Part shown: in pieces, positions 1 through 64,000 of the stretch
Numbering within the stretch: position 1 is the stretch's first letter
How the letters are laid out: every line of letters begins with the position of its first letter
Assembly: GCA_965248265.1 (NCBI GenBank)
Contig: CBDFJF010000001.1
Coordinates: 1,120,001-1,184,000, forward strand
DNA from: Candidatus Latescibacterota bacterium
GTDB taxonomy: Bacteria; Latescibacterota; UBA2968; UBA8231
Direction of reading: 5' to 3'
DNA length: 64,000 nucleotides
Position numbers and translations under genes: made by a program
The notes under the pieces: generated by a model
Seen by the model: the letters and a program-made list of their open reading frames with translations, nothing else
Databases searched by the model: none
What the model was told of the DNA's origin: nothing

Positions 1-918
1 TCCTTCAAGAACGTCCTCCGGAGCGTGGAGCAGGTGGCAGCGACGGAGGCGACCGTGTTGATTCTTGGCGAAACCGGCACCGGCAAGGAGCTCATCGCCC
101 GTGCCGTGCATACAATCAGCGCGCGTGGGGAGAGACCGCTGGTCAAGGTAAACTGCGCCGCGTTGCCGGCGAACCTGATCGAGAGTGAACTGTTCGGCCA
201 CGAGAAAGGTGCCTTCACGGGTGCCGTGGCCCGCAAGCAGGGTCGCTTCGAGTTGGCCGATGGCGGAACGATCTTTCTGGACGAAATCGGCGATTTGCCC
301 CTGGACCTTCAGGCCAAGCTGCTGCGCGTGTTGCAGGAGAACGAGTTCGAACGCCTCGGAGGTACACAGACCATTGCCGTCGACGTCCGGGTGATCGCGG
401 CTACTAACCGCGACCTGGAGGCGGCCAGTCGTGCCGGGGACTTTCGCGAGGATCTGTTCTACAGACTGAACGTGTTCCCGATCTCGCTACCGCCACTGCG
501 CGAGCGCCCCGAGGACATCCCGCTACTGGTATGCCATTTCGTGCACAAGGTCGGAGCGAAGATCGGTAGAAAGATCACGGCGATCCCCCAGAGCACCCTG
601 GCCTCGCTGCAGACCTACGACTATCCCGGAAACATCCGGGAGCTCGAGAACATCGTGGAGCGTGCCGTGATACTGGCCAACGACGGAACGCTGCGATTGG
701 ATCAAAACCTGGAATTGCTCCTGAAAAACCCGGCGAACCCGAGTGATGGTGATGCGACACTAGAGGCTGTAGAACGCACGCACATCCTCGCCATCCTCGA
801 GAACACGAATTGGCGAATCGAAGGTCCCAAGGGTGCTGCCTTGCGACTGGGACTGAACGCCAACACCCTGCGCTCTCGCTTGAAACGCCTGGGAGTCGAA
901 AGACCTTCGCAAGATTGA
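1..918 (+). CDS. Sigma-54-dependent enhancer-binding transcriptional activator (FhlA/NtrC family), 5'-truncated by window edge
   Basis: Frame open from base 1. Walker [24 protein letters not shown], Walker [38 protein letters not shown], and a C-terminal Fis-type HTH ([16 protein letters not shown]). Confidence 0.95.
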
Positions 919-937
919 TCCTGCCTCCTGGTTTATC

Positions 938-971
938 CATGATATATCAGGGACACCCACGATATATCATG
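938..971. promoter_or_regulatory. Paired palindromic upstream activator sites (C-N2-GATATATC-N2-G x2)
   Basis: GATATATC at 941 and 961, 20 bp apart, ~95 bp upstream of a sigma-54 promoter and directly after the activator gene. Confidence 0.7.
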
Positions 972-1061
972 AGTTTTCCGAGCCTCCCACACTCTCGCAG
1001 TTTCCTAAATCTTCACGTATCCAGTTGTAAACAATACTGATACGTATTGCTTACAGCGCCC

Positions 1062-1077
1062 TGGCACCCCACTTGCA
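1062..1077 (+). promoter_or_regulatory. Sigma-54 (-24/-12) promoter
   Basis: TGGCACCCCACTTGCA = TGGCAC-N5-TTGCA with exact GG-N10-GC spacing. Confidence 0.85.
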
Positions 1078-1167
1078 TACCACGCCTTGAACGGACGGCA
1101 CCATCGTCCCCTGAAATCCGCGGCGCAGGAGCAAGCGCGAGTCTCAACCCACTTAAGGAGAGTTGTG

Positions 1168-2337
1168 ATGACCAAACCAAGAATGCTCGTTACGGGAGCA
1201 GCAGGCCACACTGGTTCGCCTGCCGTGCATCAGCTACTGAAAAAAGGATACCCCGTGCGTGCCTTCGTTCGCCGCAGGGATGCCCGAGCCGCCGCGCTGG
1301 AGAAATCTGGCGCTGAGATTTTCGTCGGAGATGTCCTCGACTACCGGAATCTTCGTGAATCGATGATCGGCGTCCAACGCGCTTATCACTGCCCTCCCTT
1401 TGCACCAAACCTTCTGCACAACACCATGCTGTTTGCCGTTGCCGCACAAGAAGCCAAACTGGAAGTGGTGGCGTTGATGAGTCAATGGAATCCGCACCCG
1501 GCGCATCCATCGGTCATTTCGCGCGAGCACTGGATCTCGAACCAGGTCTACCGCTGGATGCCATCCGTGGACGTCATTCACATCAACCCCGGCATTTTCG
1601 CTTTCATCTACCTGCTCGGCCTGCCTGCGATCGTTCACTTTGGCCAGATGATGGCGCCCTTTGGCGACGGACTGAATGCGCCACCGTCGAATGAGGACAT
1701 TGCCCGTGTCGCCACCATGACGCTTGCCGACCCGGCCGCTCATGTGGGCAAGAGCTACCGACCCACCGGCCCCGAACTGATCTCACCCCACGATGTTGCT
1801 GGAACCCTGGGGAAAATCCTTGGCCGCAAGGTTACCTACAAGGACGTGCCTTTCAGGATGTTCAACAAAGCAGCCACCGCACAGGGATTTCCGCGCTCCG
1901 ACATTGTCCACTTGCGCTACTACACTGAAGAGATCAGAAACGGCGCGTTTGCGGTCGGAGCACCGACCGAGCACGTGCTCGAGGTCACCGGATCCACGCC
2001 CGAAGGTTTCGAATCGACTGCTCGTCGATACATCCAGGATCCCTCCCTCATTCACCCGGCACTCAACATCGGGTCGAAGCTGCAGGCGATCGTATTCCTT
2101 TTCAAGATGATGGCTACCAGACCCACAGATCTCGACGCCTGGGAGCAGGACCGCGGCTATCCGCTGTTGAGTGATCCAGTGCTTTCGCAGGACAGCGCCG
2201 AGTGGCGCTCGACGGCCGAACGGCAGCAACTCAACCTTCTCCCGGATGCCGCCGTCGACACCACGGATGTGGGAACCGGCAGAGTGATCGGGCTGCAGAA
2301 AGTCTCGAAAGTAAACCATCCGGCGATGGCATGGTGA
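1168..2337 (+). CDS. NmrA-like NAD(P)-binding protein (atypical SDR)
   Basis: RBS AAGGAG then MTKPRMLVTGAAGHTG Rossmann motif; VRAFVRR, GDVLD, DIARVA, PTGPELIS typical of the NmrA/TMR family. Confidence 0.85.
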   Translation: MTKPRMLVTGAAGHTGSPAVHQLLKKGYPVRAFVRRRDARAAALEKSGAEIFVGDVLDYRNLRESMIGVQRAYHCPPFAPNLLHNTMLFAVAAQEAKLEVVALMSQWNPHPAHPSVISREHWISNQVYRWMPSVDVIHINPGIFAFIYLLGLPAIVHFGQMMAPFGDGLNAPPSNEDIARVATMTLADPAAHVGKSYRPTGPELISPHDVAGTLGKILGRKVTYKDVPFRMFNKAATAQGFPRSDIVHLRYYTEEIRNGAFAVGAPTEHVLEVTGSTPEGFESTARRYIQDPSLIHPALNIGSKLQAIVFLFKMMATRPTDLDAWEQDRGYPLLSDPVLSQDSAEWRSTAERQQLNLLPDAAVDTTDVGTGRVIGLQKVSKVNHPAMAW

Positions 2338-2368
2338 TGTCGCCGCCAACCTTGAGGAGGACCTGCTG

Positions 2369-2866
2369 ATGGATACGCTGGCGATTTTCGGACTGCAGTT
2401 TCTGTTGAGCCTCATCGTCTTCGGTGTGCTGGCCAAGTGGAAGTTGGCACCCTGGCTCGAAACCTTGCCTCAGCTCCAGGGATTGTTCTGGCTCACCGTG
2501 CCACACGCATTCCGTCACATCGGCTTGGTGTTCCTGGTTCCGGGAGTGGTCGACCAACGGCTGCCGGATGGATTCGCCAATGCCGCGGCCTATGGCGATC
2601 TGGCAACCGCTCTGCTCGCACTGCTGGCACTGGTTGCGCTGCACAAAGGGTCGACTGCCGCAGCCCCCATGGTCTGGATATTCAACATTGTCGGGACCGT
2701 TGACCTTCTCAACGCGCTGCGTCACGACGAGGTTGTTCCGTTGTTCGGGGCTGCCTGGTACATCCCGACATTCATTGTCCCACTGCTTCTGGTCTCGCAC
2801 GCCGTGATCTTCGTCCGGCTTGTCCGATCCCAGAGCGTGGGACACACCGCGGTCGCAGGAGAGTAG
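2369..2866 (+). CDS. Integral membrane protein, 4-5 TM, unknown function
   Basis: GAGGAGG RBS; hydrophobic helices; HAFRHIG and YGDL motifs; operonic with neighbours. Confidence 0.75.
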   Translation: MDTLAIFGLQFLLSLIVFGVLAKWKLAPWLETLPQLQGLFWLTVPHAFRHIGLVFLVPGVVDQRLPDGFANAAAYGDLATALLALLALVALHKGSTAAAPMVWIFNIVGTVDLLNALRHDEVVPLFGAAWYIPTFIVPLLLVSHAVIFVRLVRSQSVGHTAVAGE

Positions 2867-2870
2867 AGTG

Positions 2871-3737
2871 ATGGACCAGACAATCTTGATCGAGAAACGA
2901 GTTGCACCTGAGCCCTCGACTCCCTCCTCACACGGAGACGCCGGCGAGTACCGCTATGACTCTTTCCGTATTGGAGTTGTAATCGATGACTTCAAGTTTT
3001 CACAGAACTCCTTGAAACCGGGACAGGTCCTGCCCAATCGCACCCTGGTCCGCACTGACGGCGAAAGGATCTCGTTAAGGGATTTGTCAGCCGGCCGGCC
3101 GATCGTGCTGGTCACTGGTTCCGTCACCTGCCCCCTCAGCATCAGCACCTTATCGCTGTTCGGGGAGTTGAACCGGTTGCATGGAGATCGCATGGCTTTC
3201 GCCTTCATCTACACTCGCGAGGCCCATCCGGGTGAGAACATCCAGCAACCGGCCACCATGGCGGTGAAAATCGCACACGCTCGCCTGTTGATGGAGATAC
3301 ATGGCGTCGACTGGCCGGTGCTCGTGGACGATCTCGACGGCTCGGTTCACCGAATGCTCGATACCAAACAGAACTCCATTCACATTCTCGATTCTGACGG
3401 CACCATCTTGTTTCGAGCCCTGTTCGCTGGTGACCCTGCCGCGGAAGAAGCGGTCCAGGCTATCGCTCTGTCACATGGACCCCGCAAGCCTCAGGCACTC
3501 GGACGACTCGCCGGTCCTATGAAGTCAATTGGCTACATCGAAGAAACCTTGCGCCACGCAGGCTCACGGGCCGTCGCCGACGTCGTCAAGGCTGTGCTAC
3601 CGATGGCGGCGATGGCATTGATCGCCCGGGCTTTCCCGTTCTTGCCGAAAGCCAGCCGTGGGTGGGCAGCGGCAGGCACTCTGATGGTTGGTGCGACGGC
3701 CATCGTTGTGGGAATTTCGAGCGGGGCCATTCCCTGA
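2871..3737 (+). CDS. Iodothyronine deiodinase-like thioredoxin-fold protein (Cys form) with C-terminal TM segments
   Basis: RPIVLVTGSVTCP (cf. deiodinase RPLVLNFGSCTUP), FIYTREAHPGE (cf. YIEEAH), VLVDDLDG; hydrophobic C-terminus. Confidence 0.75.
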   Translation: MDQTILIEKRVAPEPSTPSSHGDAGEYRYDSFRIGVVIDDFKFSQNSLKPGQVLPNRTLVRTDGERISLRDLSAGRPIVLVTGSVTCPLSISTLSLFGELNRLHGDRMAFAFIYTREAHPGENIQQPATMAVKIAHARLLMEIHGVDWPVLVDDLDGSVHRMLDTKQNSIHILDSDGTILFRALFAGDPAAEEAVQAIALSHGPRKPQALGRLAGPMKSIGYIEETLRHAGSRAVADVVKAVLPMAAMALIARAFPFLPKASRGWAAAGTLMVGATAIVVGISSGAIP

Positions 3738-3791
3738 GACCGGACGACTGATTTGAACTATTCGACAGTTGGTTCCAAACTTTAGGACACC

Positions 3792-4334
3792 ATGGCCTCC
3801 AAAGAAATTCTCCAACTCGGAAATCCCAAACTGCTCGAACCCTGCGAACCCGTTGCAGAAAACGAGCTGGACTTCGCCCGCTCCGTAGCCTCGGACCTGC
3901 GAGACACCAAGAACGCCTTCCGCGCCAAATACGGCTGGGGCCGCGCCATCGCCGCCCCGCAAATCGGCATCCTCAAGCAGATCGTTTTCATGGAAGTGGA
4001 ACCGGGGAACCCCGTCATCTTCATCAACCCCCAGATGTCACACGAGAGCAAAGAGATGATGGCGGTCTGGGACCACTGTATGAGCTTCCCGGATCTGCTG
4101 GTTCAGGTGAAACGGCACCGATCCTGCCAGGTCTCCTACGTCGATGCCGAGTGGCAAGCCCAGACCATTCCGGCACAAGACGAATTGTCTGAACTGCTGC
4201 AACACGAACTCGATCACCTGCACGGAATCATCGCGACGATGCGCGCCATCGACGGGTCACGCTTCGCTCTGCAGAGTCAAAAGGACTTACTGGGCGAGGG
4301 TATGTTCGCCCGGCAGGATTTCAGCGATGAGTAG
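3792..4334 (+). CDS. def: Peptide deformylase-like protein
   Basis: GRAIAAPQIG, FINP, DHCMS (EGCLS variant), QHELDHLHG. Confidence 0.85.
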   Translation: MASKEILQLGNPKLLEPCEPVAENELDFARSVASDLRDTKNAFRAKYGWGRAIAAPQIGILKQIVFMEVEPGNPVIFINPQMSHESKEMMAVWDHCMSFPDLLVQVKRHRSCQVSYVDAEWQAQTIPAQDELSELLQHELDHLHGIIATMRAIDGSRFALQSQKDLLGEGMFARQDFSDE

Positions 4335-5109
4335 CGGTGGGAGCGAAGAAAAGAGACAGTTCGACCGCGACGGCTACACGATCTACCACAACGTGCTCGA
4401 CAAAGATTTGGTTGGAGAAGCCAGCGCACATGTGGAGTGGCTTGTCGGGCGACACCCCGATTTGCGCCCGGAGAATCTCGACACCCACTTGGTAGGCGAC
4501 GATCCGTTTTGGGTGCGGCTGATAAGCGACGAACGCCTGTTGAATATTGCCGAGCAGTACGTGGGACCCAACATCGCCCTCTTTGCCTCTCACTACATCG
4601 CCAAGCCCCCGGAAGACGGCCAGCCTGTGCTCTGGCACCAGGACGGATCCTACTGGCCGCTCGAGCCGATGGAGGTCGTGACCCTGTGGCTGGCCGTCGA
4701 CGACTCGACACCGGAGAACGGTTGCATGCGGGTGGTACCGGGAACCCAGACTTCACAATTGCACGAAATGCACAAGTTCACCGACACCCCCAATGTCCTC
4801 GAATCACAGATGGATCCGGATCTGGTGAAGGAGGACCGGGCCGTCGACATCATCCTGGAGGTTGGCGGGGTATCGGTGCATCATCCCAACATCATCCACG
4901 GGTCCAACCCCAACACCTCGGGCGACCGGCGCTGCGGATTGACGATACGTTATATTCCAACTACGACGCGGATCACACACGAAGGCCAGTGGCCGAGCGC
5001 CTTCCTGTTGCGCGGCGATGCCGTTGATGATATCAATAGCTACCTGCCTTGGCCGCGCTACAGACAGGGCGAACACTTACCGTTTCGAGGGTGCGACGAA
5101 TGGGTATGA
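4327..5109 (+). CDS. Phytanoyl-CoA dioxygenase (PhyH) family Fe(II)/2OG dioxygenase
   Basis: FDRDGY, WHQD, WLAVDDSTPENGCMRVVPG, IHGS..N, RR..L.IRY. Confidence 0.9.
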   Translation: MSSGGSEEKRQFDRDGYTIYHNVLDKDLVGEASAHVEWLVGRHPDLRPENLDTHLVGDDPFWVRLISDERLLNIAEQYVGPNIALFASHYIAKPPEDGQPVLWHQDGSYWPLEPMEVVTLWLAVDDSTPENGCMRVVPGTQTSQLHEMHKFTDTPNVLESQMDPDLVKEDRAVDIILEVGGVSVHHPNIIHGSNPNTSGDRRCGLTIRYIPTTTRITHEGQWPSAFLLRGDAVDDINSYLPWPRYRQGEHLPFRGCDEWV

Positions 5110-6005
5110 CGACGACGGATGGTACGACGATCGAAAACTGTCCCGAAACACTCACCCCAGCTCATACAGAGTTGTTCGAGAAGCAGGGATATCTGGCTTT
5201 CGAGAACGGCCTGACGCCAACCGAAATCGAAGCCACCCGCGAGGCCCTGTCGGAGATAACCCGGTCGCTGATGCAGGCCGCCCACCAGGGTGAGGCTGAG
5301 ATTCATACCAGGGCAGGAGCCACCAGGAACTACCGCGGTGTCCAAGTCACCAAACCCGGAACTGATTTCAACATCCACTTCGAGGCGGGCGTTGACCCGA
5401 TGGAGGTGCCCGTCGAGGAAGCGGAGCTCAAGTACCGCAAGCTCGGCGACTACGTCCGTGAGCACGAAGTCTTCCAAGCCCTGGTTACACACAAACGCGT
5501 CAAAGGATTCCTGGAGCAGCTCATCGGCCAGGAAGTCATCCTCAAGAATTCGATGGCGTTGGCCAAGCCGCCGTTTATCGGATCCGAGAAACCCTGGCAC
5601 CAGGACAACGCCTACTTCAACTTCCTGCCACTCGAATTGCTAGCCACAGCCTGGATAGCCGTCGACGACGCCACGCTCGAAAACGGATGCATGCATGTGC
5701 TGCCCGGCCAACACCGCCGCGGCCCGTTGAGGCACCATCACACCACCGATTGTGAAATCGTCTCCGACCGCATCGATCCCACCATTGCCGTTCCAGTGCC
5801 CCTGTCTGCGGGCGGGATCATGTTGTTCTCAGCCATGCTCCCACACCAGACACCGCCTAACCATACTGCGTCACGGCGGCGTGCCCTGCAATTCCAGTAC
5901 CGCGGAATCGGTACCCATGAAGTATCCAAGGAGGAGTACGGCAAGGTCTTCGCTGAAGCGGACGGCAGCCCCGCCTCCTGCGCTCGCGCCTCCGAGAACG
6001 GATAG
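5106..6005 (+). CDS. Phytanoyl-CoA dioxygenase (PhyH) family dioxygenase, second copy
   Basis: FEKQGY, KPWHQD, WIAVDDATLENGC, LPHQT..N, RRRALQFQY; ATGA overlap with the upstream gene. Confidence 0.9.
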   Translation: MTTTDGTTIENCPETLTPAHTELFEKQGYLAFENGLTPTEIEATREALSEITRSLMQAAHQGEAEIHTRAGATRNYRGVQVTKPGTDFNIHFEAGVDPMEVPVEEAELKYRKLGDYVREHEVFQALVTHKRVKGFLEQLIGQEVILKNSMALAKPPFIGSEKPWHQDNAYFNFLPLELLATAWIAVDDATLENGCMHVLPGQHRRGPLRHHHTTDCEIVSDRIDPTIAVPVPLSAGGIMLFSAMLPHQTPPNHTASRRRALQFQYRGIGTHEVSKEEYGKVFAEADGSPASCARASENG

Positions 6006-6200
6006 ACAGGGTTGCGCGTCTCATTTGTGCCTTCCACTTAGCTTGGTTGTGTGAGCACAGGGTGACATCTTTGGTGCCAAATAGAATCAGATTTGTTATG
6101 GCGGTGGATCTGAAGAGGATGGAATGCTATTGGAACGCGTTTTGCCCAGGTTTGGAGTCCAAAAGTCTTCAAAACTTGAAGTCCAGAAGGACGCAAACTC

Positions 6201-6464
6201 GTGGCAGAGCACCCGAACAAGCACATCCGAGCTGCAATAGTGTACGCGCAGAATCTCGATTGGACACTCAGAAAGTCAGGGCCACGAGCCCACACCTGGG
6301 GGCGACTGTTTTGTCCACGACACGACCGGAGTGGGTGCGCGCTAGCCGTGTATTCGACGCCAAAGAATCCCGAAGACCACGCCAAGGCTTTGCGGCGGGC
6401 AATCGATCGCTGTCCACACGAGGTCTACGGAGGTGCAGGAAAGGTGAGCGATGACCAAATATGA
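6201..6464 (+). CDS. Small basic protein, HicA-like toxin candidate
   Basis: 87 aa, basic; GW-like DWTLRKSG..AH motif and YSTPKNPEDHA; overlaps the downstream acidic partner. Confidence 0.55.
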   Translation: MAEHPNKHIRAAIVYAQNLDWTLRKSGPRAHTWGRLFCPRHDRSGCALAVYSTPKNPEDHAKALRRAIDRCPHEVYGGAGKVSDDQI

Positions 6465-6711
6465 GTTCACTCTGGTTTTGGAAGGATCCCTCGAGCTGAC
6501 CGAGGGAATCGCTGATGCGCTCTTCGAGGCAGGATGTAGCGACGGAACACCCCGAATCTGTGACGGCATCTTTTCTGTCGATTTTCACCGTCAGGCAGAG
6601 TCGTTAGAGGAAGCCATTCGCTCGGCAATCACGAATGTCAAATCGGCCGGCTACGAGGTGGCCAGAGTCGAGATGGGCGCAGAAGGCGTGCCGGAACGCA
6701 CCGACGGATAA
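6451..6711 (+). CDS. Small acidic protein, HicB-like antitoxin candidate (no DNA-binding domain visible)
   Basis: 86 aa, acidic; YEFTLVL..ADALFEAGCSD..FHRQAESLEEAI resembles the HicB partial RNase-H-like fold. Confidence 0.55.
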   Translation: MTKYEFTLVLEGSLELTEGIADALFEAGCSDGTPRICDGIFSVDFHRQAESLEEAIRSAITNVKSAGYEVARVEMGAEGVPERTDG

Positions 6712-6776
6712 TCGTCAGTCGCGCTATCACCAGATGGGTCAGCGGCTTCCCGTCCCGCCTCCTACACCGACGTGCC

Positions 6777-7313
6777 TCAGGCGTGGCACTCCTCCACCGG
6801 GATGTAAGTAACAGGCGGAGTGTGCTTCTTGAACAGCTTCCGTGTCTCAGGCTCCAGCTTACGAAACACCTGTGGAGTGAGGGCAATGCCCTTTGCCTTG
6901 AGCATGGCCGCGATGTTGACGGTCTCGCCGAAAACATCCAGGCGCTTATCGTTGCGGGTGCCGATCGGTCCAGCCATCGCCGGTCCGAAGTGGGCCTTGA
7001 AATAGTGACCGCAGGACATTCTGTTATCGCGCAACCAGGCATCGCCGTCTTCCTGTAACTCTTTGATCGTACGCACGCCGGTATCGACTCGATCGGCGGA
7101 AAAAACGAACAGAGTAGAATCCCCGATGAACTTGATGATCTTGCCACCGGCGCCTTCTATGGTGTCGCCGAACAGCTCGTAATAGTTTGAGAGAAGATCG
7201 AACAACTCCTGCGGACTGCGGTTGCGAACAGCGCGATGAAAACCGGAGATGTCGGAAAAGACGACCAGGAGGTCGACTTCGTGCGGAGTTTCGAGGGTAT
7301 CAAGATCGTGCAT
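6777..7313 (-). CDS. Stand-alone class III adenylate/guanylate cyclase catalytic domain
   Basis: VFSDISGF, GGKIIKFIGD, LDVFGETVNIAA; AGGAGA RBS. Confidence 0.85.
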   Translation of the reverse strand: MHDLDTLETPHEVDLLVVFSDISGFHRAVRNRSPQELFDLLSNYYELFGDTIEGAGGKIIKFIGDSTLFVFSADRVDTGVRTIKELQEDGDAWLRDNRMSCGHYFKAHFGPAMAGPIGTRNDKRLDVFGETVNIAAMLKAKGIALTPQVFRKLEPETRKLFKKHTPPVTYIPVEECHA

Positions 7314-7531
7314 GTCACGTCTCCTTGTGCGTAGTTGCGTTTATCAGCGACCCGTATGTTCGCCAGTAGTGTTCAAGGAAACGCCAGTCCATTGCCTGGC
7401 AGTTTGATTCGCGTTTTACCACCCTCCTCTCTGTTGCAAGTCAGTGCTTACTGACACCTTAATCATGTAGCGTCGATCAGGCAAAGTCTCGGCGCGTTGC
7501 CGGCGCGCTCCACAATTCCGACCTTTTCGCC

Positions 7532-8002
7532 ATGTCGCTGATTGATCAATCCTGGTACCTGAAACCCCCCGGCATCACCGACCGTGTTGCCAGCGGTGGC
7601 GTCGTCGTCCGCACGGAGGGCGACCGCATTCTCGTTGCCCTGGTCAGAGAAGGTCAATGGCCTGACTATGTGTTGCCGAAAGGTGGAGTGGAGGAAGGTG
7701 AGGATCTTATCACGGCCGCTCGACGCGAAGTTCACGAGGAGGCCGGCCTGGAGCACCTACACCTGATCCAGAAGCTGGAGACTCTGGAGCGGTTGACCTT
7801 CACCAAGAATCTCTGGCAGATCATTCACTTTTTCCTCTTCCATACAGATCAAATCGAGGGCACGCCAACCGATACGCAGCATCACTATGGCGTCTGGTGG
7901 TTTCCCATCGACGACCTGCCGGCGTTCTTCTGGCCCGAACAGCGCGAACTGGTGATCCGGAATCGAGATCTGATCATCACCGAGATGGCACGCATCAGAT
8001 AG
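7532..8002 (+). CDS. NUDIX hydrolase
   Basis: Nudix box PKGGVEEGEDLITAARREVHEEAG. Confidence 0.9.
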   Translation: MSLIDQSWYLKPPGITDRVASGGVVVRTEGDRILVALVREGQWPDYVLPKGGVEEGEDLITAARREVHEEAGLEHLHLIQKLETLERLTFTKNLWQIIHFFLFHTDQIEGTPTDTQHHYGVWWFPIDDLPAFFWPEQRELVIRNRDLIITEMARIR

Positions 8003-8032
8003 AGCTGTTGCTCTCAACTCCAAGGAGACAGT

Positions 8033-9961
8033 ATGACCCAGTACACGCAGATCGATGCCACCGTACCCGTCGATGAACCACCCTCATGGGCGATTCTGCA
8101 ACGGCATCTCTTCGACTTGATGGAGGGCTCGTTGCAGCCCTTCCTCGACAAATACACCCACCCCGACGGTCGACTGATCTGGCGCGAGGGACAACACAAC
8201 AGTCGCGACGGTGCCGATGACTTCTACGAGAGCTTCTACAACTGGCCGACGCTCTATGCGCTGGGCGGAGGACAGCGCTGTCTCGAACTGGGCGACCGTC
8301 AATGGGATGCCACCACCCGCCTGATGGAAGAAATAGGCCACGTCTACAAGGAATACGAGATCGGCTACGATCAGTTTCACCAGTCGGAGAGCTACATCTA
8401 TTTCTACGCGCTGTGTATGGCCGACCCGAAGAACGCGAAGCAGATCGATCGCGCCCGGCGCTTCGCGGGCCTGTACCTGAATGAAGATCCGGAGGCTCAA
8501 AACTACGACTTCGACAAACGCATCATCCTCGCGTCCCATAATGGTAGCAAGGGACCGCGACCACACGAGGAAGGGTCTTCGTACGGATATTCACCGGGCA
8601 TGGCCGTGTACGGCTTACCCTATGAAGATGTCGAAGGGGTGTCCCGCATCGAGGATCTCAAGGATTCCAAGCTCGCGCGCCGCATGGGGGCGGCCATGGA
8701 AGAACGCATGAGCTGGGGCGATGTGCCCGCCAATCTCGGCGTCGTCTCAACCATCACGAATGCCTGGCTTGTGACGGGTGACGACAAGTACCGGAAGTGG
8801 GTCCTCGACTACGTCGGCGCCTGGGTCGAGCGCGCCCAGCAGAATGAAGGCCTCCCCCCCGATACCATCGGCCTCAACGGCGCAGTCGGCGAACACATCG
8901 ACGGCAAGTGGTACGGGGGCATGTATGGCTGGACCTGGCCGCACGGCTTCTACAACATCGGCATGGCCTGCACCGTGGCCGCCAGTTGCGCCTACCTGAT
9001 GAGCGGCGAGGATGGCTATCTCGACCTGCCCCGAGTCCTCATCGACCGTATGATGGACCTGGGGGAACAGCGCAAGCCCAACAAGAAGAAGATGAGTCTG
9101 TATCACCACTGGATTGGCGACTTCACTGCCATGGGCAAGAGGCGACGCAGTTTCATGGTCCCCCATCGCTACGCTGACTCCGGGTGGTTCGACTACCAGC
9201 CGATGATGGTGAACCTGCCGATGGCCCTGTTGAACATCACTGGCGCCGAAGAAGACCGCGCACGCATAGAGGGCATTCGCGAACTCGAGTCTTTCGAATG
9301 GGCCCACCATACCGCGTCGCGAGGAAAGGAGGACAACGGGCACGAGAAGCCCTGGCATGCCTATGTCTCGGGGTCGAACTCTGACTACCCGGAGCAGGCA
9401 CTGCGTGGCACCCTGTCGCAGGTCCATCACCGTATTCAACAGATCCGCGAGGACGAGACTGACCCGCGCGACAATCACATCCACTGGTGGCAACAACTGA
9501 ACCCGGTGACCACCGAGACCCTGGTACAGCTTACGCTTGGCGCACCTCAGATCATATACAATGGCGGATTGCTATTGGCACCGATTCGTCATTTCGACGG
9601 CGGCAACAGGAGACCAGGACTTCCGCCTGATGTCAGCGCCCTGGTGCATAGCGTGAAGAACAATCGCGTCGATCTGGAGCTGGTCAATCTCAACGCCTGG
9701 GACGACCGCATTGCCGTGGTGCAGGCCGGCAGCCTTGGCGAGCATCGGTTCACGTCAGTGAAGTACAAGCGCCTCTCGAGCCAGTACCCGGGACCCGTCG
9801 GCGCCTACCGGGCCGACCCGGTCAAGACCAAGACCCAACGCACAGATGTCTCCGGCCGATCGGTTGAGATCAACCTGCCGGCGGGTTCTCGAATCAGGCT
9901 GAAGCTGGGGTTGGAGCGTGGGGTGGGAACACCATCTTATCGGTTTCCCTGGGAGGATTGA
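8033..9961 (+). CDS. Conserved-looking hypothetical protein (642 aa), possibly a helical-barrel enzyme
   Basis: Long clean ORF with AAGGAG RBS; Trp/Tyr/His-rich motifs (DGADDFYESFYNWP, YDQFHQSE, GWTWPHG); no signal peptide. Confidence 0.7.
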   Translation: MTQYTQIDATVPVDEPPSWAILQRHLFDLMEGSLQPFLDKYTHPDGRLIWREGQHNSRDGADDFYESFYNWPTLYALGGGQRCLELGDRQWDATTRLMEEIGHVYKEYEIGYDQFHQSESYIYFYALCMADPKNAKQIDRARRFAGLYLNEDPEAQNYDFDKRIILASHNGSKGPRPHEEGSSYGYSPGMAVYGLPYEDVEGVSRIEDLKDSKLARRMGAAMEERMSWGDVPANLGVVSTITNAWLVTGDDKYRKWVLDYVGAWVERAQQNEGLPPDTIGLNGAVGEHIDGKWYGGMYGWTWPHGFYNIGMACTVAASCAYLMSGEDGYLDLPRVLIDRMMDLGEQRKPNKKKMSLYHHWIGDFTAMGKRRRSFMVPHRYADSGWFDYQPMMVNLPMALLNITGAEEDRARIEGIRELESFEWAHHTASRGKEDNGHEKPWHAYVSGSNSDYPEQALRGTLSQVHHRIQQIREDETDPRDNHIHWWQQLNPVTTETLVQLTLGAPQIIYNGGLLLAPIRHFDGGNRRPGLPPDVSALVHSVKNNRVDLELVNLNAWDDRIAVVQAGSLGEHRFTSVKYKRLSSQYPGPVGAYRADPVKTKTQRTDVSGRSVEINLPAGSRIRLKLGLERGVGTPSYRFPWED

Positions 9962-9974
9962 CAAGCGACGGCGT

Positions 9975-10940
9975 TCAGAACCCCGCCTTCTTGTCGCACA
10001 CATACGGAAAAGTCTCACCGTCGAGGAAACGCCTCAGGAACAGCTTGTAGAGTTCGCGGCGTCCCTCATAGGCCTCGGGCGTACGGAACGAGCAGTGGGG
10101 CGAGATGACGACGTTCGGCATGTTCCAGATATCATCAGGTGGAGTCTCACTGGTGACGTCCAACCCGGCTCCGGCGATGCGACCTGAGCGCAAATCCTGG
10201 TACAACGTCGGCTCGTCGATGATTCCCCCACGGGAGACGACGATGACGAACGACCCGTCCTTGAGCAACCTCATCCGCCGCCGGTCCACCATGCCCTCGG
10301 TTTCCACCGTCGAGGGTGCGGTGACGACGAGCCAGTCGGTCAACTCCAGCATGTCATCGAGACGGTCCGGCGTCCATACCGCCCTCACGCCCGGGATCGG
10401 GTACCACGAAGGCGGCGGTCGTTTGTCGACGGCGTACACCTCCATGCCGAACCCCTGCGCTCTCCGCGCCACGGCCTTGCCGATGTCCCCGAAACCCAGG
10501 ATGCCGATGGTGCTGCCGGCGACTTCGATGAGCTCACCACCGTACGAGCGGGTCCATTCGCGCTGCTTCTGATCCTCCCACAATTCGTGGATCCGGTGCG
10601 TGATCGTCAGGATCACGGCGAAGACATGATCGGCCATGGGTTCGGCGTTTGGCCCCTTGCTGTTCGTCAGCACCACATCGCTGTCGATGAGTTCGGGGAC
10701 CTTCTTCGGCACGCCGTTGATGCCGACTGCCGAGGTGTGGACCCAGCGCAGTTTGGTGGCTGCGCTGAACACGTCGGGAGAGGGTATTCCAAAGTAGCCG
10801 TCCGCATCCACGATCGCGATTAGGCGTTCTTCTTCTGTTTCTGCAGCCACGAACTCACCTTCGGGAAATTCCCTCTGGAGCTCTTCAGCCCATTCGGTGA
10901 TGCTCGGGCGATAGCAATCACTGGCGATAACGATTTTCAC
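9975..10940 (-). CDS. D-2-hydroxyacid dehydrogenase family
   Basis: GILGFGDIG, VSRG, AGLDV..E, ISPH. Confidence 0.9.
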   Translation of the reverse strand: MKIVIASDCYRPSITEWAEELQREFPEGEFVAAETEEERLIAIVDADGYFGIPSPDVFSAATKLRWVHTSAVGINGVPKKVPELIDSDVVLTNSKGPNAEPMADHVFAVILTITHRIHELWEDQKQREWTRSYGGELIEVAGSTIGILGFGDIGKAVARRAQGFGMEVYAVDKRPPPSWYPIPGVRAVWTPDRLDDMLELTDWLVVTAPSTVETEGMVDRRRMRLLKDGSFVIVVSRGGIIDEPTLYQDLRSGRIAGAGLDVTSETPPDDIWNMPNVVISPHCSFRTPEAYEGRRELYKLFLRRFLDGETFPYVCDKKAGF

Positions 10941-10953
10941 GACGGACTCCAGT

Positions 10954-12126
10954 TCAATCTTGCAAAATCCTCATTGCCGCGCTCTGACCCTCCACCAGAT
11001 CCGTCTTCACCCCCTGGGCAGCCAGTGCCACATTCATCGCGGATAGCAGCAACAGGATCTTCTCCGGCGAGGACGAGTATCCCATCAAACCCACGCGCCA
11101 GACCTTGTCCTTGAGCGCCCCCAACCCACCACCGATCTCCAGGTTGAAGTTACCCAACAGGGAACGCCGCAAAGCAACATCGTCCACGCCTTCGGGAATG
11201 CGAATCGTGTTCAACATCGGAAGGCGGTACTCAGAAGCCACGTGCATCTGCAGCCCCATCGCCTCGATTCCGGCCACCAGGGCGTGGTGGTTCTTCAAAT
11301 GCCGGGCGAAGCGATTCTGGATTCCCTCCTCATGGGTCAGGATGAGGGCCTCGAGCAGGCCGTAATTCAGCGCACTTGAACTGGTGTGGTGATAGCTGTG
11401 GGTATGGCCCCAGTACTCGTCCAGTAGTTGAATATCCAGGTACCAGCTGCGCACAGGCGTGGTGCGGGACCGCATCGCCTCAAGCGCCCGGTCGCTGAAG
11501 GTCACCGGCGACAACCCGGGTGGACAGCCAATGCATTTCTGACTGCAGCTGTAAGCCGCATCGATGCCCCACTCATCCACGTTTACGGCAACACCACCCA
11601 GTGAGGTCACCGTGTCCAGCAGTATCATCGCACCGTGGTCCTTCGCCAGGCGCGCGATATCATCCATCGGTTGCCGCACGCCGGTTGAGGTCTCCGCGTG
11701 AACGACCGTGATGACCTTGTAGTCATTCTGTTTGAACACCGCCTCAATCTTCTCGGTGTCACTCGGCTTTCCCCACTCCCCCTCGATGGCTGTCACCTCC
11801 GCTTCCTGGCGCTCGCACATCTGCCGGATGCGGTTTCCGAAATATCCATGGATGCAGCACAGAACCTTATCTCCGGGGCCGATCAGATTGGCCACGCAGG
11901 CCTCCATACCAGAGGTGCCGGTTCCGGGTGTGGCATTGGTAAGACGATTCTGCGTCCCGAACAGGGGTCGCAGCAATTCGGCCACTCGGTCGAGCACCTC
12001 GAGGTAGGCCGGGTCTAGGTGCCCGATCACCGGGGACGTCAGAGCCCGGTACACGGCGGGGTGGATTTCTGATGGCCCGGGTCCCATCAGTGTTCTCAGC
12101 GGAGCTGTTGGTCGTTCGAGGTTCAT
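10954..12126 (-). CDS. Alanine-glyoxylate/serine-pyruvate aminotransferase (class V PLP)
   Basis: LMGPGPS, GTGTSGME, VHAETSTG, DTVTSLGG, SCSQKCIG.PPG, WRVGLMG. Confidence 0.92.
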   Translation of the reverse strand: MNLERPTAPLRTLMGPGPSEIHPAVYRALTSPVIGHLDPAYLEVLDRVAELLRPLFGTQNRLTNATPGTGTSGMEACVANLIGPGDKVLCCIHGYFGNRIRQMCERQEAEVTAIEGEWGKPSDTEKIEAVFKQNDYKVITVVHAETSTGVRQPMDDIARLAKDHGAMILLDTVTSLGGVAVNVDEWGIDAAYSCSQKCIGCPPGLSPVTFSDRALEAMRSRTTPVRSWYLDIQLLDEYWGHTHSYHHTSSSALNYGLLEALILTHEEGIQNRFARHLKNHHALVAGIEAMGLQMHVASEYRLPMLNTIRIPEGVDDVALRRSLLGNFNLEIGGGLGALKDKVWRVGLMGYSSSPEKILLLLSAMNVALAAQGVKTDLVEGQSAAMRILQD

Positions 12127-12302
12127 TTTGTCTCTTCTTGCGAGAATTCGGACCGTTTCGCGGCACCTGTGGCGCGATCATGCAGAGCCATACACTATGC
12201 CTGCAGTGGCGCCAAGGCCAATTCCGGTCGCGGGCTTGTCCGCCATACTCTGGCACAACATATTAACCGGCACAAAACTGACCCCATGAGGAGGAGGGTA
12301 CC

Positions 12303-12962
12303 ATGGCACTTAGAATCAACGATGAAGCCCCGGACTTCACAGCCGACACGACGGAAGGCACCATTAATTTTCACGAGTGGATCGGAGACGGCTGGGCGCT
12401 CTTGTTTTCACATCCCAAGGATTTCACACCGGTGTGCACGACAGAGCTGGGCGCGGTGGCAGGCCTCAAGTCGGAGTTCGATAAGCGCAACTGCAAGATC
12501 ATCGGCATCAGTGTCGATGGTGTCGCCGACCACGAGAAATGGTCGAAGGACATCGAGGCATCTCAGGGCCACGCAGTCAATTACCCACTGGTGGGCGATC
12601 CGGAGCTCAAGGTCGTCAAAGCCTACGACATGCTACCGGCTGACGCAGGTGATACCAGCGAAGGCCGCACGCCGATGGACAATGCCACGGCGCGCTCAGT
12701 CTTCATCATCGGCCCCGACAAGAAGATCAAGGCAACCCTGACCTATCCGATGAGTACGGGCCGCAACTTCCATGAGATCCTGCGCCTGCTGGATTCCTGC
12801 AAGCTCACAGCCGAGAAGAAGGTGGCCACGCCGGCCAACTGGAAGCAGGGCGAGAAGGTCATCATCGCCCCGGCAGTATCGAACGAAGATGCGGAGAAGG
12901 TCTATCCGGACGGCTGGGAAACACCACTGCCGTACATCCGCATAGTGCCTCAACCAAACTAG
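12303..12962 (+). CDS. 1-Cys peroxiredoxin (Prx6 family)
   Basis: FSHPKDFTPVCTTE, YPMSTGRNF, ATPANW; GAGGAGG RBS. Confidence 0.95.
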   Translation: MALRINDEAPDFTADTTEGTINFHEWIGDGWALLFSHPKDFTPVCTTELGAVAGLKSEFDKRNCKIIGISVDGVADHEKWSKDIEASQGHAVNYPLVGDPELKVVKAYDMLPADAGDTSEGRTPMDNATARSVFIIGPDKKIKATLTYPMSTGRNFHEILRLLDSCKLTAEKKVATPANWKQGEKVIIAPAVSNEDAEKVYPDGWETPLPYIRIVPQPN

Positions 12963-13052
12963 TTTGTAGTAAGGATCATTCTACCGTGGTTCGCCTCGCT
13001 GTGACGTTCGTTCGCAGCGAGGCGTTCACGCGGGATCGTACTCTCCCTACCC

Positions 13053-15230
13053 TCAGCGCAGCAGCACCAGCTTTCTGGCTTCGATCCGCGTTCCGATCTG
13101 CATTTTATACAGATAAACCCCGGACGCCAGTTCGTGGCCGTCGGCGCTCCGGGCGTCCCAGGCCAGACTGTACACCCCGCGTTCCTGGAACCCATCAACC
13201 AGCGTCGCCACCGTTTGCCCGAGCAGGTCATACACGACCAACTCGACCTGAGCGTGTTCGGCCAGAGCGAAGCGAATGACCGTTTCGCCGTTGAACGGGT
13301 TGGGGTAGTTCTGCATCAGAGAACTCTCGCCTGGCAGCACGTCCGACTGGGTCCCATTTACCGCCGTCCTCACGGGCTCGTCAGCCACAGCCAGACGCAT
13401 CTGATCAAGGTAGAAGATCCCCGCAAAGTTGCCGGAGAAATCCACCGATTGGATCGGCTCATAGGCTACCACAGGCACATCAACGAGCTGCCAGTCGGGG
13501 ACAGACAGATCCACATGCTGCAGCAGATCGATGCTCACAGCAGGGGGCATCGACACGGTGAACGCAGAATGGTCGTCGACGTCCACATCGCCTGGTCTCA
13601 GCGCAAAGCGCAGCGCGTACCCGAATGGGTCCACGGCTTCTGATGGTTGATATGACACTTCCCAGTCGACCCTGTTGCGCTTCACCTGGAACTGGCCGGC
13701 GTGATCTCCGCTGAAAACGACATCGCCGTGGAGCAGGTTCGCCACTTCGACGCCACCCCCAGTTTGCATTCGCCAGGTGTCGGCCAGACCCTCATCCAGG
13801 ATCGGAATGTCGGTCGTTGGTGAGACCATGGCCGGCAACGGCTCCGGGGGCTCGTAGCCACTCAGCGCGTAGTTGCGGATGAACCGTTCGAGCTCAGGAG
13901 TCGGTCTGACTCGAGCTTCGTTCAGGATGAGAGCATTGCGCAGGCGGCCGAGCTCGAGATAAGTCTTGTAACCTTCCGGAATCCGTACATCCAGATCGGC
14001 GACATCCCCCAACCGCGTCTGCAAATCCCAGGGCAAGCCCTTCAGCAACTCCCGCAGGTCTTTGGTTGGAAAGGCTTCTTCCGGCGACGACGCAAGCTGA
14101 GCCAGCAACGCCCGCTGCTCGGGCGTGACGATCTCGATGCGGCCGACCATCACCCTCGTGAGCTCTACCGGCTCTGAAAATTCCAGCGGCAACAGATGAT
14201 CCGTCCATTGCTGCGGCACGAGGAAGAACAAACGCAGACCAGGTGTCTGGAAGTAGGCCGCTTCCCAGGTGTCCAGCATGGCATCCGCTTCATCGGCGAA
14301 CAACCCGTCATCGATCAACCCCGCCCGCATGGAGGCTCGCAGAAGTGAAAGATTGTGTGTTGAAAATTCATGCTCGGCGAAACGACCCGGCACACTGGCC
14401 AAGAGCTCGTCGGGAGTACCGTTCGCGACCAGGGCCCCGACCTCACGGAAGGCGCTGGTGCCGTCGCTGCGAATATGGGCAAGCCAACTCGAAGGGACGC
14501 TCAATGAGACGGGAAAGCCCAAGCCGGTATCCAGTTGAGGACGAATCTCCAGCGTGCTGCCGTCGTCGCCGCGACTGACCCGCAGCATCGATTCCACGTG
14601 GCCTACACCGCGATAGAACAGATATCTCTCAGCCTCTTGCTCAGGCGTCTCAACGAACGCGGCCTGCACCCGTCGGGGCGCCAGCCAAACATGCTCATCC
14701 GTCCGCGGCCCCTCCGCATCCACGCCAACTCGTAATCCTCTCCAGGTCAGACTGCCAATCGTGTTCTCGTCCATACCCCCCAGCCACTCTCGAACCCCGT
14801 CCGGCGTCTCCTCACGCTTCGTCAACCCCCGCGCCTGGACATCAGCTTGCGGATAGTACTCCGTCAACCAGCCGCCTCTGAAGCTCGCCTGTACATCCAG
14901 CTCCATCGGTTCGGCGAGTCCAGCAGGAGGATAGAAATACATAACTGGAGTTTCCAGACGCATGGTGGCGTCCGGGTGAGCCAGTGGAAAACCCTTGCCA
15001 AAGAGCATATTCGGCAGCTCAGTGGGCCAAACCAGCAGGTCGCTTCGAATGGTGTGAACGAAGTCGGGAACAGGCTCATCGTCCGTGTTGATGCCACCGA
15101 TGGAGTGCGCACCCTCGTCCTGAAGGGACGTAAACGTGCCCCATTCATGGACGACGAGGTTATCACCGGCCCGTAAAGAACCCGTGTGGAGGAAGATGAG
15201 GGCAGTCGACAGCGCGACAAGAAATTTCAT
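13053..15230 (-). CDS. Secreted multidomain protein: N-terminal VVHEWGTFTS domain, carbohydrate-binding-like domain, C-terminal FlgD-Ig/T9SS-like sorting domain
   Basis: Signal peptide MKFLVALSTALIFL..LRA; tail TAV..LP....LMQNYPNPFN...YDLLGQ.V..L...WDARS....ASGVYLY....KLVLLR. Confidence 0.8.
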   Translation of the reverse strand: MKFLVALSTALIFLHTGSLRAGDNLVVHEWGTFTSLQDEGAHSIGGINTDDEPVPDFVHTIRSDLLVWPTELPNMLFGKGFPLAHPDATMRLETPVMYFYPPAGLAEPMELDVQASFRGGWLTEYYPQADVQARGLTKREETPDGVREWLGGMDENTIGSLTWRGLRVGVDAEGPRTDEHVWLAPRRVQAAFVETPEQEAERYLFYRGVGHVESMLRVSRGDDGSTLEIRPQLDTGLGFPVSLSVPSSWLAHIRSDGTSAFREVGALVANGTPDELLASVPGRFAEHEFSTHNLSLLRASMRAGLIDDGLFADEADAMLDTWEAAYFQTPGLRLFFLVPQQWTDHLLPLEFSEPVELTRVMVGRIEIVTPEQRALLAQLASSPEEAFPTKDLRELLKGLPWDLQTRLGDVADLDVRIPEGYKTYLELGRLRNALILNEARVRPTPELERFIRNYALSGYEPPEPLPAMVSPTTDIPILDEGLADTWRMQTGGGVEVANLLHGDVVFSGDHAGQFQVKRNRVDWEVSYQPSEAVDPFGYALRFALRPGDVDVDDHSAFTVSMPPAVSIDLLQHVDLSVPDWQLVDVPVVAYEPIQSVDFSGNFAGIFYLDQMRLAVADEPVRTAVNGTQSDVLPGESSLMQNYPNPFNGETVIRFALAEHAQVELVVYDLLGQTVATLVDGFQERGVYSLAWDARSADGHELASGVYLYKMQIGTRIEARKLVLLR

Positions 15231-15393
15231 ATGTCCACCTCGAGTGAAGTGGCGGAGGACGATATACAATTGTACTTATTGATCGGACGATTTCCTAATT
15301 GCCTTGCACCAGTAAAAGCTTCATTGACACTGTATCCCCGCGTCCCATACTGTTGGGCATTATGCCTCCTGAAAATGAGCATGGCTTCCTGCG

Positions 15394-17907
15394 TTGACTC
15401 TCCGACAGCGGCGCTTATTTGTGCATCCTGGTCGTACTCCTCGGCATCTTGTTGGAATTGCCGCGTGTATTCTGCTAATTACGCCCCAATCGTGTCCGTC
15501 GAAACAACAGGCCGTTCATCCCGAACGCACGATGAAGGCGATATCGGCCGAGGGCGAGTCTCCCATCATCGACGGCGTCCTCGACGAGAAGATATGGCTG
15601 GGCGCCCCCGTGGCCACCGATTTCATCCAGAAAGATCCAACCATCGGCGAGCCTGCAACCGAGAAGACCACGGTGCAGGTCGTCTATGATGACAAAGCCC
15701 TGTACATCGGTTTGCAATGTTTCGACAGCGAGGCCGACAAAGTAGTACCTCGCCTCTCACGCCGGGACTATTCGATCGAACGCAACCAGATCAGCGTCAT
15801 GATCGACCCCCATCACGACCACCAGACCGGGTTCTACTTCATTGCCGGACCGTCCGGGTGGATAGCGGACGGCATCTTGTTCAACGATGCGAGCCAGGAC
15901 CAGGCCTGGGATGGAGTCTGGGAAGCCAGGACCTCCGTGCACGATGAAGGTTGGACCGTCGAATTCCGAATACCCTTCCATGTACTGCGCTTCAAGGCAA
16001 CCGAGGGCGAACAGACGTGGGGCTTCAACGTTCACCGCTGGATCGACCGCAAGTACGAATGGGATTACTGGGTGTTGATCCCGTATGAGGTTCAGGCGGA
16101 TGTGACCGTCTCCTGGTTCGGCCACCTCGAAGGCATAGAAGGCGTAGAACCGCCTGCGCACCTTGAAGTGCTTCCGTTTTCAGTCGGCCGCTCATCTTTC
16201 GTCCCCAAGAGTGCTGTTGAGCCCGACGGCCGCGATCTGTTCTCAACCATGGGCTTCGATCTGCGCTATGGCCTCACCCCCAACATCTCTGTCAATGCGA
16301 CGGTGAATCCCGACTTCGGCCAGGTCGAATCCGACCCGGCGGTCCTCAATCTGTCCGTATTCGAGACCTTCTTCGAGGAGCGCCGGCCGTTCTTTCTCGA
16401 AGGCAGTTCGATATTCGAGACGCCGGGATCCGGAATCAGCAGCACCGATTTCTCCACGAAACTGTTTCACTCACGTCGTATCGGCCGGCTACCGTCGCGA
16501 TTCTCGCCACCATCGGGAAGCAGCGTCCTCGACTCCCCTGACCGCACGACCATTATCGGTGCCCTGAAGGTGTCGGGTAAGACCGCCGGCAACATCTCAT
16601 TTGGGCTGCTCAATGCCGTAGCCGACGAGGAGTTCGGCAGCGCCGGGACCTCGTTGGCCAATGCGACCCGATTCCGTCTGGAGCCGTACACCAACTACCT
16701 GGTCGGGCGCGCACAGTATGACGTGATGACGCATTCGACCGTTGGCGCTACCCTTACTGCCGTGAACGGACAGGGATTCCCGTCCGCCTACGTCGGCAGC
16801 GCCGACGCCGACCTCAAGTGGCGCCAGAGCATGTACCGTGTGTACACGCGGATGTCGGGTAGTCGCACCGGTCCTGACGGCGATCGTTCGAACGGCTACG
16901 AGACCGTCGCCTTCTTCACCAAGAATTTCGGTACCTACCGTGGCAGGATCTACGCCGATGCTCGCTCTCGCGGCTTCGATGTCAATGATCTGGGCTTCAT
17001 GAGCCGCAACAATCGCATCCAGACTGGGGCACGGGGAGGTTACCAGCGCGATCAACCCTGGCGGTGGGCACGCCGATCCCGGTTGCGTACGAACTTCTGG
17101 TCACACTGGAACTTTGACGATGTCAACTTGAAAAGAGGCATCAACGTCGAAAGCTCTCATCTGCTCCACAATTTCTGGTGGATCTGGGCCGGCGTTGGGC
17201 GAGAATTCGAGGCTACCAGCGACCTCGAAACACGAGGTGGTCCGCTCATAGCGCGCCCCGGCTCGACGAACTACTGGATCGGATTCGTGACCGATCAGCG
17301 CAACCGCGCCGATGTCGAGATCGGATTCAACGGTGACCGTGGCCACGAAGGTCGCAACGATCGCAAGAGAATCGGTATTACCCCGAGCTTCCGGCCCATT
17401 CCAAACCTGCAGCTATCCTTCGCCCCAGCCTACCAGAAGGAGAGGAAGTTCGCGCAGTGGATTGACAACGTCGACGACGATGGCGATGGCACGGCCGACC
17501 ATATCGTCTTTGGTGAGCTCGACAACGATCTGTTCGACATCACCACGCGCGTGACCATGACCTTCCGGACCAACCTCAGTGTGCAGCTCTTCATGCAGCC
17601 GTTCGTCACCGTCGGTGACTACGGTGCCATCAAAGAGCTTGCGAGACCCGAATCCTACGAATTCACCACCTACGACGACTTGGGATACAATCCCGACTTC
17701 AGCTTCCGCTCACTGCGCAGCAATCTCGTCCTGCGCTGGGAATACCGCCTCGGCAGCACCCTGTTCTTCGTGTGGTCGCAATCGCGATCGCGATCCCTCG
17801 ACATCGACGACCCTTCCTTCGACGCCTGGAACGGATTGGGCAACAGCTTTACGGATGAAGGCGACAATGTGTTTCTGGTCAAGCTGAACTACTGGGTCGG
17901 CGGCTGA
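15394..17907 (+). CDS. CBM9-like + DUF5916 outer-membrane beta-barrel-type protein (start uncertain)
   Basis: PIIDGVLDEKIW, YDDKALYIG, EFRIPF, TVNPDFGQVESD, FETFFEERRPFFLEG, C-terminal FLVKLNYW. Confidence 0.8.
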   Translation: MTLRQRRLFVHPGRTPRHLVGIAACILLITPQSCPSKQQAVHPERTMKAISAEGESPIIDGVLDEKIWLGAPVATDFIQKDPTIGEPATEKTTVQVVYDDKALYIGLQCFDSEADKVVPRLSRRDYSIERNQISVMIDPHHDHQTGFYFIAGPSGWIADGILFNDASQDQAWDGVWEARTSVHDEGWTVEFRIPFHVLRFKATEGEQTWGFNVHRWIDRKYEWDYWVLIPYEVQADVTVSWFGHLEGIEGVEPPAHLEVLPFSVGRSSFVPKSAVEPDGRDLFSTMGFDLRYGLTPNISVNATVNPDFGQVESDPAVLNLSVFETFFEERRPFFLEGSSIFETPGSGISSTDFSTKLFHSRRIGRLPSRFSPPSGSSVLDSPDRTTIIGALKVSGKTAGNISFGLLNAVADEEFGSAGTSLANATRFRLEPYTNYLVGRAQYDVMTHSTVGATLTAVNGQGFPSAYVGSADADLKWRQSMYRVYTRMSGSRTGPDGDRSNGYETVAFFTKNFGTYRGRIYADARSRGFDVNDLGFMSRNNRIQTGARGGYQRDQPWRWARRSRLRTNFWSHWNFDDVNLKRGINVESSHLLHNFWWIWAGVGREFEATSDLETRGGPLIARPGSTNYWIGFVTDQRNRADVEIGFNGDRGHEGRNDRKRIGITPSFRPIPNLQLSFAPAYQKERKFAQWIDNVDDDGDGTADHIVFGELDNDLFDITTRVTMTFRTNLSVQLFMQPFVTVGDYGAIKELARPESYEFTTYDDLGYNPDFSFRSLRSNLVLRWEYRLGSTLFFVWSQSRSRSLDIDDPSFDAWNGLGNSFTDEGDNVFLVKLNYWVGG

Positions 17908-17980
17908 ACCACAGCATCCCGATCGATGAACTACCACAGATGTTGCTGATCGCGGGGAGAAAACGGTAGCAGTCACAGAC

Positions 17981-18865
17981 CTAATCTTCGGCCCAGGATC
18001 GCGCCAACCGGTACGCTCGGTACTTCGTCAGAACGAAGGCCAGAGCCATCAGGCCTATAATCCCGATCCACAAGAGAGTATATTCGGCCAGTAGACTCAG
18101 CACACTGAACTCAGCCAGCGTGTGCTGGGTCCATGCCTGATCAAATCCCTCACTTGACATCCCCAGTGTCAACGACATCGCCTGCTCAAAGGACCCGGTC
18201 CGGTCTGTTTCTTCAAGCAGATCAGCCCAGATCAATCCCCCTCCCAACTGGCGCAGGTACAGGACGGCACTCAGACTCTCGCTGTAAGCCCGGCGGGCTT
18301 CTGCCTCGGGAAAGGCCAACAGTGACTCAACCTCGAGCAGGGAATGGGTCCGGCCGGACAGCACCGCCAGGGCCAGATCCAGACTCTGGCGCAGTTGCCA
18401 CTCGCGCGCCAACCACATCGAGACCCCCTCGTCAAACCATCTCGGCAGAGCCGCGTGACCGGCGCCGCGAAAGAGAGCGATGTGGGCGAGTTCGTGCACG
18501 ATCGTTTGTCGGTAGATGCTTGGATCCGGCTGCTCCAGGTGTATGTAGATCTCGCCACGGCCTGGAATAGCACAGCCGGCTCCCCATTCAGGCAGGCGCC
18601 CTCCCGTCAGTTCACGGAAGACACCGCGATCGGCTGCCAGATAGAGGTCGACGGAATCGAGCAGACCGATCCTCAATTCCGCCCCAATGTGTGTCAGGGC
18701 CTCGTCGACGAGAGGTCTCAGCTGCCGGACCGCTGGGGCGTTCCGGGGTTCGAAGTGAATGCGCACCGGGCCGGCGACGTGGACCCGCCACTCCTGGGCC
18801 AGCGCCGAAGAGCAGGACCAAAAGCTCAAACACACTGAGATCCACCAGAGCCTGGGCCGAAACAT
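17981..18865 (-). CDS. Peptidase MA-like (gluzincin) protein with signal peptide and C-terminal TM anchor
   Basis: HELAH zinc motif, LPRWFDEG, AYSES; hydrophobic C-terminal helix. Confidence 0.8.
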   Translation of the reverse strand: MFRPRLWWISVCLSFWSCSSALAQEWRVHVAGPVRIHFEPRNAPAVRQLRPLVDEALTHIGAELRIGLLDSVDLYLAADRGVFRELTGGRLPEWGAGCAIPGRGEIYIHLEQPDPSIYRQTIVHELAHIALFRGAGHAALPRWFDEGVSMWLAREWQLRQSLDLALAVLSGRTHSLLEVESLLAFPEAEARRAYSESLSAVLYLRQLGGGLIWADLLEETDRTGSFEQAMSLTLGMSSEGFDQAWTQHTLAEFSVLSLLAEYTLLWIGIIGLMALAFVLTKYRAYRLARSWAED

Positions 18866-18879
18866 GGCAGGGTTGGATC

Positions 18880-19187
18880 CTACTCATCCGGCGGCAGGCG
18901 GACGACGTTAAACCAGAAATCCTCAATCGAACGCACAGCCTTGATGAACTGCTCCATATCGACCGGCTTGGTGATGTAGCAGTTGGCGTGCAACTCGTAG
19001 GCCCTCAGGATGTCCTCGTCCGCCTCTGAAGTCGTCATTACCACCACGGGTATTTTCTGCAGATCCGGATCAGACTTGATCTGCTCGAGAACTTGGCGGC
19101 CGTCCTCGACGGCCGCTGGCTCCAGCCACAGAATTCTTTGACGATGCGCGCGTCATCTTCGCTGTCCTCAACCAGGAGTATCAGCAT
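18880..19187 (-). pseudogene. Rcp1-like single-domain response regulator with internal deletion and frameshift
   Basis: Reads [18 protein letters not shown], then in another frame [59 protein letters not shown]. The segment carrying the phosphoacceptor Asp (DLNLP-type) is missing. Confidence 0.8.
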
Positions 19188-19190
19188 GAG

Positions 19191-19240
19191 TCAGTCCTCA
19201 CTTTGAAGCGGCAGCGTGAAGAAAAAGGTGGTCCCTCGAT
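19191..19240 (-). pseudogene. C-terminal remnant of a histidine kinase HATPase domain
   Basis: Reads RGTTFFFTLPLQSED* directly upstream of the response-regulator remnant; no kinase body upstream. Confidence 0.6.
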
Positions 19241-19379
19241 GAGCTGCCTCATCCGCTTGGCAGCCATCCATAGCGCTCTATGTAATGTCGCGATTTTTCA
19301 ACGAGGTCGCAGCCGAGGTGCTGATCCACAGATAATGTTGGAACGAGCAGGTCTTGCTGATGTTGCGGAGGTGACTAAC

Positions 19380-19830
19380 CTACAAGTGATCGACGATTTC
19401 GTATAGCGAATGGGCCGCCGCAATGGGCCGATCCTCCATCAGCTGGCCACTGTCGTATGTGCGCAGGAAAAGCTCGCCGCGGCTGCTATCGCTGGTTTTC
19501 TCGAACCAGGTCCCTTGCCACGGCTGATAGATGACGCCGTCATCGGCCACCTTCCACTCACCACTGGCGACCTGGCGGTCCTCCACGTAGAAGCGGCTTC
19601 TCACCGTCGGCTCGGTACCATGCGTACGACCCGTGCTTGATGCCTCTGACGTAGGTCGTGTGGATCTCGCCACCATGTTGATCCGCGGTGATGACGACGC
19701 CATCCGAATCGGAGTCATCATACCGAGTCACTTTGCTGTCGCCGCAGCCGATCGAGACCAGGCCCGTGCCCAGTTGCAAGATGACTACAGCGCGCTTTGC
19801 CGTCCTAGTTACCATGTTGCTCAGTGCCAT
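19380..19830 (-). CDS. Putative lipoprotein with MORN-variant-like repeat, one frameshift at ~19595
   Basis: AGGGAG RBS, lipobox VSIGC, Y.RGIKHG.Y.WY..DG; removing one C gives continuous GEKRFYVEDRQV..WQGTW.E..YDSGQL. Confidence 0.55.
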
Positions 19831-19885
19831 GATCGAACTCCCTTTTTTCACCGGTGTCAGTTTTTGCTGTCTTCGACATCAGCAT

Positions 19886-19900
19886 TGCAAGGGTGTGCCA
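19886..19900 (-). promoter_or_regulatory. Sigma-54-like promoter, spacing one base short
   Basis: TGGCACACCCTTGCA is GG-N9-GC rather than N10; the missing base would fall in a C run. Confidence 0.4.
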
Positions 19901-19961
19901 ATCGCTGCCCCGAACCATGTTCCTTGTGTGTGGGTTACCGTACTGCCGGAAACGCATCAAT

Positions 19962-20006
19962 TCCGGTTTTCCGGACGCTGGGACACGGGCTGTCCAGTTT
20001 TCCGGA
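19962..20006. repeat. Two copies of TCCRGTTTTCCGGA, candidate activator binding sites
   Basis: Copies at 19962-19975 and 19993-20006, 31 bp apart, near-palindromic, upstream of the sigma-54-like element. Confidence 0.5.
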
Positions 20007-20056
20007 GGGGCCAACTTCGCCTTTGCCGCGGGTGCGCCTTGACATGAATTCGGCGC

Positions 20057-21865
20057 TCACCAGGAGGCGAGTTCGTTTTCCTTTATGTGGAACCGCGGTG
20101 CCGACACCTCGTCAATCAGCTCCTTTGTGTGCTCGCCGACGCGGACTATGACTCCTGGAAATGCCCTGTCCCACACCTTGATCTCTACGCCTTGTCTGCC
20201 TTCCAGCTGCTGCGTCATGCTTCGACGCCTGGTCACCAGCTGCTGATGGGATTGCGCCAACTCGCCGAGCTGGCGGGCACGACGCGCCAGCAGCTTGCGG
20301 CTGGGGCCAGCCGCTGCCTTGATCAATGCCTTGATCTGATCGAGGTCGATAGTTTCTAATGCGAAACGATTCAGGATGCGCTCCATCTGGGCGTTGCCGG
20401 CGGCGATGCTGCGCTGGATGCCGTCCAGCTCACGCGCCTGCAGTGGGTTGAGCCCCGCCGTCAGCGCTGAAGCCATCCCGTGCATGGTGCCGGCTGTGTG
20501 GGTTTCAATGCCCTTGCGACCCCAGGTCTCGCCTCCCATGATGCTGCCACCGTGGTCGCTCCGGCCACGCGCTATCACGACCTTGCCACCGGCGCGCAGG
20601 TTGGCGTGGTAAGAATAGCTTCCCAGCAGGATGTCTTGACCCGCCGTCACAGACGCCTCCTGCACGTATTGGGCCCTTACCGTACCACCGGCCACGATCA
20701 GCGTCTTGCGACCGACGATGCCCTGACCGGTGACCACGTCCCCGCGGGTTGACAGACTGGCACCGGACTCGACGGTGCCACCGATGGTGACGTCCCCTCC
20801 TGCCTTCACCGAAAACCCCCGGGCGATGGACCCGCTGATGTGGATGGCGCCGGCGAACTTCAGGTTTCCTGTGTGGAAGTCGACGTCACCACGGATGGCG
20901 AGCTGCTCGACCACCCGCAGCTCATCTCCCTCGTGGCGGAGTATTCCCGCGACCTTGGCGTAGTACTCCTCCCGGTCTGCTCCCGGCCGGACTTCGACGT
21001 TTTTCCCGGCGCTCAGTGGGAGATCGCTCCCGTCCTCTGCCGGACGAGGATTCCCAAACACATCCAGCCCGGTTTTCCCTTCGGTAGCGGGTTTGCGCCA
21101 TGCGACCAGCTGGTCGGCCTTTGCATTTGGCGTGAAGTTGACCTCGTGAAAATCGATGGAGCCATCTTCTCGTGTCTGACCAACGCGACGGTCCGTATCC
21201 ACCAGGATCTCGAGCTGGGTGTCTTCTCCGTTTACGGGCTCCTGACCCTGCGCTATCAAATAGAGGCCCCTCTTGTGGGACCCCATACGAATGGCGAGTG
21301 CAAGCTCTTCGATTTTCTCCGCGTCAACTCCAACAACCTCGCCCAACTCGTTTAGATGTTGTTGAATCATCTCCACCGTCACCGAGTGAGCCGACCCGTC
21401 GAGGACCAACCAGTAGACATGCATGCTGTCTGCGTCCACCCACAAAGGTGACCGCACCGCCAGTTCCCCGTCGATCACACACAGATAACCGTAGTGCACG
21501 GCTCGGTACTCGCCCTCAGGTGTAAGGGTGAGACCGGTCGCGGACCCTTCGTCTTGATGTTCCGAGGATGCATGGCGCAGAGCACGGGCTACGATTTCGC
21601 CCTGGGCCGCCGCAATCGCCCGAACCTTGCCGATCGCCAGTCTGTCGATCTGGTCACTGTCCAGCAGATCGACGAGAGCGGTTGAGTCGTGAACCAGCTG
21701 GGTTGCTAAGCGCGACTTGCTCAGTGGGCCGAGGTCGACCAGTTCGATGTTGGATTGCAGGTCGAGCTTGGCCGATTCCCTCTCGGCCAGGTCGTCGACC
21801 TCATCGAGAAAGTCGTCCATCTGGCCGGGATCAATGTCGTTTGGTTTGTCGAGTTTGAGTGCCAT
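20057..21865 (-). CDS. FapA / DUF342 family protein
   Basis: G.EP.NGED, DGSIDFHE, G.DVFG, GDVDFHTGNL.F.G, VKAGGDV.I.G.VE beta-helix, coiled coil, FPGV.V.VG. Confidence 0.85.
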   Translation of the reverse strand: MALKLDKPNDIDPGQMDDFLDEVDDLAERESAKLDLQSNIELVDLGPLSKSRLATQLVHDSTALVDLLDSDQIDRLAIGKVRAIAAAQGEIVARALRHASSEHQDEGSATGLTLTPEGEYRAVHYGYLCVIDGELAVRSPLWVDADSMHVYWLVLDGSAHSVTVEMIQQHLNELGEVVGVDAEKIEELALAIRMGSHKRGLYLIAQGQEPVNGEDTQLEILVDTDRRVGQTREDGSIDFHEVNFTPNAKADQLVAWRKPATEGKTGLDVFGNPRPAEDGSDLPLSAGKNVEVRPGADREEYYAKVAGILRHEGDELRVVEQLAIRGDVDFHTGNLKFAGAIHISGSIARGFSVKAGGDVTIGGTVESGASLSTRGDVVTGQGIVGRKTLIVAGGTVRAQYVQEASVTAGQDILLGSYSYHANLRAGGKVVIARGRSDHGGSIMGGETWGRKGIETHTAGTMHGMASALTAGLNPLQARELDGIQRSIAAGNAQMERILNRFALETIDLDQIKALIKAAAGPSRKLLARRARQLGELAQSHQQLVTRRRSMTQQLEGRQGVEIKVWDRAFPGVIVRVGEHTKELIDEVSAPRFHIKENELASW

Positions 21866-21871
21866 GAGTAA

Positions 21872-22819
21872 TCACGCGGGGCAAGAGGTTTCGGCTTCCA
21901 GCTCGAGTAACTCACTGATCGGTACGTTGTCCGTTTCCAGGGCTTCGGTAACCCTGGCCATGCGCAACAGCAGCGCCGCCTGCTGCGCCAGTCGCCAGAG
22001 TATGTGAGGCACATCCTCCGGATTCTCTTCGTCCTCTTCAAAATCGCCGACCCAGACCACGGCGATGGTGGAGTCACCATAGATGATGGGCGCGGCGACC
22101 GCCCCGGTTGAGGAATCAAGTCTAGGTTCCGACGAAGTGAAAGCGTGCACGGCGATGTGGTCGTCCGTCTGCAACGCCAGGGTCGGCTGCAGAGTCGATC
22201 GGGACCCTCTGGCGAGTGTGAGTTCCAGCTGTCTTGATTGGACATCGGGTTCGTATAGAAGGGCGGCGCGGGCGCCCGTCACGTCGGAAACCACCTGCAG
22301 AATCTCGGCCTTCGCGGCAGCGCGGTCATGGCAATTCATCTGGAACTGAACCAGCCGATCCCGACCTTGCAACTCCTTGAATTGGCGGCTGAGTCTGTCG
22401 TGCGCCTGTTGCAGCTGCCGATGAGCCTCGGCGATGCGATGCTCTGCTCCGTGCTTGTAGATCGCGATTTCGATGGAGGTCTCGAGCTCGCGATCCTGAA
22501 ACGGCTTGAGGATGTAGCCGAACGGTTCGGTAATTTTCGCCCGCTCGACGGTCGTGTCGTCCGCGTAGGCGGTCAAATAAATGACCGGAGTATGGAACTT
22601 GCGACGCACGATCTCGGCGACTTGAATCCCGTCCGTGTCGCCTCTGAGGCGGATATCCATCAGCACCAAGCCAGGCTTCAGGCTCTCCACCATGCCCAGC
22701 GCCTCTTCGCCGGTGCCGGCGATATCGAGCACGTCGTAGCCCATCTCCTGCAGTCTGTACTGCAGATCACGGGCGATCAGGATTTCGTCTTCGACGATCA
22801 GTATTCTGGCCTTGTCCAT
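21872..22819 (-). CDS. Response regulator with coiled coil and C-terminal GAF-like domain
   Basis: ILIVEDE, LVLMDI.L, YLTAYAD, GYILKPF; GAF-like C-terminal half. Confidence 0.88.
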   Translation of the reverse strand: MDKARILIVEDEILIARDLQYRLQEMGYDVLDIAGTGEEALGMVESLKPGLVLMDIRLRGDTDGIQVAEIVRRKFHTPVIYLTAYADDTTVERAKITEPFGYILKPFQDRELETSIEIAIYKHGAEHRIAEAHRQLQQAHDRLSRQFKELQGRDRLVQFQMNCHDRAAAKAEILQVVSDVTGARAALLYEPDVQSRQLELTLARGSRSTLQPTLALQTDDHIAVHAFTSSEPRLDSSTGAVAAPIIYGDSTIAVVWVGDFEEDEENPEDVPHILWRLAQQAALLLRMARVTEALETDNVPISELLELEAETSCPA

Positions 22820-22832
22820 TATATCCTCCAGT

Positions 22833-24524
22833 TCATTTGGTTTCGGAAAAAGTCAGTTGAAAACCGGTGCCTCTGTCGCAGTCTATCTCCAGATCGCCCT
22901 GCAACTGCCGGGTGAGATCCTGGACCAGACGCAGACCCAGCGAATCGGCCGTCCGCATATCGACTTCACGGCAGCCGATCCCATCGTCACTTACCCAAAG
23001 CACGTAGCGATCGCCATCCTCGCGAGCCAGTTCGACCTTGACCACGCCGCTGCGTCCATCTGGAAATGCATGTTTGAGGGCGTTGGACAACAACTCGTTG
23101 ACGATGAGACCACATGGTATTGCGGTCTCGATGTTGACGTGTACTTCCTCCATCTGGAGGTCGAGCTCGATGTCACGCACTTCAGCCCCGTATGATTGGA
23201 ACAAGCCGCTTGCCAGTTTGCGGATGTAGGGGGCGAGACCGACCCGGGCCAGATCGGCGGACTGGTACAGCTCCTGGTGAATGAGAGCCATCGACAGCAC
23301 CCGGTTCTGGCTCTCCTGCAGGATCGCCTTGATGCGATCATCGCCGCTGGCAGCAGCTTGATGGCTCAGCAGACTGGAGATGATCTGCATGTTGTTCTTG
23401 ACGCGGTGGTAGACTTCCTGAAGCAGGACTTCCTTCTCCCTCAAGGCACTCTTCGTGCGCTCCTCAGCTTGTTTGCGCTCGGTGACGTCGAAAGCGTAGA
23501 TCCGGATCCGCCCAGTCTCTTTGACGTAGTACATGACCTGTTGGCACCAGTGGCCGTCGACCTCGACTTCCCGGCTCATCGAGGTGGGTGCGTCCACGGC
23601 CCGGAACGCGGCTACGGGCAGATCGGCAAGAAAGGGATGCTCGGTTCTGCGTTGATCGATATCGGGATAAAGCATTTCCGCCCGTGGGTTGAGGTAGTGC
23701 ACTCGCCCATCCAGGTCGGTTTCGATCACGACATTGGGGTTGAGCATCGGAAACGAAGCTAGCCGGTTTAGCTCCTTCTCGACCCGGTGGCGCTCTTCGA
23801 TCTCGAAACGCAGGTGGGTGTTGGATCGGTGCAGACGTCGCTGGGCGATGAGTCCTGCTCGATGGAGACACGCCAGAGACAGCAACAGCACCACGGTGAT
23901 TACGCCAACGCCGACTGCCCATGGTAATGCGGTCCCCCTGACGGTCTCATTGACCACGTCACCGGGAACAAAGACACTGATCAATGCGTCGAGGCTGGCG
24001 CTGTAGGCGAACGCGCCGATGCGGTCCGCATCCTGTGGCGTGCTGTTCGTGCCCACCCAATCGGTCCGCGATGCCGCCAGTTCTTGCGTCGTCGCCGGTC
24101 CGACGTGTCCTTGAGCCCACGTCATGACTCCATCAGCTTCGGTGCCTACGGCATTGGGATCCCTTGTGTGCAGACTCAGCCGGCCCTCGGGGTCGATGAC
24201 GCACAAGAAGCTGCCACGGTCGATGTAGACCTCGCTGTAGTCATTCCATGTCTTGCCGAGGGCTGCCAGAATTTCGGTCTCTGACATCGACTCACCTAGG
24301 GCGTTACTGTGCATGGCGAGGGCGCGCGCCACCTTGTGGTTGCTCTCGTAGATGATCTCGAGAAGGGCGTCGCGACTGGTGACGTAGGAGTAGTAGCCGA
24401 CTCCAAGACCCACCACTATGCTCAGCAATCCCAGAATCAGGGCGATAAGGGACAGGCGGCCGATGTACGCTGTAATCTGATTATCGACAGCCGAGCGATC
24501 GGGAGACGGAGCGGACGCGTTCAT
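22833..24524 (-). CDS. Membrane sensor histidine kinase (HisKA_2/HWE-type) with PAS domain
   Basis: Two TMs flanking a periplasmic domain; NPN.VIETD.DG PAS; [11 protein letters not shown]; [23 protein letters not shown]. Confidence 0.92.
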
Positions 24525-24573
24525 TTGAGATGACTTCCGGCAACGGGTTCGATGATCGGTTCACTCGGGATAT

Positions 24574-24590
24574 CGCAACAACCATGCCGA
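24574..24590 (-). promoter_or_regulatory. Sigma-54 promoter of the kinase-regulator-FapA operon
   Basis: Minus strand TCGGCATGGTTGTTGCG with exact GG-N10-GC spacing, ~50 bp upstream of the kinase start. Confidence 0.7.
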
Positions 24591-24691
24591 TGTCATCCAC
24601 GCCAGTAGAAAGCGACGTAAGTGCAGCCGGAGACTGGAGTTTGGCCCACATCAGTGCGCTGTCGCGGAGGTATTGTGGAGAACAGGCTGAA

Positions 24692-24725
24692 CCGGATATA
24701 TCGGGATTCGACTCGATATATCGGG
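24692..24725. promoter_or_regulatory. Paired C-N2-GATATATC-N2-G sites, same as 938-971
   Basis: GATATATC at 24695 and 24715, 20 bp apart, ~107 bp upstream of the sigma-54 promoter. Confidence 0.7.
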
Positions 24726-24731
24726 ACCTGG

Positions 24732-24760
24732 AACCCGGGCTCAGGCTGAGCCCGGGTTTT
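24732..24760. terminator. Perfect inverted repeat hairpin after the lyase-like gene
   Basis: AACCCGGGCTCAG-G-CTGAGCCCGGGTT, 13-bp arms, a few nt downstream of the stop at 24764; the T-run is on the + strand. Confidence 0.55.
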
Positions 24761-24763
24761 GTG

Positions 24764-27363
24764 CTACTTGAGCAGCAGCAGACTCCTGGTCTGCTGAAAA
24801 GTCCCCGCGCGCATGCGGTACAGGTACACCCCGCTGCCCACGGCCGTGCCCGAGGCGTCGGTTCCGTCCCACAAAACCTGGTAAGCCGCAGGTGACTGGA
24901 CCGCATTGACGAGCGTGGTTACCTGCTGGCCCATCAGGTTGAAGATGGTCAGCTCAATCCGCGTCGCCTCAGGCACCTGATACACGATCGCCGTCTGCGC
25001 GTTAAATGGATTGGGGAAGTTGGCCATCAAGCGGAAGTCTGCCGGCAACGCCGCGACATCCTCCAGCACGGACGTTGCCATGGACAAGGTCAACCGGCCT
25101 TCGCCGGCCAGCTGCAGGGTGACAATGCCGTTACTGACAGAGGTTCCTTCGAGCGTGCCAGCGAATTCGGCCGACTCGACGGCACCCACCAGCGGCACGG
25201 AGAGCTCGTACCCCGAGTCGGGTCCACGCACGTAGCCGTCGAGCCCGGTCGGGCTGATTTCGACACTGATATCGACAGCTTCAGTGGCCTGGAAATTCAG
25301 CTCATCCGCAGTTGTCAAAAAAGTTCCGTCCTGGACGCAGAAGCCGGTGACTTCCACTCCGTCGATGCGCGCCAGACCGAACACGCCGTCGCTGTGTGTG
25401 TTCCCAGCCGGGCCTTCAAAACGACCTCCGTGGAAGACGCGTCGCGGACCCACGCGATATCCTGGCCGGCACCGATCGAAACCTGGAGCGCCTGTCCACC
25501 ATCGTTCGCCACTTCCGCAAGAGTTGGCTCACCCTGATCCAACGATCGCGGATAGAGGATGGTCAGGAACTCCGCATTGTCCCCATTCTGCTCAACCTGC
25601 AGCACGGTATGAGTCGGCTCCTCCAGAAAATCGAAGGAATGCACAGCCTCATCTTCGCTGAAGGTCTCACCGGCACTGGCAGTCGTGTAGGCCAGCAACT
25701 CGGCGTTCGTCTGGGTCCATCGTGCCAGATTCCCCTCACGGGCGTAGGTGCCGCCCCCGTCGCCACCTCCATGTCCATGCAGCCGGAACTGGTAGGTATG
25801 CGTCTGGTCGTCTCTGAGTTCGTCGGCAATGACGAAATACTCACTGTCGGTGAACAGAACACGTCGACGCACGTCGACGTCTGCGTAGGACGCATTGACT
25901 TCGGCGTAATCTCCGAAAGCGCTGGTGAAAAACTCCTCCAGGAAGGCGTCGTTGCCCCCATCGATTGATTCGCCTTCGACGATCGCGTTGGGAGGTCCCT
26001 CACCGTCGACGAGGATGACGTTGTGATTGAGACCCCGGTTCACCCGGTTGTGATTGGTGAAGTTGATGTAGCCGGCGTCCAGGGCGAGCATCTCGCCGCC
26101 GGCGTATATGATGAAGCTGGTCTCATCAGCGTGCTCGTGGCCCAGGCCCTGAGACCGTGCGCGTCCGTGTTCGCCGCGCAACAGCATGTAGGTGGCCTGC
26201 TGCGACCAGTCGCTGCGGAAGACGGCGTCGCCTGCTTCGGGCATGAACAGGGTCGGGCCGTGATCCGGCTCCTGCGCCGCCACGGCGTCGTCATAAACAG
26301 CAATCGCATCCATCTCGGAGAACTCACGCACGTACAAACCGCGAGAATTGTTCTCCCAGTCCCAGCGATTTACGCCCCCGCTTTCGTAAGCTGCCGATAA
26401 GTAATGACCATAAAAATCATCAATGTGCCCGTCCTCGATGTTCGGACGTCGCCCATTGGGCAAGCGCAGGTTCAACGACCACTGGTGCATCTTCTGTACG
26501 CGTGAGTCGATCAGCAGATCGGTGCCCGTGAGATTCTTGAGGGCAAACATGTACGGCAGGTACACATCGGCCGCGTAGCGGCTATAGAACGGACCTTCGG
26601 CATAACCGCCGTCGTCATCTATTTGATGCCACAGGGACCGGGTGACCAGATCGAAGGCCCGGTCGGACCAGTCCTGGGGCGTGTTGGCCAGCCCGGTATG
26701 TCCACTCAATGCCATGGCGGCCAAGCCCAACCCGCCATAGGCGCGCACGTGCCAGTTGTCGAGGTGAACTATACTCAGATCCCTGGGATCCGGTGTCTGG
26801 TGCAGGCGGATGACGATATCGTCGAAAAAAGGAACCGGGATCGTGAGAATGACGATACCCTCGTACAGCCGCTGTGCCTCCTCGGCAAGGATGGCGCGAA
26901 TCTCTTCCAGCGACTCGGCATCGCCGGCGACGAAATCGTGGATCATGTCGTAGGCCACGGCGTAGATGGCGACGACTTCGCCTTCGTTGTGCGGCTCGCC
27001 CAGATCGCCACCCCTTGGCGGAAACTGCATCTCCTTGAGCACCTCGACTGCGCGATCCGCGTAGGCGACATCGTCCGTCATCAGGTAGGCAAAGGCCAGG
27101 CTCTTGGCGAAGCGAGCCTTGCTGCGCTCCTCCGTGAAGCTCTCGGGCGTGGACTCGGCGCGGGCCTGAACCGTCTGCCACCAGGTGGCGTAGGGCTCGC
27201 GCTGAATGCGCTCCTTGAGTACGGAAATATCGTCACTCGTGAACAGCAAACCGGGGTGCTGCTCGGTTGGCAGTGTCTGTGCCGGCAAATCGTGAGGAGC
27301 CATGGTCGCAAGCGCCACGATCGCGATTACGGTAACTCTGACTCTCATCCTCTTTCTTCTCAT
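24764..27363 (-). CDS. Secreted heparinase II/III-like polysaccharide lyase with C-terminal FlgD-Ig/T9SS-like domain; one frameshift at ~25420
   Basis: Signal peptide; HPGLLF, NWH, DGGYAEGPFY, VFRSDW, GHEHAD, DAGY, HNVILVDG; one extra T at GTT TTG joins it to the ORF ending TSV..LP...L.ANFPNPFN...SGVYLY...LLLK. Confidence 0.8.
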
Positions 27364-27528
27364 CCTGGCCTCCAGTACCATATACTAACTCTATCCACCC
27401 ACCGCACCTTGAAGCGTGCGACACAGCCAAACAGCACTGCTCTCGCCATGGTGTTACAGTAGAAAAATCCTTCCCCGGATGAAAGCTGAATTTGATAAGC
27501 CATACCAGATTGATCAGTATTGACACCC

Positions 27529-28497
27529 ATGAATGACACATCGAAGGAACGGCATCAGCAAATGCTGCGCTCGATGCTGACCATCCGTCGCTTCGAAGAG
27601 CGCGCCGCCGCCGACTACCATGCAGGGGCGATATACGGCGTCGTACACTCCTACATTGGTCAGGAAGCGATCGCCGTTGGTGTCTGCACGGCTTTGACCG
27701 GTGAGGACCAGATCATCAGCACCCACCGCGGCCATGGACATTGCCTTGCCAAGGGGGCTGACCTCAATCGTATGATGGCGGAGCTGTACGGCCGCCAAGA
27801 CGGGTACTGCAGGGGCAAGGGAGGCTCCATGCACATCGCCGATTTCAGCATCGGCATGCTGGGGGCCAATGGTATTGTCGCCGGCGGTATTGCCATCATC
27901 ACCGGGGCCGCGCTTGCCGCTCAGATGGATGGTGGAGACCGGGTGGCCGTGGCATTCTTCGGGGAGGGCGCCTCGAACGCGGGACCCTTTCACGAGTCGA
28001 TCAACATCGCCGCCAACTGGAAACTCCCCATTCTTTACGTCTGCGAGAACAATCTCTACGCTTCCAGCACTCCCGCCTCTGAAACGGTATCCACCGGACA
28101 GGTGGTGGCCCGAGCTGCCGGGTACGGGATTCCAGGCGTGACCGTGGACGGCAACGACGTCCTGGCCGTGTTCGCGGCGGCGACGACGGCGGTGGAGCGC
28201 GCCCGTGCCGGCGAAGGTCCTACCCTGATCGAGTGCAAGACCTACCGCCATCGGGCCCACACCGAGCGCTTGGGAGGCGAGGACCGGCGGCCTCCCGACG
28301 AAGTCGACGAATGGAAGCAGAGGGACCCGATCGAGCGCCTGGCCGGGGATTTGTTGCGGCAGGGAGAGCTCACGCAGAGCCAGCGCGACGAGGTGGAGGC
28401 GAGAGTCCTGCAGACCATCGAAGCGGCGGTTGAATTCGCCGAAGCCAGCCCGTTTCCACAACCCGAGGCCGCACTCGAAGACGTCTACGCTGATTGA
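27529..28497 (+). CDS. ThDP-dependent dehydrogenase E1 alpha subunit (AcoA/PdhA-like)
   Basis: HSYIGQEA, STHRGHGH, GKGGSMH, GEGA..N, CENNLYA, VDGND, TYR...H. Confidence 0.92.
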   Translation: MNDTSKERHQQMLRSMLTIRRFEERAAADYHAGAIYGVVHSYIGQEAIAVGVCTALTGEDQIISTHRGHGHCLAKGADLNRMMAELYGRQDGYCRGKGGSMHIADFSIGMLGANGIVAGGIAIITGAALAAQMDGGDRVAVAFFGEGASNAGPFHESINIAANWKLPILYVCENNLYASSTPASETVSTGQVVARAAGYGIPGVTVDGNDVLAVFAAATTAVERARAGEGPTLIECKTYRHRAHTERLGGEDRRPPDEVDEWKQRDPIERLAGDLLRQGELTQSQRDEVEARVLQTIEAAVEFAEASPFPQPEAALEDVYAD

Positions 28498-28505
28498 GAG
28501 CTCGA

Positions 28506-29462
28506 ATGCGACAAATCTCCTACATGCAGGCCGGCATGGAAGCCCTCGTGGAAGAGCTGCGGCGCGATTCCATGGCCTTTCACATGGCCACGGATGCGCC
28601 ACCTGCCCTCGTCGAGGAGTTCGGCTCACAGCGCGTGCGCGCCACACCGATCGCCGAGGGCACCTTCACCGGCATCGCGCTCGGAGCAGCCGCTTCCGGC
28701 TATCGCCCGATCGTCAACTGGAGCATGGTGACGTTCTCGTTCGTCGCCATGGACCAGATTGTCAATCAGGCATCCAAGATCCGCTACATGTTCGGCGGCC
28801 AGGGGAAATTTCCCATCACCTTCCGTACTTCAGTAGGAGGTGGCACCAACCTCGCGGCCCAGCACTCCCAGAGTCCCTATTCCATGTTCATGAACGTCGC
28901 CGGGCTCAAGATGGTCCTGCCGGCGACACCCTACGACATGAAGGGGTTGCTCAAATCCGCCATGCGGGATGACAATCCCGTCATATCCTTCGAATCCTCG
29001 CGGCTGATGCAGGTGACCAGCGGTGTGCCGGATGGCGACTACACCGTGGCGCTGGGGGAAGCCGACGTCAAGCGCGAAGGCAGCGACGTCACCATCGTGG
29101 CGCTGGCGTGGCTCGTCCACGAGGCCCTTGAGGCAGCCCAGGTGCTGGCCCGGGAAGGGATCTCGGCCGAAGTCGTCGACCCGCGCACGCTCGTACCCAT
29201 GGATGCTGCCACCATACGCCAATCCGTTCAGAAGACGGGCAGGCTGGTCATTGCCGATGAAGCCGGACCCACGGCTGGCGCCTCGGCAGAGATCGCCGCT
29301 CTGGTTACGGAAGATCCTGAGACTTTTGCTCGCATGACAGCACCGGTGAAGCGCGTCTGCGCGCTTCAGGTACCGATTCCCTACAGCCCCGTGCTCGAGG
29401 ACCATGTCTTTCCAGATCGCCAGCACATCGTCGCTGCCGTTCGCGACCTCGTCGATCCGTAA
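28506..29462 (+). CDS. ThDP-dependent dehydrogenase E1 beta subunit (AcoB/PdhB-like)
   Basis: TPIAE, AMDQIVNQA.K.RYM.GG, AAQHSQ, P.D.KGLL, EVVDPRTLVP, KTGRL. Confidence 0.9.
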   Translation: MRQISYMQAGMEALVEELRRDSMAFHMATDAPPALVEEFGSQRVRATPIAEGTFTGIALGAAASGYRPIVNWSMVTFSFVAMDQIVNQASKIRYMFGGQGKFPITFRTSVGGGTNLAAQHSQSPYSMFMNVAGLKMVLPATPYDMKGLLKSAMRDDNPVISFESSRLMQVTSGVPDGDYTVALGEADVKREGSDVTIVALAWLVHEALEAAQVLAREGISAEVVDPRTLVPMDAATIRQSVQKTGRLVIADEAGPTAGASAEIAALVTEDPETFARMTAPVKRVCALQVPIPYSPVLEDHVFPDRQHIVAAVRDLVDP

Positions 29463-29498
29463 CTCAATCGATCCGTAACCACGAGAGATTTCATTCCA

Positions 29499-30320
29499 AT
29501 GTCCCATCCACTGTTCGACCTGAGCGGCCGCGTCGCCCTGGTATCGGGTGCGGCCAGCGGCATGGGCAAAGCCATGTCCCTGGCCTTCGCCGAGGCCGGC
29601 GCCGACCTGATGCTGGCCGATATCAACGAAGCCGGCATGGACCAGACAGCCGGTGAGATCGAGCAACTCGGCCGCCGGGCCGTGCCGGTGGTGTGCAATG
29701 TCTCTGACTCGACCCAGATCGGCGCGATGTTCGAACGCCTGGATAGCGAGTTCGGACGCATCGACGTGCTCGGCAATGTCGCCGGCGAGGGTGTCATGCG
29801 GCCCCCGTTGGAACTGAGCGAAGCCGAGCTCGCGCGCGCCTTTCAGAACCTGGTGGTCGGACGCCTGATCTGTTGTCAGCAGGCCGGGAAGCGCATGCTG
29901 GCCGCTGGCCGCGGCAGCATCATCAACATCGTCTCCATCGCCGGTCTCACCGGCCTCGGCCGCAACCATCTGGCCTACAGCATCGCCATGGGGGGCGTCG
30001 CCCAGATGACGCGCGAGTTGAGCACGGAGTGGAGCTCAAAGGGAGTGCGCGTCAACGCCGTGGTCTGCGCCCAGATCACCAATCAGAATTTGCAGGAGCG
30101 CATCGCCGCCGACCCGAAACTGGGTGAAACCTACCTGCGCGGCATCCCTATCGGTCGCATGGGTAAATCGGATGACATCAAGGGATTGGCGATATTCCTG
30201 GCATCCGACGCTTCATCCTGGATCACGGGTGCCATGATGCCGTTGGACGGTGGCAACCTGGCCAAGAACGCGGGCGGATCGCACCCTGGGATGCCGAACG
30301 CGCCCGACGAGCAGACCTAA
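29499..30320 (+). CDS. Short-chain dehydrogenase/reductase with atypical active site
   Basis: SGAASGMG, NVAG, SIINIVS, YSIAM in place of YxxxK, GVRVN, LASDASSWITG. Confidence 0.85.
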   Translation: MSHPLFDLSGRVALVSGAASGMGKAMSLAFAEAGADLMLADINEAGMDQTAGEIEQLGRRAVPVVCNVSDSTQIGAMFERLDSEFGRIDVLGNVAGEGVMRPPLELSEAELARAFQNLVVGRLICCQQAGKRMLAAGRGSIINIVSIAGLTGLGRNHLAYSIAMGGVAQMTRELSTEWSSKGVRVNAVVCAQITNQNLQERIAADPKLGETYLRGIPIGRMGKSDDIKGLAIFLASDASSWITGAMMPLDGGNLAKNAGGSHPGMPNAPDEQT

Positions 30321-31249
30321 TCCAGCTCGGAGATTATTCGTTTCAGGTTGGCACAGTTCGTCTGCATGGCCTCTACGTGAGAGCCACTGGGCGGCACGAA
30401 GTGCGTGGCCACGGATACGACGACATCACATTCGTTGTCCCGAAGATTCCGTAGAAGAGTCGGGTAGTCGACGTCCCCCTCCCCGATCGGCATGTAGTCG
30501 AACTTCAGCTTCGGACCATCGACGGTGTGCAGGTCCTTAGCGTGCACGGCATGCAGGTGGGGACGGATATTGGTGAAACCAGCAGTGGCGACGTCGGTCT
30601 CACCGCAGTTGAAGTTGTCCGCCGGGCACCAGATCGCCTTCAGTCGCGGCGATCCGACGGCGTCGAAGATACGGCAAAGATTGCTGGTCGTGTTCGTATA
30701 GTTCCACTGCATCATCAAGAAAGCGATGTCCACACTGTAAATCTCAGCCTGCTCGGCCAGCATGGAGAATGCCTCCACCAGCTTCTCCATATCGACGTCG
30801 GCGATGATGCCGCCACGCGTCGCCCAGCGCATCGGCCAGGTCGGCTTGCCAGCCGTGTATTCGGCTGGCCAGGCGAAGCTGGAGCTGGAGACCGCCCCTA
30901 CCCCGAGCCGTGATGCCACTCCCATCGACTTAGTCAGCTGGTCGAAGTGCTCCTTGAACAGGGCGTGTTCCAGCATCTTGCCGCGCTCGAGTTCTGCGAG
31001 ATGCACTTGCTTGAACAGGGCGCCGCTGTCCAGAAAGAGCAGCCGCAGACCGTGTGAATCCACCAGCCTGGCAACCTCGTCAATCTGCGCGTCCGGCAAC
31101 TCCGAGATCCTGCGCCCGTCATCATAGGTGCCGCACCACACGTAGCTCACCTCCAGGTCGCGAGCCAGCTCCAGCGACTCTTTGAACGGCAACCGTGTTT
31201 CACTGACGTATATCCCCAGCTTGAATTCGTAGCTCGACGAAGCACTCAT
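30317..31249 (-). CDS. Sugar phosphate isomerase/epimerase (AP-endonuclease-2 TIM barrel) family
   Basis: VHAKD, IGEGDVDY, ATHF motifs of xylose-isomerase-like barrels; start at MSASSSYEFKLG. Confidence 0.75.
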   Translation of the reverse strand: MSASSSYEFKLGIYVSETRLPFKESLELARDLEVSYVWCGTYDDGRRISELPDAQIDEVARLVDSHGLRLLFLDSGALFKQVHLAELERGKMLEHALFKEHFDQLTKSMGVASRLGVGAVSSSSFAWPAEYTAGKPTWPMRWATRGGIIADVDMEKLVEAFSMLAEQAEIYSVDIAFLMMQWNYTNTTSNLCRIFDAVGSPRLKAIWCPADNFNCGETDVATAGFTNIRPHLHAVHAKDLHTVDGPKLKFDYMPIGEGDVDYPTLLRNLRDNECDVVVSVATHFVPPSGSHVEAMQTNCANLKRIISELD

Positions 31250-31280
31250 GCGCTCATTGTCCTTTCGTGTTGGGCACGGT

Positions 31281-32798
31281 TCACTTTCTGGATTCCATCC
31301 TGCAAATGGCCAGACTGACGAGGGCTCCGATGGCCAGGTTGACCAGCAGGGCACTCGGGCTGATCCACATAAAACTGATCGGATCTTCACCGGTCTCCGG
31401 GTTCATGCCGAAGATGAGTCCGGAGAACGCGATCAGCACCGCAGTGGTGATGCCGCAGATCGTCCCCACCACGACTCCCACGGGGCGCGCGAAAGGCACG
31501 AACAGGGCGAAGAAAAACAGGCCGAAAATTGGCGTAACCAGCAAATTCGTCGTCTTCGCCGTCACCGCGGTGATGTTCCCGGGCACATGCTCCATGAACG
31601 AGCTCCCGAACACGACGATGGTACCGATGCCGAACGCCAGCCAGCGCGCCACGCGCACGTGCTCCTTTTCCGTCAACGGCTGCCGGCCGAAGCGGTCGAG
31701 AAAATCACTCGTCACCACGGCACAGATGGAGTTGACGCCCGAGTCGACACTGGACATGGCCGCCGCGAACATCGCCGCCACCACCAGACCCGATACCCCG
31801 GCAGGCAGGTGGAAGGAGATAAAATGGGGAAAAATCTTGTCCGCGTTGGTCGCAATGCCGATGCCCTGCGGCAGCACATCACCGTGAACCTTGAAGTAAC
31901 CAAGCAGGGCGAATCCAACGACCGACAGCGCCGTGCCGATCACGGCCCCGACCAACAGCTGGGTGCGCAGAGCACGACGGGCCGCCGCCGCGTCGGAGGT
32001 GGCCATGAAGCGCTGCACCACCGTCTGGTCGCCACCACAAGTACAGATGTACCAGATCACTGAATAGAGAATCAGGCCGATCACGGAAATGCGCACGCCC
32101 GGATCGAAGCTGAACAGCGGCTGGTGGTCCCAGTTGTCCTGCCAGGTCGTGGGAAACCAGCTGAAGCCGCCCTGATCGACACTGACCATGAGGATGACGA
32201 GCAGAGCCCCCCCGAGCATGAGGATGGTCTGCACGAAGTCCGTGATGACGACCGCCCGCAATCCACCCAGTGAGGTGTAGACGACGGCGACAAAACCGGT
32301 GGCGAAGACGATCAGAGGAATCCACTCATCGCCTACCCCGAGGATGACCGCCATGGCCTCGCCCGACAAATAGATGAGAAGCGACATCCACACTAAGCGT
32401 AGGACTATGAACTGCGTCGCGCCCAGCAGCCTGATGCCGACGCCGAGGCGCTCCTCCAGCAGCTCGTAGGTGCTGGTGACGTGCCGGCGCATGTACAGCG
32501 GGATGAGGCCGTAACCGACGACGAGGTAGATGATGGGAATGGCCAGCATCGTCAGCATCCCCGTCGGCCCCTTGGCGATCGCCTCCCCGGGTCCCGAGAG
32601 GTAGGAAATCGTGCTCAGCAGGGTCGCGAATAGCGAAAACCCGATCAACGTCGAGTTCATGTGACCGCTGCCGGTGAAATACTCGTCCGTGCTCTGCTGC
32701 CGACGACTGTAGTAGTAGCCGAGGCCCAGCGTCCCCGATGCGTAGCAGGCGATGATCACCCAGTCGACGAAGGCCAACCCGTTTTGTGAGCTTTCCAT
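31281..32798 (-). CDS. Sodium:solute symporter (SSS, SiaT/NanT-like)
   Basis: SLFATLLSTISYL..PG, YELLEERLG, GGLRAVVITD, DQ.VVQR, AAAMSS.DSG.NS. Confidence 0.92.
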   Translation of the reverse strand: MESSQNGLAFVDWVIIACYASGTLGLGYYYSRRQQSTDEYFTGSGHMNSTLIGFSLFATLLSTISYLSGPGEAIAKGPTGMLTMLAIPIIYLVVGYGLIPLYMRRHVTSTYELLEERLGVGIRLLGATQFIVLRLVWMSLLIYLSGEAMAVILGVGDEWIPLIVFATGFVAVVYTSLGGLRAVVITDFVQTILMLGGALLVILMVSVDQGGFSWFPTTWQDNWDHQPLFSFDPGVRISVIGLILYSVIWYICTCGGDQTVVQRFMATSDAAAARRALRTQLLVGAVIGTALSVVGFALLGYFKVHGDVLPQGIGIATNADKIFPHFISFHLPAGVSGLVVAAMFAAAMSSVDSGVNSICAVVTSDFLDRFGRQPLTEKEHVRVARWLAFGIGTIVVFGSSFMEHVPGNITAVTAKTTNLLVTPIFGLFFFALFVPFARPVGVVVGTICGITTAVLIAFSGLIFGMNPETGEDPISFMWISPSALLVNLAIGALVSLAICRMESRK

Positions 32799-32862
32799 TG
32801 GCTCTTTCGGCCGTGCGTCTGGTATAGTTAGGTTTCGGCTACCAAAATGGAGGGCCGAATCG

Positions 32863-33405
32863 ATGACTGAGCTGGAAACTAAGCATCTGAACACGGATCA
32901 ACTAAATTCAGGACTGGAAGACGTATTGAACTCCCCTACTGATGCCGGACGGCTGGAAGCCATCTACGTGCGAGTCGCGGAGGGCGAGCGCCAGACTCCG
33001 CAGCAGGTGCGACTGACGAAACCGGGCGGGGTCCAGGGAGACCGCTGGAAGGCAACGGGCGGCAGCGCCGAAACCCAGGTGACGCTCATGAATGCTCGCG
33101 TCCTGGATCTGGTGGCCGCGGGCAACCGCGAGCGCTGGGGCCTGGCAGGCGATCAGCTGATCGTCGACCTCGACCTGAGCCAGCCGAACACACCGCCCGG
33201 TCAGCGCCTGCAGATCGATGACGTCATCCTCGAGATCAGCGAGGTGCCACACACCGGTTGTCGCAAGTTTACGGCACGCTTCGGCACCGACGCCTCCCGC
33301 TTCATCAACGCCCCGGAGTCCGCCAACCTGAACTTGAGGGGACTCAACGCGCGGGTCATTCAATCGGGCACCGTGAACGTGGGCAGCGAAGTACGTAAGG
33401 TCTGA
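32863..33405 (+). CDS. MOSC domain protein
   Basis: GVQGDRW, AGDQLIVD, PHTGCRKF..RFG, RGLNARV...G.V.VG. Confidence 0.88.
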   Translation: MTELETKHLNTDQLNSGLEDVLNSPTDAGRLEAIYVRVAEGERQTPQQVRLTKPGGVQGDRWKATGGSAETQVTLMNARVLDLVAAGNRERWGLAGDQLIVDLDLSQPNTPPGQRLQIDDVILEISEVPHTGCRKFTARFGTDASRFINAPESANLNLRGLNARVIQSGTVNVGSEVRKV

Positions 33406-33484
33406 GCCGAACAGAGGGCGTTTCTACCGGTGACTCCCCTCGACGCCGGGAAAAATCCTTCAGCGCATCCCCGACCTGAGAGGG

Positions 33485-33500
33485 TGGTATGGGCCTTGCA
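33485..33500 (+). promoter_or_regulatory. Sigma-54 promoter candidate
   Basis: TGGTATGGGCCTTGCA with GG-N10-GC spacing, upstream of the Spy/CpxP-like gene. Confidence 0.55.
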
Positions 33501-33676
33501 ATACCTTGGTAATCGCATAGTCGCCCCGTATATTGCAAGGAGCAGATCCAGAAGCAAGTCAAAGCGACGAACTCCCGGCTCGATTCTCATTTCCGCTGGA
33601 CCATGATGGCCATGATCAGCATAGCCGGTCTTCTGTCCGCGATGATCAGGCTGTAATGAAACCACTGGAGCACCCC

Positions 33677-34396
33677 ATGAAATGCGCCCAAACTCTTGCC
33701 ACGATAGTCGTCGGATGCTGCCTTACTGTTGCTGCCGCCGGCGCCGAAATGAACTGGCCCCGGATCGCGCAGGCCATAGAGTTGAACCGCGAACAGGTGC
33801 ATCAGCTCAAGGACGCTGAATCCCGAATGCTGGGCGGCCTTCAGCGCATAGAAACAGCGTTTCAGGCACATGACATAGATCGCCGACGTGCCGGCGAACT
33901 GGTCCGACGTGTCCGCGCAGACTTCGAGCACGCATGGCAGGAGATCGTGACCGATGAGCAGCAGGAGCGCTGGCGACGATTACAGCAGTCCGTAGATAGG
34001 GATACCAGGCCACGGACCGATATTCCTTTGTGGCGCCGTATCGCCACGGTCGTCGACCTGACGCGAGATCAAATTCGCGAGCTCGAAGCAGCCGAATCGG
34101 CATTTCACCAGCGGGTGCATCGGATTGAGAAGGCCGCCAGAGACGGCGGACTGACTCGTCGGGAGGCACACGACCACCTGGTGACTACCCGCAGCCAGTT
34201 GAACCAGGCGATAGTGGAGATCCTCAACGCGCGGCAGCTCCACCGTATCCGTGAATCGCAGGTCTACGACGGAAATATCGGAGACGACGAGGTCGTCGCC
34301 ACGATGCTGCTGACCCTGGATGCTGATCCAGGGGACCAAACAGCGGTATCGGAGCTCAGTTGGGGCCAGGTCAAAGGCGAATTGGTCAGAGATTAG
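33677..34396 (+). CDS. Secreted protein with two tandem Spy/CpxP-like (LTxxQ) repeats and C-terminal WGxxK motif
   Basis: GGAG RBS, signal peptide; repeats W.RIA...EL.REQ..IVTDEQ and W.RIA..DLTRDQ..ILNARQ; tail TAVSELSWGQVK. Confidence 0.65.
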   Translation: MKCAQTLATIVVGCCLTVAAAGAEMNWPRIAQAIELNREQVHQLKDAESRMLGGLQRIETAFQAHDIDRRRAGELVRRVRADFEHAWQEIVTDEQQERWRRLQQSVDRDTRPRTDIPLWRRIATVVDLTRDQIRELEAAESAFHQRVHRIEKAARDGGLTRREAHDHLVTTRSQLNQAIVEILNARQLHRIRESQVYDGNIGDDEVVATMLLTLDADPGDQTAVSELSWGQVKGELVRD

Positions 34397-34490
34397 CAAG
34401 ATTTTCGGCCTGCGTTAGAGCCCGCCAATGGTCGAGGTTTGTTCCCCTTTCTGTTCCCGCGTCTGAATCCCGATCTGGAGTGGCACCCAT

Positions 34491-36287
34491 TTGAAAAGAC
34501 ATGATGTTCCCGAAGATCGAACGTGGGACCTGGCGAGTGTGTTCGCCGACACACAGTTGTGGGAAGCAGAACGCCTGGCTGTCACCGATGAATTGCCGGC
34601 CTTGTCTGCCTTCGCGGGCAGACTGGGCGAATCGCCCGAGGTTCTGGCTGATTTCATGGCACTGGACGAAGCCGTGTCCAAACGGGGTGCCAGGGTCGTC
34701 ACCTACGCCCAGATGGAAACGATCGCCGATACCGGTGACGCCGAAGCTCAAGCCAGGAAGGGACAGGCGATCGCGTTGGTGAGTCAGCACGCTGCGGCGA
34801 CAGCCTTTGCCGAACCGGAATTGCAGGCTCTGGGGGACACCTTGTTTACTTGGGCGGATCAGGAGCCGCGCCTGGCGCACTACAGACATTATTTTGACGA
34901 CTTGATGCGTCAGAGGCGACACTTGCGCTCTTCCGAAGTCGAAGAGGTTCTCGGTCTGCTGATCGATCCCTTTTCAGGCCCTCAATCCACGGCCAGTGCT
35001 CTCACCGACTCGGATCTTTCATTTACCGATGCCACCGACAGCTCCGGCCAGTCGGTCCGCGTCGGCCAGACTACAATACCGCCAACAGGCATCCAGAGCC
35101 GCGATCGCGAGCATCGCCGCACAGCCTGGGAGAGTTTCTGCGACGGCCATCTGAGCGTGAAGGATACGCTGGCCAGCAACTACCTGACCCGCGTCAAGCA
35201 GGAGATCTTCACAATGCGGGTACGATCGTATGACTCGGTTCTTCACAATCGACTATCACCGGGCAACGCACCGCCGCAGGTCTTCCACAACCTGATCGAC
35301 ACCTTTAAATCGAACCTGTCGATTTGGCATCGCTACTGGGACGTTCGGAGACGGCTGCTGGGAGTGGACACGCTTCGACCTTACGATCAATGGGCACCGT
35401 TGCAGGACGACGAACCAACGGTGCCGTACGAACAGGCCGTCGAATGGTGCTGCGCCTCCATGGAACCGCTGGGAGAGGAGTATGTCGAGCCACTGCGACG
35501 CGGCTGTGGCGTTGAGCGCTGGGTCGACTACGAACCGAATATCGGTAAGCGACAGGGCGCGGCCTCTGTTGGTGGCTATCTCGCCAGCACGCGTAACTTT
35601 CTCTACCTGTCCTACGACGGTACCCTGCAGTCGGTCAGCGTCCTCGCGCACGAGCTTGGTCACTCAATGCACGGCTATCTCGTCAATGAGGCGCAACCGG
35701 CGATCTATGCCAACATGGGCATGTCTATGGTGGCCGAGACCGCATCCAACTTCAACCAGGCCCTGTTGCGAGCCTACCTCCTGCACGCTCGAGCCGGAGA
35801 CGAGACATTCCAGCTGGCTCTGCTCGACGAGGCGATGTTCAATTTTCATCGCTACTTCTTCATCATGCCGACCCTCGCCCGCTTCGAGTGGGGAGTGTTC
35901 GATCGGGCGGAGCAGGGCAAGCCACTCAATATCGATGTCCTCAGCGGACTGGCGGGAGACCTTTTTGCTGAAGGCTATGGCTCCACCCTCGAAGCTGACC
36001 CGGAACGTACCGCCATAACCTGGGCTCAGTTTCAGCACCTGTTCATCCCGTTCTACACATTCCAGTACGCCATCGGCATCAGTGCCGCCCATGCGATGGC
36101 TCAAGGTGTGTTGGATGGTGATGATGAGGCGCGTCAGCGCTATCTGCGATTCCTCCGGTCGGGTGACTCTGAGTATCCTCTCGATACATTCAGCATCGGC
36201 GGGGTCGACATGACCACCCCCGAACCCATAGAGAAGGCCTTCGGCGTTCTCGACGACATCGTCAGCCGGCTCGAAGCGCTCATATGA
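34491..36287 (+). CDS. pepF: Oligoendopeptidase F (M3B)
   Basis: R.DVP...TWDL, WVD.....GKR.GA, LAHELGHSMH, VAETAS..N, FYTFQYA.G, GVDMT. Confidence 0.92.
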   Translation: MKRHDVPEDRTWDLASVFADTQLWEAERLAVTDELPALSAFAGRLGESPEVLADFMALDEAVSKRGARVVTYAQMETIADTGDAEAQARKGQAIALVSQHAAATAFAEPELQALGDTLFTWADQEPRLAHYRHYFDDLMRQRRHLRSSEVEEVLGLLIDPFSGPQSTASALTDSDLSFTDATDSSGQSVRVGQTTIPPTGIQSRDREHRRTAWESFCDGHLSVKDTLASNYLTRVKQEIFTMRVRSYDSVLHNRLSPGNAPPQVFHNLIDTFKSNLSIWHRYWDVRRRLLGVDTLRPYDQWAPLQDDEPTVPYEQAVEWCCASMEPLGEEYVEPLRRGCGVERWVDYEPNIGKRQGAASVGGYLASTRNFLYLSYDGTLQSVSVLAHELGHSMHGYLVNEAQPAIYANMGMSMVAETASNFNQALLRAYLLHARAGDETFQLALLDEAMFNFHRYFFIMPTLARFEWGVFDRAEQGKPLNIDVLSGLAGDLFAEGYGSTLEADPERTAITWAQFQHLFIPFYTFQYAIGISAAHAMAQGVLDGDDEARQRYLRFLRSGDSEYPLDTFSIGGVDMTTPEPIEKAFGVLDDIVSRLEALI

Positions 36288-37378
36288 ACATCAGCACCTT
36301 CGAATCCCTCGGGGTTCGGCCCCTCATCAACTGCCGCGGCACCTACACCACCATAAGCGCTTCGCTGCTGCTGCCCGAAGTCCGACGAGCCATGACGGAG
36401 GCATCAACGAAGTACGTACAATTGACGGAGCTCCAGGAGAAAGTCGGCGGGCGTCTGGGGGAAGTCATGCAGTGCGAGTTCGGCCTAGTAACGAACGGCT
36501 GCGCCGCCGCCATCTGTCAGATTACCTGCGCCTGTATGGCCGGCGATGATCCGGAAAGGATCCTGCAGATTCCCGACACGACTGGTATGAAAAACGAAGT
36601 GGTGTTGCAGAAGAGCCACCAGCACGGCTACAACAACGCCGTGCGCATGACCGGCGCCCGCATGATGGAAGTGGAGACGCTGGCAGAAATGGAAGCGGCA
36701 ATCGGACCCAACACGGCGATGCTGTCCGTGTTTGGCGATGCCGCGGATCGCGGTGAAGTATCAGTGGCTCAAATGGTAGGGATCGGCAGACGTGAAGGCA
36801 TCCCCGTTTTCGTCGATGCCGCGGCCGAACGCCCGGACGTACCCAATCGCTACCTCGCCGACGGCGTCGATGCCGTCGCCTACAGCGGGGGCAAATGCCT
36901 GCGTGGACCGCAGTCGTCGGGCCTGCTCCTGGGCCGGCGCGATCTGTTGTGGAAGGCCTTCCTCAACGGCTCGCCACATCACGGAATCGGCCGCCCGTTG
37001 AAAGCCAGCAGGGAAGAGGTGATGGGCCTGCTCGCTGCGGTGGAGATGTGGGTACGGCGCAATCACGACGCAGAGTGGAAAACCTGGGAGCAGTGGTTGG
37101 ATATCATCTGGAACACCGTTCAACACATTCCAACGACTACCCGCGACATGCGGATGCCGGGGCGTTCGAACGTGGCGCCGGTTCTGCAGATCGGCTGGGA
37201 TGCCGATGCCGTGGGCTTGACTCCTGATGCGGTACGCCAGGAGTTGAATGACGGAGAACCGCGCATCGAGGTCGCCACCCACTCCACCGGCGTCGAGTTC
37301 ATGCCCTTCATGATGGAAGAAGGCGAAGCCGCCATCGTTGCCGGCAGGTTGCTGCAGATTCTCGACCGCAGTAGTTAA
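36284..37378 (+). CDS. SelA-like / DgaE-family PLP-dependent enzyme
   Basis: LGVRPLIN..GT.T, VDAAAE, YSGGK.L.GPQSSG, IGRP.K..REE. Confidence 0.8.
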   Translation: MNISTFESLGVRPLINCRGTYTTISASLLLPEVRRAMTEASTKYVQLTELQEKVGGRLGEVMQCEFGLVTNGCAAAICQITCACMAGDDPERILQIPDTTGMKNEVVLQKSHQHGYNNAVRMTGARMMEVETLAEMEAAIGPNTAMLSVFGDAADRGEVSVAQMVGIGRREGIPVFVDAAAERPDVPNRYLADGVDAVAYSGGKCLRGPQSSGLLLGRRDLLWKAFLNGSPHHGIGRPLKASREEVMGLLAAVEMWVRRNHDAEWKTWEQWLDIIWNTVQHIPTTTRDMRMPGRSNVAPVLQIGWDADAVGLTPDAVRQELNDGEPRIEVATHSTGVEFMPFMMEEGEAAIVAGRLLQILDRSS

Positions 37379-37471
37379 GCGGTGAGGGAGCGCCAGACCC
37401 TTGGATACAGACTCCGCAACACGCGTTCGCTTTCCTCCCACCGTCCGGCTTCAGCGTTGGCACACTGACCC

Positions 37472-37857
37472 ATGACGATACTCGAACTGCAGTCGCGGAT
37501 GGAGTCCAGCGCTGCAACAGCGCGAGCGCTCACCGAGTTCTACCTGGAACGCATCGCCGAGATCGACAAGCAGCGACCTGCCCTGAACGCGGTGATCGAG
37601 CTCAACCCCGCCAGCCTGACCGACTGGGTAAACGGCGACACGCATCCGCTGATCAGCTCGACGCCCGCCGCTGTGGCCGGCTGTCCCAACATCACTGTGC
37701 CGGCCGGCTACATCCATGGCCTCCCCGTTGGCATCTCCTTCTTCAGCTCGGCCTACCAGGAACCAACGCTGTCCGCATTGCCTATGCCTTCGAGCAGGCC
37801 ACCCAGGTTCGCCGTCCACCGCAGTTTCTGCCGACCGCCCCACTGAAACGCCAATGA
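37472..37857 (+). pseudogene. Amidase-signature family remnant: N- and C-termini joined, catalytic core deleted, plus frameshift
   Basis: N-term TILELQ..M......LT..YL.RI..ID....LNAVIELNP abuts C-term TD.VNGD..SSTPAAVAG.P.ITVPAG...GLPVGISF....Y.EP.L; shifted tail IAYAFEQAT..R.PP.F ends in an ATGA overlap with the next gene. Confidence 0.8.
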
Positions 37858-39191
37858 GCATGGCAAGAGCAGGCTGGGCGCAAATCGACATCACACCACC
37901 TCTCGGGTTGGCCATGGGAGGACGCGGTTCGCTTTTCACGCCCGGTGTCGCCGTGCTCGACCCCCTGATCGCCCAGGCGCTGGTACTGGAGGATTCCCGC
38001 GGCAAGCGTGTGTTGTGGATTTCCATGGACATGCTCGGTCTGTCCTACCGTGCCACCAGCATACTCCGTTACGAACTGGCGGCGATCACCGGCATCCCCT
38101 TCGAGGCGATCGTCATCAATTTTTCGCACACCCACAGCGGACCGATGACCGGTTTCGAGGGCTATGCCACGACCGTACCCAAACCAGCGCAGCTGCAGGC
38201 CTACGAGAGTGATCTGACTCCTGCGACTACGCGCATGGCCGTAGAAGCCATCAATGATATGAAACCCGTAACCGTTACTGCACATCGTGGCTCCTCGGAC
38301 ATCGGCATCAATCGCCGCCGGCGAAATGCTGAGGGCGAAATGGCCATGGGTCCGGATCTTGAAGGTTTCTACAATCCCGACCTGTGGGTCCTCGACATCA
38401 ACGCCGATGCCGGCGACGGGCGTTGCATCCTGTTCAGCTACGGTTGTCACCCTGTCATCGTCTACGGCTACGCCTGGGACTCGATCTCGGCTGATTTCCC
38501 CGACGCCTGCCGGCGCAAGCTCCAGGAGCGGGTGGGACCGCAGGTGCATGCACAGTTCATGCAGGGCCTGGCGGGCAACGCTCGTCCGCGACGGTTGGCT
38601 GACCTTGAAAAGGGTGTCTTTCGCCTCTCCGATCCGGATGACGCACCCGCTGTCGGGGCTCAATTCGCTGACGATGTGGAGGATGCACTCAAAACAGATG
38701 GAGACACCCTCGAACTCGAGCTCGCCACGGCTGCGGGATTCGCGATGGCCTGCCGCGACAGAACCCGCATTCTGCCCGTCGAGCACTGGAAAGCACTGGT
38801 CGGCAGCGATGATGAGGCGGAACGCAACCTGGGCGAATACTGGTACCAGCGGCTGAGCTCCGGCCTGGCGCCAGTTCAGGCCGTACCCTGGGGGATCGGC
38901 CTGATTCAGTTGGCTCCCAACCTTCGGATTGCCTGGCTTGCCGGTGAGCCGCTAGCCGAGTGGCTGCCCCTGTTGCGGAGCTGGTTCGAGGACGAGAACC
39001 TGATCGCTTTCGGCTACTGTCAGGATGGACGCGGCTATATGCCCACGGACGCTGTGATTGCCGAAGGCGGCTATGAGGTCATTCAGGCGAACACCTACAA
39101 CACCACGGGACCGGGTCCGTTCGCTCCCGGCATTGACGAAGCAGCACGGCGTGGATTTCTGGGGCTGGCCAGGCAAATGGCCAACGCGTAG
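37854..39191 (+). CDS. Neutral/alkaline ceramidase-like hydrolase
   Basis: DITPP....MGG, LDPL.AQAL, SHTHSGP, NRR, CHPV, ISADFP, QG.AGN, GEP, GYMPT...EGGYE. Confidence 0.8.
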   Translation: MSMARAGWAQIDITPPLGLAMGGRGSLFTPGVAVLDPLIAQALVLEDSRGKRVLWISMDMLGLSYRATSILRYELAAITGIPFEAIVINFSHTHSGPMTGFEGYATTVPKPAQLQAYESDLTPATTRMAVEAINDMKPVTVTAHRGSSDIGINRRRRNAEGEMAMGPDLEGFYNPDLWVLDINADAGDGRCILFSYGCHPVIVYGYAWDSISADFPDACRRKLQERVGPQVHAQFMQGLAGNARPRRLADLEKGVFRLSDPDDAPAVGAQFADDVEDALKTDGDTLELELATAAGFAMACRDRTRILPVEHWKALVGSDDEAERNLGEYWYQRLSSGLAPVQAVPWGIGLIQLAPNLRIAWLAGEPLAEWLPLLRSWFEDENLIAFGYCQDGRGYMPTDAVIAEGGYEVIQANTYNTTGPGPFAPGIDEAARRGFLGLARQMANA

Positions 39192-39259
39192 CGGCTCTCA
39201 GACAGTTGGGTGCGCGATGTAGTCGAAACTCACGAATTGCTCTGGACGGACCAGGTTGC

Positions 39260-41677
39260 TCAGAACTCCCTGCTCACACCGATGAATGGTATGATGCCAA
39301 ACCAGGGCTCGGGTTCGATCACTGGGCGAAAGGTCTCCTCGTTGGCTTCTTCTATGTCGTGATCGTAGCGAATGACGTTTTCGTGATTCAGCAGGTTGAT
39401 GATGTGAAGGAAAACGGAGGTCCTGCCTCCAGATGAATGGAAATTGCGGTTGATCCTCAGGTCGATACGCTGATAGGAAGGCACCCGCGTCCCCCGGAAT
39501 ACCCCGCGATCCTGGTAATAGGCGAAGGTGCCGTCTGCTCTCTGCAGGCGCGCGACGGTGAAGTCGGTGTCGGGCCAACCGCTGCGAAACTGCCCCGAAG
39601 CGTTGAAATGCCATGCCGCGTTGAGCCGGTAGTTGGCATCGATATTGAGCGTGTGCCGCTGGTCCCAGGCGCGAGGCAGCTCACCCGTCTGCTTGGCCAG
39701 ACTGCCGTCGTAATGGATTTCCGCTACATCATCCGTCGCCTCGGATAGCACGTAGCTCAGCCACCACGAAAGCTTGCTCCCCGTCTCGTACTTCAGATAG
39801 GTCTCGATCCCACGTGAAGTCCCCCCGTTCAGCGACAACCGCACCAGATCATCCCGGGCTTCGGGAAAGAACTCGTCGATGTCGGTAAACGAGTAGTACT
39901 CATCCTCCAATCTGCTCATGCGTTTGTGATAGCCGTCGGCACGGAAGGAGAAGCCGTTCTGGAAGAGATGCTCGAAACCGACGACGAAATGCTCGGCTCG
40001 CTCGGCCTGGCGATAATCGAGTTTACCGAACTGGACCAGCAGTTCGTTGATGCCCTGCGATTGATAGTAGTACCCCCAACCGGCGCGCAGGAAGGTGGCC
40101 TTGTCCAGGGAATAGACGGCACCCACACGCGGGCTCCACAAATTGTCCTCGGCATAAGAGGTGTAGTCGTAGCGCAGCCCGGTCTCCAGAATCAGCGGAT
40201 CCGTCACCTTGAAGCGGCCGGCCGCGTAGGCACCCAGCTGTTCACCGCTTGGACTGAGATCCGTGTTGAATCGCTCGAACTGCTCGGTTAAACGGTCATC
40301 CTCGGTGATGAACTCGTTGTGGATATCCTTGGAGTAATCGATGGTAGCCTCGAGTTTCTTAACGTCCACCCCCCACTTGAGCAGGGCGTTCGCCCTGGCC
40401 TGGTAGTCCCAATCCTGCTTCACTCCGATCAACGACAGATCGACCCGGTCATGGATCGTGGCGCTGCGAAAGTGCGCTGCCGGATCCAGGTCGAAATTCC
40501 TCCAGTCTCGTCTCTTGGTCACCGATCCTCCGTAGACGATCGTGCGCCCATACAGCTCCGGTGAGAACGTCGACCTGAGCGTCAACCAGCCGTAGGCGTT
40601 GCCATACGCCGAGTCCACGGAGTCGACATTAGTCGACTGGTTGATCTCGAGTACGTTTTCGCTAAGACCATACGTATCGTCAGCGACAAACCCGTGGACG
40701 GACAGGGTGTGCTTGTCATCCAGGTCGTAATCTACCTTGCCGAGCACATCGTAATAGGACGGCTCGAGACTGAATTCATTGTTCATGAGCCGGTTGAGCA
40801 GATCGAGATAGCCCCGCCGTGCCGAGATCAGGTAGGAGCCCCGGCCCTCCCACAGGGGTCCTACCGAGAACGCCCGAGCATTCATCAGACTCAGCCCCAC
40901 GGAGGTCTGGGGCCGCCCTTCGCGCCGGGTCTTCGAATTCATGCTCAAGACCCCGCTCATGCGATCACCGTAGTCGGCCGTAAAGCCTCCGGTCAGCAGG
41001 TCTACGCTCTCGATCGCCTCGATGTCCACGGTACTGAGGATGCCACCCCCGAAGTCCTTTTGGTGAAAGGGCTTGTATATCTGCATGCCGTCGAGGAGAA
41101 CCAGCACCTCATTCACATCGCCGCCACGAATGCTGAACTGCGCCCCGTACTCGTCAGACACAGTTCCAGGGCTGCGCTGCACCGCCCTTGAGATGTCCTC
41201 CGCCCAGCCCATGATGACGATGTCCTCGCTGGAGAGGCTTTGGCGAACGGATGGCTCGCTGCCCATGAGAGCGTAGCTGCCAGGGGAAACGACGACTTCC
41301 TTCAAGGGGATCGGCTGGTCTGGTAGTTCTATCAACTTCAGATCGGCCGTTTCATTGGGGCGGACGACTATACCCTCAAGTCTTTCCGTCCCAAAACCCA
41401 TTCTCTGGACGAGCAGCCAGTGTTCGCCCGGTGCGATCTCCGCGATCGTGAACTCGCCGTTCTGGTTGGAGAGGGTTCCTCTGCGGGTGCCATCAAGAGT
41501 TACGCTGGCCCCAGCCACGGGGGTATTACCGCCCTGGACGACGACCACTCCTTTGATGGTACCGAAATCGGACTCGGCCTGCGGATCCGATGATGCGGCA
41601 GGCACAGGGTAAACGATTGCTGTAGCGAGAAGGACGAGACCTGCTGCGAGGGATCCACCGTTTCTCATCGCTTTCAT
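39260..41677 (-). CDS. TonB-dependent receptor with N-terminal carboxypeptidase-like domain
   Basis: Signal peptide; plug IRGG..NE....LDG, GGF.A.YGDRMSGV; GLRYD, SPR, DLR; terminal Phe. Confidence 0.9.
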   Translation of the reverse strand: MKAMRNGGSLAAGLVLLATAIVYPVPAASSDPQAESDFGTIKGVVVVQGGNTPVAGASVTLDGTRRGTLSNQNGEFTIAEIAPGEHWLLVQRMGFGTERLEGIVVRPNETADLKLIELPDQPIPLKEVVVSPGSYALMGSEPSVRQSLSSEDIVIMGWAEDISRAVQRSPGTVSDEYGAQFSIRGGDVNEVLVLLDGMQIYKPFHQKDFGGGILSTVDIEAIESVDLLTGGFTADYGDRMSGVLSMNSKTRREGRPQTSVGLSLMNARAFSVGPLWEGRGSYLISARRGYLDLLNRLMNNEFSLEPSYYDVLGKVDYDLDDKHTLSVHGFVADDTYGLSENVLEINQSTNVDSVDSAYGNAYGWLTLRSTFSPELYGRTIVYGGSVTKRRDWRNFDLDPAAHFRSATIHDRVDLSLIGVKQDWDYQARANALLKWGVDVKKLEATIDYSKDIHNEFITEDDRLTEQFERFNTDLSPSGEQLGAYAAGRFKVTDPLILETGLRYDYTSYAEDNLWSPRVGAVYSLDKATFLRAGWGYYYQSQGINELLVQFGKLDYRQAERAEHFVVGFEHLFQNGFSFRADGYHKRMSRLEDEYYSFTDIDEFFPEARDDLVRLSLNGGTSRGIETYLKYETGSKLSWWLSYVLSEATDDVAEIHYDGSLAKQTGELPRAWDQRHTLNIDANYRLNAAWHFNASGQFRSGWPDTDFTVARLQRADGTFAYYQDRGVFRGTRVPSYQRIDLRINRNFHSSGGRTSVFLHIINLLNHENVIRYDHDIEEANEETFRPVIEPEPWFGIIPFIGVSREF

Positions 41678-41901
41678 CTCCCGGTTTTGCTCGGACTACT
41701 CCACTCCGGGATGGCGCAAAGATTGTACCATCCTCCGCTTGCCGCCCTCGGGCACAGATCTACACCGAAAGAGCAGGTTTTGTGGCCTTCACAGGTGGAG
41801 AGTAATCGAGCGACCTGCTGAGAATTCAGCGCTGAGAAACGAGCGCTGTGAGCGATTGGGGGTGCCGAAAGTGGAGTTTCAGCGCTGAAGTCGATCCAGA
41901 C

Positions 41902-43008
41902 TCAGATCGTAAGTGCTCGCAGCGCTTCATGGTCCAACTCGACGCCGATACCGGGTCCCGAGGACAGCACCAGGTGCCCCTCCTCGTAGCGTACCCGCTC
42001 GACTGCCACATCCTCTTCATATACCAGTGGGCCCGCCATGTACACGCCCAGATCCAGGTTCTTCACCGAGGCTGCGACCTGCAGTCGCGCTGCCGTGCCG
42101 ATGGACATCTCCACCGTGCTCCCCATCAGGGCGCGTAACCCCAGCCGTTCAGCCACGGCGAAGGTCTGGCGGCAGGCTTCGATACCGGAATACCCCAGAC
42201 CGGTGTTGAACACATCAACGGCCCCGCCCTCTCCCAGTCTCGTGGCGACGTCAGCATCGGTGATGTGCTCGGAGAACGCGGCACCGGTGGCCTCCTTCAC
42301 CCGCAGAAAATCCTCCACGGGTGCATTGTGCCTGCCGCGAACCGGCGACTCGAAGACGTCGGGCGCATATTGACCAAGGCGACGAATGGCCGCGATCGCT
42401 TCCTCGGGCGTAAAGCGACCGCTGGCGTCGAGCGCGACAAGACGCAGGGTCGTCCCCCAGCGTGCCCTTGCCGTTTCCAGGAAGTTGTCGTCCAGATCCA
42501 GGTCGACTCCGAAGTAATAGCGGAAACCATTGTGGCCTTCGTCTATGCGACGCGCCACACGTGCCAGGTTGGCTTCGACGTCCGCGGCCGTCTGCGCGGG
42601 CGCCAGCGGATAGGCGAATGGCACGCGTTCACGCTCAACGCCTCCCAGCAGCTCAGCTACCGACTGACCCTCGTGCCGAGCCACGGCATCGTGGATGGCG
42701 ATGTCGATGCCGCACAGAACCTGGTGCTCCCACTCCCCCGCTTCGACCAGCCGAGACATCAAGTCCTGTCGCTGCGACAGGTCGCTGCCAACGACAACCG
42801 GTTCCAGCCGTTGCCTCAGATCGTCAGACGACGACCGAGTCACCTCCCAATTGACGTCCGACATCTCCCCCAACCCGATGATGTCTGCGTCGGTGTGCAG
42901 CTGCACGACCACGTGCTCTGAAGCGGCACGCTCCGGATCGGACGGCGACCGTCTTCCCATCTCACGGTGCGTGCGTACTGGTGTCAGCTCGAGTTCAGTG
43001 ATGCGCAT
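41902..43008 (-). CDS. Enolase-superfamily dehydratase, GalrD-II (galactarate dehydratase)-like
   Basis: HVVVQLHTD..I.GLGEMSD, GID.A.HD, R-x-Y dyad (GFRYYFG), ligands D/E/H (LDAS, FESP, SEH), G.T.E.S.GTAA, GP..Y..DV. Confidence 0.85.
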   Translation of the reverse strand: MRITELELTPVRTHREMGRRSPSDPERAASEHVVVQLHTDADIIGLGEMSDVNWEVTRSSSDDLRQRLEPVVVGSDLSQRQDLMSRLVEAGEWEHQVLCGIDIAIHDAVARHEGQSVAELLGGVERERVPFAYPLAPAQTAADVEANLARVARRIDEGHNGFRYYFGVDLDLDDNFLETARARWGTTLRLVALDASGRFTPEEAIAAIRRLGQYAPDVFESPVRGRHNAPVEDFLRVKEATGAAFSEHITDADVATRLGEGGAVDVFNTGLGYSGIEACRQTFAVAERLGLRALMGSTVEMSIGTAARLQVAASVKNLDLGVYMAGPLVYEEDVAVERVRYEEGHLVLSSGPGIGVELDHEALRALTI

Positions 43009-43218
43009 GGTGGTGGGCCCTTTGTGTCTTCGTTGAGTTTCTCAGCTCAGAAAGGATAATATAGGAATAGCTACGATCGCGACTCAGGGAGCATGGTGAT
43101 CACTTGACCTCACCTGCTTCGGATTTACTACAACGCAGCGTTGTACCTATAATTTTAGTCATCCAGATCGGGCCACAGGTCCTCTGGGCCTGTCCGACGC
43201 AGATGAATTGGAGAGCAA

Positions 43219-43278
43219 ATGGAATTCACCCCGTTGACTGCTCAACAGCGCGACGACTTTGAGCGCGCTGAGTCATGA
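43219..43278 (+). pseudogene. 19-aa ORF resembling a PhyH N-terminus, coupled to the next gene
   Basis: GGAGAG RBS then MEFTPLTAQQRDDFERAES*, similar to the LT..Q...F...G starts of PhyH proteins in this window; TGA overlaps the next ATG. Confidence 0.5.
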
Positions 43279-44171
43279 CCATGCGGTCTCGATGCTATCC
43301 ATCCGGATCATCTCCATCTGCCGCTGCGGGTTGGCAACGGGATCTCAGAACGGATCTGTTCCGCCTGCTTTGCCTGGAGGATCTTGTCACCACCTCGGTA
43401 CCGCTTCATCCCGAAGTGTCGGAGACGGAAGAGTTTGACGGGTACTACCGATTCGAGGCGACTCTCTCCTCCACGGCAACTCGCCGGATGGTGGCCACGC
43501 TCACTCTCCCCGATTCGTCTCGTACGCAGTCAGTCCCCGCCGTCGTCTGCATCCACGGCCATGGGGGTACCTCCGCTTCGGTGTACGATGAGGACTCCAT
43601 CTACAAGGGCTTTGCCAGCGCCCTGGCCGGCCGAGGGTTCGCCACGATCGCCGTGGATGTGGGCCAGCATGAGGTGTACGAGCCGGGACGTCTGCTCACG
43701 AGTGAGCGACTCTGGGATCTGATGCGGTGCGTCGATTATCTCGAGGCCATGCCGAAGGTAGACTCCCGCCGTATCGGTTGTGCGGGTCTGTCCCTGGGAG
43801 GGGAGATGGCGATGTGGCTCGGCGCCATGGATGAACGCATCGCCGCCGAGTTCTGCAGCGGCTTCCTCACCACGATGGACCAGATGGAATCGCATCACTG
43901 CATGTGCTGGAAGTTCGACGGCCTGCGCGAACTCGTGGACTTCGCCGATATCTACGCCCTCACCGCACCCCGCGCCTTGATGTGCCAGAACGGACTGCAG
44001 GAGCAGGAAACCCAGTTCCACGTGCCCCTCGCACGCCATGTCCTGTCGGAAATTGAGCCTGCGTACCGTGATCTCGCCGTACCGGATATGGTGAGCCTGG
44101 ATGTCCACGAAGGTGGCCACGAAATCGAGCTCTCTGCCCTGTTGGACTTTTTCGACCAGCATCTGCGTTAG
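43275..44171 (+). CDS. Alpha/beta hydrolase (dienelactone hydrolase / acetyl-esterase-like)
   Basis: PAVVCIHGHG, VDYL....VD..RIGCAGLSLGG, APRAL..QNG, GGHE. Confidence 0.85.
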   Translation: MTMRSRCYPSGSSPSAAAGWQRDLRTDLFRLLCLEDLVTTSVPLHPEVSETEEFDGYYRFEATLSSTATRRMVATLTLPDSSRTQSVPAVVCIHGHGGTSASVYDEDSIYKGFASALAGRGFATIAVDVGQHEVYEPGRLLTSERLWDLMRCVDYLEAMPKVDSRRIGCAGLSLGGEMAMWLGAMDERIAAEFCSGFLTTMDQMESHHCMCWKFDGLRELVDFADIYALTAPRALMCQNGLQEQETQFHVPLARHVLSEIEPAYRDLAVPDMVSLDVHEGGHEIELSALLDFFDQHLR

Positions 44172-44223
44172 GACGGGTAGTGTTGCGCACGACGAGCGCC
44201 TGAATCACTCTCGTCTGCCTGAG

Positions 44224-45369
44224 CTAAACCTCGCGAATGTGCTCGCTCATCTGCTCGCGGTACCACTCCACACCGTAAACGTCCTTCTTGTAGTTCCAGC
44301 GCCAGACTTCCGGATACATCATGATGCTGCGATCGACTACCGGAAGCTTGAATGGCGTGTTGCCATTGCGAGCCGATTCGCGCAAGGCGATCGCGATCTC
44401 CAGGGCATGGCGCAGATCATCGCCCGATGTGGCCTCGTGGGGCTCGCCGCTGTCGATGGCTTCTGCCAGGGCGTCGATACTCGTCATCGAAGTATCGCTT
44501 GGCAACCGCCAGCCTTCTTCGTCGTGAGGGCGATCTCCCGTGAGCCGCGGCACGAAGAGTCCCTCAACCTCAGTGAGCTCGGGGGTCTTCGCGGGATCAT
44601 CCGTCTTGAACAGCCGCAGACCGAGGCCGGTGTTGTTGACGTTGGTGATGACGCCGTGGGTGCCGACGACTTCGATGCCGCGATGAGAGAGAGGACCGGC
44701 GAATGAGCTGAAGCATTCGATCCCGTTTTTGAAACGTATGTAGCCACCCAGCCAGCCGTACCACTTTTCGCCCCTACCGTAGTCCTCCTCATACTCGCCG
44801 TCCGGATCATTGGATACAAAGCCGACGACGAAGTCGACATCAGCCTTGTTGGCGAACTTGCGGACCATATTCAGACCGTGCGTACCCAATTGCTTGTTGG
44901 TCTCATAGAGATTGATCCGCAGCACCTCGCCGATCTCGCCCTCGGCCGCCATTCGATACGCCTTGCGATAGTCAGGGTGGCTGGAAACTACAAGGCCGGC
45001 GAGCAGCGGAATTCCCCGCGTCGCGCAACTCTCGACCATGCGGTCGGCATCTGCCAGGCTTGCCGCCAGCGGCTTCTCACAGAAAATGCCTTTGACTCCG
45101 GCGCGCGCACAGGCGACGACAGCGTCCGGGTTGGCTTTGACCGGCAGTATCGGCGCCCCGATATCGAGCTCCTCCTTGGCCAGCATTTCTTCGTATGTAG
45201 CGTACCCGGGAACATCAAAGCGCTCACAGAACAGCTTCAGGTTCTCGGGATCCGTGTCGGCGACGGCGGCGACCTCGGTCCTGGGATGCAGATGATACGC
45301 TCTGGCAGCATGCGTCCCCTGACGTCCGCCACCGATCACTCCGACTCGAAATACGCGTTGGGCTGTCAT
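44224..45369 (-). CDS. Gfo/Idh/MocA family oxidoreductase
   Basis: VGVIGGGRQG, FCEKPLA, G.IG, GTHG, ESAR.G. Confidence 0.9.
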   Translation of the reverse strand: MTAQRVFRVGVIGGGRQGTHAARAYHLHPRTEVAAVADTDPENLKLFCERFDVPGYATYEEMLAKEELDIGAPILPVKANPDAVVACARAGVKGIFCEKPLAASLADADRMVESCATRGIPLLAGLVVSSHPDYRKAYRMAAEGEIGEVLRINLYETNKQLGTHGLNMVRKFANKADVDFVVGFVSNDPDGEYEEDYGRGEKWYGWLGGYIRFKNGIECFSSFAGPLSHRGIEVVGTHGVITNVNNTGLGLRLFKTDDPAKTPELTEVEGLFVPRLTGDRPHDEEGWRLPSDTSMTSIDALAEAIDSGEPHEATSGDDLRHALEIAIALRESARNGNTPFKLPVVDRSIMMYPEVWRWNYKKDVYGVEWYREQMSEHIREV

Positions 45370-45391
45370 GATGGTGTCCCCATGATATTCG

Positions 45392-47059
45392 CTATTCGAT
45401 CATTCTGGAATTCGAAAATCGCTCTTCGATCGTCAGGTCCTGAAAGCTTTCCAGCCAGCGGGAGGAATCGACTCGCTCTTCACGCTCTTTCAGGGCCAGG
45501 CGCTTGAAGACTACGAAATCCTTCAATGAGAAGGTTAGTGTGGTGACCCGGTCCGGCACCAGGCGCACCTTGAATTCCCTTCTCGCACCTCCGTACTGCA
45601 GCTCCATGGTGCGTACCCCTGCCTTCAGATTGTGCACCAGCAGAGCGTTCATGCCGCCGCCGGGCACATCGACCTGGTCGCTATCGTCGAGGTGGAGTCG
45701 CAGGTCGTCCCGAATCGCCTTGTCGGTCGGCGTGTACACTAGAGCGAGGGAGGCATCCAGCAGACCGAGCAACTCGGCATCTATCGGCGTTTCGGGGCGG
45801 GCGTCCTCGGGATGCGTGCCCAGTGCCACATCGGGCCGATTGTCCTCCCAATTGGGCAACTCCCGCCGTACAACCGGGCCATCCGTGCGATGCAAGACAT
45901 ACGAAACGATGTTCACCGCACGCATCAAGGACGGCAGGGCGCTGGTGGTGGTGGTGGACGAATCGGGTTCAGCGGCGGGTTCATCGGATTGAAGGGTTGG
46001 ATCGCCACGCCAGTTGTCGTGACCCGCGCCCCCGATGATGGCGACGAGTTTTCCATCGAATACTGCCCCGTAGGGACCTCCGCTGTAGGTATACCCTTGC
46101 AGATTGGCGCCGCACAGGTCGAGTCCTTCAAACACGTCCAGAAAACGCTCCGGGAAACCGTCGAAATGGTGGTACGAATGGTTGATCGGATGGGAGGCCG
46201 GCAATGGAGAAATACGTCCTTCGTGACCAATGAGTCCGCACACCAGATCGGCCATTTCGCTGGTATAGCGTCTGTCCCCTTCTATGACGAGAAACCCACC
46301 CTCTCTCACGTAGCGCCCGAGCAGGTCCTTCTCCTTGTCGCTGAAGTTCGTCATCATGTGATCGCTCCACGGCGGCATGCCCCCACCCTGGAACATGAAA
46401 TGCATCGGATCTTCCAGGAGTCGCTCGGAAAGGAAGTCTCTATAAATGACGGGACGAACCCGGGCCAGAATCCCAGTATAGTCCCGCATGTAGCGAGCCA
46501 GGGCGTCGAGTGCGGCCCGACCCGAGCCGGTGCCGTAGAGGTTCAGTTGGGTGAAATTGATATAGCCACGGGTGTCGCGCGGTCCACCCGGGCCCGGGAT
46601 GATCGCGGCTCGGTATGCATCGGCGCGAGCCAAGTCTTCGATGCGCAACAAATCCAGCGCCGTGTCACGGCTCTCCAGATCGTGCCAGCCGTACTCAGTG
46701 GCAGAGGGCATCACTTCCGAAACCAGGGCCAGCGTGTCCGGCCTGGCACCAGGCATCGGCGGGGCCACGATAACCACCTCCGGAACACGGGTGGGTATCT
46801 CCATCGGATTGAACGGCTCGGGGTCAGGGGCGACCGCGGGGACCGCCCGGGCAAGCAACTGTTCCATTAGGGAAGCCGGCGCCGGCCTGGGGCGCAGCGC
46901 CCCCATCCGCCGAGGCTCGAAACGGGGCCGGTAGGAAAAGCGCGCGCGGAACGCCTCCGATTCGTCGACGTCTCGCCAAAAGGGCTCCGCCAGCAGGACC
47001 AGCAGAAGGTGCGCCAGAGCCGAGGCCAGAAGACTCAACCAGACTGCTCGATGGACCAT
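45392..47059 (-). CDS. DUF4159-like domain protein with N-terminal membrane anchor and Pro-rich linker
   Basis: SALAHLLLVLL (TonB-like anchor), L..Y...GGFL, LP.SHPI.HS...F, G....G.LVAI, VNIV.Y.L. Confidence 0.65.
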   Translation of the reverse strand: MVHRAVWLSLLASALAHLLLVLLAEPFWRDVDESEAFRARFSYRPRFEPRRMGALRPRPAPASLMEQLLARAVPAVAPDPEPFNPMEIPTRVPEVVIVAPPMPGARPDTLALVSEVMPSATEYGWHDLESRDTALDLLRIEDLARADAYRAAIIPGPGGPRDTRGYINFTQLNLYGTGSGRAALDALARYMRDYTGILARVRPVIYRDFLSERLLEDPMHFMFQGGGMPPWSDHMMTNFSDKEKDLLGRYVREGGFLVIEGDRRYTSEMADLVCGLIGHEGRISPLPASHPINHSYHHFDGFPERFLDVFEGLDLCGANLQGYTYSGGPYGAVFDGKLVAIIGGAGHDNWRGDPTLQSDEPAAEPDSSTTTTSALPSLMRAVNIVSYVLHRTDGPVVRRELPNWEDNRPDVALGTHPEDARPETPIDAELLGLLDASLALVYTPTDKAIRDDLRLHLDDSDQVDVPGGGMNALLVHNLKAGVRTMELQYGGARREFKVRLVPDRVTTLTFSLKDFVVFKRLALKEREERVDSSRWLESFQDLTIEERFSNSRMIE

Positions 47060-47240
47060 GTGGTGGTTGTTTTCGTTGAGAGAATCCGCCCGTGTGCCGC
47101 GCTCAGCAACACACGACCCTGTTACAGTCAACAAGCCTGACGACTTTGTCCACCGACTTTGCCACTGAACCACACCCCGAACCCTTGCCATTGAAGCACA
47201 TCAGGCCGTAGCATTGAAGTAACGGGAACCTCATGGAAAA

Positions 47241-48194
47241 ATGCAGATGAAAGATGCCGACAATCCGGTCGTTTTCGGTGGCAGCGGAAGTGAGAAGCTG
47301 ACCCGGGCCATCTGCACCTATCTCGACATCACGCCGGGTGCAGGCGAGGTCATCAAGTTTTCCGAAGGCAATCTGTTCGTTCGGGTCCTCGAGAACGTGC
47401 GTGGACGCCGCGTTTACGTGGTGCAGTCAACGGCCTTCCCGGCCAATGACAACTTCATGGAACTCCTGTTCTGGCTGGACGCGCTCAAACGCGCCAGCGC
47501 CGAATCGGTCACCGCCGTCATCCCCTACTTCAGCTATGCCAAGGGGGACAAGAAGGATGAGCCCCGGGTTTCCATCCGGGCCCGCGTCTGTGCCGATGCC
47601 ATCGAGGCCGCGGGAGCAGACCGCGTCATCACCCTGGACCTGCACGCCCCTCAGATTCAGGGATTTTTCCGGGTACCGGTCGATGACCTTTACGCCGCCA
47701 ATGTCCTGTGTGAGCGCATTCTTCAGAAGAACCTGGAAAATCCGATCGTGGTGGCACCGGACGCCGGCTTCGCCAAGAAGGCCAGGCTGTACGCCATGAG
47801 CCTCGGCTGCCATCTCGCCATTGCCGACAAGGAGCGCTCCGGACATGACGAGCAGGCTGAGGTGCTCGAGATCATCGGTGATGTCGAGGGACACACCGCC
47901 ATCGTCGTCGACGATTTCACCATCTCAGCAGGCACCCTTTGCGATGTGGCCGAGAAGCTGATTGAGCGGGGAGTAAAGGAGGTGTACGCTGTGGTTTCGC
48001 ACGGCGTCTTCGCCGAGGGAGCGATGGCTCGCATTACCGACAGCGATATCGTTTCTTTGGTGACCACCGACTCGGTGGAGACGCAGCCGGAGGAGCATTG
48101 CGACAAGATCGAGGTCGTCTCCGTGGCACCCCTGTTCGGTGAGGCCATACGACGAATTCACGAACGCGAGAGCATCAGCGTTCTGTTTCAATAG
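47241..48194 (+). CDS. prs: Ribose-phosphate pyrophosphokinase
   Basis: FSEGN..V...ENVRG, IPYFSYA, DLHA.QIQGFF, VAPDAG, VDDFTISAGTL, HGVF. Confidence 0.95.
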   Translation: MQMKDADNPVVFGGSGSEKLTRAICTYLDITPGAGEVIKFSEGNLFVRVLENVRGRRVYVVQSTAFPANDNFMELLFWLDALKRASAESVTAVIPYFSYAKGDKKDEPRVSIRARVCADAIEAAGADRVITLDLHAPQIQGFFRVPVDDLYAANVLCERILQKNLENPIVVAPDAGFAKKARLYAMSLGCHLAIADKERSGHDEQAEVLEIIGDVEGHTAIVVDDFTISAGTLCDVAEKLIERGVKEVYAVVSHGVFAEGAMARITDSDIVSLVTTDSVETQPEEHCDKIEVVSVAPLFGEAIRRIHERESISVLFQ

Positions 48195-48210
48195 AGAGAG
48201 GGGATCAAAA

Positions 48211-48864
48211 ATGGTATCGCGTCTCTACACGACCGGTCTTTGTGCTCTTGCTTGCCTGCTCTCTGTTGCAACAACATCACTACCGCCCCTACACGCACAG
48301 ACACTGCACCTGAGTCAGCTGAACGATGGTAGTACTGCGAGGACTGGGCGCGCGGAAGCCTCCGTTGGCGATACCCTGTCCATCCAGATTCGAGCGAATC
48401 TGGGAAGCCTCTCAGCCACCGGATTGACGCTGTTCGTCAGGTTCTCATCCACCATGTTCGTCGCGGTGGATTCGGATGGGGATGCAGCCAACGGCCTCCA
48501 ACCCTTCGAACAAGGCTCTCTTTTCGCGGGCGCAGTCGAGTTCGACAACGCCACGGTCTCCGGTGACGAACTCCTGGACGCGGAAGATTGGCAGACCATC
48601 AGCTACGCAGCCGTACTTGGCGGAGGTGAGAGACAGGCCAGCAACGGATCTGGCGACGTGGCCACCTTTCGCCTGCTGTGCCTCCAAGCCGCCGCGGAGA
48701 GCGACGTCAGCATCTATCGCAGCCCCATCCATGAGACCAGACTGGTTCTTTCTGACGGGCGCTCCGAGAGAGACTTCAAGCCGGCGGCCCCACTAACGGT
48801 CAGTATAGCCCGCGAGGGTGTCACCGACGCACCGTGGAGCACCGTCAAAGACCAACCGCGTTAG
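48211..48864 (+). CDS. Secreted cohesin-like beta-sandwich protein with degenerate C-terminal W-x-x-V-K motif
   Basis: Signal peptide ending LHA-Q; VGDT..I.I, D.D..ANG.QPF, G.GDVA.F; tail GVTDAPWSTVK. Confidence 0.6.
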   Translation: MVSRLYTTGLCALACLLSVATTSLPPLHAQTLHLSQLNDGSTARTGRAEASVGDTLSIQIRANLGSLSATGLTLFVRFSSTMFVAVDSDGDAANGLQPFEQGSLFAGAVEFDNATVSGDELLDAEDWQTISYAAVLGGGERQASNGSGDVATFRLLCLQAAAESDVSIYRSPIHETRLVLSDGRSERDFKPAAPLTVSIAREGVTDAPWSTVKDQPR

Positions 48865-48877
48865 TAACCACATTTCG

Positions 48878-49558
48878 ATGCCCACCGTCCTGTTCGACCT
48901 CTTCGACACCCTCGTTTCCATCAAGCAACCTGACCGACCTGCCCAGCAGGAATTTGCCGACAGATTGGGTCTCGAGCTGCGGGCGGTGCGTGAGTGGTGG
49001 AAGACCAACATGCGACGACGCATGGTCGGTTTCTACCCGACCTATCCAGCCATCATACAGGCCATGTGCACGGACCTGGGCTCCAGCGCTACCGAATCTA
49101 CTCAGCAGCAGATCTGCACGGAGCGCGACCGTGATCGTACCTCGACCCTGCATGCGGTGAGGCCCGAGGTATTGGAAATGCTTCGGCAACTGCGTAAGAG
49201 TGGATGGCGCATCGGCATCGTCAGCAACGCCACCCCCGACGAAGTGGCTCCCTGGCCGAGCGGTCTACTCAGTGAACTGGTAGACGATACCGTGTTTTCC
49301 TGCCATGTAGGGTGCATGAAACCGGAGCCTGAAATATTCGATCTGGCCTGTACCCGCTTCAGTGTCACTCCAAGTGCCGCCTGCTTCGTCGGCGATGGTG
49401 GGTTCGACGAACTGCAGGCCGCCGCCGCGCTTGGAATGCCAGTCATCAAGGCCAACTGGTTCCGGGCGAGGGAGAACATTGAGTGGACGAGCGAGATCGC
49501 CCTGATCGAAGTCGATGACATCAGGCTCGTCCCGCAGCAGCTTGAATCACTGAAATAG
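48878..49558 (+). CDS. HAD-superfamily hydrolase
   Basis: FDLFDTL, VSNA, KPEPEIF, FVGDG..DE...A...GM. Confidence 0.9.
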   Translation: MPTVLFDLFDTLVSIKQPDRPAQQEFADRLGLELRAVREWWKTNMRRRMVGFYPTYPAIIQAMCTDLGSSATESTQQQICTERDRDRTSTLHAVRPEVLEMLRQLRKSGWRIGIVSNATPDEVAPWPSGLLSELVDDTVFSCHVGCMKPEPEIFDLACTRFSVTPSAACFVGDGGFDELQAAAALGMPVIKANWFRARENIEWTSEIALIEVDDIRLVPQQLESLK

Positions 49559-49623
49559 AAAGAATCGGCCGATAGCTGACACCACCCACGGTGCCACGGA
49601 CGGGTTGTTGCTCATTCAAGAAT

Positions 49624-49660
49624 AAAAAAGGGGTCACAGCGATTAACCTGTGACCCCTTT
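49624..49660 (-). terminator. Rho-independent terminator (possibly bidirectional)
   Basis: AAAGGGGTCACAG-8nt-CTGTGACCCCTTT hairpin; on the minus strand the stem runs into a T6 tract followed by ATT. Confidence 0.8.
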
Positions 49661-49672
49661 CCTGTGCCTATT

Positions 49673-49701
49673 AAAATACGAAATGGACCTGAAATTGTCA
49701 A
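49673..49701 (-). promoter_or_regulatory. Sigma-70-type promoter pointing into the terminator
   Basis: Minus strand TTGACA-N17-TATTTT with an AT-rich upstream tract. Confidence 0.6.
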
Positions 49702-49752
49702 GTAAAATCTTCGTAAGTTCTTTTTTAATAATAAGTTAAGAAATTTTTTCTG

Positions 49753-49782
49753 TTGACAACATTGCGCCTCGCCGTCTAGGCT
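49753..49782 (+). promoter_or_regulatory. Divergent sigma-70-type promoter for the 49830 operon
   Basis: TTGACA-N18-TAGGCT following an A/T tract. Confidence 0.5.
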
Positions 49783-49829
49783 AATCCTGTGTTCCGCTAC
49801 GTGCCCATTGTTAGCAAAAGGAGGCCGAG

Positions 49830-50585
49830 ATGGCACAGCAGCAGGATGGCCAAGAGGCAGTCCTTGCAGTTCGGGGAGATCGCGTGGAGGTCGGGGATTG
49901 GTCGGCAGACCTGAGTCAGGTCATCGCCACGGATGTTGAGCTGCGCGGCATGCTCAGGGAGGGACGCACCGTCGAGGCTCGTGCCCTGATGCATGCGCGG
50001 TGTGACGAAGAGCAGGCCGCCCTCGTGGCCATCGACAGCAATCCGGAGGAAGTGCTGTCGCTGACGGCCATGGATGAAGCGGGCCGGCCGGGGTATGAGC
50101 CGCGTGTGGTCGATCGGCTGCCCACGGCGGTTCTGACGGAGCTCATCGCGCCAGCAGACACCAGGCTCGTCCGCTTCAACGCCGAGGTCCTGGCCAGAAT
50201 GTCCCCGGGCACCTTCACCCGCACCGTCGATGACACCCTCGATCCGATCTACCACCACAGCCATCGCAGCCAGGTGTCGTGGGAATGGCTGTCGGCCGTG
50301 GCCGCCCTCGATGATGTCAACAAGATCGCACAGCTCCTGTGGGATGTCGGTCCATCGCTCCTCGAGGATGCCCTGCTCGAGCGCGTCGACGACTTCGGCA
50401 TGAACGATACGAGCCTGGGCATACCCGGGTTCCGAACCGTGTCGGAATCGGGCGGAGGACTGATGCTGCCCCCGATAAAAGACGGTATGGATTCAGACGT
50501 TCTCGCCACGCTTCATGCCGCAGCCCCAGAATTGCTCGCCGATGCGATCCGCACCGCCTGGGAGCGTTCAGGAGCATTGAGATGA
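49830..50585 (+). CDS. Hypothetical acidic helical protein
   Basis: AAGGAGG RBS; clean 251-aa ORF; ATGA-type overlap with the next gene. Confidence 0.7.
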   Translation: MAQQQDGQEAVLAVRGDRVEVGDWSADLSQVIATDVELRGMLREGRTVEARALMHARCDEEQAALVAIDSNPEEVLSLTAMDEAGRPGYEPRVVDRLPTAVLTELIAPADTRLVRFNAEVLARMSPGTFTRTVDDTLDPIYHHSHRSQVSWEWLSAVAALDDVNKIAQLLWDVGPSLLEDALLERVDDFGMNDTSLGIPGFRTVSESGGGLMLPPIKDGMDSDVLATLHAAAPELLADAIRTAWERSGALR

Positions 50586-51694
50586 CGGAGCTGACCCACC
50601 TCGACCTCAACGCCCTGCCGCGTGATGCCGACAGCTTCCTCATGCGCGTCATCACCCTGGGCATTCGTTTCAACCGTCTGCCGGAGCATTTCGGCGACTC
50701 CTTCATGGCCTATCTGAAAGCGAAAAGCCTGGAGCACGCACATCGACGGCGCACGGGCATTGCCCTGGGCAAGGAGAGCCTTCGCACGGGCATAGAACAG
50801 GTCTTCGCCTGCATCGATATCGCTCTTGAGCAGTCTACTGAAAGTAATGTGGAGCAGGCCCTCACCCTCGTCGCCTCCGGAGATTTCACCTCACTCCACA
50901 AGCAAGGTTACGAGATCGGCTATTACCGCCTGCAACGGATGCGAAACGAATCCAGGCAGTATGATAGCGCTTGGGTGCTGGACCTATTCCCCGAATTCAG
51001 AGCGAAACTCGATCGATGGCGGCAAATCGTACCCGAAGTCTGGTCCTTCGACCCGCGGACAGATTATCGGACCTTCGAGGAAACCCTGGGCAAGATTCAG
51101 TTTGTTCAAGCATTGCCACGAACGACACTGCGCTCTGCCCAGGTATCCTCAGTGGATTCGTTCGAGATGCTGCTGACCCATCTCGTGGCTGCCGGAGCTG
51201 TGCGAGTCGACACCCTTCACCTCGGCCATGCCGCCATCACCCGCCTCGGTGACTGCTTCACCGACGGGAACATGCGCCGGGGGATCCGGCGTCGTGTGGT
51301 GCGGGAGATCGACGACCACACCACCAACACCGTCGAATCGACGCACGTCCAGTCAGTGATATCAGATGAGGTGGCGGCCGCCATCCACCGCCTCGAACAA
51401 GCCTCAGCTGATGCTCAGTCGCTCCTGCTCGAGATCAACGTAAACCTCGTCGCTGACATGGTGCAGGAGCGAGCTGCGGCGCGCACTGACATAGACAACC
51501 CGACCCGCGAAGTGAGGAAAACCATGAAGCCTATCATCAGAGAAGATTTGGAGCGCGTCGCGCGCCTTTACAGGAGCAACAAAGAGGCGAGCCGCGCCCT
51601 CGGTATCCATCCAGGTTCATTCTCCCGCTTGTGCCGTCAACACGGAATCCTTACGCCCTACATGCGGAGACAGCGACGCAATCGCTCGCTCTGA
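50582..51694 (+). CDS. Hypothetical helical protein (DUF6178/6179-like segment) with C-terminal basic HTH
   Basis: AGGAG RBS before ATG 50582; IDIALEQ.....VEQA...V...DF..L.K.G.E; tail ERVARLYRSNKEASRALGIHPGSFSRLCRQHGILTP. Confidence 0.6.
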   Translation: MTELTHLDLNALPRDADSFLMRVITLGIRFNRLPEHFGDSFMAYLKAKSLEHAHRRRTGIALGKESLRTGIEQVFACIDIALEQSTESNVEQALTLVASGDFTSLHKQGYEIGYYRLQRMRNESRQYDSAWVLDLFPEFRAKLDRWRQIVPEVWSFDPRTDYRTFEETLGKIQFVQALPRTTLRSAQVSSVDSFEMLLTHLVAAGAVRVDTLHLGHAAITRLGDCFTDGNMRRGIRRRVVREIDDHTTNTVESTHVQSVISDEVAAAIHRLEQASADAQSLLLEINVNLVADMVQERAAARTDIDNPTREVRKTMKPIIREDLERVARLYRSNKEASRALGIHPGSFSRLCRQHGILTPYMRRQRRNRSL

Positions 51695-51843
51695 AATGGG
51701 CCGGAAACCACGAGGGGCTTCGCGAGTCACAGAGGTCCGTGTGCTGTCTCCCCGACATCCAGTCCGAGGTCGTGATATTGCCTGCTACCGATTATCTCGT
51801 TCCTGTTTCAGCAGTTGTTCGCCACCGCTGGTGCCATTTATCA

Positions 51844-53026
51844 ATGAATGTCGGCGTGGCTCTTCTCCTCAGCGTCCTGAACACGGCTGCCGCTGATCCG
51901 CCGGCAGAACCAGAGCATGAATTCACTTTCGTCGTGCTCGGTGACAGTCAGTTTCACCTCCCCAACAAGTTCAATCAGGTCATCGACGAGGTCGTCCACC
52001 TCTTCCCAGCCTTCGTCATCCAGGTTGGTGACATGATCAAGGGTTACACCAGCGACCTCGACGTCTTCCGTGCCGAGTGGGTCCGCTTCCAGGCCCAGAT
52101 CGCCCCAGATCTCCCGGTATCCCCTTCATGCCGGTGCCGGGCAACCACGATCTACTCGACGCCGATCGCAAGCCGGGTGGCGAAGGGGTGTACCGGGAGA
52201 TCTGGGGCGATACCCACTACTCGTGGGATTACGGCAACGCTCACTTCATCGTCCTCAATACTGACGACGGCAAGGGGAGCGAAATTGTCGGTGAACAGTT
52301 GGCCTGGTTGAAGCAGGATCTGGCCACGGTGACCGGCGCGGAGCACATCTTCGTCTTCATGCACAGAGGCCCATCTACACGTTGGGCAATGAAGAGGAGC
52401 TGCACCAGATCTTCGTCGACCACGATGTCAGTGCCGTCATCTGTGGCCACATGCACCACTACAACTTCCAGGAACGGGACGGCATCCCCTACATCATGAC
52501 GGTCAGCGCCACCCATATGGGCACACCCTTCCCCATGGCAGCCGGCAGCTTTCACCACATGCTGCTCATCACCGTCCGCGACAGCGCCTTTCGCGTCGCC
52601 GTTATTGAAACCGGCCACATTTTCCCGACCGCCATCGTCGCCTTCGAGGACAATCAGGGTCTCTATCAACTGCAACGAGGATTTTACTCGCAGGGTAAGA
52701 TGGCCTTCGGGGGTCTGGAAAGAGATGACGATCGCTACGAAGTCACCCTGCGCGTGAACAATCCCTCGGAGCAGGAACTCACAACCTATTTCGAGTGGCA
52801 ACTCCCCAACGAACGCTGGTCCGTGGAACCGCTCAGGGGCCGGCGAGTGGTGCTGCCTCCCAAGTCTTGGGATGTACCCGTTCCGTTCACCCTGGTCCGG
52901 GAATACTCCCATCCACCTGAAGCTTACCCCAGTTGCATCGCACGAGCGCTATACCTCACCACGGATGGCGATGTGGTTCAGTCCGAACACACCTTCGAGA
53001 TCGTGGCTGAGCTGGATCCTCAGTAA
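51844..53026 (+). CDS. Secreted calcineurin-like metallophosphoesterase with two frameshifts (~52112, ~52366)
   Basis: Motifs GDSQ, VGDMI, PGNHD, FMH(RP) and GHMH spread in order over three overlapping ORFs. Confidence 0.75.
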
Positions 53027-53156
53027 TCCCTCCCGCGCTCTTGTCGTGTCCGTTTGGGCTTACCCTTGAGGTAACGCCTCTGTTTTCGATACACTATTCA
53101 CACACATCCCCACCCCACAGACCACTAGGGTTTAATCATGTAGGAGACAAGGTCAA

Positions 53157-53921
53157 ATGGCATCGAAAGGTAGAGTTGCAGGCAAAGTCGCCATCGTTAC
53201 CGGCGCCGCCTCCGGTATCGGCGAATCCACCGCCAAGGTACTGGCCGCCGAAGGCGCATCGGTGTGCGTCGCCGACGTGGATGTCGACAATGGTAAGAGG
53301 GTGGTGGCCGAAATCAGTGAGGCTGGCAACACAGCATGGTTTCTTCGTACCGACGTAACCAGCACCCCTTCGCTGCGCCGCATGGTCGAGCGTACAGAAT
53401 CCAAGTTTGGCCGCATAGACATCATCCACAACAATGCCATCTGGTTTCAGCATGGCTCGGCTGTCGAACTGGATGAAAAGGATTGGGACAAGACCCTCAG
53501 TGCTGGACTCAAGGCCATCTTCATCGCAGCCAAGTATGGTATCCCGGTGATGATGAAAACGGGGGGCGGCGCCATCGTCAACTCCGCGTCCGTGCATTCG
53601 AAGGTCAGCTTCGCCACCTGCACAGCCTATGATTCGGCCAAAGCTGGTGTCCTCGGACTGACACGCACCCTTGCCATTGACTATGGACCCAAGATTCGTG
53701 TCAACTCTGTTCTCCCCGGAGCCATTCTCACACCACTGTGGGACAACCTGAAGGTCCCCGAAAAGGACCGTCGCGCCTTCGCCAAGATGGTACCGGCGAA
53801 AAAGCTCGGCACGGGTGATGACATCGCCTACGCGGTGCTGTACCTGGCATCGGACGAGGCCTCATACGTCACCGGAACCTCACTGGTCGTCGATGGAGGG
53901 CTGCTGGCTCGCTGTGACTGA
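53157..53921 (+). CDS. Classical SDR oxidoreductase
   Basis: TGAASGIG, NNA, YDSAK, IRVN...PG, LASDEASYVTG..L.VDGG. Confidence 0.92.
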   Translation: MASKGRVAGKVAIVTGAASGIGESTAKVLAAEGASVCVADVDVDNGKRVVAEISEAGNTAWFLRTDVTSTPSLRRMVERTESKFGRIDIIHNNAIWFQHGSAVELDEKDWDKTLSAGLKAIFIAAKYGIPVMMKTGGGAIVNSASVHSKVSFATCTAYDSAKAGVLGLTRTLAIDYGPKIRVNSVLPGAILTPLWDNLKVPEKDRRAFAKMVPAKKLGTGDDIAYAVLYLASDEASYVTGTSLVVDGGLLARCD

Positions 53922-54648
53922 AACCAAGTGGGTCGGGGTCCGACTGCTGGCGCTCTGTATCTTCGGTACCGCGACCGTCGGCCCGACTGCAGCGCAGACC
54001 GTCTTTGCCGGCATCAAGACTTCAGCGGGTGCGCTGTTCGTCTGGAACTGGCCGGACGGCGCCGCCACCGTCGAGGTTACCGGCGAGCGGATCGAGCAAC
54101 CGGGCAAGGAACTGATCGTCTGGGTCGACGACTTCATCGTGCAGTTTTCCACTGTAACATTGACAGAACTGTGCGAGGAGGTCACCTGCTCCGAAACAAC
54201 CCCGCTTCTCACCATCTTCACTGAATGGGAGCTGGCCCACTGGCGGAGTGCTCTCGGTGTCACCACCCTGGAAGAGGAAGCACAGCAACAGATAACATTG
54301 TCAGGAAGGGACTGGTTGCGATGGAGTTTGCTGATGCCGGAGTCTTCAGGCAACGTCAAGAAGCAGTTCTTTTTGTCTACTCTGGTGCGGGAGCATGTCG
54401 TCAACCTGGGAACACCATTCTGGCAGGCCGAGGAAGAGCCGTCCTGGCAATTCCTTACCAGCGTTGCCTCGACGATGGTTGATTTCGATGAGCCCCTCGA
54501 CCTGACAGCGTTGCAGGATTCCATTCGCGGATCCACTTCGGTGACAGCAGTCAGTTGGGGCCAAGTGAAGGCACGCTCCGACGAGCTGCTCTCTGCCTTC
54601 CCCCACCCGCGTTATTCGCCCGAGAGCAGGCTGTCGAGGAGGCCGTGA
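53914..54648 (+). CDS. Secreted hypothetical protein with WGxxK motif near the C-terminus (start uncertain)
   Basis: Signal-like VRLLALCIFGTATVGPTAA-Q; TSVTAVSWGQVK at 54535-54570. Confidence 0.6.
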   Translation: MTETKWVGVRLLALCIFGTATVGPTAAQTVFAGIKTSAGALFVWNWPDGAATVEVTGERIEQPGKELIVWVDDFIVQFSTVTLTELCEEVTCSETTPLLTIFTEWELAHWRSALGVTTLEEEAQQQITLSGRDWLRWSLLMPESSGNVKKQFFLSTLVREHVVNLGTPFWQAEEEPSWQFLTSVASTMVDFDEPLDLTALQDSIRGSTSVTAVSWGQVKARSDELLSAFPHPRYSPESRLSRRP

Positions 54649-56054
54649 GCCTGATCCAGGTTCACTCCGGCTCTCTTCGTCGCCCGCTCGATAGCCTTAC
54701 CAGTAGTCGGTGTGTGGCCTTTCTCCAGTCCCTTGCGCACATGGGCGACGATTTCTCGCACCAAGGTCACTCCCGACTCGGGAGCGATACCCGCACGTTG
54801 TGCGGCTGATACCACCGGTGGTTGTGCCCATCCTCCAGGAACCGACAGGTCGTTTTCGATTGCCGCCAGCATGTTCAGCATGAAAGCACGAGCGACTACA
54901 CGCTCGGAACGAGCGGCATGGGCCATATCGACGATGGCGTAGTCGGTCCGGCTGCTGATTCGTTTTCGGATCAATCGCAAGCCATCACTTTGCAGAAAGC
55001 GCAGGTACGCGTGCACCTGCTGATCCGTGAGCTCCGGTGCCCGCGGGATAGCCAGCAGCCACTCAGGTGGTCCAACCGGTCTTGTTGCCGCTACCGGTGC
55101 GGGTCTTGCCTTCCTTTCCCTCTGCCTTGCCTCCCACGCCCTTGCGCTCCGAGCGGCGGCTGAATCGTCCTCGGCTTTCCTCACTGCGGCAAGCGAATCA
55201 GCTTCTGCCTGCGCCCGCGCAGCCACGACCAGCCGCATCTGCTCCTCAGCCAGTACTGCTTCATGCCGCCGTCGTTCCTCCGCCAACGCTGCTGCGGCGG
55301 CAGCCTCGGCGACCTCATCCCTGGGCAAATCACCGGTCAGCCGGAAAGCACCCGTCCACCAGATCCATTTCTCCGCCTTCTGGGCGATCTTGTCCTCAAT
55401 CGAGACATTGGGAAGATCCGAATCGACCAGCAGAACCCTGGCCTTGATCACCGCGCCGGTGCGGGGAGCGATTTCGAGCCAGGACCATGGCAGCGCCACC
55501 TCGAAGGTGTAGATGCCGCCTACCAGCTCACTCGCCAAGGTGACTGGCAGCTGCTCGTCAGCCGGAGAACGCTGACGATGACCCCAGGCGTAGGGTGCGC
55601 CATCGGCCTGTTCTGGAGTAATCCAGATATTGTAGCCGAGATTGGAACTGGGGTCTTTAATGAAAATTTTTAGATGGTCGTAGTAGAACATCCGGTCTTT
55701 CCGCGTCCCGTCGGGTCCGGTCCAGACCTGGTTGTCGGGGCGAATCCTGGCGATATCGACGGCATCATCGGTGACAGCGACAGCCAGGTACAAAAACTCG
55801 GCATCCCACAAGGCGTAGGCGTCAGCCTCGTGATCGTCTGTGCCGGCGAAGGCTCCACGCAGGCCGATGTCCTCACCACCGGGCTTGAGAGCGGTTGGCA
55901 GCACCCCGCCCCACTCGTTCAGATAGCCATCGATCTCTATCGGCCACTCCACGACCTGGAGGTCGACGGCAGCCAATCGCAAAGGTATTACCAGCCACAA
56001 GGTGGGTACGACACCTGCGATTCCCCGCATGCTCACTCTCATGTTCACTCTCAT
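54612..56054 (-). CDS. Secreted CBM9/DOMON-like sugar-binding domain protein with Ala-rich linker and helical C-domain
   Basis: IEIDGYLNEW, WD.EFLYLA..V.DD, YTFEVALPW; overlaps the lysS stop. Confidence 0.65.
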   Translation of the reverse strand: MRVNMRVSMRGIAGVVPTLWLVIPLRLAAVDLQVVEWPIEIDGYLNEWGGVLPTALKPGGEDIGLRGAFAGTDDHEADAYALWDAEFLYLAVAVTDDAVDIARIRPDNQVWTGPDGTRKDRMFYYDHLKIFIKDPSSNLGYNIWITPEQADGAPYAWGHRQRSPADEQLPVTLASELVGGIYTFEVALPWSWLEIAPRTGAVIKARVLLVDSDLPNVSIEDKIAQKAEKWIWWTGAFRLTGDLPRDEVAEAAAAAALAEERRRHEAVLAEEQMRLVVAARAQAEADSLAAVRKAEDDSAAARSARAWEARQRERKARPAPVAATRPVGPPEWLLAIPRAPELTDQQVHAYLRFLQSDGLRLIRKRISSRTDYAIVDMAHAARSERVVARAFMLNMLAAIENDLSVPGGWAQPPVVSAAQRAGIAPESGVTLVREIVAHVRKGLEKGHTPTTGKAIERATKRAGVNLDQAHGLLDSLLSGE

Positions 56055-57547
56055 GGATCTCTGTCACGCAGTAACGGAAAAAGGATCACGTCGCGAATGC
56101 TCGTCCGGTTAGTCATGATCATCGTCAATCGGTCGATGCCCATTCCCAATCCCGCCGTCGGGGGCATCCCGATCTCGAGAGCCTGAAGATAGTCCTCGTC
56201 CAGAGGCATCGCCTCGTCATCTCCAGCAGCACGCCAACGTGCCTGCTCCTCTAACCGCAATCGCTGATCCACCGGATCGTTCAACTCACTGAAGGCGTTG
56301 GCGATTTCCATTCCGCCCGCGAAGGCCTCGAAGCGCTCGGCCAATCGAGCGTCGCAGCGATGCTTACGCGCCAGCGGGCACAACTCGATCGGGTAGTCTG
56401 TGACAAGAGTCGGGCGCTCGAAGGTCGGTTCGACCAACTCGCTGAAAATGACATCGATGAATTTAGCCCAAGGAGCCTCATCGGGCAGCTCGATTCCCCT
56501 ATTCTCAGCCAATGCGCGTACGTCACTGATGCCTGATCCGAGCAGATCAATCCCGCACTCCCGCTCCAGCGCCGCGAAAAAACTGACGCGCGGCCAGGGT
56601 GGCGTGAAATCGATGATGCCATGACCGAACGGTACCGAATACGAACTGTGCAGTTGGAGGGCGATGTCGGCGACCATGTCCTCTACCAGATTCATGTGGA
56701 AGGTATAGTCTTCGAACGCAGCGTAACATTCCATCATCGTGAATTCGGGATTGTGTGTCCGATCCACTCCCTCGTTACGAAAGTCCTTGGCGATCTCGTA
56801 GACCCTGCCCAGCCCACCGACGATTAACCTCTTCAAATAGAGTTCATCGGCAATTCTCAGGTACAGCTTCTTCTTGAGCTGGTTGTGATAGGTCTCGAAG
56901 GGGGCAGCGCTCCCGCCTCCATAGAGCGGTTGCAGTACGGGTGTTTCGGCCTCCATGAATCCGGCGGTGTCGAGATATTGCCTCATCGTTGTGATGATCC
57001 GCGCGCGGTTCCTGAACACGGCGCGTTCATCGGGATTGACCACCAGATCGAGCGCCCGGTTGCGGTAGCGTGCGTCGGGATCAGAATATGCATCGTGGCG
57101 CTCGCCTGTCTCATGCTCTTCTTTGACCACCGGCAGCGGCCTGATGCATTTCGACAGTAACGTCCAGTCCGTTACACAAAGGGTACGCTCCCCCGTCCGG
57201 GTCACCATCAGCGAACCGTTCACTCCGATCCAGTCACCCAGATCGGTCCCGTTCCTGAACAACGAATACGCCGTGCCCTCTTCGTGGTCCACTTCATCAC
57301 GCTGAACGTAGATCTGCATACGCGCGGTGTCATCATGAACGTGTGCGAAACAGACCTTGCCCATGACCCGCTTTGCGACCAGCCTGCCTGCGATCGCCAC
57401 CGCAGACCGCTGCTCGAGTAGCACATCAAAGTTTTTCGTCAGTTCTGCCACCGTATGCGAGCGCTCGAAAGCGTATGGGTAAGGTTCATACCCTGCCTCC
57501 CTGAAATGCTCAAGCTTACCAAGTCGTGAGTGGATGAGATCGTCCAT
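56051..57547 (-). CDS. lysS: Lysine--tRNA ligase (class II)
   Basis: AGRL...R.MGK, DLGD.IGV.G, ETPVLQP..GG..A.PF, YLRIA.ELYLKRL.VGG, FRNEG....HNPEFT, GMPPT.G.G.GIDRL. Confidence 0.97.
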   Translation of the reverse strand: MDDLIHSRLGKLEHFREAGYEPYPYAFERSHTVAELTKNFDVLLEQRSAVAIAGRLVAKRVMGKVCFAHVHDDTARMQIYVQRDEVDHEEGTAYSLFRNGTDLGDWIGVNGSLMVTRTGERTLCVTDWTLLSKCIRPLPVVKEEHETGERHDAYSDPDARYRNRALDLVVNPDERAVFRNRARIITTMRQYLDTAGFMEAETPVLQPLYGGGSAAPFETYHNQLKKKLYLRIADELYLKRLIVGGLGRVYEIAKDFRNEGVDRTHNPEFTMMECYAAFEDYTFHMNLVEDMVADIALQLHSSYSVPFGHGIIDFTPPWPRVSFFAALERECGIDLLGSGISDVRALAENRGIELPDEAPWAKFIDVIFSELVEPTFERPTLVTDYPIELCPLARKHRCDARLAERFEAFAGGMEIANAFSELNDPVDQRLRLEEQARWRAAGDDEAMPLDEDYLQALEIGMPPTAGLGMGIDRLTMIMTNRTSIRDVILFPLLRDRDP

Positions 57548-57584
57548 CGATCGCCTTTCCTGCGATGAGTAGCTGATGCCTACG

Positions 57585-57620
57585 AAAAAGCCCCCTGTCA
57601 CTGTTAGGTGGCAGCGGGCT
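57585..57620 (-). terminator. Rho-independent terminator ~40 nt upstream of the lysS start
   Basis: Minus strand AGCCCGCTGCCAC-CTAACA-GTGACAGGGGGCT-TTTT (imperfect stem). Confidence 0.65.
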
Positions 57621-57762
57621 GGGTCAGTACCTGATTTGGACATCTACTTACAAAGGCACACACCTGCCCCACTGGAACACGGGCTTCCATTTGGCCGCCG
57701 GCTTCTGACTGGCTATGACCCTGAGAGTGCAGGGATTGAGTTGATTCGACACCTTCTGCATC
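57585..57762 (-). ncRNA. Candidate structured RNA or leader (~180 nt); 6S-like or attenuator, family not identified
   Basis: Weak promoter TTGACT-N18-CACCTT (57797-57768), several possible stems (CCCUG/CAGGG, CCUGC/GCAGG, GGUGUC/GAUGUC), terminator at the 3' end; no convincing ORF. Confidence 0.35.
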
Positions 57763-57878
57763 ACCGAAAGGTGACCGCCCGACTGCGCTAAAGTCAAGAC
57801 CGAACTGTCCAAACACTGCCGTCACACGTTGACGGCCGCTCAGAGCCGGCACATAATAGATTGGAAAGGATTCCCACG

Positions 57879-58601
57879 ATGTCATCCACGCAGACTGCCA
57901 CCGAAAACTTCGAACGCCACCTCTCCGGCAATTCCTATCCAGGCCGGGGTATCGTCCTCGGACGCAGTACCGTGAATACCTGGATCCAGATCTACTGGAT
58001 CATGGGGCGCAGCGACCGCAGCCGCAATCGGGTCCTTGTCGAGGAGGATGGCACCCTGCGGACGGAGGCGGCGGATCCGGAAAAAATGGATGATCCCAGC
58101 CTGGTCATCTACACCGCCATGCATCGCGTGAAAGATCAATACATCGTCACTAATGGCGCCCAGACCGATGCCCTGTTCGCCTGCCTATTGCAGGAGGGCG
58201 AGTTCGTCGACTCCCTGTTACCCTGGTCGCATGAGCCTGACGCTCCCAACTTCACTCCCCGCATCTCGGGTTGTACCGATCACTCCCAGCAGAGCGTCTG
58301 GCTCTCCATCATCAAGGCGAATTCGTCCGACGGTCGCTCCTCGGAGCATCAGTTTTTCCACTACTCGGATATCCCCGAGGGCTTCGGTTATGCGATCACC
58401 ACTTATCAAGGTGACGGCAAGCCGGTTCCACCGTTCGAAGGCACTCCCCTGTTGATGCCACTGCAGGGCGACAGCGAAGAAATCGCACATACCTACTGGA
58501 ATGCGCTGGACCGCGACAACCGTATCGGCCTCGCCGTGCGCACGATCGAGGTTGATGGCTCAGCAACCATAGATGTGACCAACAAATTGCAGCGGCAATA
58601 G
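57879..58601 (+). CDS. purO: Archaeal-type IMP cyclohydrolase (PurO-like, Ntn fold)
   Basis: YPGRG, YWIMGRS..SRNR, SLVIY, VTNG.QTD, EPD.PNFTPRISG, TTY.GDG.P.P.F.G.P. Confidence 0.8.
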   Translation: MSSTQTATENFERHLSGNSYPGRGIVLGRSTVNTWIQIYWIMGRSDRSRNRVLVEEDGTLRTEAADPEKMDDPSLVIYTAMHRVKDQYIVTNGAQTDALFACLLQEGEFVDSLLPWSHEPDAPNFTPRISGCTDHSQQSVWLSIIKANSSDGRSSEHQFFHYSDIPEGFGYAITTYQGDGKPVPPFEGTPLLMPLQGDSEEIAHTYWNALDRDNRIGLAVRTIEVDGSATIDVTNKLQRQ

Positions 58602-58675
58602 CCTCCAACATTTTTTTGCCGCGGCGCTGCGGCCTTTGTTGATTGTAGCGAGAACCCGACAAAGCCGAGCGCGAT

Positions 58676-59584
58676 ATGAATCACTTCTCAAGGGCGGTAT
58701 ACGCCTTGCTGCTTCTCCTGGCACCAAGGCCTTGTGCGGCCTGCTCGTGTGAGGGGCCACCGGGCGCTCCTATGGAGGAGTTGGCATCCCACGACGCAGT
58801 GCTGGCCGGCCGCGTCGTCGAGATCGTAGAACCCGCGGACTTTACGGCGCAGGAATCACTGCTGGTCACTTTCGCTGTATCGTCCGTTTGGAAGGGCGAC
58901 GTTCAGCAGATTACTACGGTCTCTACGGCTCCGAACGGAGCGCAGTGTGGTTACCCCTTTGAGCTGGGCGATCAGTATCTGGTATACGGATACTCGTCGG
59001 TAGATGGTCTACATGCTGGCCTGTGCAGCCTCCGGACAAACATTCTGTCAGCAGCGACTGAGGACACTCAACAACTAGGCGACCCCATCGCCACCTGGCC
59101 AGTTGATGATTCCGATGACTGCTGCACCGTTCCAGAGATTCTCGGAAGGTGGCAAACAGCCTCGAAGGAGGAGTACATCGAGTGGCATATGGTCGAATTC
59201 AGAGCAGACGGGGTCTGCGTGGCCAACATGATCCTGCCGGATGACATCGTCGTGGCGGAGTTCACCTATGCCAGGGAGCGCACCCTGCAGTTCGAGGATG
59301 GGAATCGGGACAAGATCGTCTTCGAGACTGTTCGTTCCGCATACGTGAAACAGGGTGATAAGTGGGTGCCCTCACAGATGGCATCCTGGCGGGAGTTCTA
59401 CTTCGCCCATGGCCGCGATGGTGATTTGACTGCTTATCCGTACGAGCAGGATTGGAACCTTCGAGGCGCCCACTACACGCGGACCAGCAATCCCATCTAC
59501 ACGATCACCCCGGATGGCAGCGTGACATCGATCAGCGCCACGACCTGGGGTGATCTCAAGAGCGCGCCCGAATCGAACCCCTGA
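58676..59584 (+). CDS. Secreted TIMP/NTR-like domain protein with C-terminal WGxxK motif
   Basis: Signal peptide ending CAA then CSC; DAV.AG.V, V..VWKG, CG..F..G..YLV, C..T; tail TSISATTWGDLK. Confidence 0.7.
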   Translation: MNHFSRAVYALLLLLAPRPCAACSCEGPPGAPMEELASHDAVLAGRVVEIVEPADFTAQESLLVTFAVSSVWKGDVQQITTVSTAPNGAQCGYPFELGDQYLVYGYSSVDGLHAGLCSLRTNILSAATEDTQQLGDPIATWPVDDSDDCCTVPEILGRWQTASKEEYIEWHMVEFRADGVCVANMILPDDIVVAEFTYARERTLQFEDGNRDKIVFETVRSAYVKQGDKWVPSQMASWREFYFAHGRDGDLTAYPYEQDWNLRGAHYTRTSNPIYTITPDGSVTSISATTWGDLKSAPESNP

Positions 59585-59612
59585 TCGACGCGAATCGCTG
59601 CCCGGCCTTCCA

Positions 59613-60317
59613 CTACACAAACTTCTCCCGCTTCTGCAACCGCAACAGACCCAACAGCGTCGTCACCACCGCTCCGATGATCAGGTAAACACGGTTGTAG
59701 AAAACGGCAGCCTCCAGCGCCAGATTCTCGTAGCCGTCTACTTGTTCAAAAGGATTGATGTACAGATCCCAGCGAGTGCCGTCTGTGGTTTCAGTCAGCA
59801 TCCAGCAAATGAGAACCGCGATCAGTAGAACCGCGGCCGCGCCGTTGCCATTGCGGATCGTCGTCGCCAGCATGAAACCGACACTGCTCAGAAACGCGAT
59901 CGGAAACATCAGGTGGATGACCATCGCCGCTATCGAAAAGTCGGATAGTGCCGCCTCGCACAGGATCGCCAAAAGCAGCAGCAGCAGGGCGATCACCAGA
60001 TGCTGTACCAGGTGGCGCGCCAGCCAGACTTTGTAACGGTAGTTCGGAATCCCGAACAGGGTCTCCAACATGCGGCCATCCACCTCGCTTTGCACGCTGT
60101 ACGCCGACGGATAAAAGGCCAGCAGAACACCGGGCACCAGCAGGAAGTAATAGATCGACTGCGCGTTCGGCGGCACCTCCTCCTGCACCGTGTGCACGAT
60201 GACGACGATGCAGAACGTGAGCAGAGCCAGCAGCAGGAAATAGATGAACTTGCCAGCGAACACCTGGTTGGCGCTGTAGCGCGTAAAGGCGGTCATGCTG
60301 CGGAGCGTACCCCACAT
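59613..60317 (-). CDS. ABC-2-type permease-like membrane protein (~6 TM)
   Basis: E.DGRMLETLF.IP..R coupling-helix-like motif; hydrophobic helices; C-terminal NR......G..RLQKREKFV; starts 2 nt after the RND-ABC stop. Confidence 0.7.
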   Translation of the reverse strand: MWGTLRSMTAFTRYSANQVFAGKFIYFLLLALLTFCIVVIVHTVQEEVPPNAQSIYYFLLVPGVLLAFYPSAYSVQSEVDGRMLETLFGIPNYRYKVWLARHLVQHLVIALLLLLLAILCEAALSDFSIAAMVIHLMFPIAFLSSVGFMLATTIRNGNGAAAVLLIAVLICWMLTETTDGTRWDLYINPFEQVDGYENLALEAAVFYNRVYLIIGAVVTTLLGLLRLQKREKFV

Positions 60318-60319
60318 GA

Positions 60320-63300
60320 TCAGCCGACCTCCTTGTCGAGCAACCACAGGTAAGAGTCTTCCAGCGTCGGCGTCACCGCCTCGGCTTCGCTCATCGGTTG
60401 GGACGCGGCCAGCAAGCGCACCCGAATGGAGTCTCCATCACGCATGTGGTGGACGATGCGGGCATGCTGACGAAGCTCCTCGAAGCGGGGTTCGCTGACA
60501 TGCGCCTGCCACACCGCGCCGCGGGTCAGCTCCACCATCTCCTGGGGCGTGCCGTGAAAGCGGACTTCGCCGTCTCCCAAGACAGCCAGACGGTTACAGG
60601 AACTCGAGATGTCTTCGATGATGTGGGTGGAGAAAATTACCGCGCGGTCGCGCCCCAACTGGGCAAGCAGATTGCGGAAGCGGATGCGTTCCCGGGGATC
60701 CAATCCGGCCGTAGGCTCGTCCACGAGGAGGATCCGCGGTAACTGCAGTAACGTCTGTGCAATCCCGACACGCTGCTTCATGCCGCCGGAAAACCCGCCG
60801 ATCTTGGTGTCGGCACTGTTGTCCAGGTGCACGGAGCTCAACGCTTCACTCAGCACGCGATGACGCTCTTCGGTGTCCCACTTGCCTTTGAGCAGCGCCT
60901 GGTAGTCTAAAAATTGACGCGCCGTCATGCTCTCGTAGGTGCCGAATTCCTGCGGCAGGTAGCCGATCAATGCCTGTAACTCCTCACGTCGTTCGCTGAG
61001 GTCAATATCATTGACCCGTACCTTGCCCAGGCTTTGATCAAGAATGCCGCAGATGATCCGCATCAACGTGGTCTTGCCGGCGCCATTGGGGCCGATCAAT
61101 CCGAACATGCCGCTTTCGATCTCGAGGGAAACACCTCTCAATGCGACAAACGGTTTCTTGCGTTTGCCGATGACGGGTATCGCCCGCACCATCAGATAAA
61201 AGGCTCTGCGACTACGGCGGAAGCGTCCGGTGATGGCGTCAACGTTGACGCGGCCGCTGTGCAGCCGTCGTGCTCCGCGGTTGATCGCAGCGGCGCCGTA
61301 CCAGAGCCCTCCGACCGTGGCCACGGGAGCCGTTTCATCCCACATCGAATAGAACCAGTAGAGGTTTGGCGCCGGTAGCAGCCAGTAACACAAATGATAG
61401 ACGAAACGAATGGAACGTCGGACGAAACCACCAGCTGTCGGCAGCCATGCCCACGCCAAGTTGAGCACGTGGGCGTGGAATGCGACTGAGAATACGGTGA
61501 TCCAGAAGCCGCTCTGCTGATAGAAGTACGTGAGATAGCAGTGGAAGGCGAGCAACGGCAAGCGCCATACCAAGGACGCCCAGCGCCCACCGCTATCGCC
61601 GTACTTTCCTGGATGATGCTGTTCCTGGCGAGTCCCGCGTCCCCATTGTCGCGCGAAACGGGAAGAGGCATCGTACACCTTGACGACGTTACGAATCGAA
61701 ATACTCAGCGCGACTCCCGCAGGAATGGGATCGGCGCGGCTGTGTCGAAGACTCGTCTGCACGAACCAGGTCAGCCCCGGAACCAGGCCCAGGACCGTGG
61801 CACCCGCGGCGACCTGCCAGAGGACGGAATCCGTGTTGTAATGAATCAGCAACGCCCCAGCGACCAGTGCCGCTATCTGGACGATTTTGATCCTCCAACT
61901 CAGCTGCCGCAGCCAGACCGCGGTCGTAGCGAGTCCGAAGTAGACGGTTGGCACCAACACCAGAGTGAAAACGGTACCCGTGACCAGACCACCAATCACG
62001 GCCGTTGCGAACGGAGCCCCTATCTGCGCGACGTACTCGGCGTTGCCCATGGCCAGAGGCAGCATGGCCAGGATCGTCGACAGCGCCGTGATCAGGATCG
62101 GGCGCACCCTGACCTGCCCCGCCGCCAGTAGTGCCCTACCGAGGCGATATCCCTGGCGTTGCAACAATCGAGCGTAGTCAATCAGTATGATACCATTGTT
62201 GACGACGACGCCCAGCAGAATCAGAAAGCCGACCAGTGCGTTGGCGTTGTAGATGGAGTCACCGGTCAGAATCAAACCCCACAAGGCACCGGTGGCGGCC
62301 AGGGGCAAGGTGATCATCATCGACAGAGGCGCCACAAGCGATTCGAACACCGAGGCCAGAATCATGTAGATGAGCAGAATCGTGGCCCCGATCAGGAAAT
62401 AGAAATCAGCCAGGTCGGTTTCGTCGTGTTCCACCTCCAGTGACATGCCCGCAGGCACATAAAAATCCTCGGCCAGTCTGTCCACGGCCGCACGCGTCTC
62501 ATCCAACAGCTCTTTGGAGCCCGTGACGTCATGGTCGAATCGATAGTTTATCTCGACCTCTTTCTGTTGATTCACGCGGTTGACCTGCCCATAGCCGAAT
62601 TCGTAATGCAGGTCGGCCACATGCATCAACGGCACGGTTCCTCCCGACTCCGTGTTGATTTGCAGCTGGCGCAGATCGTCCACCTGCCGGGGCGGGTGCC
62701 CGGTACTCGACAGCACCACGTCGATTTCATCCGTGCCACGCTTCAGTCTCGCCCGTGATGAGAGCTGGCTCTGGAAGTCGGACAACCCTGAGGCTATGGC
62801 CTCAGGCGCCACCCCGAAATAGGCCGTCGCCGCCTTGTCGACGGCCAGAGCGATCTCCGGTTGTCCTTTTGAGACTCCGGGATTGGCGTGAACGACCCCG
62901 GGCAGGCGCTCGAGATTGTAGCGAATGTCATCAGCCACCGTGAGCATCATCTCAAGGTCATTGCCCCGAAGGATGAGACGCTCAGCTCCCTGTCCAATTC
63001 CCAGCAGTCGCTGGAAAGCCCGGCTGGCGCCAGCGTTGCCACCTCCCTGGTACCGACCCGTACTGGGTTGGTCCGATGAGAAATTCAGGTGCGGAAAAGT
63101 GTCGCGCAGCCGCTTGCTGACGTCCCACCTGATCGTCGCCAAATTACGTCTCGCGATGTCGTAGAACCCCTCCTTCAACTCAAAGGATAGATGCAGATCG
63201 TCAGCCTCGATGTCGAATTGACGCTCCTCTAACTCCTCTATGTCGGCCACCCGGGCATCGATCTGTTGGGCCTGCCGGTCCGCTAACGCCAGGGTGGTAC

Positions 63301-64000
63301 CAGCAGGCAGCGTTGCGTACAGGTCGAAGGTCTTTAACTCCACCTCCTCGGAACTGTCGATGCTCAATGCCAGACTCAAAACCATGCTGAAAAACAGCGC
63401 CGTGACGGCGACGACGACGGTCCGCGCCGGGAAGCGCATGCAGGACTTGAGCAACAACGAATAGATCTGCATCAGACGGTTTCGCTGGGATACCGTATTG
63501 AAGGTTTGGTCACCGGCACCACGTCTGGCAAACAGGCGGTGGGTGAAAACGGGGATCAGCAGCAGGGCGACCACCAGAGACACCAGCAGCGTCGAAATAA
63601 TCGAAACCCCGACCTGCCGCCCCAGTATGCGCACGAGAAAGTTCTCCGAGAACACGAAAGGGAGAAACACGCACACGGTCGTCAACGTCGCCGCTGCCAC
63701 GGCCCGCCAAACCTGAGATACTCCCTTTACCACCGCCTCGTGTACCGGGCCACCGCGAGCCACCTGCCGGTAGATGCTCTCCAGCACCACGATGCTGTTG
63801 TCCAGCAGCATGCCGACGGCGATAGCGATACCGACCATAGACAGCGTGTTCAGGGTTACATCGAGCGCGTAAAGCAAATTCATTGCGATCAACACCGAAA
63901 TCGGCACCGCCGCCGCCACGATGGCCACCAGAGACAGATTGCGCAGAAACACCCACAACACGCCGACAGCCAGCAACGCCCCAACCACGGCCAGCGACTT
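60320..64000 (-). CDS. RND (AcrB/MdtB-type) permease fused to an ABC ATPase domain; 5' part outside the window
   Basis: GMLLDNSIVV.E, TLTT..VFLP, YMILAS.FES, GVVVNNGI, RVRPILIT, GGL; then GPNGAGKT, GYLPQEF, FSGGMKQR, LLVDEP, STH in the same frame. Confidence 0.9.
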   Translation of the reverse strand, partial: KSLAVVGALLAVGVLWVFLRNLSLVAIVAAAVPISVLIAMNLLYALDVTLNTLSMVGIAIAVGMLLDNSIVVLESIYRQVARGGPVHEAVVKGVSQVWRAVAAATLTTVCVFLPFVFSENFLVRILGRQVGVSIISTLLVSLVVALLLIPVFTHRLFARRGAGDQTFNTVSQRNRLMQIYSLLLKSCMRFPARTVVVAVTALFFSMVLSLALSIDSSEEVELKTFDLYATLPAGTTLALADRQAQQIDARVADIEELEERQFDIEADDLHLSFELKEGFYDIARRNLATIRWDVSKRLRDTFPHLNFSSDQPSTGRYQGGGNAGASRAFQRLLGIGQGAERLILRGNDLEMMLTVADDIRYNLERLPGVVHANPGVSKGQPEIALAVDKAATAYFGVAPEAIASGLSDFQSQLSSRARLKRGTDEIDVVLSSTGHPPRQVDDLRQLQINTESGGTVPLMHVADLHYEFGYGQVNRVNQQKEVEINYRFDHDVTGSKELLDETRAAVDRLAEDFYVPAGMSLEVEHDETDLADFYFLIGATILLIYMILASVFESLVAPLSMMITLPLAATGALWGLILTGDSIYNANALVGFLILLGVVVNNGIILIDYARLLQRQGYRLGRALLAAGQVRVRPILITALSTILAMLPLAMGNAEYVAQIGAPFATAVIGGLVTGTVFTLVLVPTVYFGLATTAVWLRQLSWRIKIVQIAALVAGALLIHYNTDSVLWQVAAGATVLGLVPGLTWFVQTSLRHSRADPIPAGVALSISIRNVVKVYDASSRFARQWGRGTRQEQHHPGKYGDSGGRWASLVWRLPLLAFHCYLTYFYQQSGFWITVFSVAFHAHVLNLAWAWLPTAGGFVRRSIRFVYHLCYWLLPAPNLYWFYSMWDETAPVATVGGLWYGAAAINRGARRLHSGRVNVDAITGRFRRSRRAFYLMVRAIPVIGKRKKPFVALRGVSLEIESGMFGLIGPNGAGKTTLMRIICGILDQSLGKVRVNDIDLSERREELQALIGYLPQEFGTYESMTARQFLDYQALLKGKWDTEERHRVLSEALSSVHLDNSADTKIGGFSGGMKQRVGIAQTLLQLPRILLVDEPTAGLDPRERIRFRNLLAQLGRDRAVIFSTHIIEDISSSCNRLAVLGDGEVRFHGTPQEMVELTRGAVWQAHVSEPRFEELRQHARIVHHMRDGDSIRVRLLAASQPMSEAEAVTPTLEDSYLWLLDKEVG

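What the first reader, a model, noticed from the sequence alone, without database searches (positions are those of the whole stretch)
59613..63988. RND permease fused to an ABC ATPase, followed by an ABC-2-like permease: hybrid transporter
Seen: one uninterrupted frame carries the RND TM and porter segments and then a complete NBD (Walker A, Q-loop, FSGGM, Walker B DE, H-switch); a 6-TM permease-like gene starts 2 nt later. The TM4/TM10 motifs are LLDN and VVNN, so the second Asp and the Lys of the AcrB relay are both Asn (also seen in some non-fused RNDs). Established: RNDs are proton-driven trimers, while ABC NBDs act as dimers with their own TMDs. Inference: a physically coupled ABC + RND export machine or an ATP-assisted RND, with a 3-versus-2 symmetry problem that suggests hetero-oligomers.
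Basis: partly seen in the sequence, partly recalled or inferred. Interest (0 to 1): 0.85.

Follow-up and report, generated by a model that had tools for sequence, protein, structure and literature searches.

The report
Natural RND–ABC hybrid efflux pump
A single 1559-residue protein joins a proton-type RND efflux pump to an ATP-burning ABC engine, sits in a seven-gene operon kept across several bacterial phyla, and appears to be an undescribed way of building an export machine.

Summary
The frame at 60320-64000 (-) runs off the window. The whole gene encodes 1559 aa: a 12-TM RND permease, two extra helices, then an ABC ATPase whose first strand is separated from Walker A by a ~140-residue helical insert. 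A 234-aa six-helix permease gene starts 2 nt after its stop.

It is not an artefact. All 120 listed database relatives carry both domains, and 36 of 37 genomic loci keep them in one frame. The family-specific linker occurs in 75 of 168 genomes of the phylum.

The gene is sixth in a conserved operon: ABC ATPase, large ABC-2 permease, outer-membrane factor, adaptor, second RND, RND::ATPase, small permease. A complex model places the small permease's coupling helix in the fused ATPase's groove (0.62 against 0.00 for controls).

The "LLDN/VVNN" relay is not special. The partner RND and all 12 RND paralogs of this genome also lack the AcrB-type lysine. That removes the relay motifs as support for an ATP-driven RND, though it does not exclude one.

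Best reading: a type-V ABC module covalently tethered to a heteromeric tripartite RND pump. Eight literature searches found no description. The substrate and any real coupling are untested.

The parts
60320..64000 (-). 3' 3681 nt (residues 334-1559 plus stop) of the RND::ABC-ATPase fusion gene. The gene continues beyond the window to the equivalent of position 64999 (L003:4321-9000, 1559 aa).
   Evidence: a single frame with ACR_tran 523 bits and ABC_tran 100 bits
61928..64000 (-). RND permease part inside the window (residues 334-1024: TM2-TM12 and the C-terminal porter and docking half)
   Evidence: best solved relative MdtB, E 1.8e-73
63797..63802 (-). TM4 Asp400-Asn401, where MdtB has Asp-Asp
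   Evidence: D in 31 of 32 and N in 31 of 32 family members.
62195..62200 (-). TM10 Asn934-Asn935, where MdtB has Lys-Asn
   Evidence: Invariant in 32 of 32.
61751..61900 (-). Two extra predicted helices after TM12 (residues 1034-1083, 'TM13/TM14')
61673..61705 (-). First beta-strand of the ATPase with the A-loop Tyr1109 (SISIRNVVKVY), separated from the rest of the domain
   Evidence: (K1107 and Y1109 invariant)
61181..61600 (-). Aromatic-rich helical insert of about 140 residues (four long helices and one short) between beta1 and beta2/Walker A. Possibly membrane-embedded hairpins.
   Evidence: family-specific
60323..61174 (-). ATPase core from beta2 onward plus the C-terminal beta-rich domain (residues 1276-1559)
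61067..61093 (-). Walker A GPNGAGKTT
60773..60790 (-). ABC signature SGGMKQ
60716..60721 (-). Walker B Asp1427-Glu1428 (catalytic Glu)
60623..60625 (-). H-switch His1459
60328..60334 (-). Shine-Dalgarno-like AAGGAGG for the small permease gene, inside the end of the fusion gene
59613..60317 (-). Small permease gene (234 aa from ATG 60317, stop at 59613-59615). Six long helices with a type-V (ABC-2) fold.

Best explanation
The gene encodes a genuine, conserved hybrid protein: RND permease, two extra helices, then an ABC ATPase carrying a helical insert. It is the sixth gene of a tightly packed seven-gene operon: ABC ATPase, large ABC-2 permease, outer-membrane factor, periplasmic adaptor, RND, RND::ATPase, small ABC-2 permease.

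Most likely mechanism (inferred):
- The two RND paralogs form a heterotrimer in the manner of MdtB2C. With the adaptor and the outer-membrane factor it forms the duct across the periplasm and outer membrane.
- The fused ATPase works as an ordinary ABC engine on the small permease through a canonical coupling helix. It may also partner with the operon's other ATPase and large permease in one heteromeric type-V transporter.
- The ATP-driven module moves or extracts the still unknown substrate at the inner membrane. It hands the substrate to the RND to which it is covalently tethered, and the RND expels it.
- The tether fixes proximity and stoichiometry. One or two fused protomers per trimer would remove the 3-versus-2 clash.

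Shown: the architecture, its conservation, intact catalytic motifs, the operon. Inferred: heterotrimer, hand-over, use of two energy sources.
For: One frame:
- A single frame carries both domains.
- All 120 listed relatives of the linker+ATPase part carry PF00873 and PF00005, and 111 of 120 are 1522-1621 aa.
- 36 of 37 genomic loci keep RND and ATPase in one frame. The exception, L026, has all its genes fragmented.
- The linker alone finds 71 cluster representatives. 14 of them are 1550 aa or longer, with the linker at about 1030-1285. 8 of the 9 shorter ones I read begin inside the RND, so they are fragments.
- 75 of 168 genomes of the phylum match. 68 of 76 matches lie in open frames of at least 1500 aa, and none has an internal stop.

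ATPase: the catalytic residues are invariant in 32 of 32 (Walker A, Q1350, SGGM, D1427-E1428, H1459).

Operon (counts read from the table):
- RND2 in the operon upstream in 34 of 34 loci with upstream sequence (directly adjacent in 33; in L040 the large permease lies between)
- adaptor in 34 of 34
- outer-membrane factor in the operon in 33 of 34 (upstream in 32; downstream of the fusion in L040; none found in L037)
- large permease in 32 of 32
- small permease directly downstream in 34 of 37 (2 of the 3 misses have no room on the contig)
- gene spacings from -19 to +13 nt

Solved relatives and models:
- The best solved relative is MdtB, a subunit of a heterotrimer. On MdtB2C I read passages of PMC4338810.
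- Complex model of residues 1015-1559 with the small permease: ipSAE 0.62 against a best control of 0.00. That mark was reached by 58 of 80 solved complexes and 2 of 110 mismatched pairs. The runs agree in at least 91% of contacts and the partner's pLDDT is at least 76.
- The interface is permease residues 3-21, 81-97 (the conserved LETLFGIPNYRYKVW motif) and 230-234, against ATPase residues 1314-1379.
- The small permease model (pLDDT 87.8) has type-V ABC membrane domains as its top Foldseek hits: CcmB, NosY, PmtD, ABCG2.

Variant family: a distant family (L040, L044; 27% identity, 1438 aa) has the same seven parts in another order, with the stand-alone ATPase next to the small permease and the large permease next to the fusion.
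Against: No experiment exists, and no substrate or phenotype is known.

The complex model resembles solved type-V ABC complexes (NosFY, ABCG2, TarGH), so the pass may reflect likeness rather than this pair. My own alignments were used, so the calibration holds only roughly.

The model gives no confident contact between the permease and the extra helices. Nothing tested shows contact between the ABC module and the RND beyond the covalent link.

The small permease misses Pfam's cut-off (18 against 31.6 bits). Its Foldseek E-values are weak (0.02, TM 0.5-0.63).

Heterotrimer formation is inferred from gene adjacency only. The two RNDs are just 24-30% identical, far less than MdtB and MdtC.

The orthology behind the 'swapped neighbours' argument is weak: hhalign probability 49% for the small permease, and 253 against 218 bits for the ATPases.

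A fusion can persist without mechanistic coupling.
Confidence: 0.5

Rival explanations
1. Co-encoded but mechanistically independent. The RND pump and the ABC-2 transporter(s) act on the same pathway or substrate class but work separately. The fusion only secures co-expression or co-localisation, a 'Rosetta stone' fusion without hand-over.
For: The modelled ATPase-permease interface is the ordinary ABC one and involves no RND element. ABC-2 systems and RND pumps each work alone elsewhere (review passages). The distant variant lacks TM13/14 and most of the insert, so these elements are not essential to the fusion.
Against: The fusion is kept from Bacteroidota to Gemmatimonadota and other phyla at 40-67% identity. 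Among 71 linker matches no split form was found. All seven genes travel together even when their order changes.
Confidence: 0.22
2. ATP-driven or ATP-gated RND. The ATPase acts directly on the RND membrane domain, replacing or regulating proton coupling. The small permease is an accessory.
For: The fused RND has only one relay carboxylate (D400) and no Lys. The ATPase is attached directly to TM12, in the variant family through a short linker. The insert and TM13/14 are unexplained and could contact the RND membrane domain.
Against: The same relay make-up occurs in the partner RND (no Lys in 0 of 33). It also occurs in all 12 RND paralogs of this genome, 11 of them unfused, so it says nothing about ATP. 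The model puts the small permease's coupling helix in the ATPase's coupling groove. ABC ATPases act as dimers on paired membrane domains (established knowledge).
Confidence: 0.15
3. Artefact: a lost stop codon, a frameshift or a misassembly joined two neighbouring genes in this assembly.
For: None found. Short-read contigs do break at the Walker A motif, but that motif is shared by all ABC genes in the sample.
Against: The same single frame is seen in 36 of 37 loci from independent assemblies, including cultured strains. It is also seen in 111 of 120 listed database proteins and in 68 of 76 matches in the phylum. Contigs cover the RND-linker-beta1-insert stretch with 0 differences.
Confidence: 0.01

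Closest known systems
MdtABC-TolC (E. coli) and MuxABC-OpmB: tripartite RND pumps with two different RND subunits
   Same: Two RND paralogs encoded side by side after one adaptor gene, with an outer-membrane factor. MdtB is the best solved relative of the fused RND (E 1.8e-73). MdtBC works as a B2C heterotrimer with a division of labour (passages of PMC4338810).
   Different: Neither MdtB nor MdtC carries an ATPase. They are about 50% identical, against 24-30% here. MdtB has the Asp-Asp and Lys relay, whereas both RNDs here have Asp-Asn and Asn-Asn or Asn-Asp. Here the operon also holds two ABC-2 systems.
Type-V (ABC-2) ABC transporters: NosDFY, CcmAB, PmtCD, TarGH, ABCG and ABCA
   Same: The ATPase model's best structural matches are TM_1403, NosF and ABCA ATPases. 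The small permease's top matches are CcmB, NosY, PmtD and ABCG2. The contact is modelled through an N-terminal helix and a coupling helix.
   Different: In none of those chains is the ATPase fused to an RND permease. Here the ATPase is interrupted between beta1 and beta2 by a helical insert of about 140 residues and is preceded by two extra helices. No solved match to the insert was sought separately.
MacAB-TolC, and E. coli YbhGFSR and YhiI-RbbA-YhhJ: ABC transporters that use an adaptor
   Same: ATP-driven export through an adaptor and an outer-membrane duct. YbhFSR is an ABC-2 system with two different permeases (abstract of PMC13739795 in the listing; the rest recalled).
   Different: Those have no RND component. 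MacB is a type-VII ABC transporter with a different fold (abstract of PMC5985334 in the listing).
SecDF with SecA-SecYEG (recalled, not tested here)
   Same: An RND-superfamily protein driven by the proton gradient cooperates with an ATPase-driven step on one substrate.
   Different: Those are separate proteins with no ABC fold, no adaptor or outer-membrane duct, and a protein substrate. This is an analogy only.

Membership tests
RND permease, HAE-1-like (Pfam ACR_tran PF00873) | Full-length match to the family profile above the curated cut-off | tested here: met
   523.1 bits against a cut-off of 28, covering profile positions 2-1018 in two stretches. The NCBIfam subfamily model RND_permease_2 scored only 279.8 against a cut-off of 1250 on the in-window part. 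The full protein was not scanned there.
RND permease, HAE-1-like | AcrB/MdtB-type proton relay: Asp-Asp in TM4, Lys in TM10, Arg in TM11 (AcrB numbering 407/408/940/971 is recalled) | tested here: not met
   The alignment to MdtB shows DD replaced by DN and KN replaced by NN. The TM11 Arg is kept as RVRPIL. The same holds for RND2 orthologs and for 12 of 12 RND paralogs of this genome.
Tripartite RND efflux system | Adaptor and outer-membrane factor genes in the same operon | tested here: met
   Adaptor: TIGR01730 162.5 bits against a cut-off of 94.9. Factor: Pfam OEP 143.4 bits against 22; the NCBIfam TolC models are below cut-off. Both are conserved in the operons of relatives.
Heteromeric RND pump (MdtB2C-like) | Two RND paralogs that assemble into one trimer | not testable with these tools
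   Only the genetic half is shown: RND2 lies in the operon upstream in 34 of 34 loci with upstream sequence, directly adjacent in 33.
ABC ATPase (Pfam ABC_tran PF00005) | Profile match above cut-off, with Walker A, Q-loop, signature, Walker B Asp-Glu and H-switch | tested here: met
   100.2 bits against 25. All motif residues are invariant in 32 of 32 and verified on the DNA. The fold matches NosF and TM_1403. ATP hydrolysis itself is not testable here.
ABC-2 / type-V ABC membrane domain (small permease) | Sequence match to an ABC-2 profile above cut-off | tested here: not met
   PF12698 scores 18 bits against a cut-off of 31.6 (E 0.0016). No NCBIfam family matches.
ABC-2 / type-V ABC membrane domain (small permease) | Type-V fold and a coupling-helix contact with its ATPase | tested here: inconclusive
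   The AF2 model has pLDDT 87.8. The top 29 Foldseek rows are all type-V membrane domains, but E is 0.02 or weaker and TM 0.5-0.63. The complex model passes at 0.62 against 0.00, though it may pass by likeness to solved complexes.
GldA / DrrA / NodI named ABC-2 ATPase equivalogs | Score above the NCBIfam cut-off | tested here: not met
   GldA 160.1 against 402.6, DrrA 156.9 against 312.45, NodI 120.5 against 549.

The most novel reading that the evidence does not exclude
All seven products form one envelope-spanning machine driven by two energy sources. A heterodimeric type-V ABC transporter (stand-alone ATPase plus fused ATPase; large permease plus small permease) is covalently anchored to the single fused protomer of an RND2(2):fusion(1) heterotrimer. 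ATP-driven extraction at the inner membrane would feed directly into a proton-driven RND, adaptor and outer-membrane duct. That would be the first natural pump to couple ATP and the proton gradient in one complex, and a built-in answer to the 3-versus-2 symmetry problem.
Probability: 0.3. Interest if true: 0.88.

Novelty: new variant of a known kind. Interest (0 to 1): 0.72.

Why it matters
RND pumps driven by the proton gradient and ABC pumps driven by ATP are treated as alternative engines of tripartite efflux. The large 2021 review states the three transporter classes separately. In the 300,000 characters held, my term search found no RND-ATPase fusion.

A covalent hybrid kept across Bacteroidota, Gemmatimonadota, Calditrichota, Latescibacterota and related groups, including gut Parabacteroides and Bacteroides, suggests that handing a substrate from an ATP-driven inner-membrane step to an RND duct is under selection. 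That makes an old idea directly testable: that single-membrane transporters cooperate with trans-envelope pumps.

It also offers a natural case for how a trimeric pump accommodates a dimeric engine. Cultured carriers exist, so genetics and cryo-EM are feasible.

Tried and rejected
Relay motifs as a sign of ATP drive: rejected. The partner RND orthologs and all 12 RND paralogs of the genome share the Lys-less make-up.

Division of labour read from the relay (partner has Asn-Asp, fusion has Asn-Asn): rejected. Only 16 of 33 partner orthologs have Asn-Asp.

Giant RND2-RND-ATPase fusions, suggested by open frames of 1768-2612 aa: rejected. In three fetched loci the extra length is an upstream open frame that overlaps RND2 in another frame.

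Stand-alone linker+ATPase genes: none found. Of 9 shorter hits read, 8 begin inside the RND and 1 (P0138) looks chimeric. The search for homologous proteins was not run with lengths 'shorter', so a split form is not fully excluded.

The linker or insert as a cryptic ABC-2 membrane domain: hhalign probability 0.5% or less against both permease families.

Function of the large permease's 850-residue C-terminal region: only Golvesin_C, uninformative Atlas clusters and a partial Peptidase_M1 hit in the variant. No function follows.

Terminator and promoter scan of 59300-60400: nothing above chance.

Expression: no RNA holder listed.

X5, a 90-95% relative from another sample, shows a 2-nt gap at 62845 in one contig with two gaps overall. 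This was not interpreted.

The extra helices gave no confident contact with the small permease in the complex model. That is not evidence against contact.

Literature: searches found no natural RND-ATPase fusion, and served only the MdtBC background. I saw listings and abstracts only, plus passages of PMC8277102 and PMC4338810. Subscription journals, TCDB and InterPro could not be searched, and supplements are closed.

Full report
**1. What is in the sequence**

On the minus strand, one frame is open from the window's end (64000) down to a TGA at 60320-60322. Pfam finds ACR_tran (E 7.8e-102) and ABC_tran (E 1.5e-28) in it.

The window is G000:C1:1120001-1184000. In the genome the gene is L003:4321-9000(-), 1559 aa. 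Its TTG start gives an N-terminus that matches the family consensus. Over the whole protein ACR_tran scores 523 bits, and ABC_tran lies at residues 1287-1431.

The next gene starts at ATG 60317, 2 nt after the stop, behind an AAGGAGG. It encodes 234 aa.

Short-read contigs of three runs from one sample (possibly the source, so not independent) cover 61069-63900 and 60000-61096 without a single difference. They break only at the Walker A motif, where depth rises above 1000 because every ABC gene shares it.

**2. Anatomy of the junction**

An AlphaFold2 model of residues 1015-1559 was built with 46 aligned relatives (mean pLDDT 82). In order, it shows:
- the end of TM12
- two further helices (about 1034-1083)
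- a beta-strand SISIRNVVKVY carrying the invariant K1107 and Y1109, which is the A-loop position
- a basic stretch
- four long helices and one short helix (about 1134-1273)
- only then beta2, Walker A and the rest of the ATPase, with a C-terminal beta-rich domain

The insert helices are 16-30% aromatic and moderately hydrophobic, with short connecting loops and basic flanks. This fits two hairpins dipping into the membrane but does not prove it.

The linker has no Pfam family. It has no profile similarity to either ABC-2 permease of the operon.

Foldseek places the ATPase next to TM_1403, NosF, LptB and ABCA ATPases.

**3. Not an artefact, but a family**

- Searching residues 1020-1559 among proteins of 857-2729 aa gave 120 listed hits (51-92% identity). 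All carry PF00873 and PF00005, and 111 are 1522-1621 aa. The 9 shorter ones look cut by contig ends.
- Source names include Gemmatimonadota, Latescibacteria, Zixibacteria, KSB1, Aminicenantes and Deltaproteobacteria. JGI calls them 'multidrug efflux pump subunit AcrB/ABC-type multidrug transport system ATPase subunit'.
- In one genome per species, 37 loci matched both parts (L005-L041). They include Prolixibacter bellariivorans, Draconibacterium mangrovi, Marivirga sericea and M. tractuosa, Maribellus maritimus, Parabacteroides massiliensis and Bacteroides sp. 224.
- 36 of the 37 keep RND and ATPase in one frame. In L026 every gene of the locus is in pieces.
- The 250-residue linker alone, scored against 1.84 billion representatives, found 71 proteins. 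14 of them are 1550-1585 aa, with the linker at about 1030-1285. Of 9 shorter ones that I read, 8 start inside the RND and 1 looks chimeric. No stand-alone form was seen.
- In the window's phylum, 75 of 168 genomes match (32 of 52 high-quality ones). 68 of 76 matches lie in open frames of at least 1500 aa, and none has an internal stop.
- Frames longer than 1700 aa proved to be chance upstream extensions.

**4. The operon**

Upstream on the same strand lie five genes:
- an ABC ATPase (332 aa, intact motifs)
- an ABC-2-like permease of 1122 aa, with about 850 residues after the membrane part and a Golvesin_C domain
- an outer-membrane factor (510 aa, OEP 143 bits)
- an adaptor (359 aa, TIGR01730 162.5 bits against 94.9)
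- a second RND (1049 aa, ACR_tran 700 bits)

Then come the fusion and the small permease. Spacings run from a 19-nt overlap to a 13-nt gap.

By my reading of the table, the order is the same in nearly all loci:
- RND2 in the operon upstream in 34 of 34 loci with upstream sequence (directly adjacent in 33; in L040 the large permease lies between)
- adaptor in 34 of 34
- outer-membrane factor in the operon in 33 of 34 (upstream in 32; downstream of the fusion in L040; none found in L037)
- large permease in 32 of 32 that reach that far
- small permease directly downstream in 34 of 37 (L012 and L041 end too early; L040 differs)

A distant variant exists in L040 and L044 (27% identity, 1437-1438 aa). 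It lacks TM13/14 and has only a short insert. It has the same seven parts in a different order: adaptor, ATPase, small ABC-2 permease, RND, large permease (partial Peptidase_M1 hit), RND::ATPase, outer-membrane factor.

hhalign pairs its small permease with the window's small permease (probability 49%). It pairs its large permease with the window's large one (95%). The neighbours of the two ATPases are therefore swapped between the two families. That is a weak hint that all four ABC parts work together.

**5. The small permease**

Sequence evidence is weak: PF12698 scores 18 bits, below the cut-off, and there is no NCBIfam match.

The 28-member alignment shows sharp conserved motifs: LE.LFGIPNYRYKVW, NGNG, LNPF and a C-terminal LQKREKF.

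Its model (pLDDT 87.8) has an N-terminal helix, six long helices and a short helix at 83-87. The top 29 Foldseek rows are all type-V ABC membrane domains (CcmB, NosY, PmtD, ABCG2, ABCA, among others), but with weak statistics (E 0.02, TM 0.5-0.63).

**6. Does it bind the fused ATPase?**

- The complex model of residues 1015-1559 with the permease scored ipSAE 0.62. The best of 3 controls scored 0.00.
- That mark was reached by 58 of 80 solved complexes and 2 of 110 mismatched pairs.
- The runs agree in at least 91% of contacts, and the partner's pLDDT is at least 76.
- My own alignments were used, so these counts hold only roughly.
- The contacts are the permease's N-terminal helix, its conserved 81-97 motif and its C-terminus. 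They meet ATPase residues 1314-1379, the Q-loop and helical-subdomain groove.
- This is the textbook ABC interface. Like complexes are solved, so the pass may partly be memory.
- It supports 'ordinary ABC engine on its own permease' and gives no information on contact with the RND.

**7. The proton relay**

Aligned to MdtB, the fused RND has Asp-Asn where MdtB has Asp-Asp (TM4). It has Asn-Asn where MdtB has Lys-Asn (TM10). The TM11 Arg is kept.

Within the family this is nearly invariant: D400 in 31 of 32, N401 in 31 of 32, N934 and N935 in 32 of 32.

It is not a mark of the fusion:
- 32 of 33 partner-RND orthologs have Asp-Asn in TM4.
- None of the 33 has the Lys (16 Asn-Asn, 16 Asn-Asp, 1 Ser-Asn).
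- None of the 12 RND paralogs of this genome has the Lys, and only 1 has Asp-Asp.

The motif is a trait of this branch of RNDs and cannot be read as loss of proton drive.

**8. How it most likely works**

Shown:
- a covalent RND-ATPase protein with all catalytic ATPase residues under strict conservation
- a partner RND, an adaptor, an outer-membrane factor, a second ATPase and two ABC-2 permeases that always travel with it

Inferred:
- The two RNDs form a heterotrimer as MdtB2C does (passages of PMC4338810). The 2021 review calls heterotrimers rare (passage).
- The ABC module handles the substrate at the inner membrane and passes it to the tethered RND for expulsion.
- With one fused protomer per trimer, its ATPase would pair with the stand-alone ATPase. 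With two fused protomers, the two fused ATPases could pair with each other. Either removes the symmetry clash.

I put this at about 0.5. The rivals are independent but co-localised transporters (0.22), a directly ATP-driven or ATP-gated RND (0.15) and an artefact (0.01). The substrate is unknown.

**9. Comparison and novelty**

The parts belong to known families: RND HAE-1-like, type-V ABC, adaptor and outer-membrane factor. The combination in one polypeptide, the interrupted ATPase and the seven-gene set are what is new.

Automatic annotation already lists the proteins under generic names, so the sequences are not unknown. Eight full-text searches and a term search in the main review gave no description of a natural RND-ATPase fusion. 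TCDB, InterPro, subscription journals and supplements could not be checked.

I rate it a new variant of known kinds, with interest 0.72.

Noticed in passing
G000:C1:1021372-1027801 (-) and G000:C2:91579-98018 (+), outside the window: Two further tandem pairs of RND genes (1090+1049 aa and 1050+1096 aa). In each pair one member has Asp-Pro and the other Asp-Asn or Asp-Ser in TM4. Heteromeric RND pumps may be common in this organism.
   Followed up: no
whole genome G000: None of the 12 RND paralogs of at least 600 aa has the AcrB/MdtB-type TM10 Lys, and only one has Asp-Asp in TM4. How this branch of RNDs couples protons is an open question in itself.
   Followed up: partly
L040:9980-14296 and L044:9980-14293: A second, distant RND::ATPase family (27% identity, 1437-1438 aa) without TM13/14 and with only a ~55-residue insert. 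It sits in an operon with the same seven parts in another order. Whether this is one ancient fusion or two independent ones is undecided.
   Followed up: partly
L004:756-4124 (-), outside the window (genome C1:1190755-1194123): The large ABC-2-like permease has about 850 residues after its membrane part, ending in a Golvesin_C domain. In the variant family the equivalent protein has a partial Peptidase_M1 hit. With six predicted membrane helices, the side of the membrane on which this domain lies is unclear.
   Followed up: partly
window about 63000-63080 (-), residues ~640-665 of the fusion protein: A glycine-rich stretch (consensus R.RGGGGGG.G...GRAF.RLLGIG) in the porter region. It lies in the part that aligns with neither MdtB nor the Pfam profile (residues ~545-676).
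   Followed up: no
L029 (Marivirga tractuosa ac6), L019, L026: In L029 the partner RND and the large permease are each split into two frames. In L019 the large permease and the outer-membrane factor are split. In L026 every gene of the operon is fragmented. Whether these are sequencing errors or decay was not resolved.
   Followed up: no
window 58676-59584 (+): A convergent 302-aa frame directly downstream of the operon has no Pfam family. Beyond it lie an IMP cyclohydrolase-like gene (57861-58601 +) and a class II aminoacyl-tRNA synthetase (56051-57643 -).
   Followed up: no
L004:5195-6472 (+), outside the window: A GT4 glycosyltransferase is transcribed divergently from the operon's first gene, with 75 nt between them. 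This may hint at an envelope-glycan context, or it may be chance.
   Followed up: no
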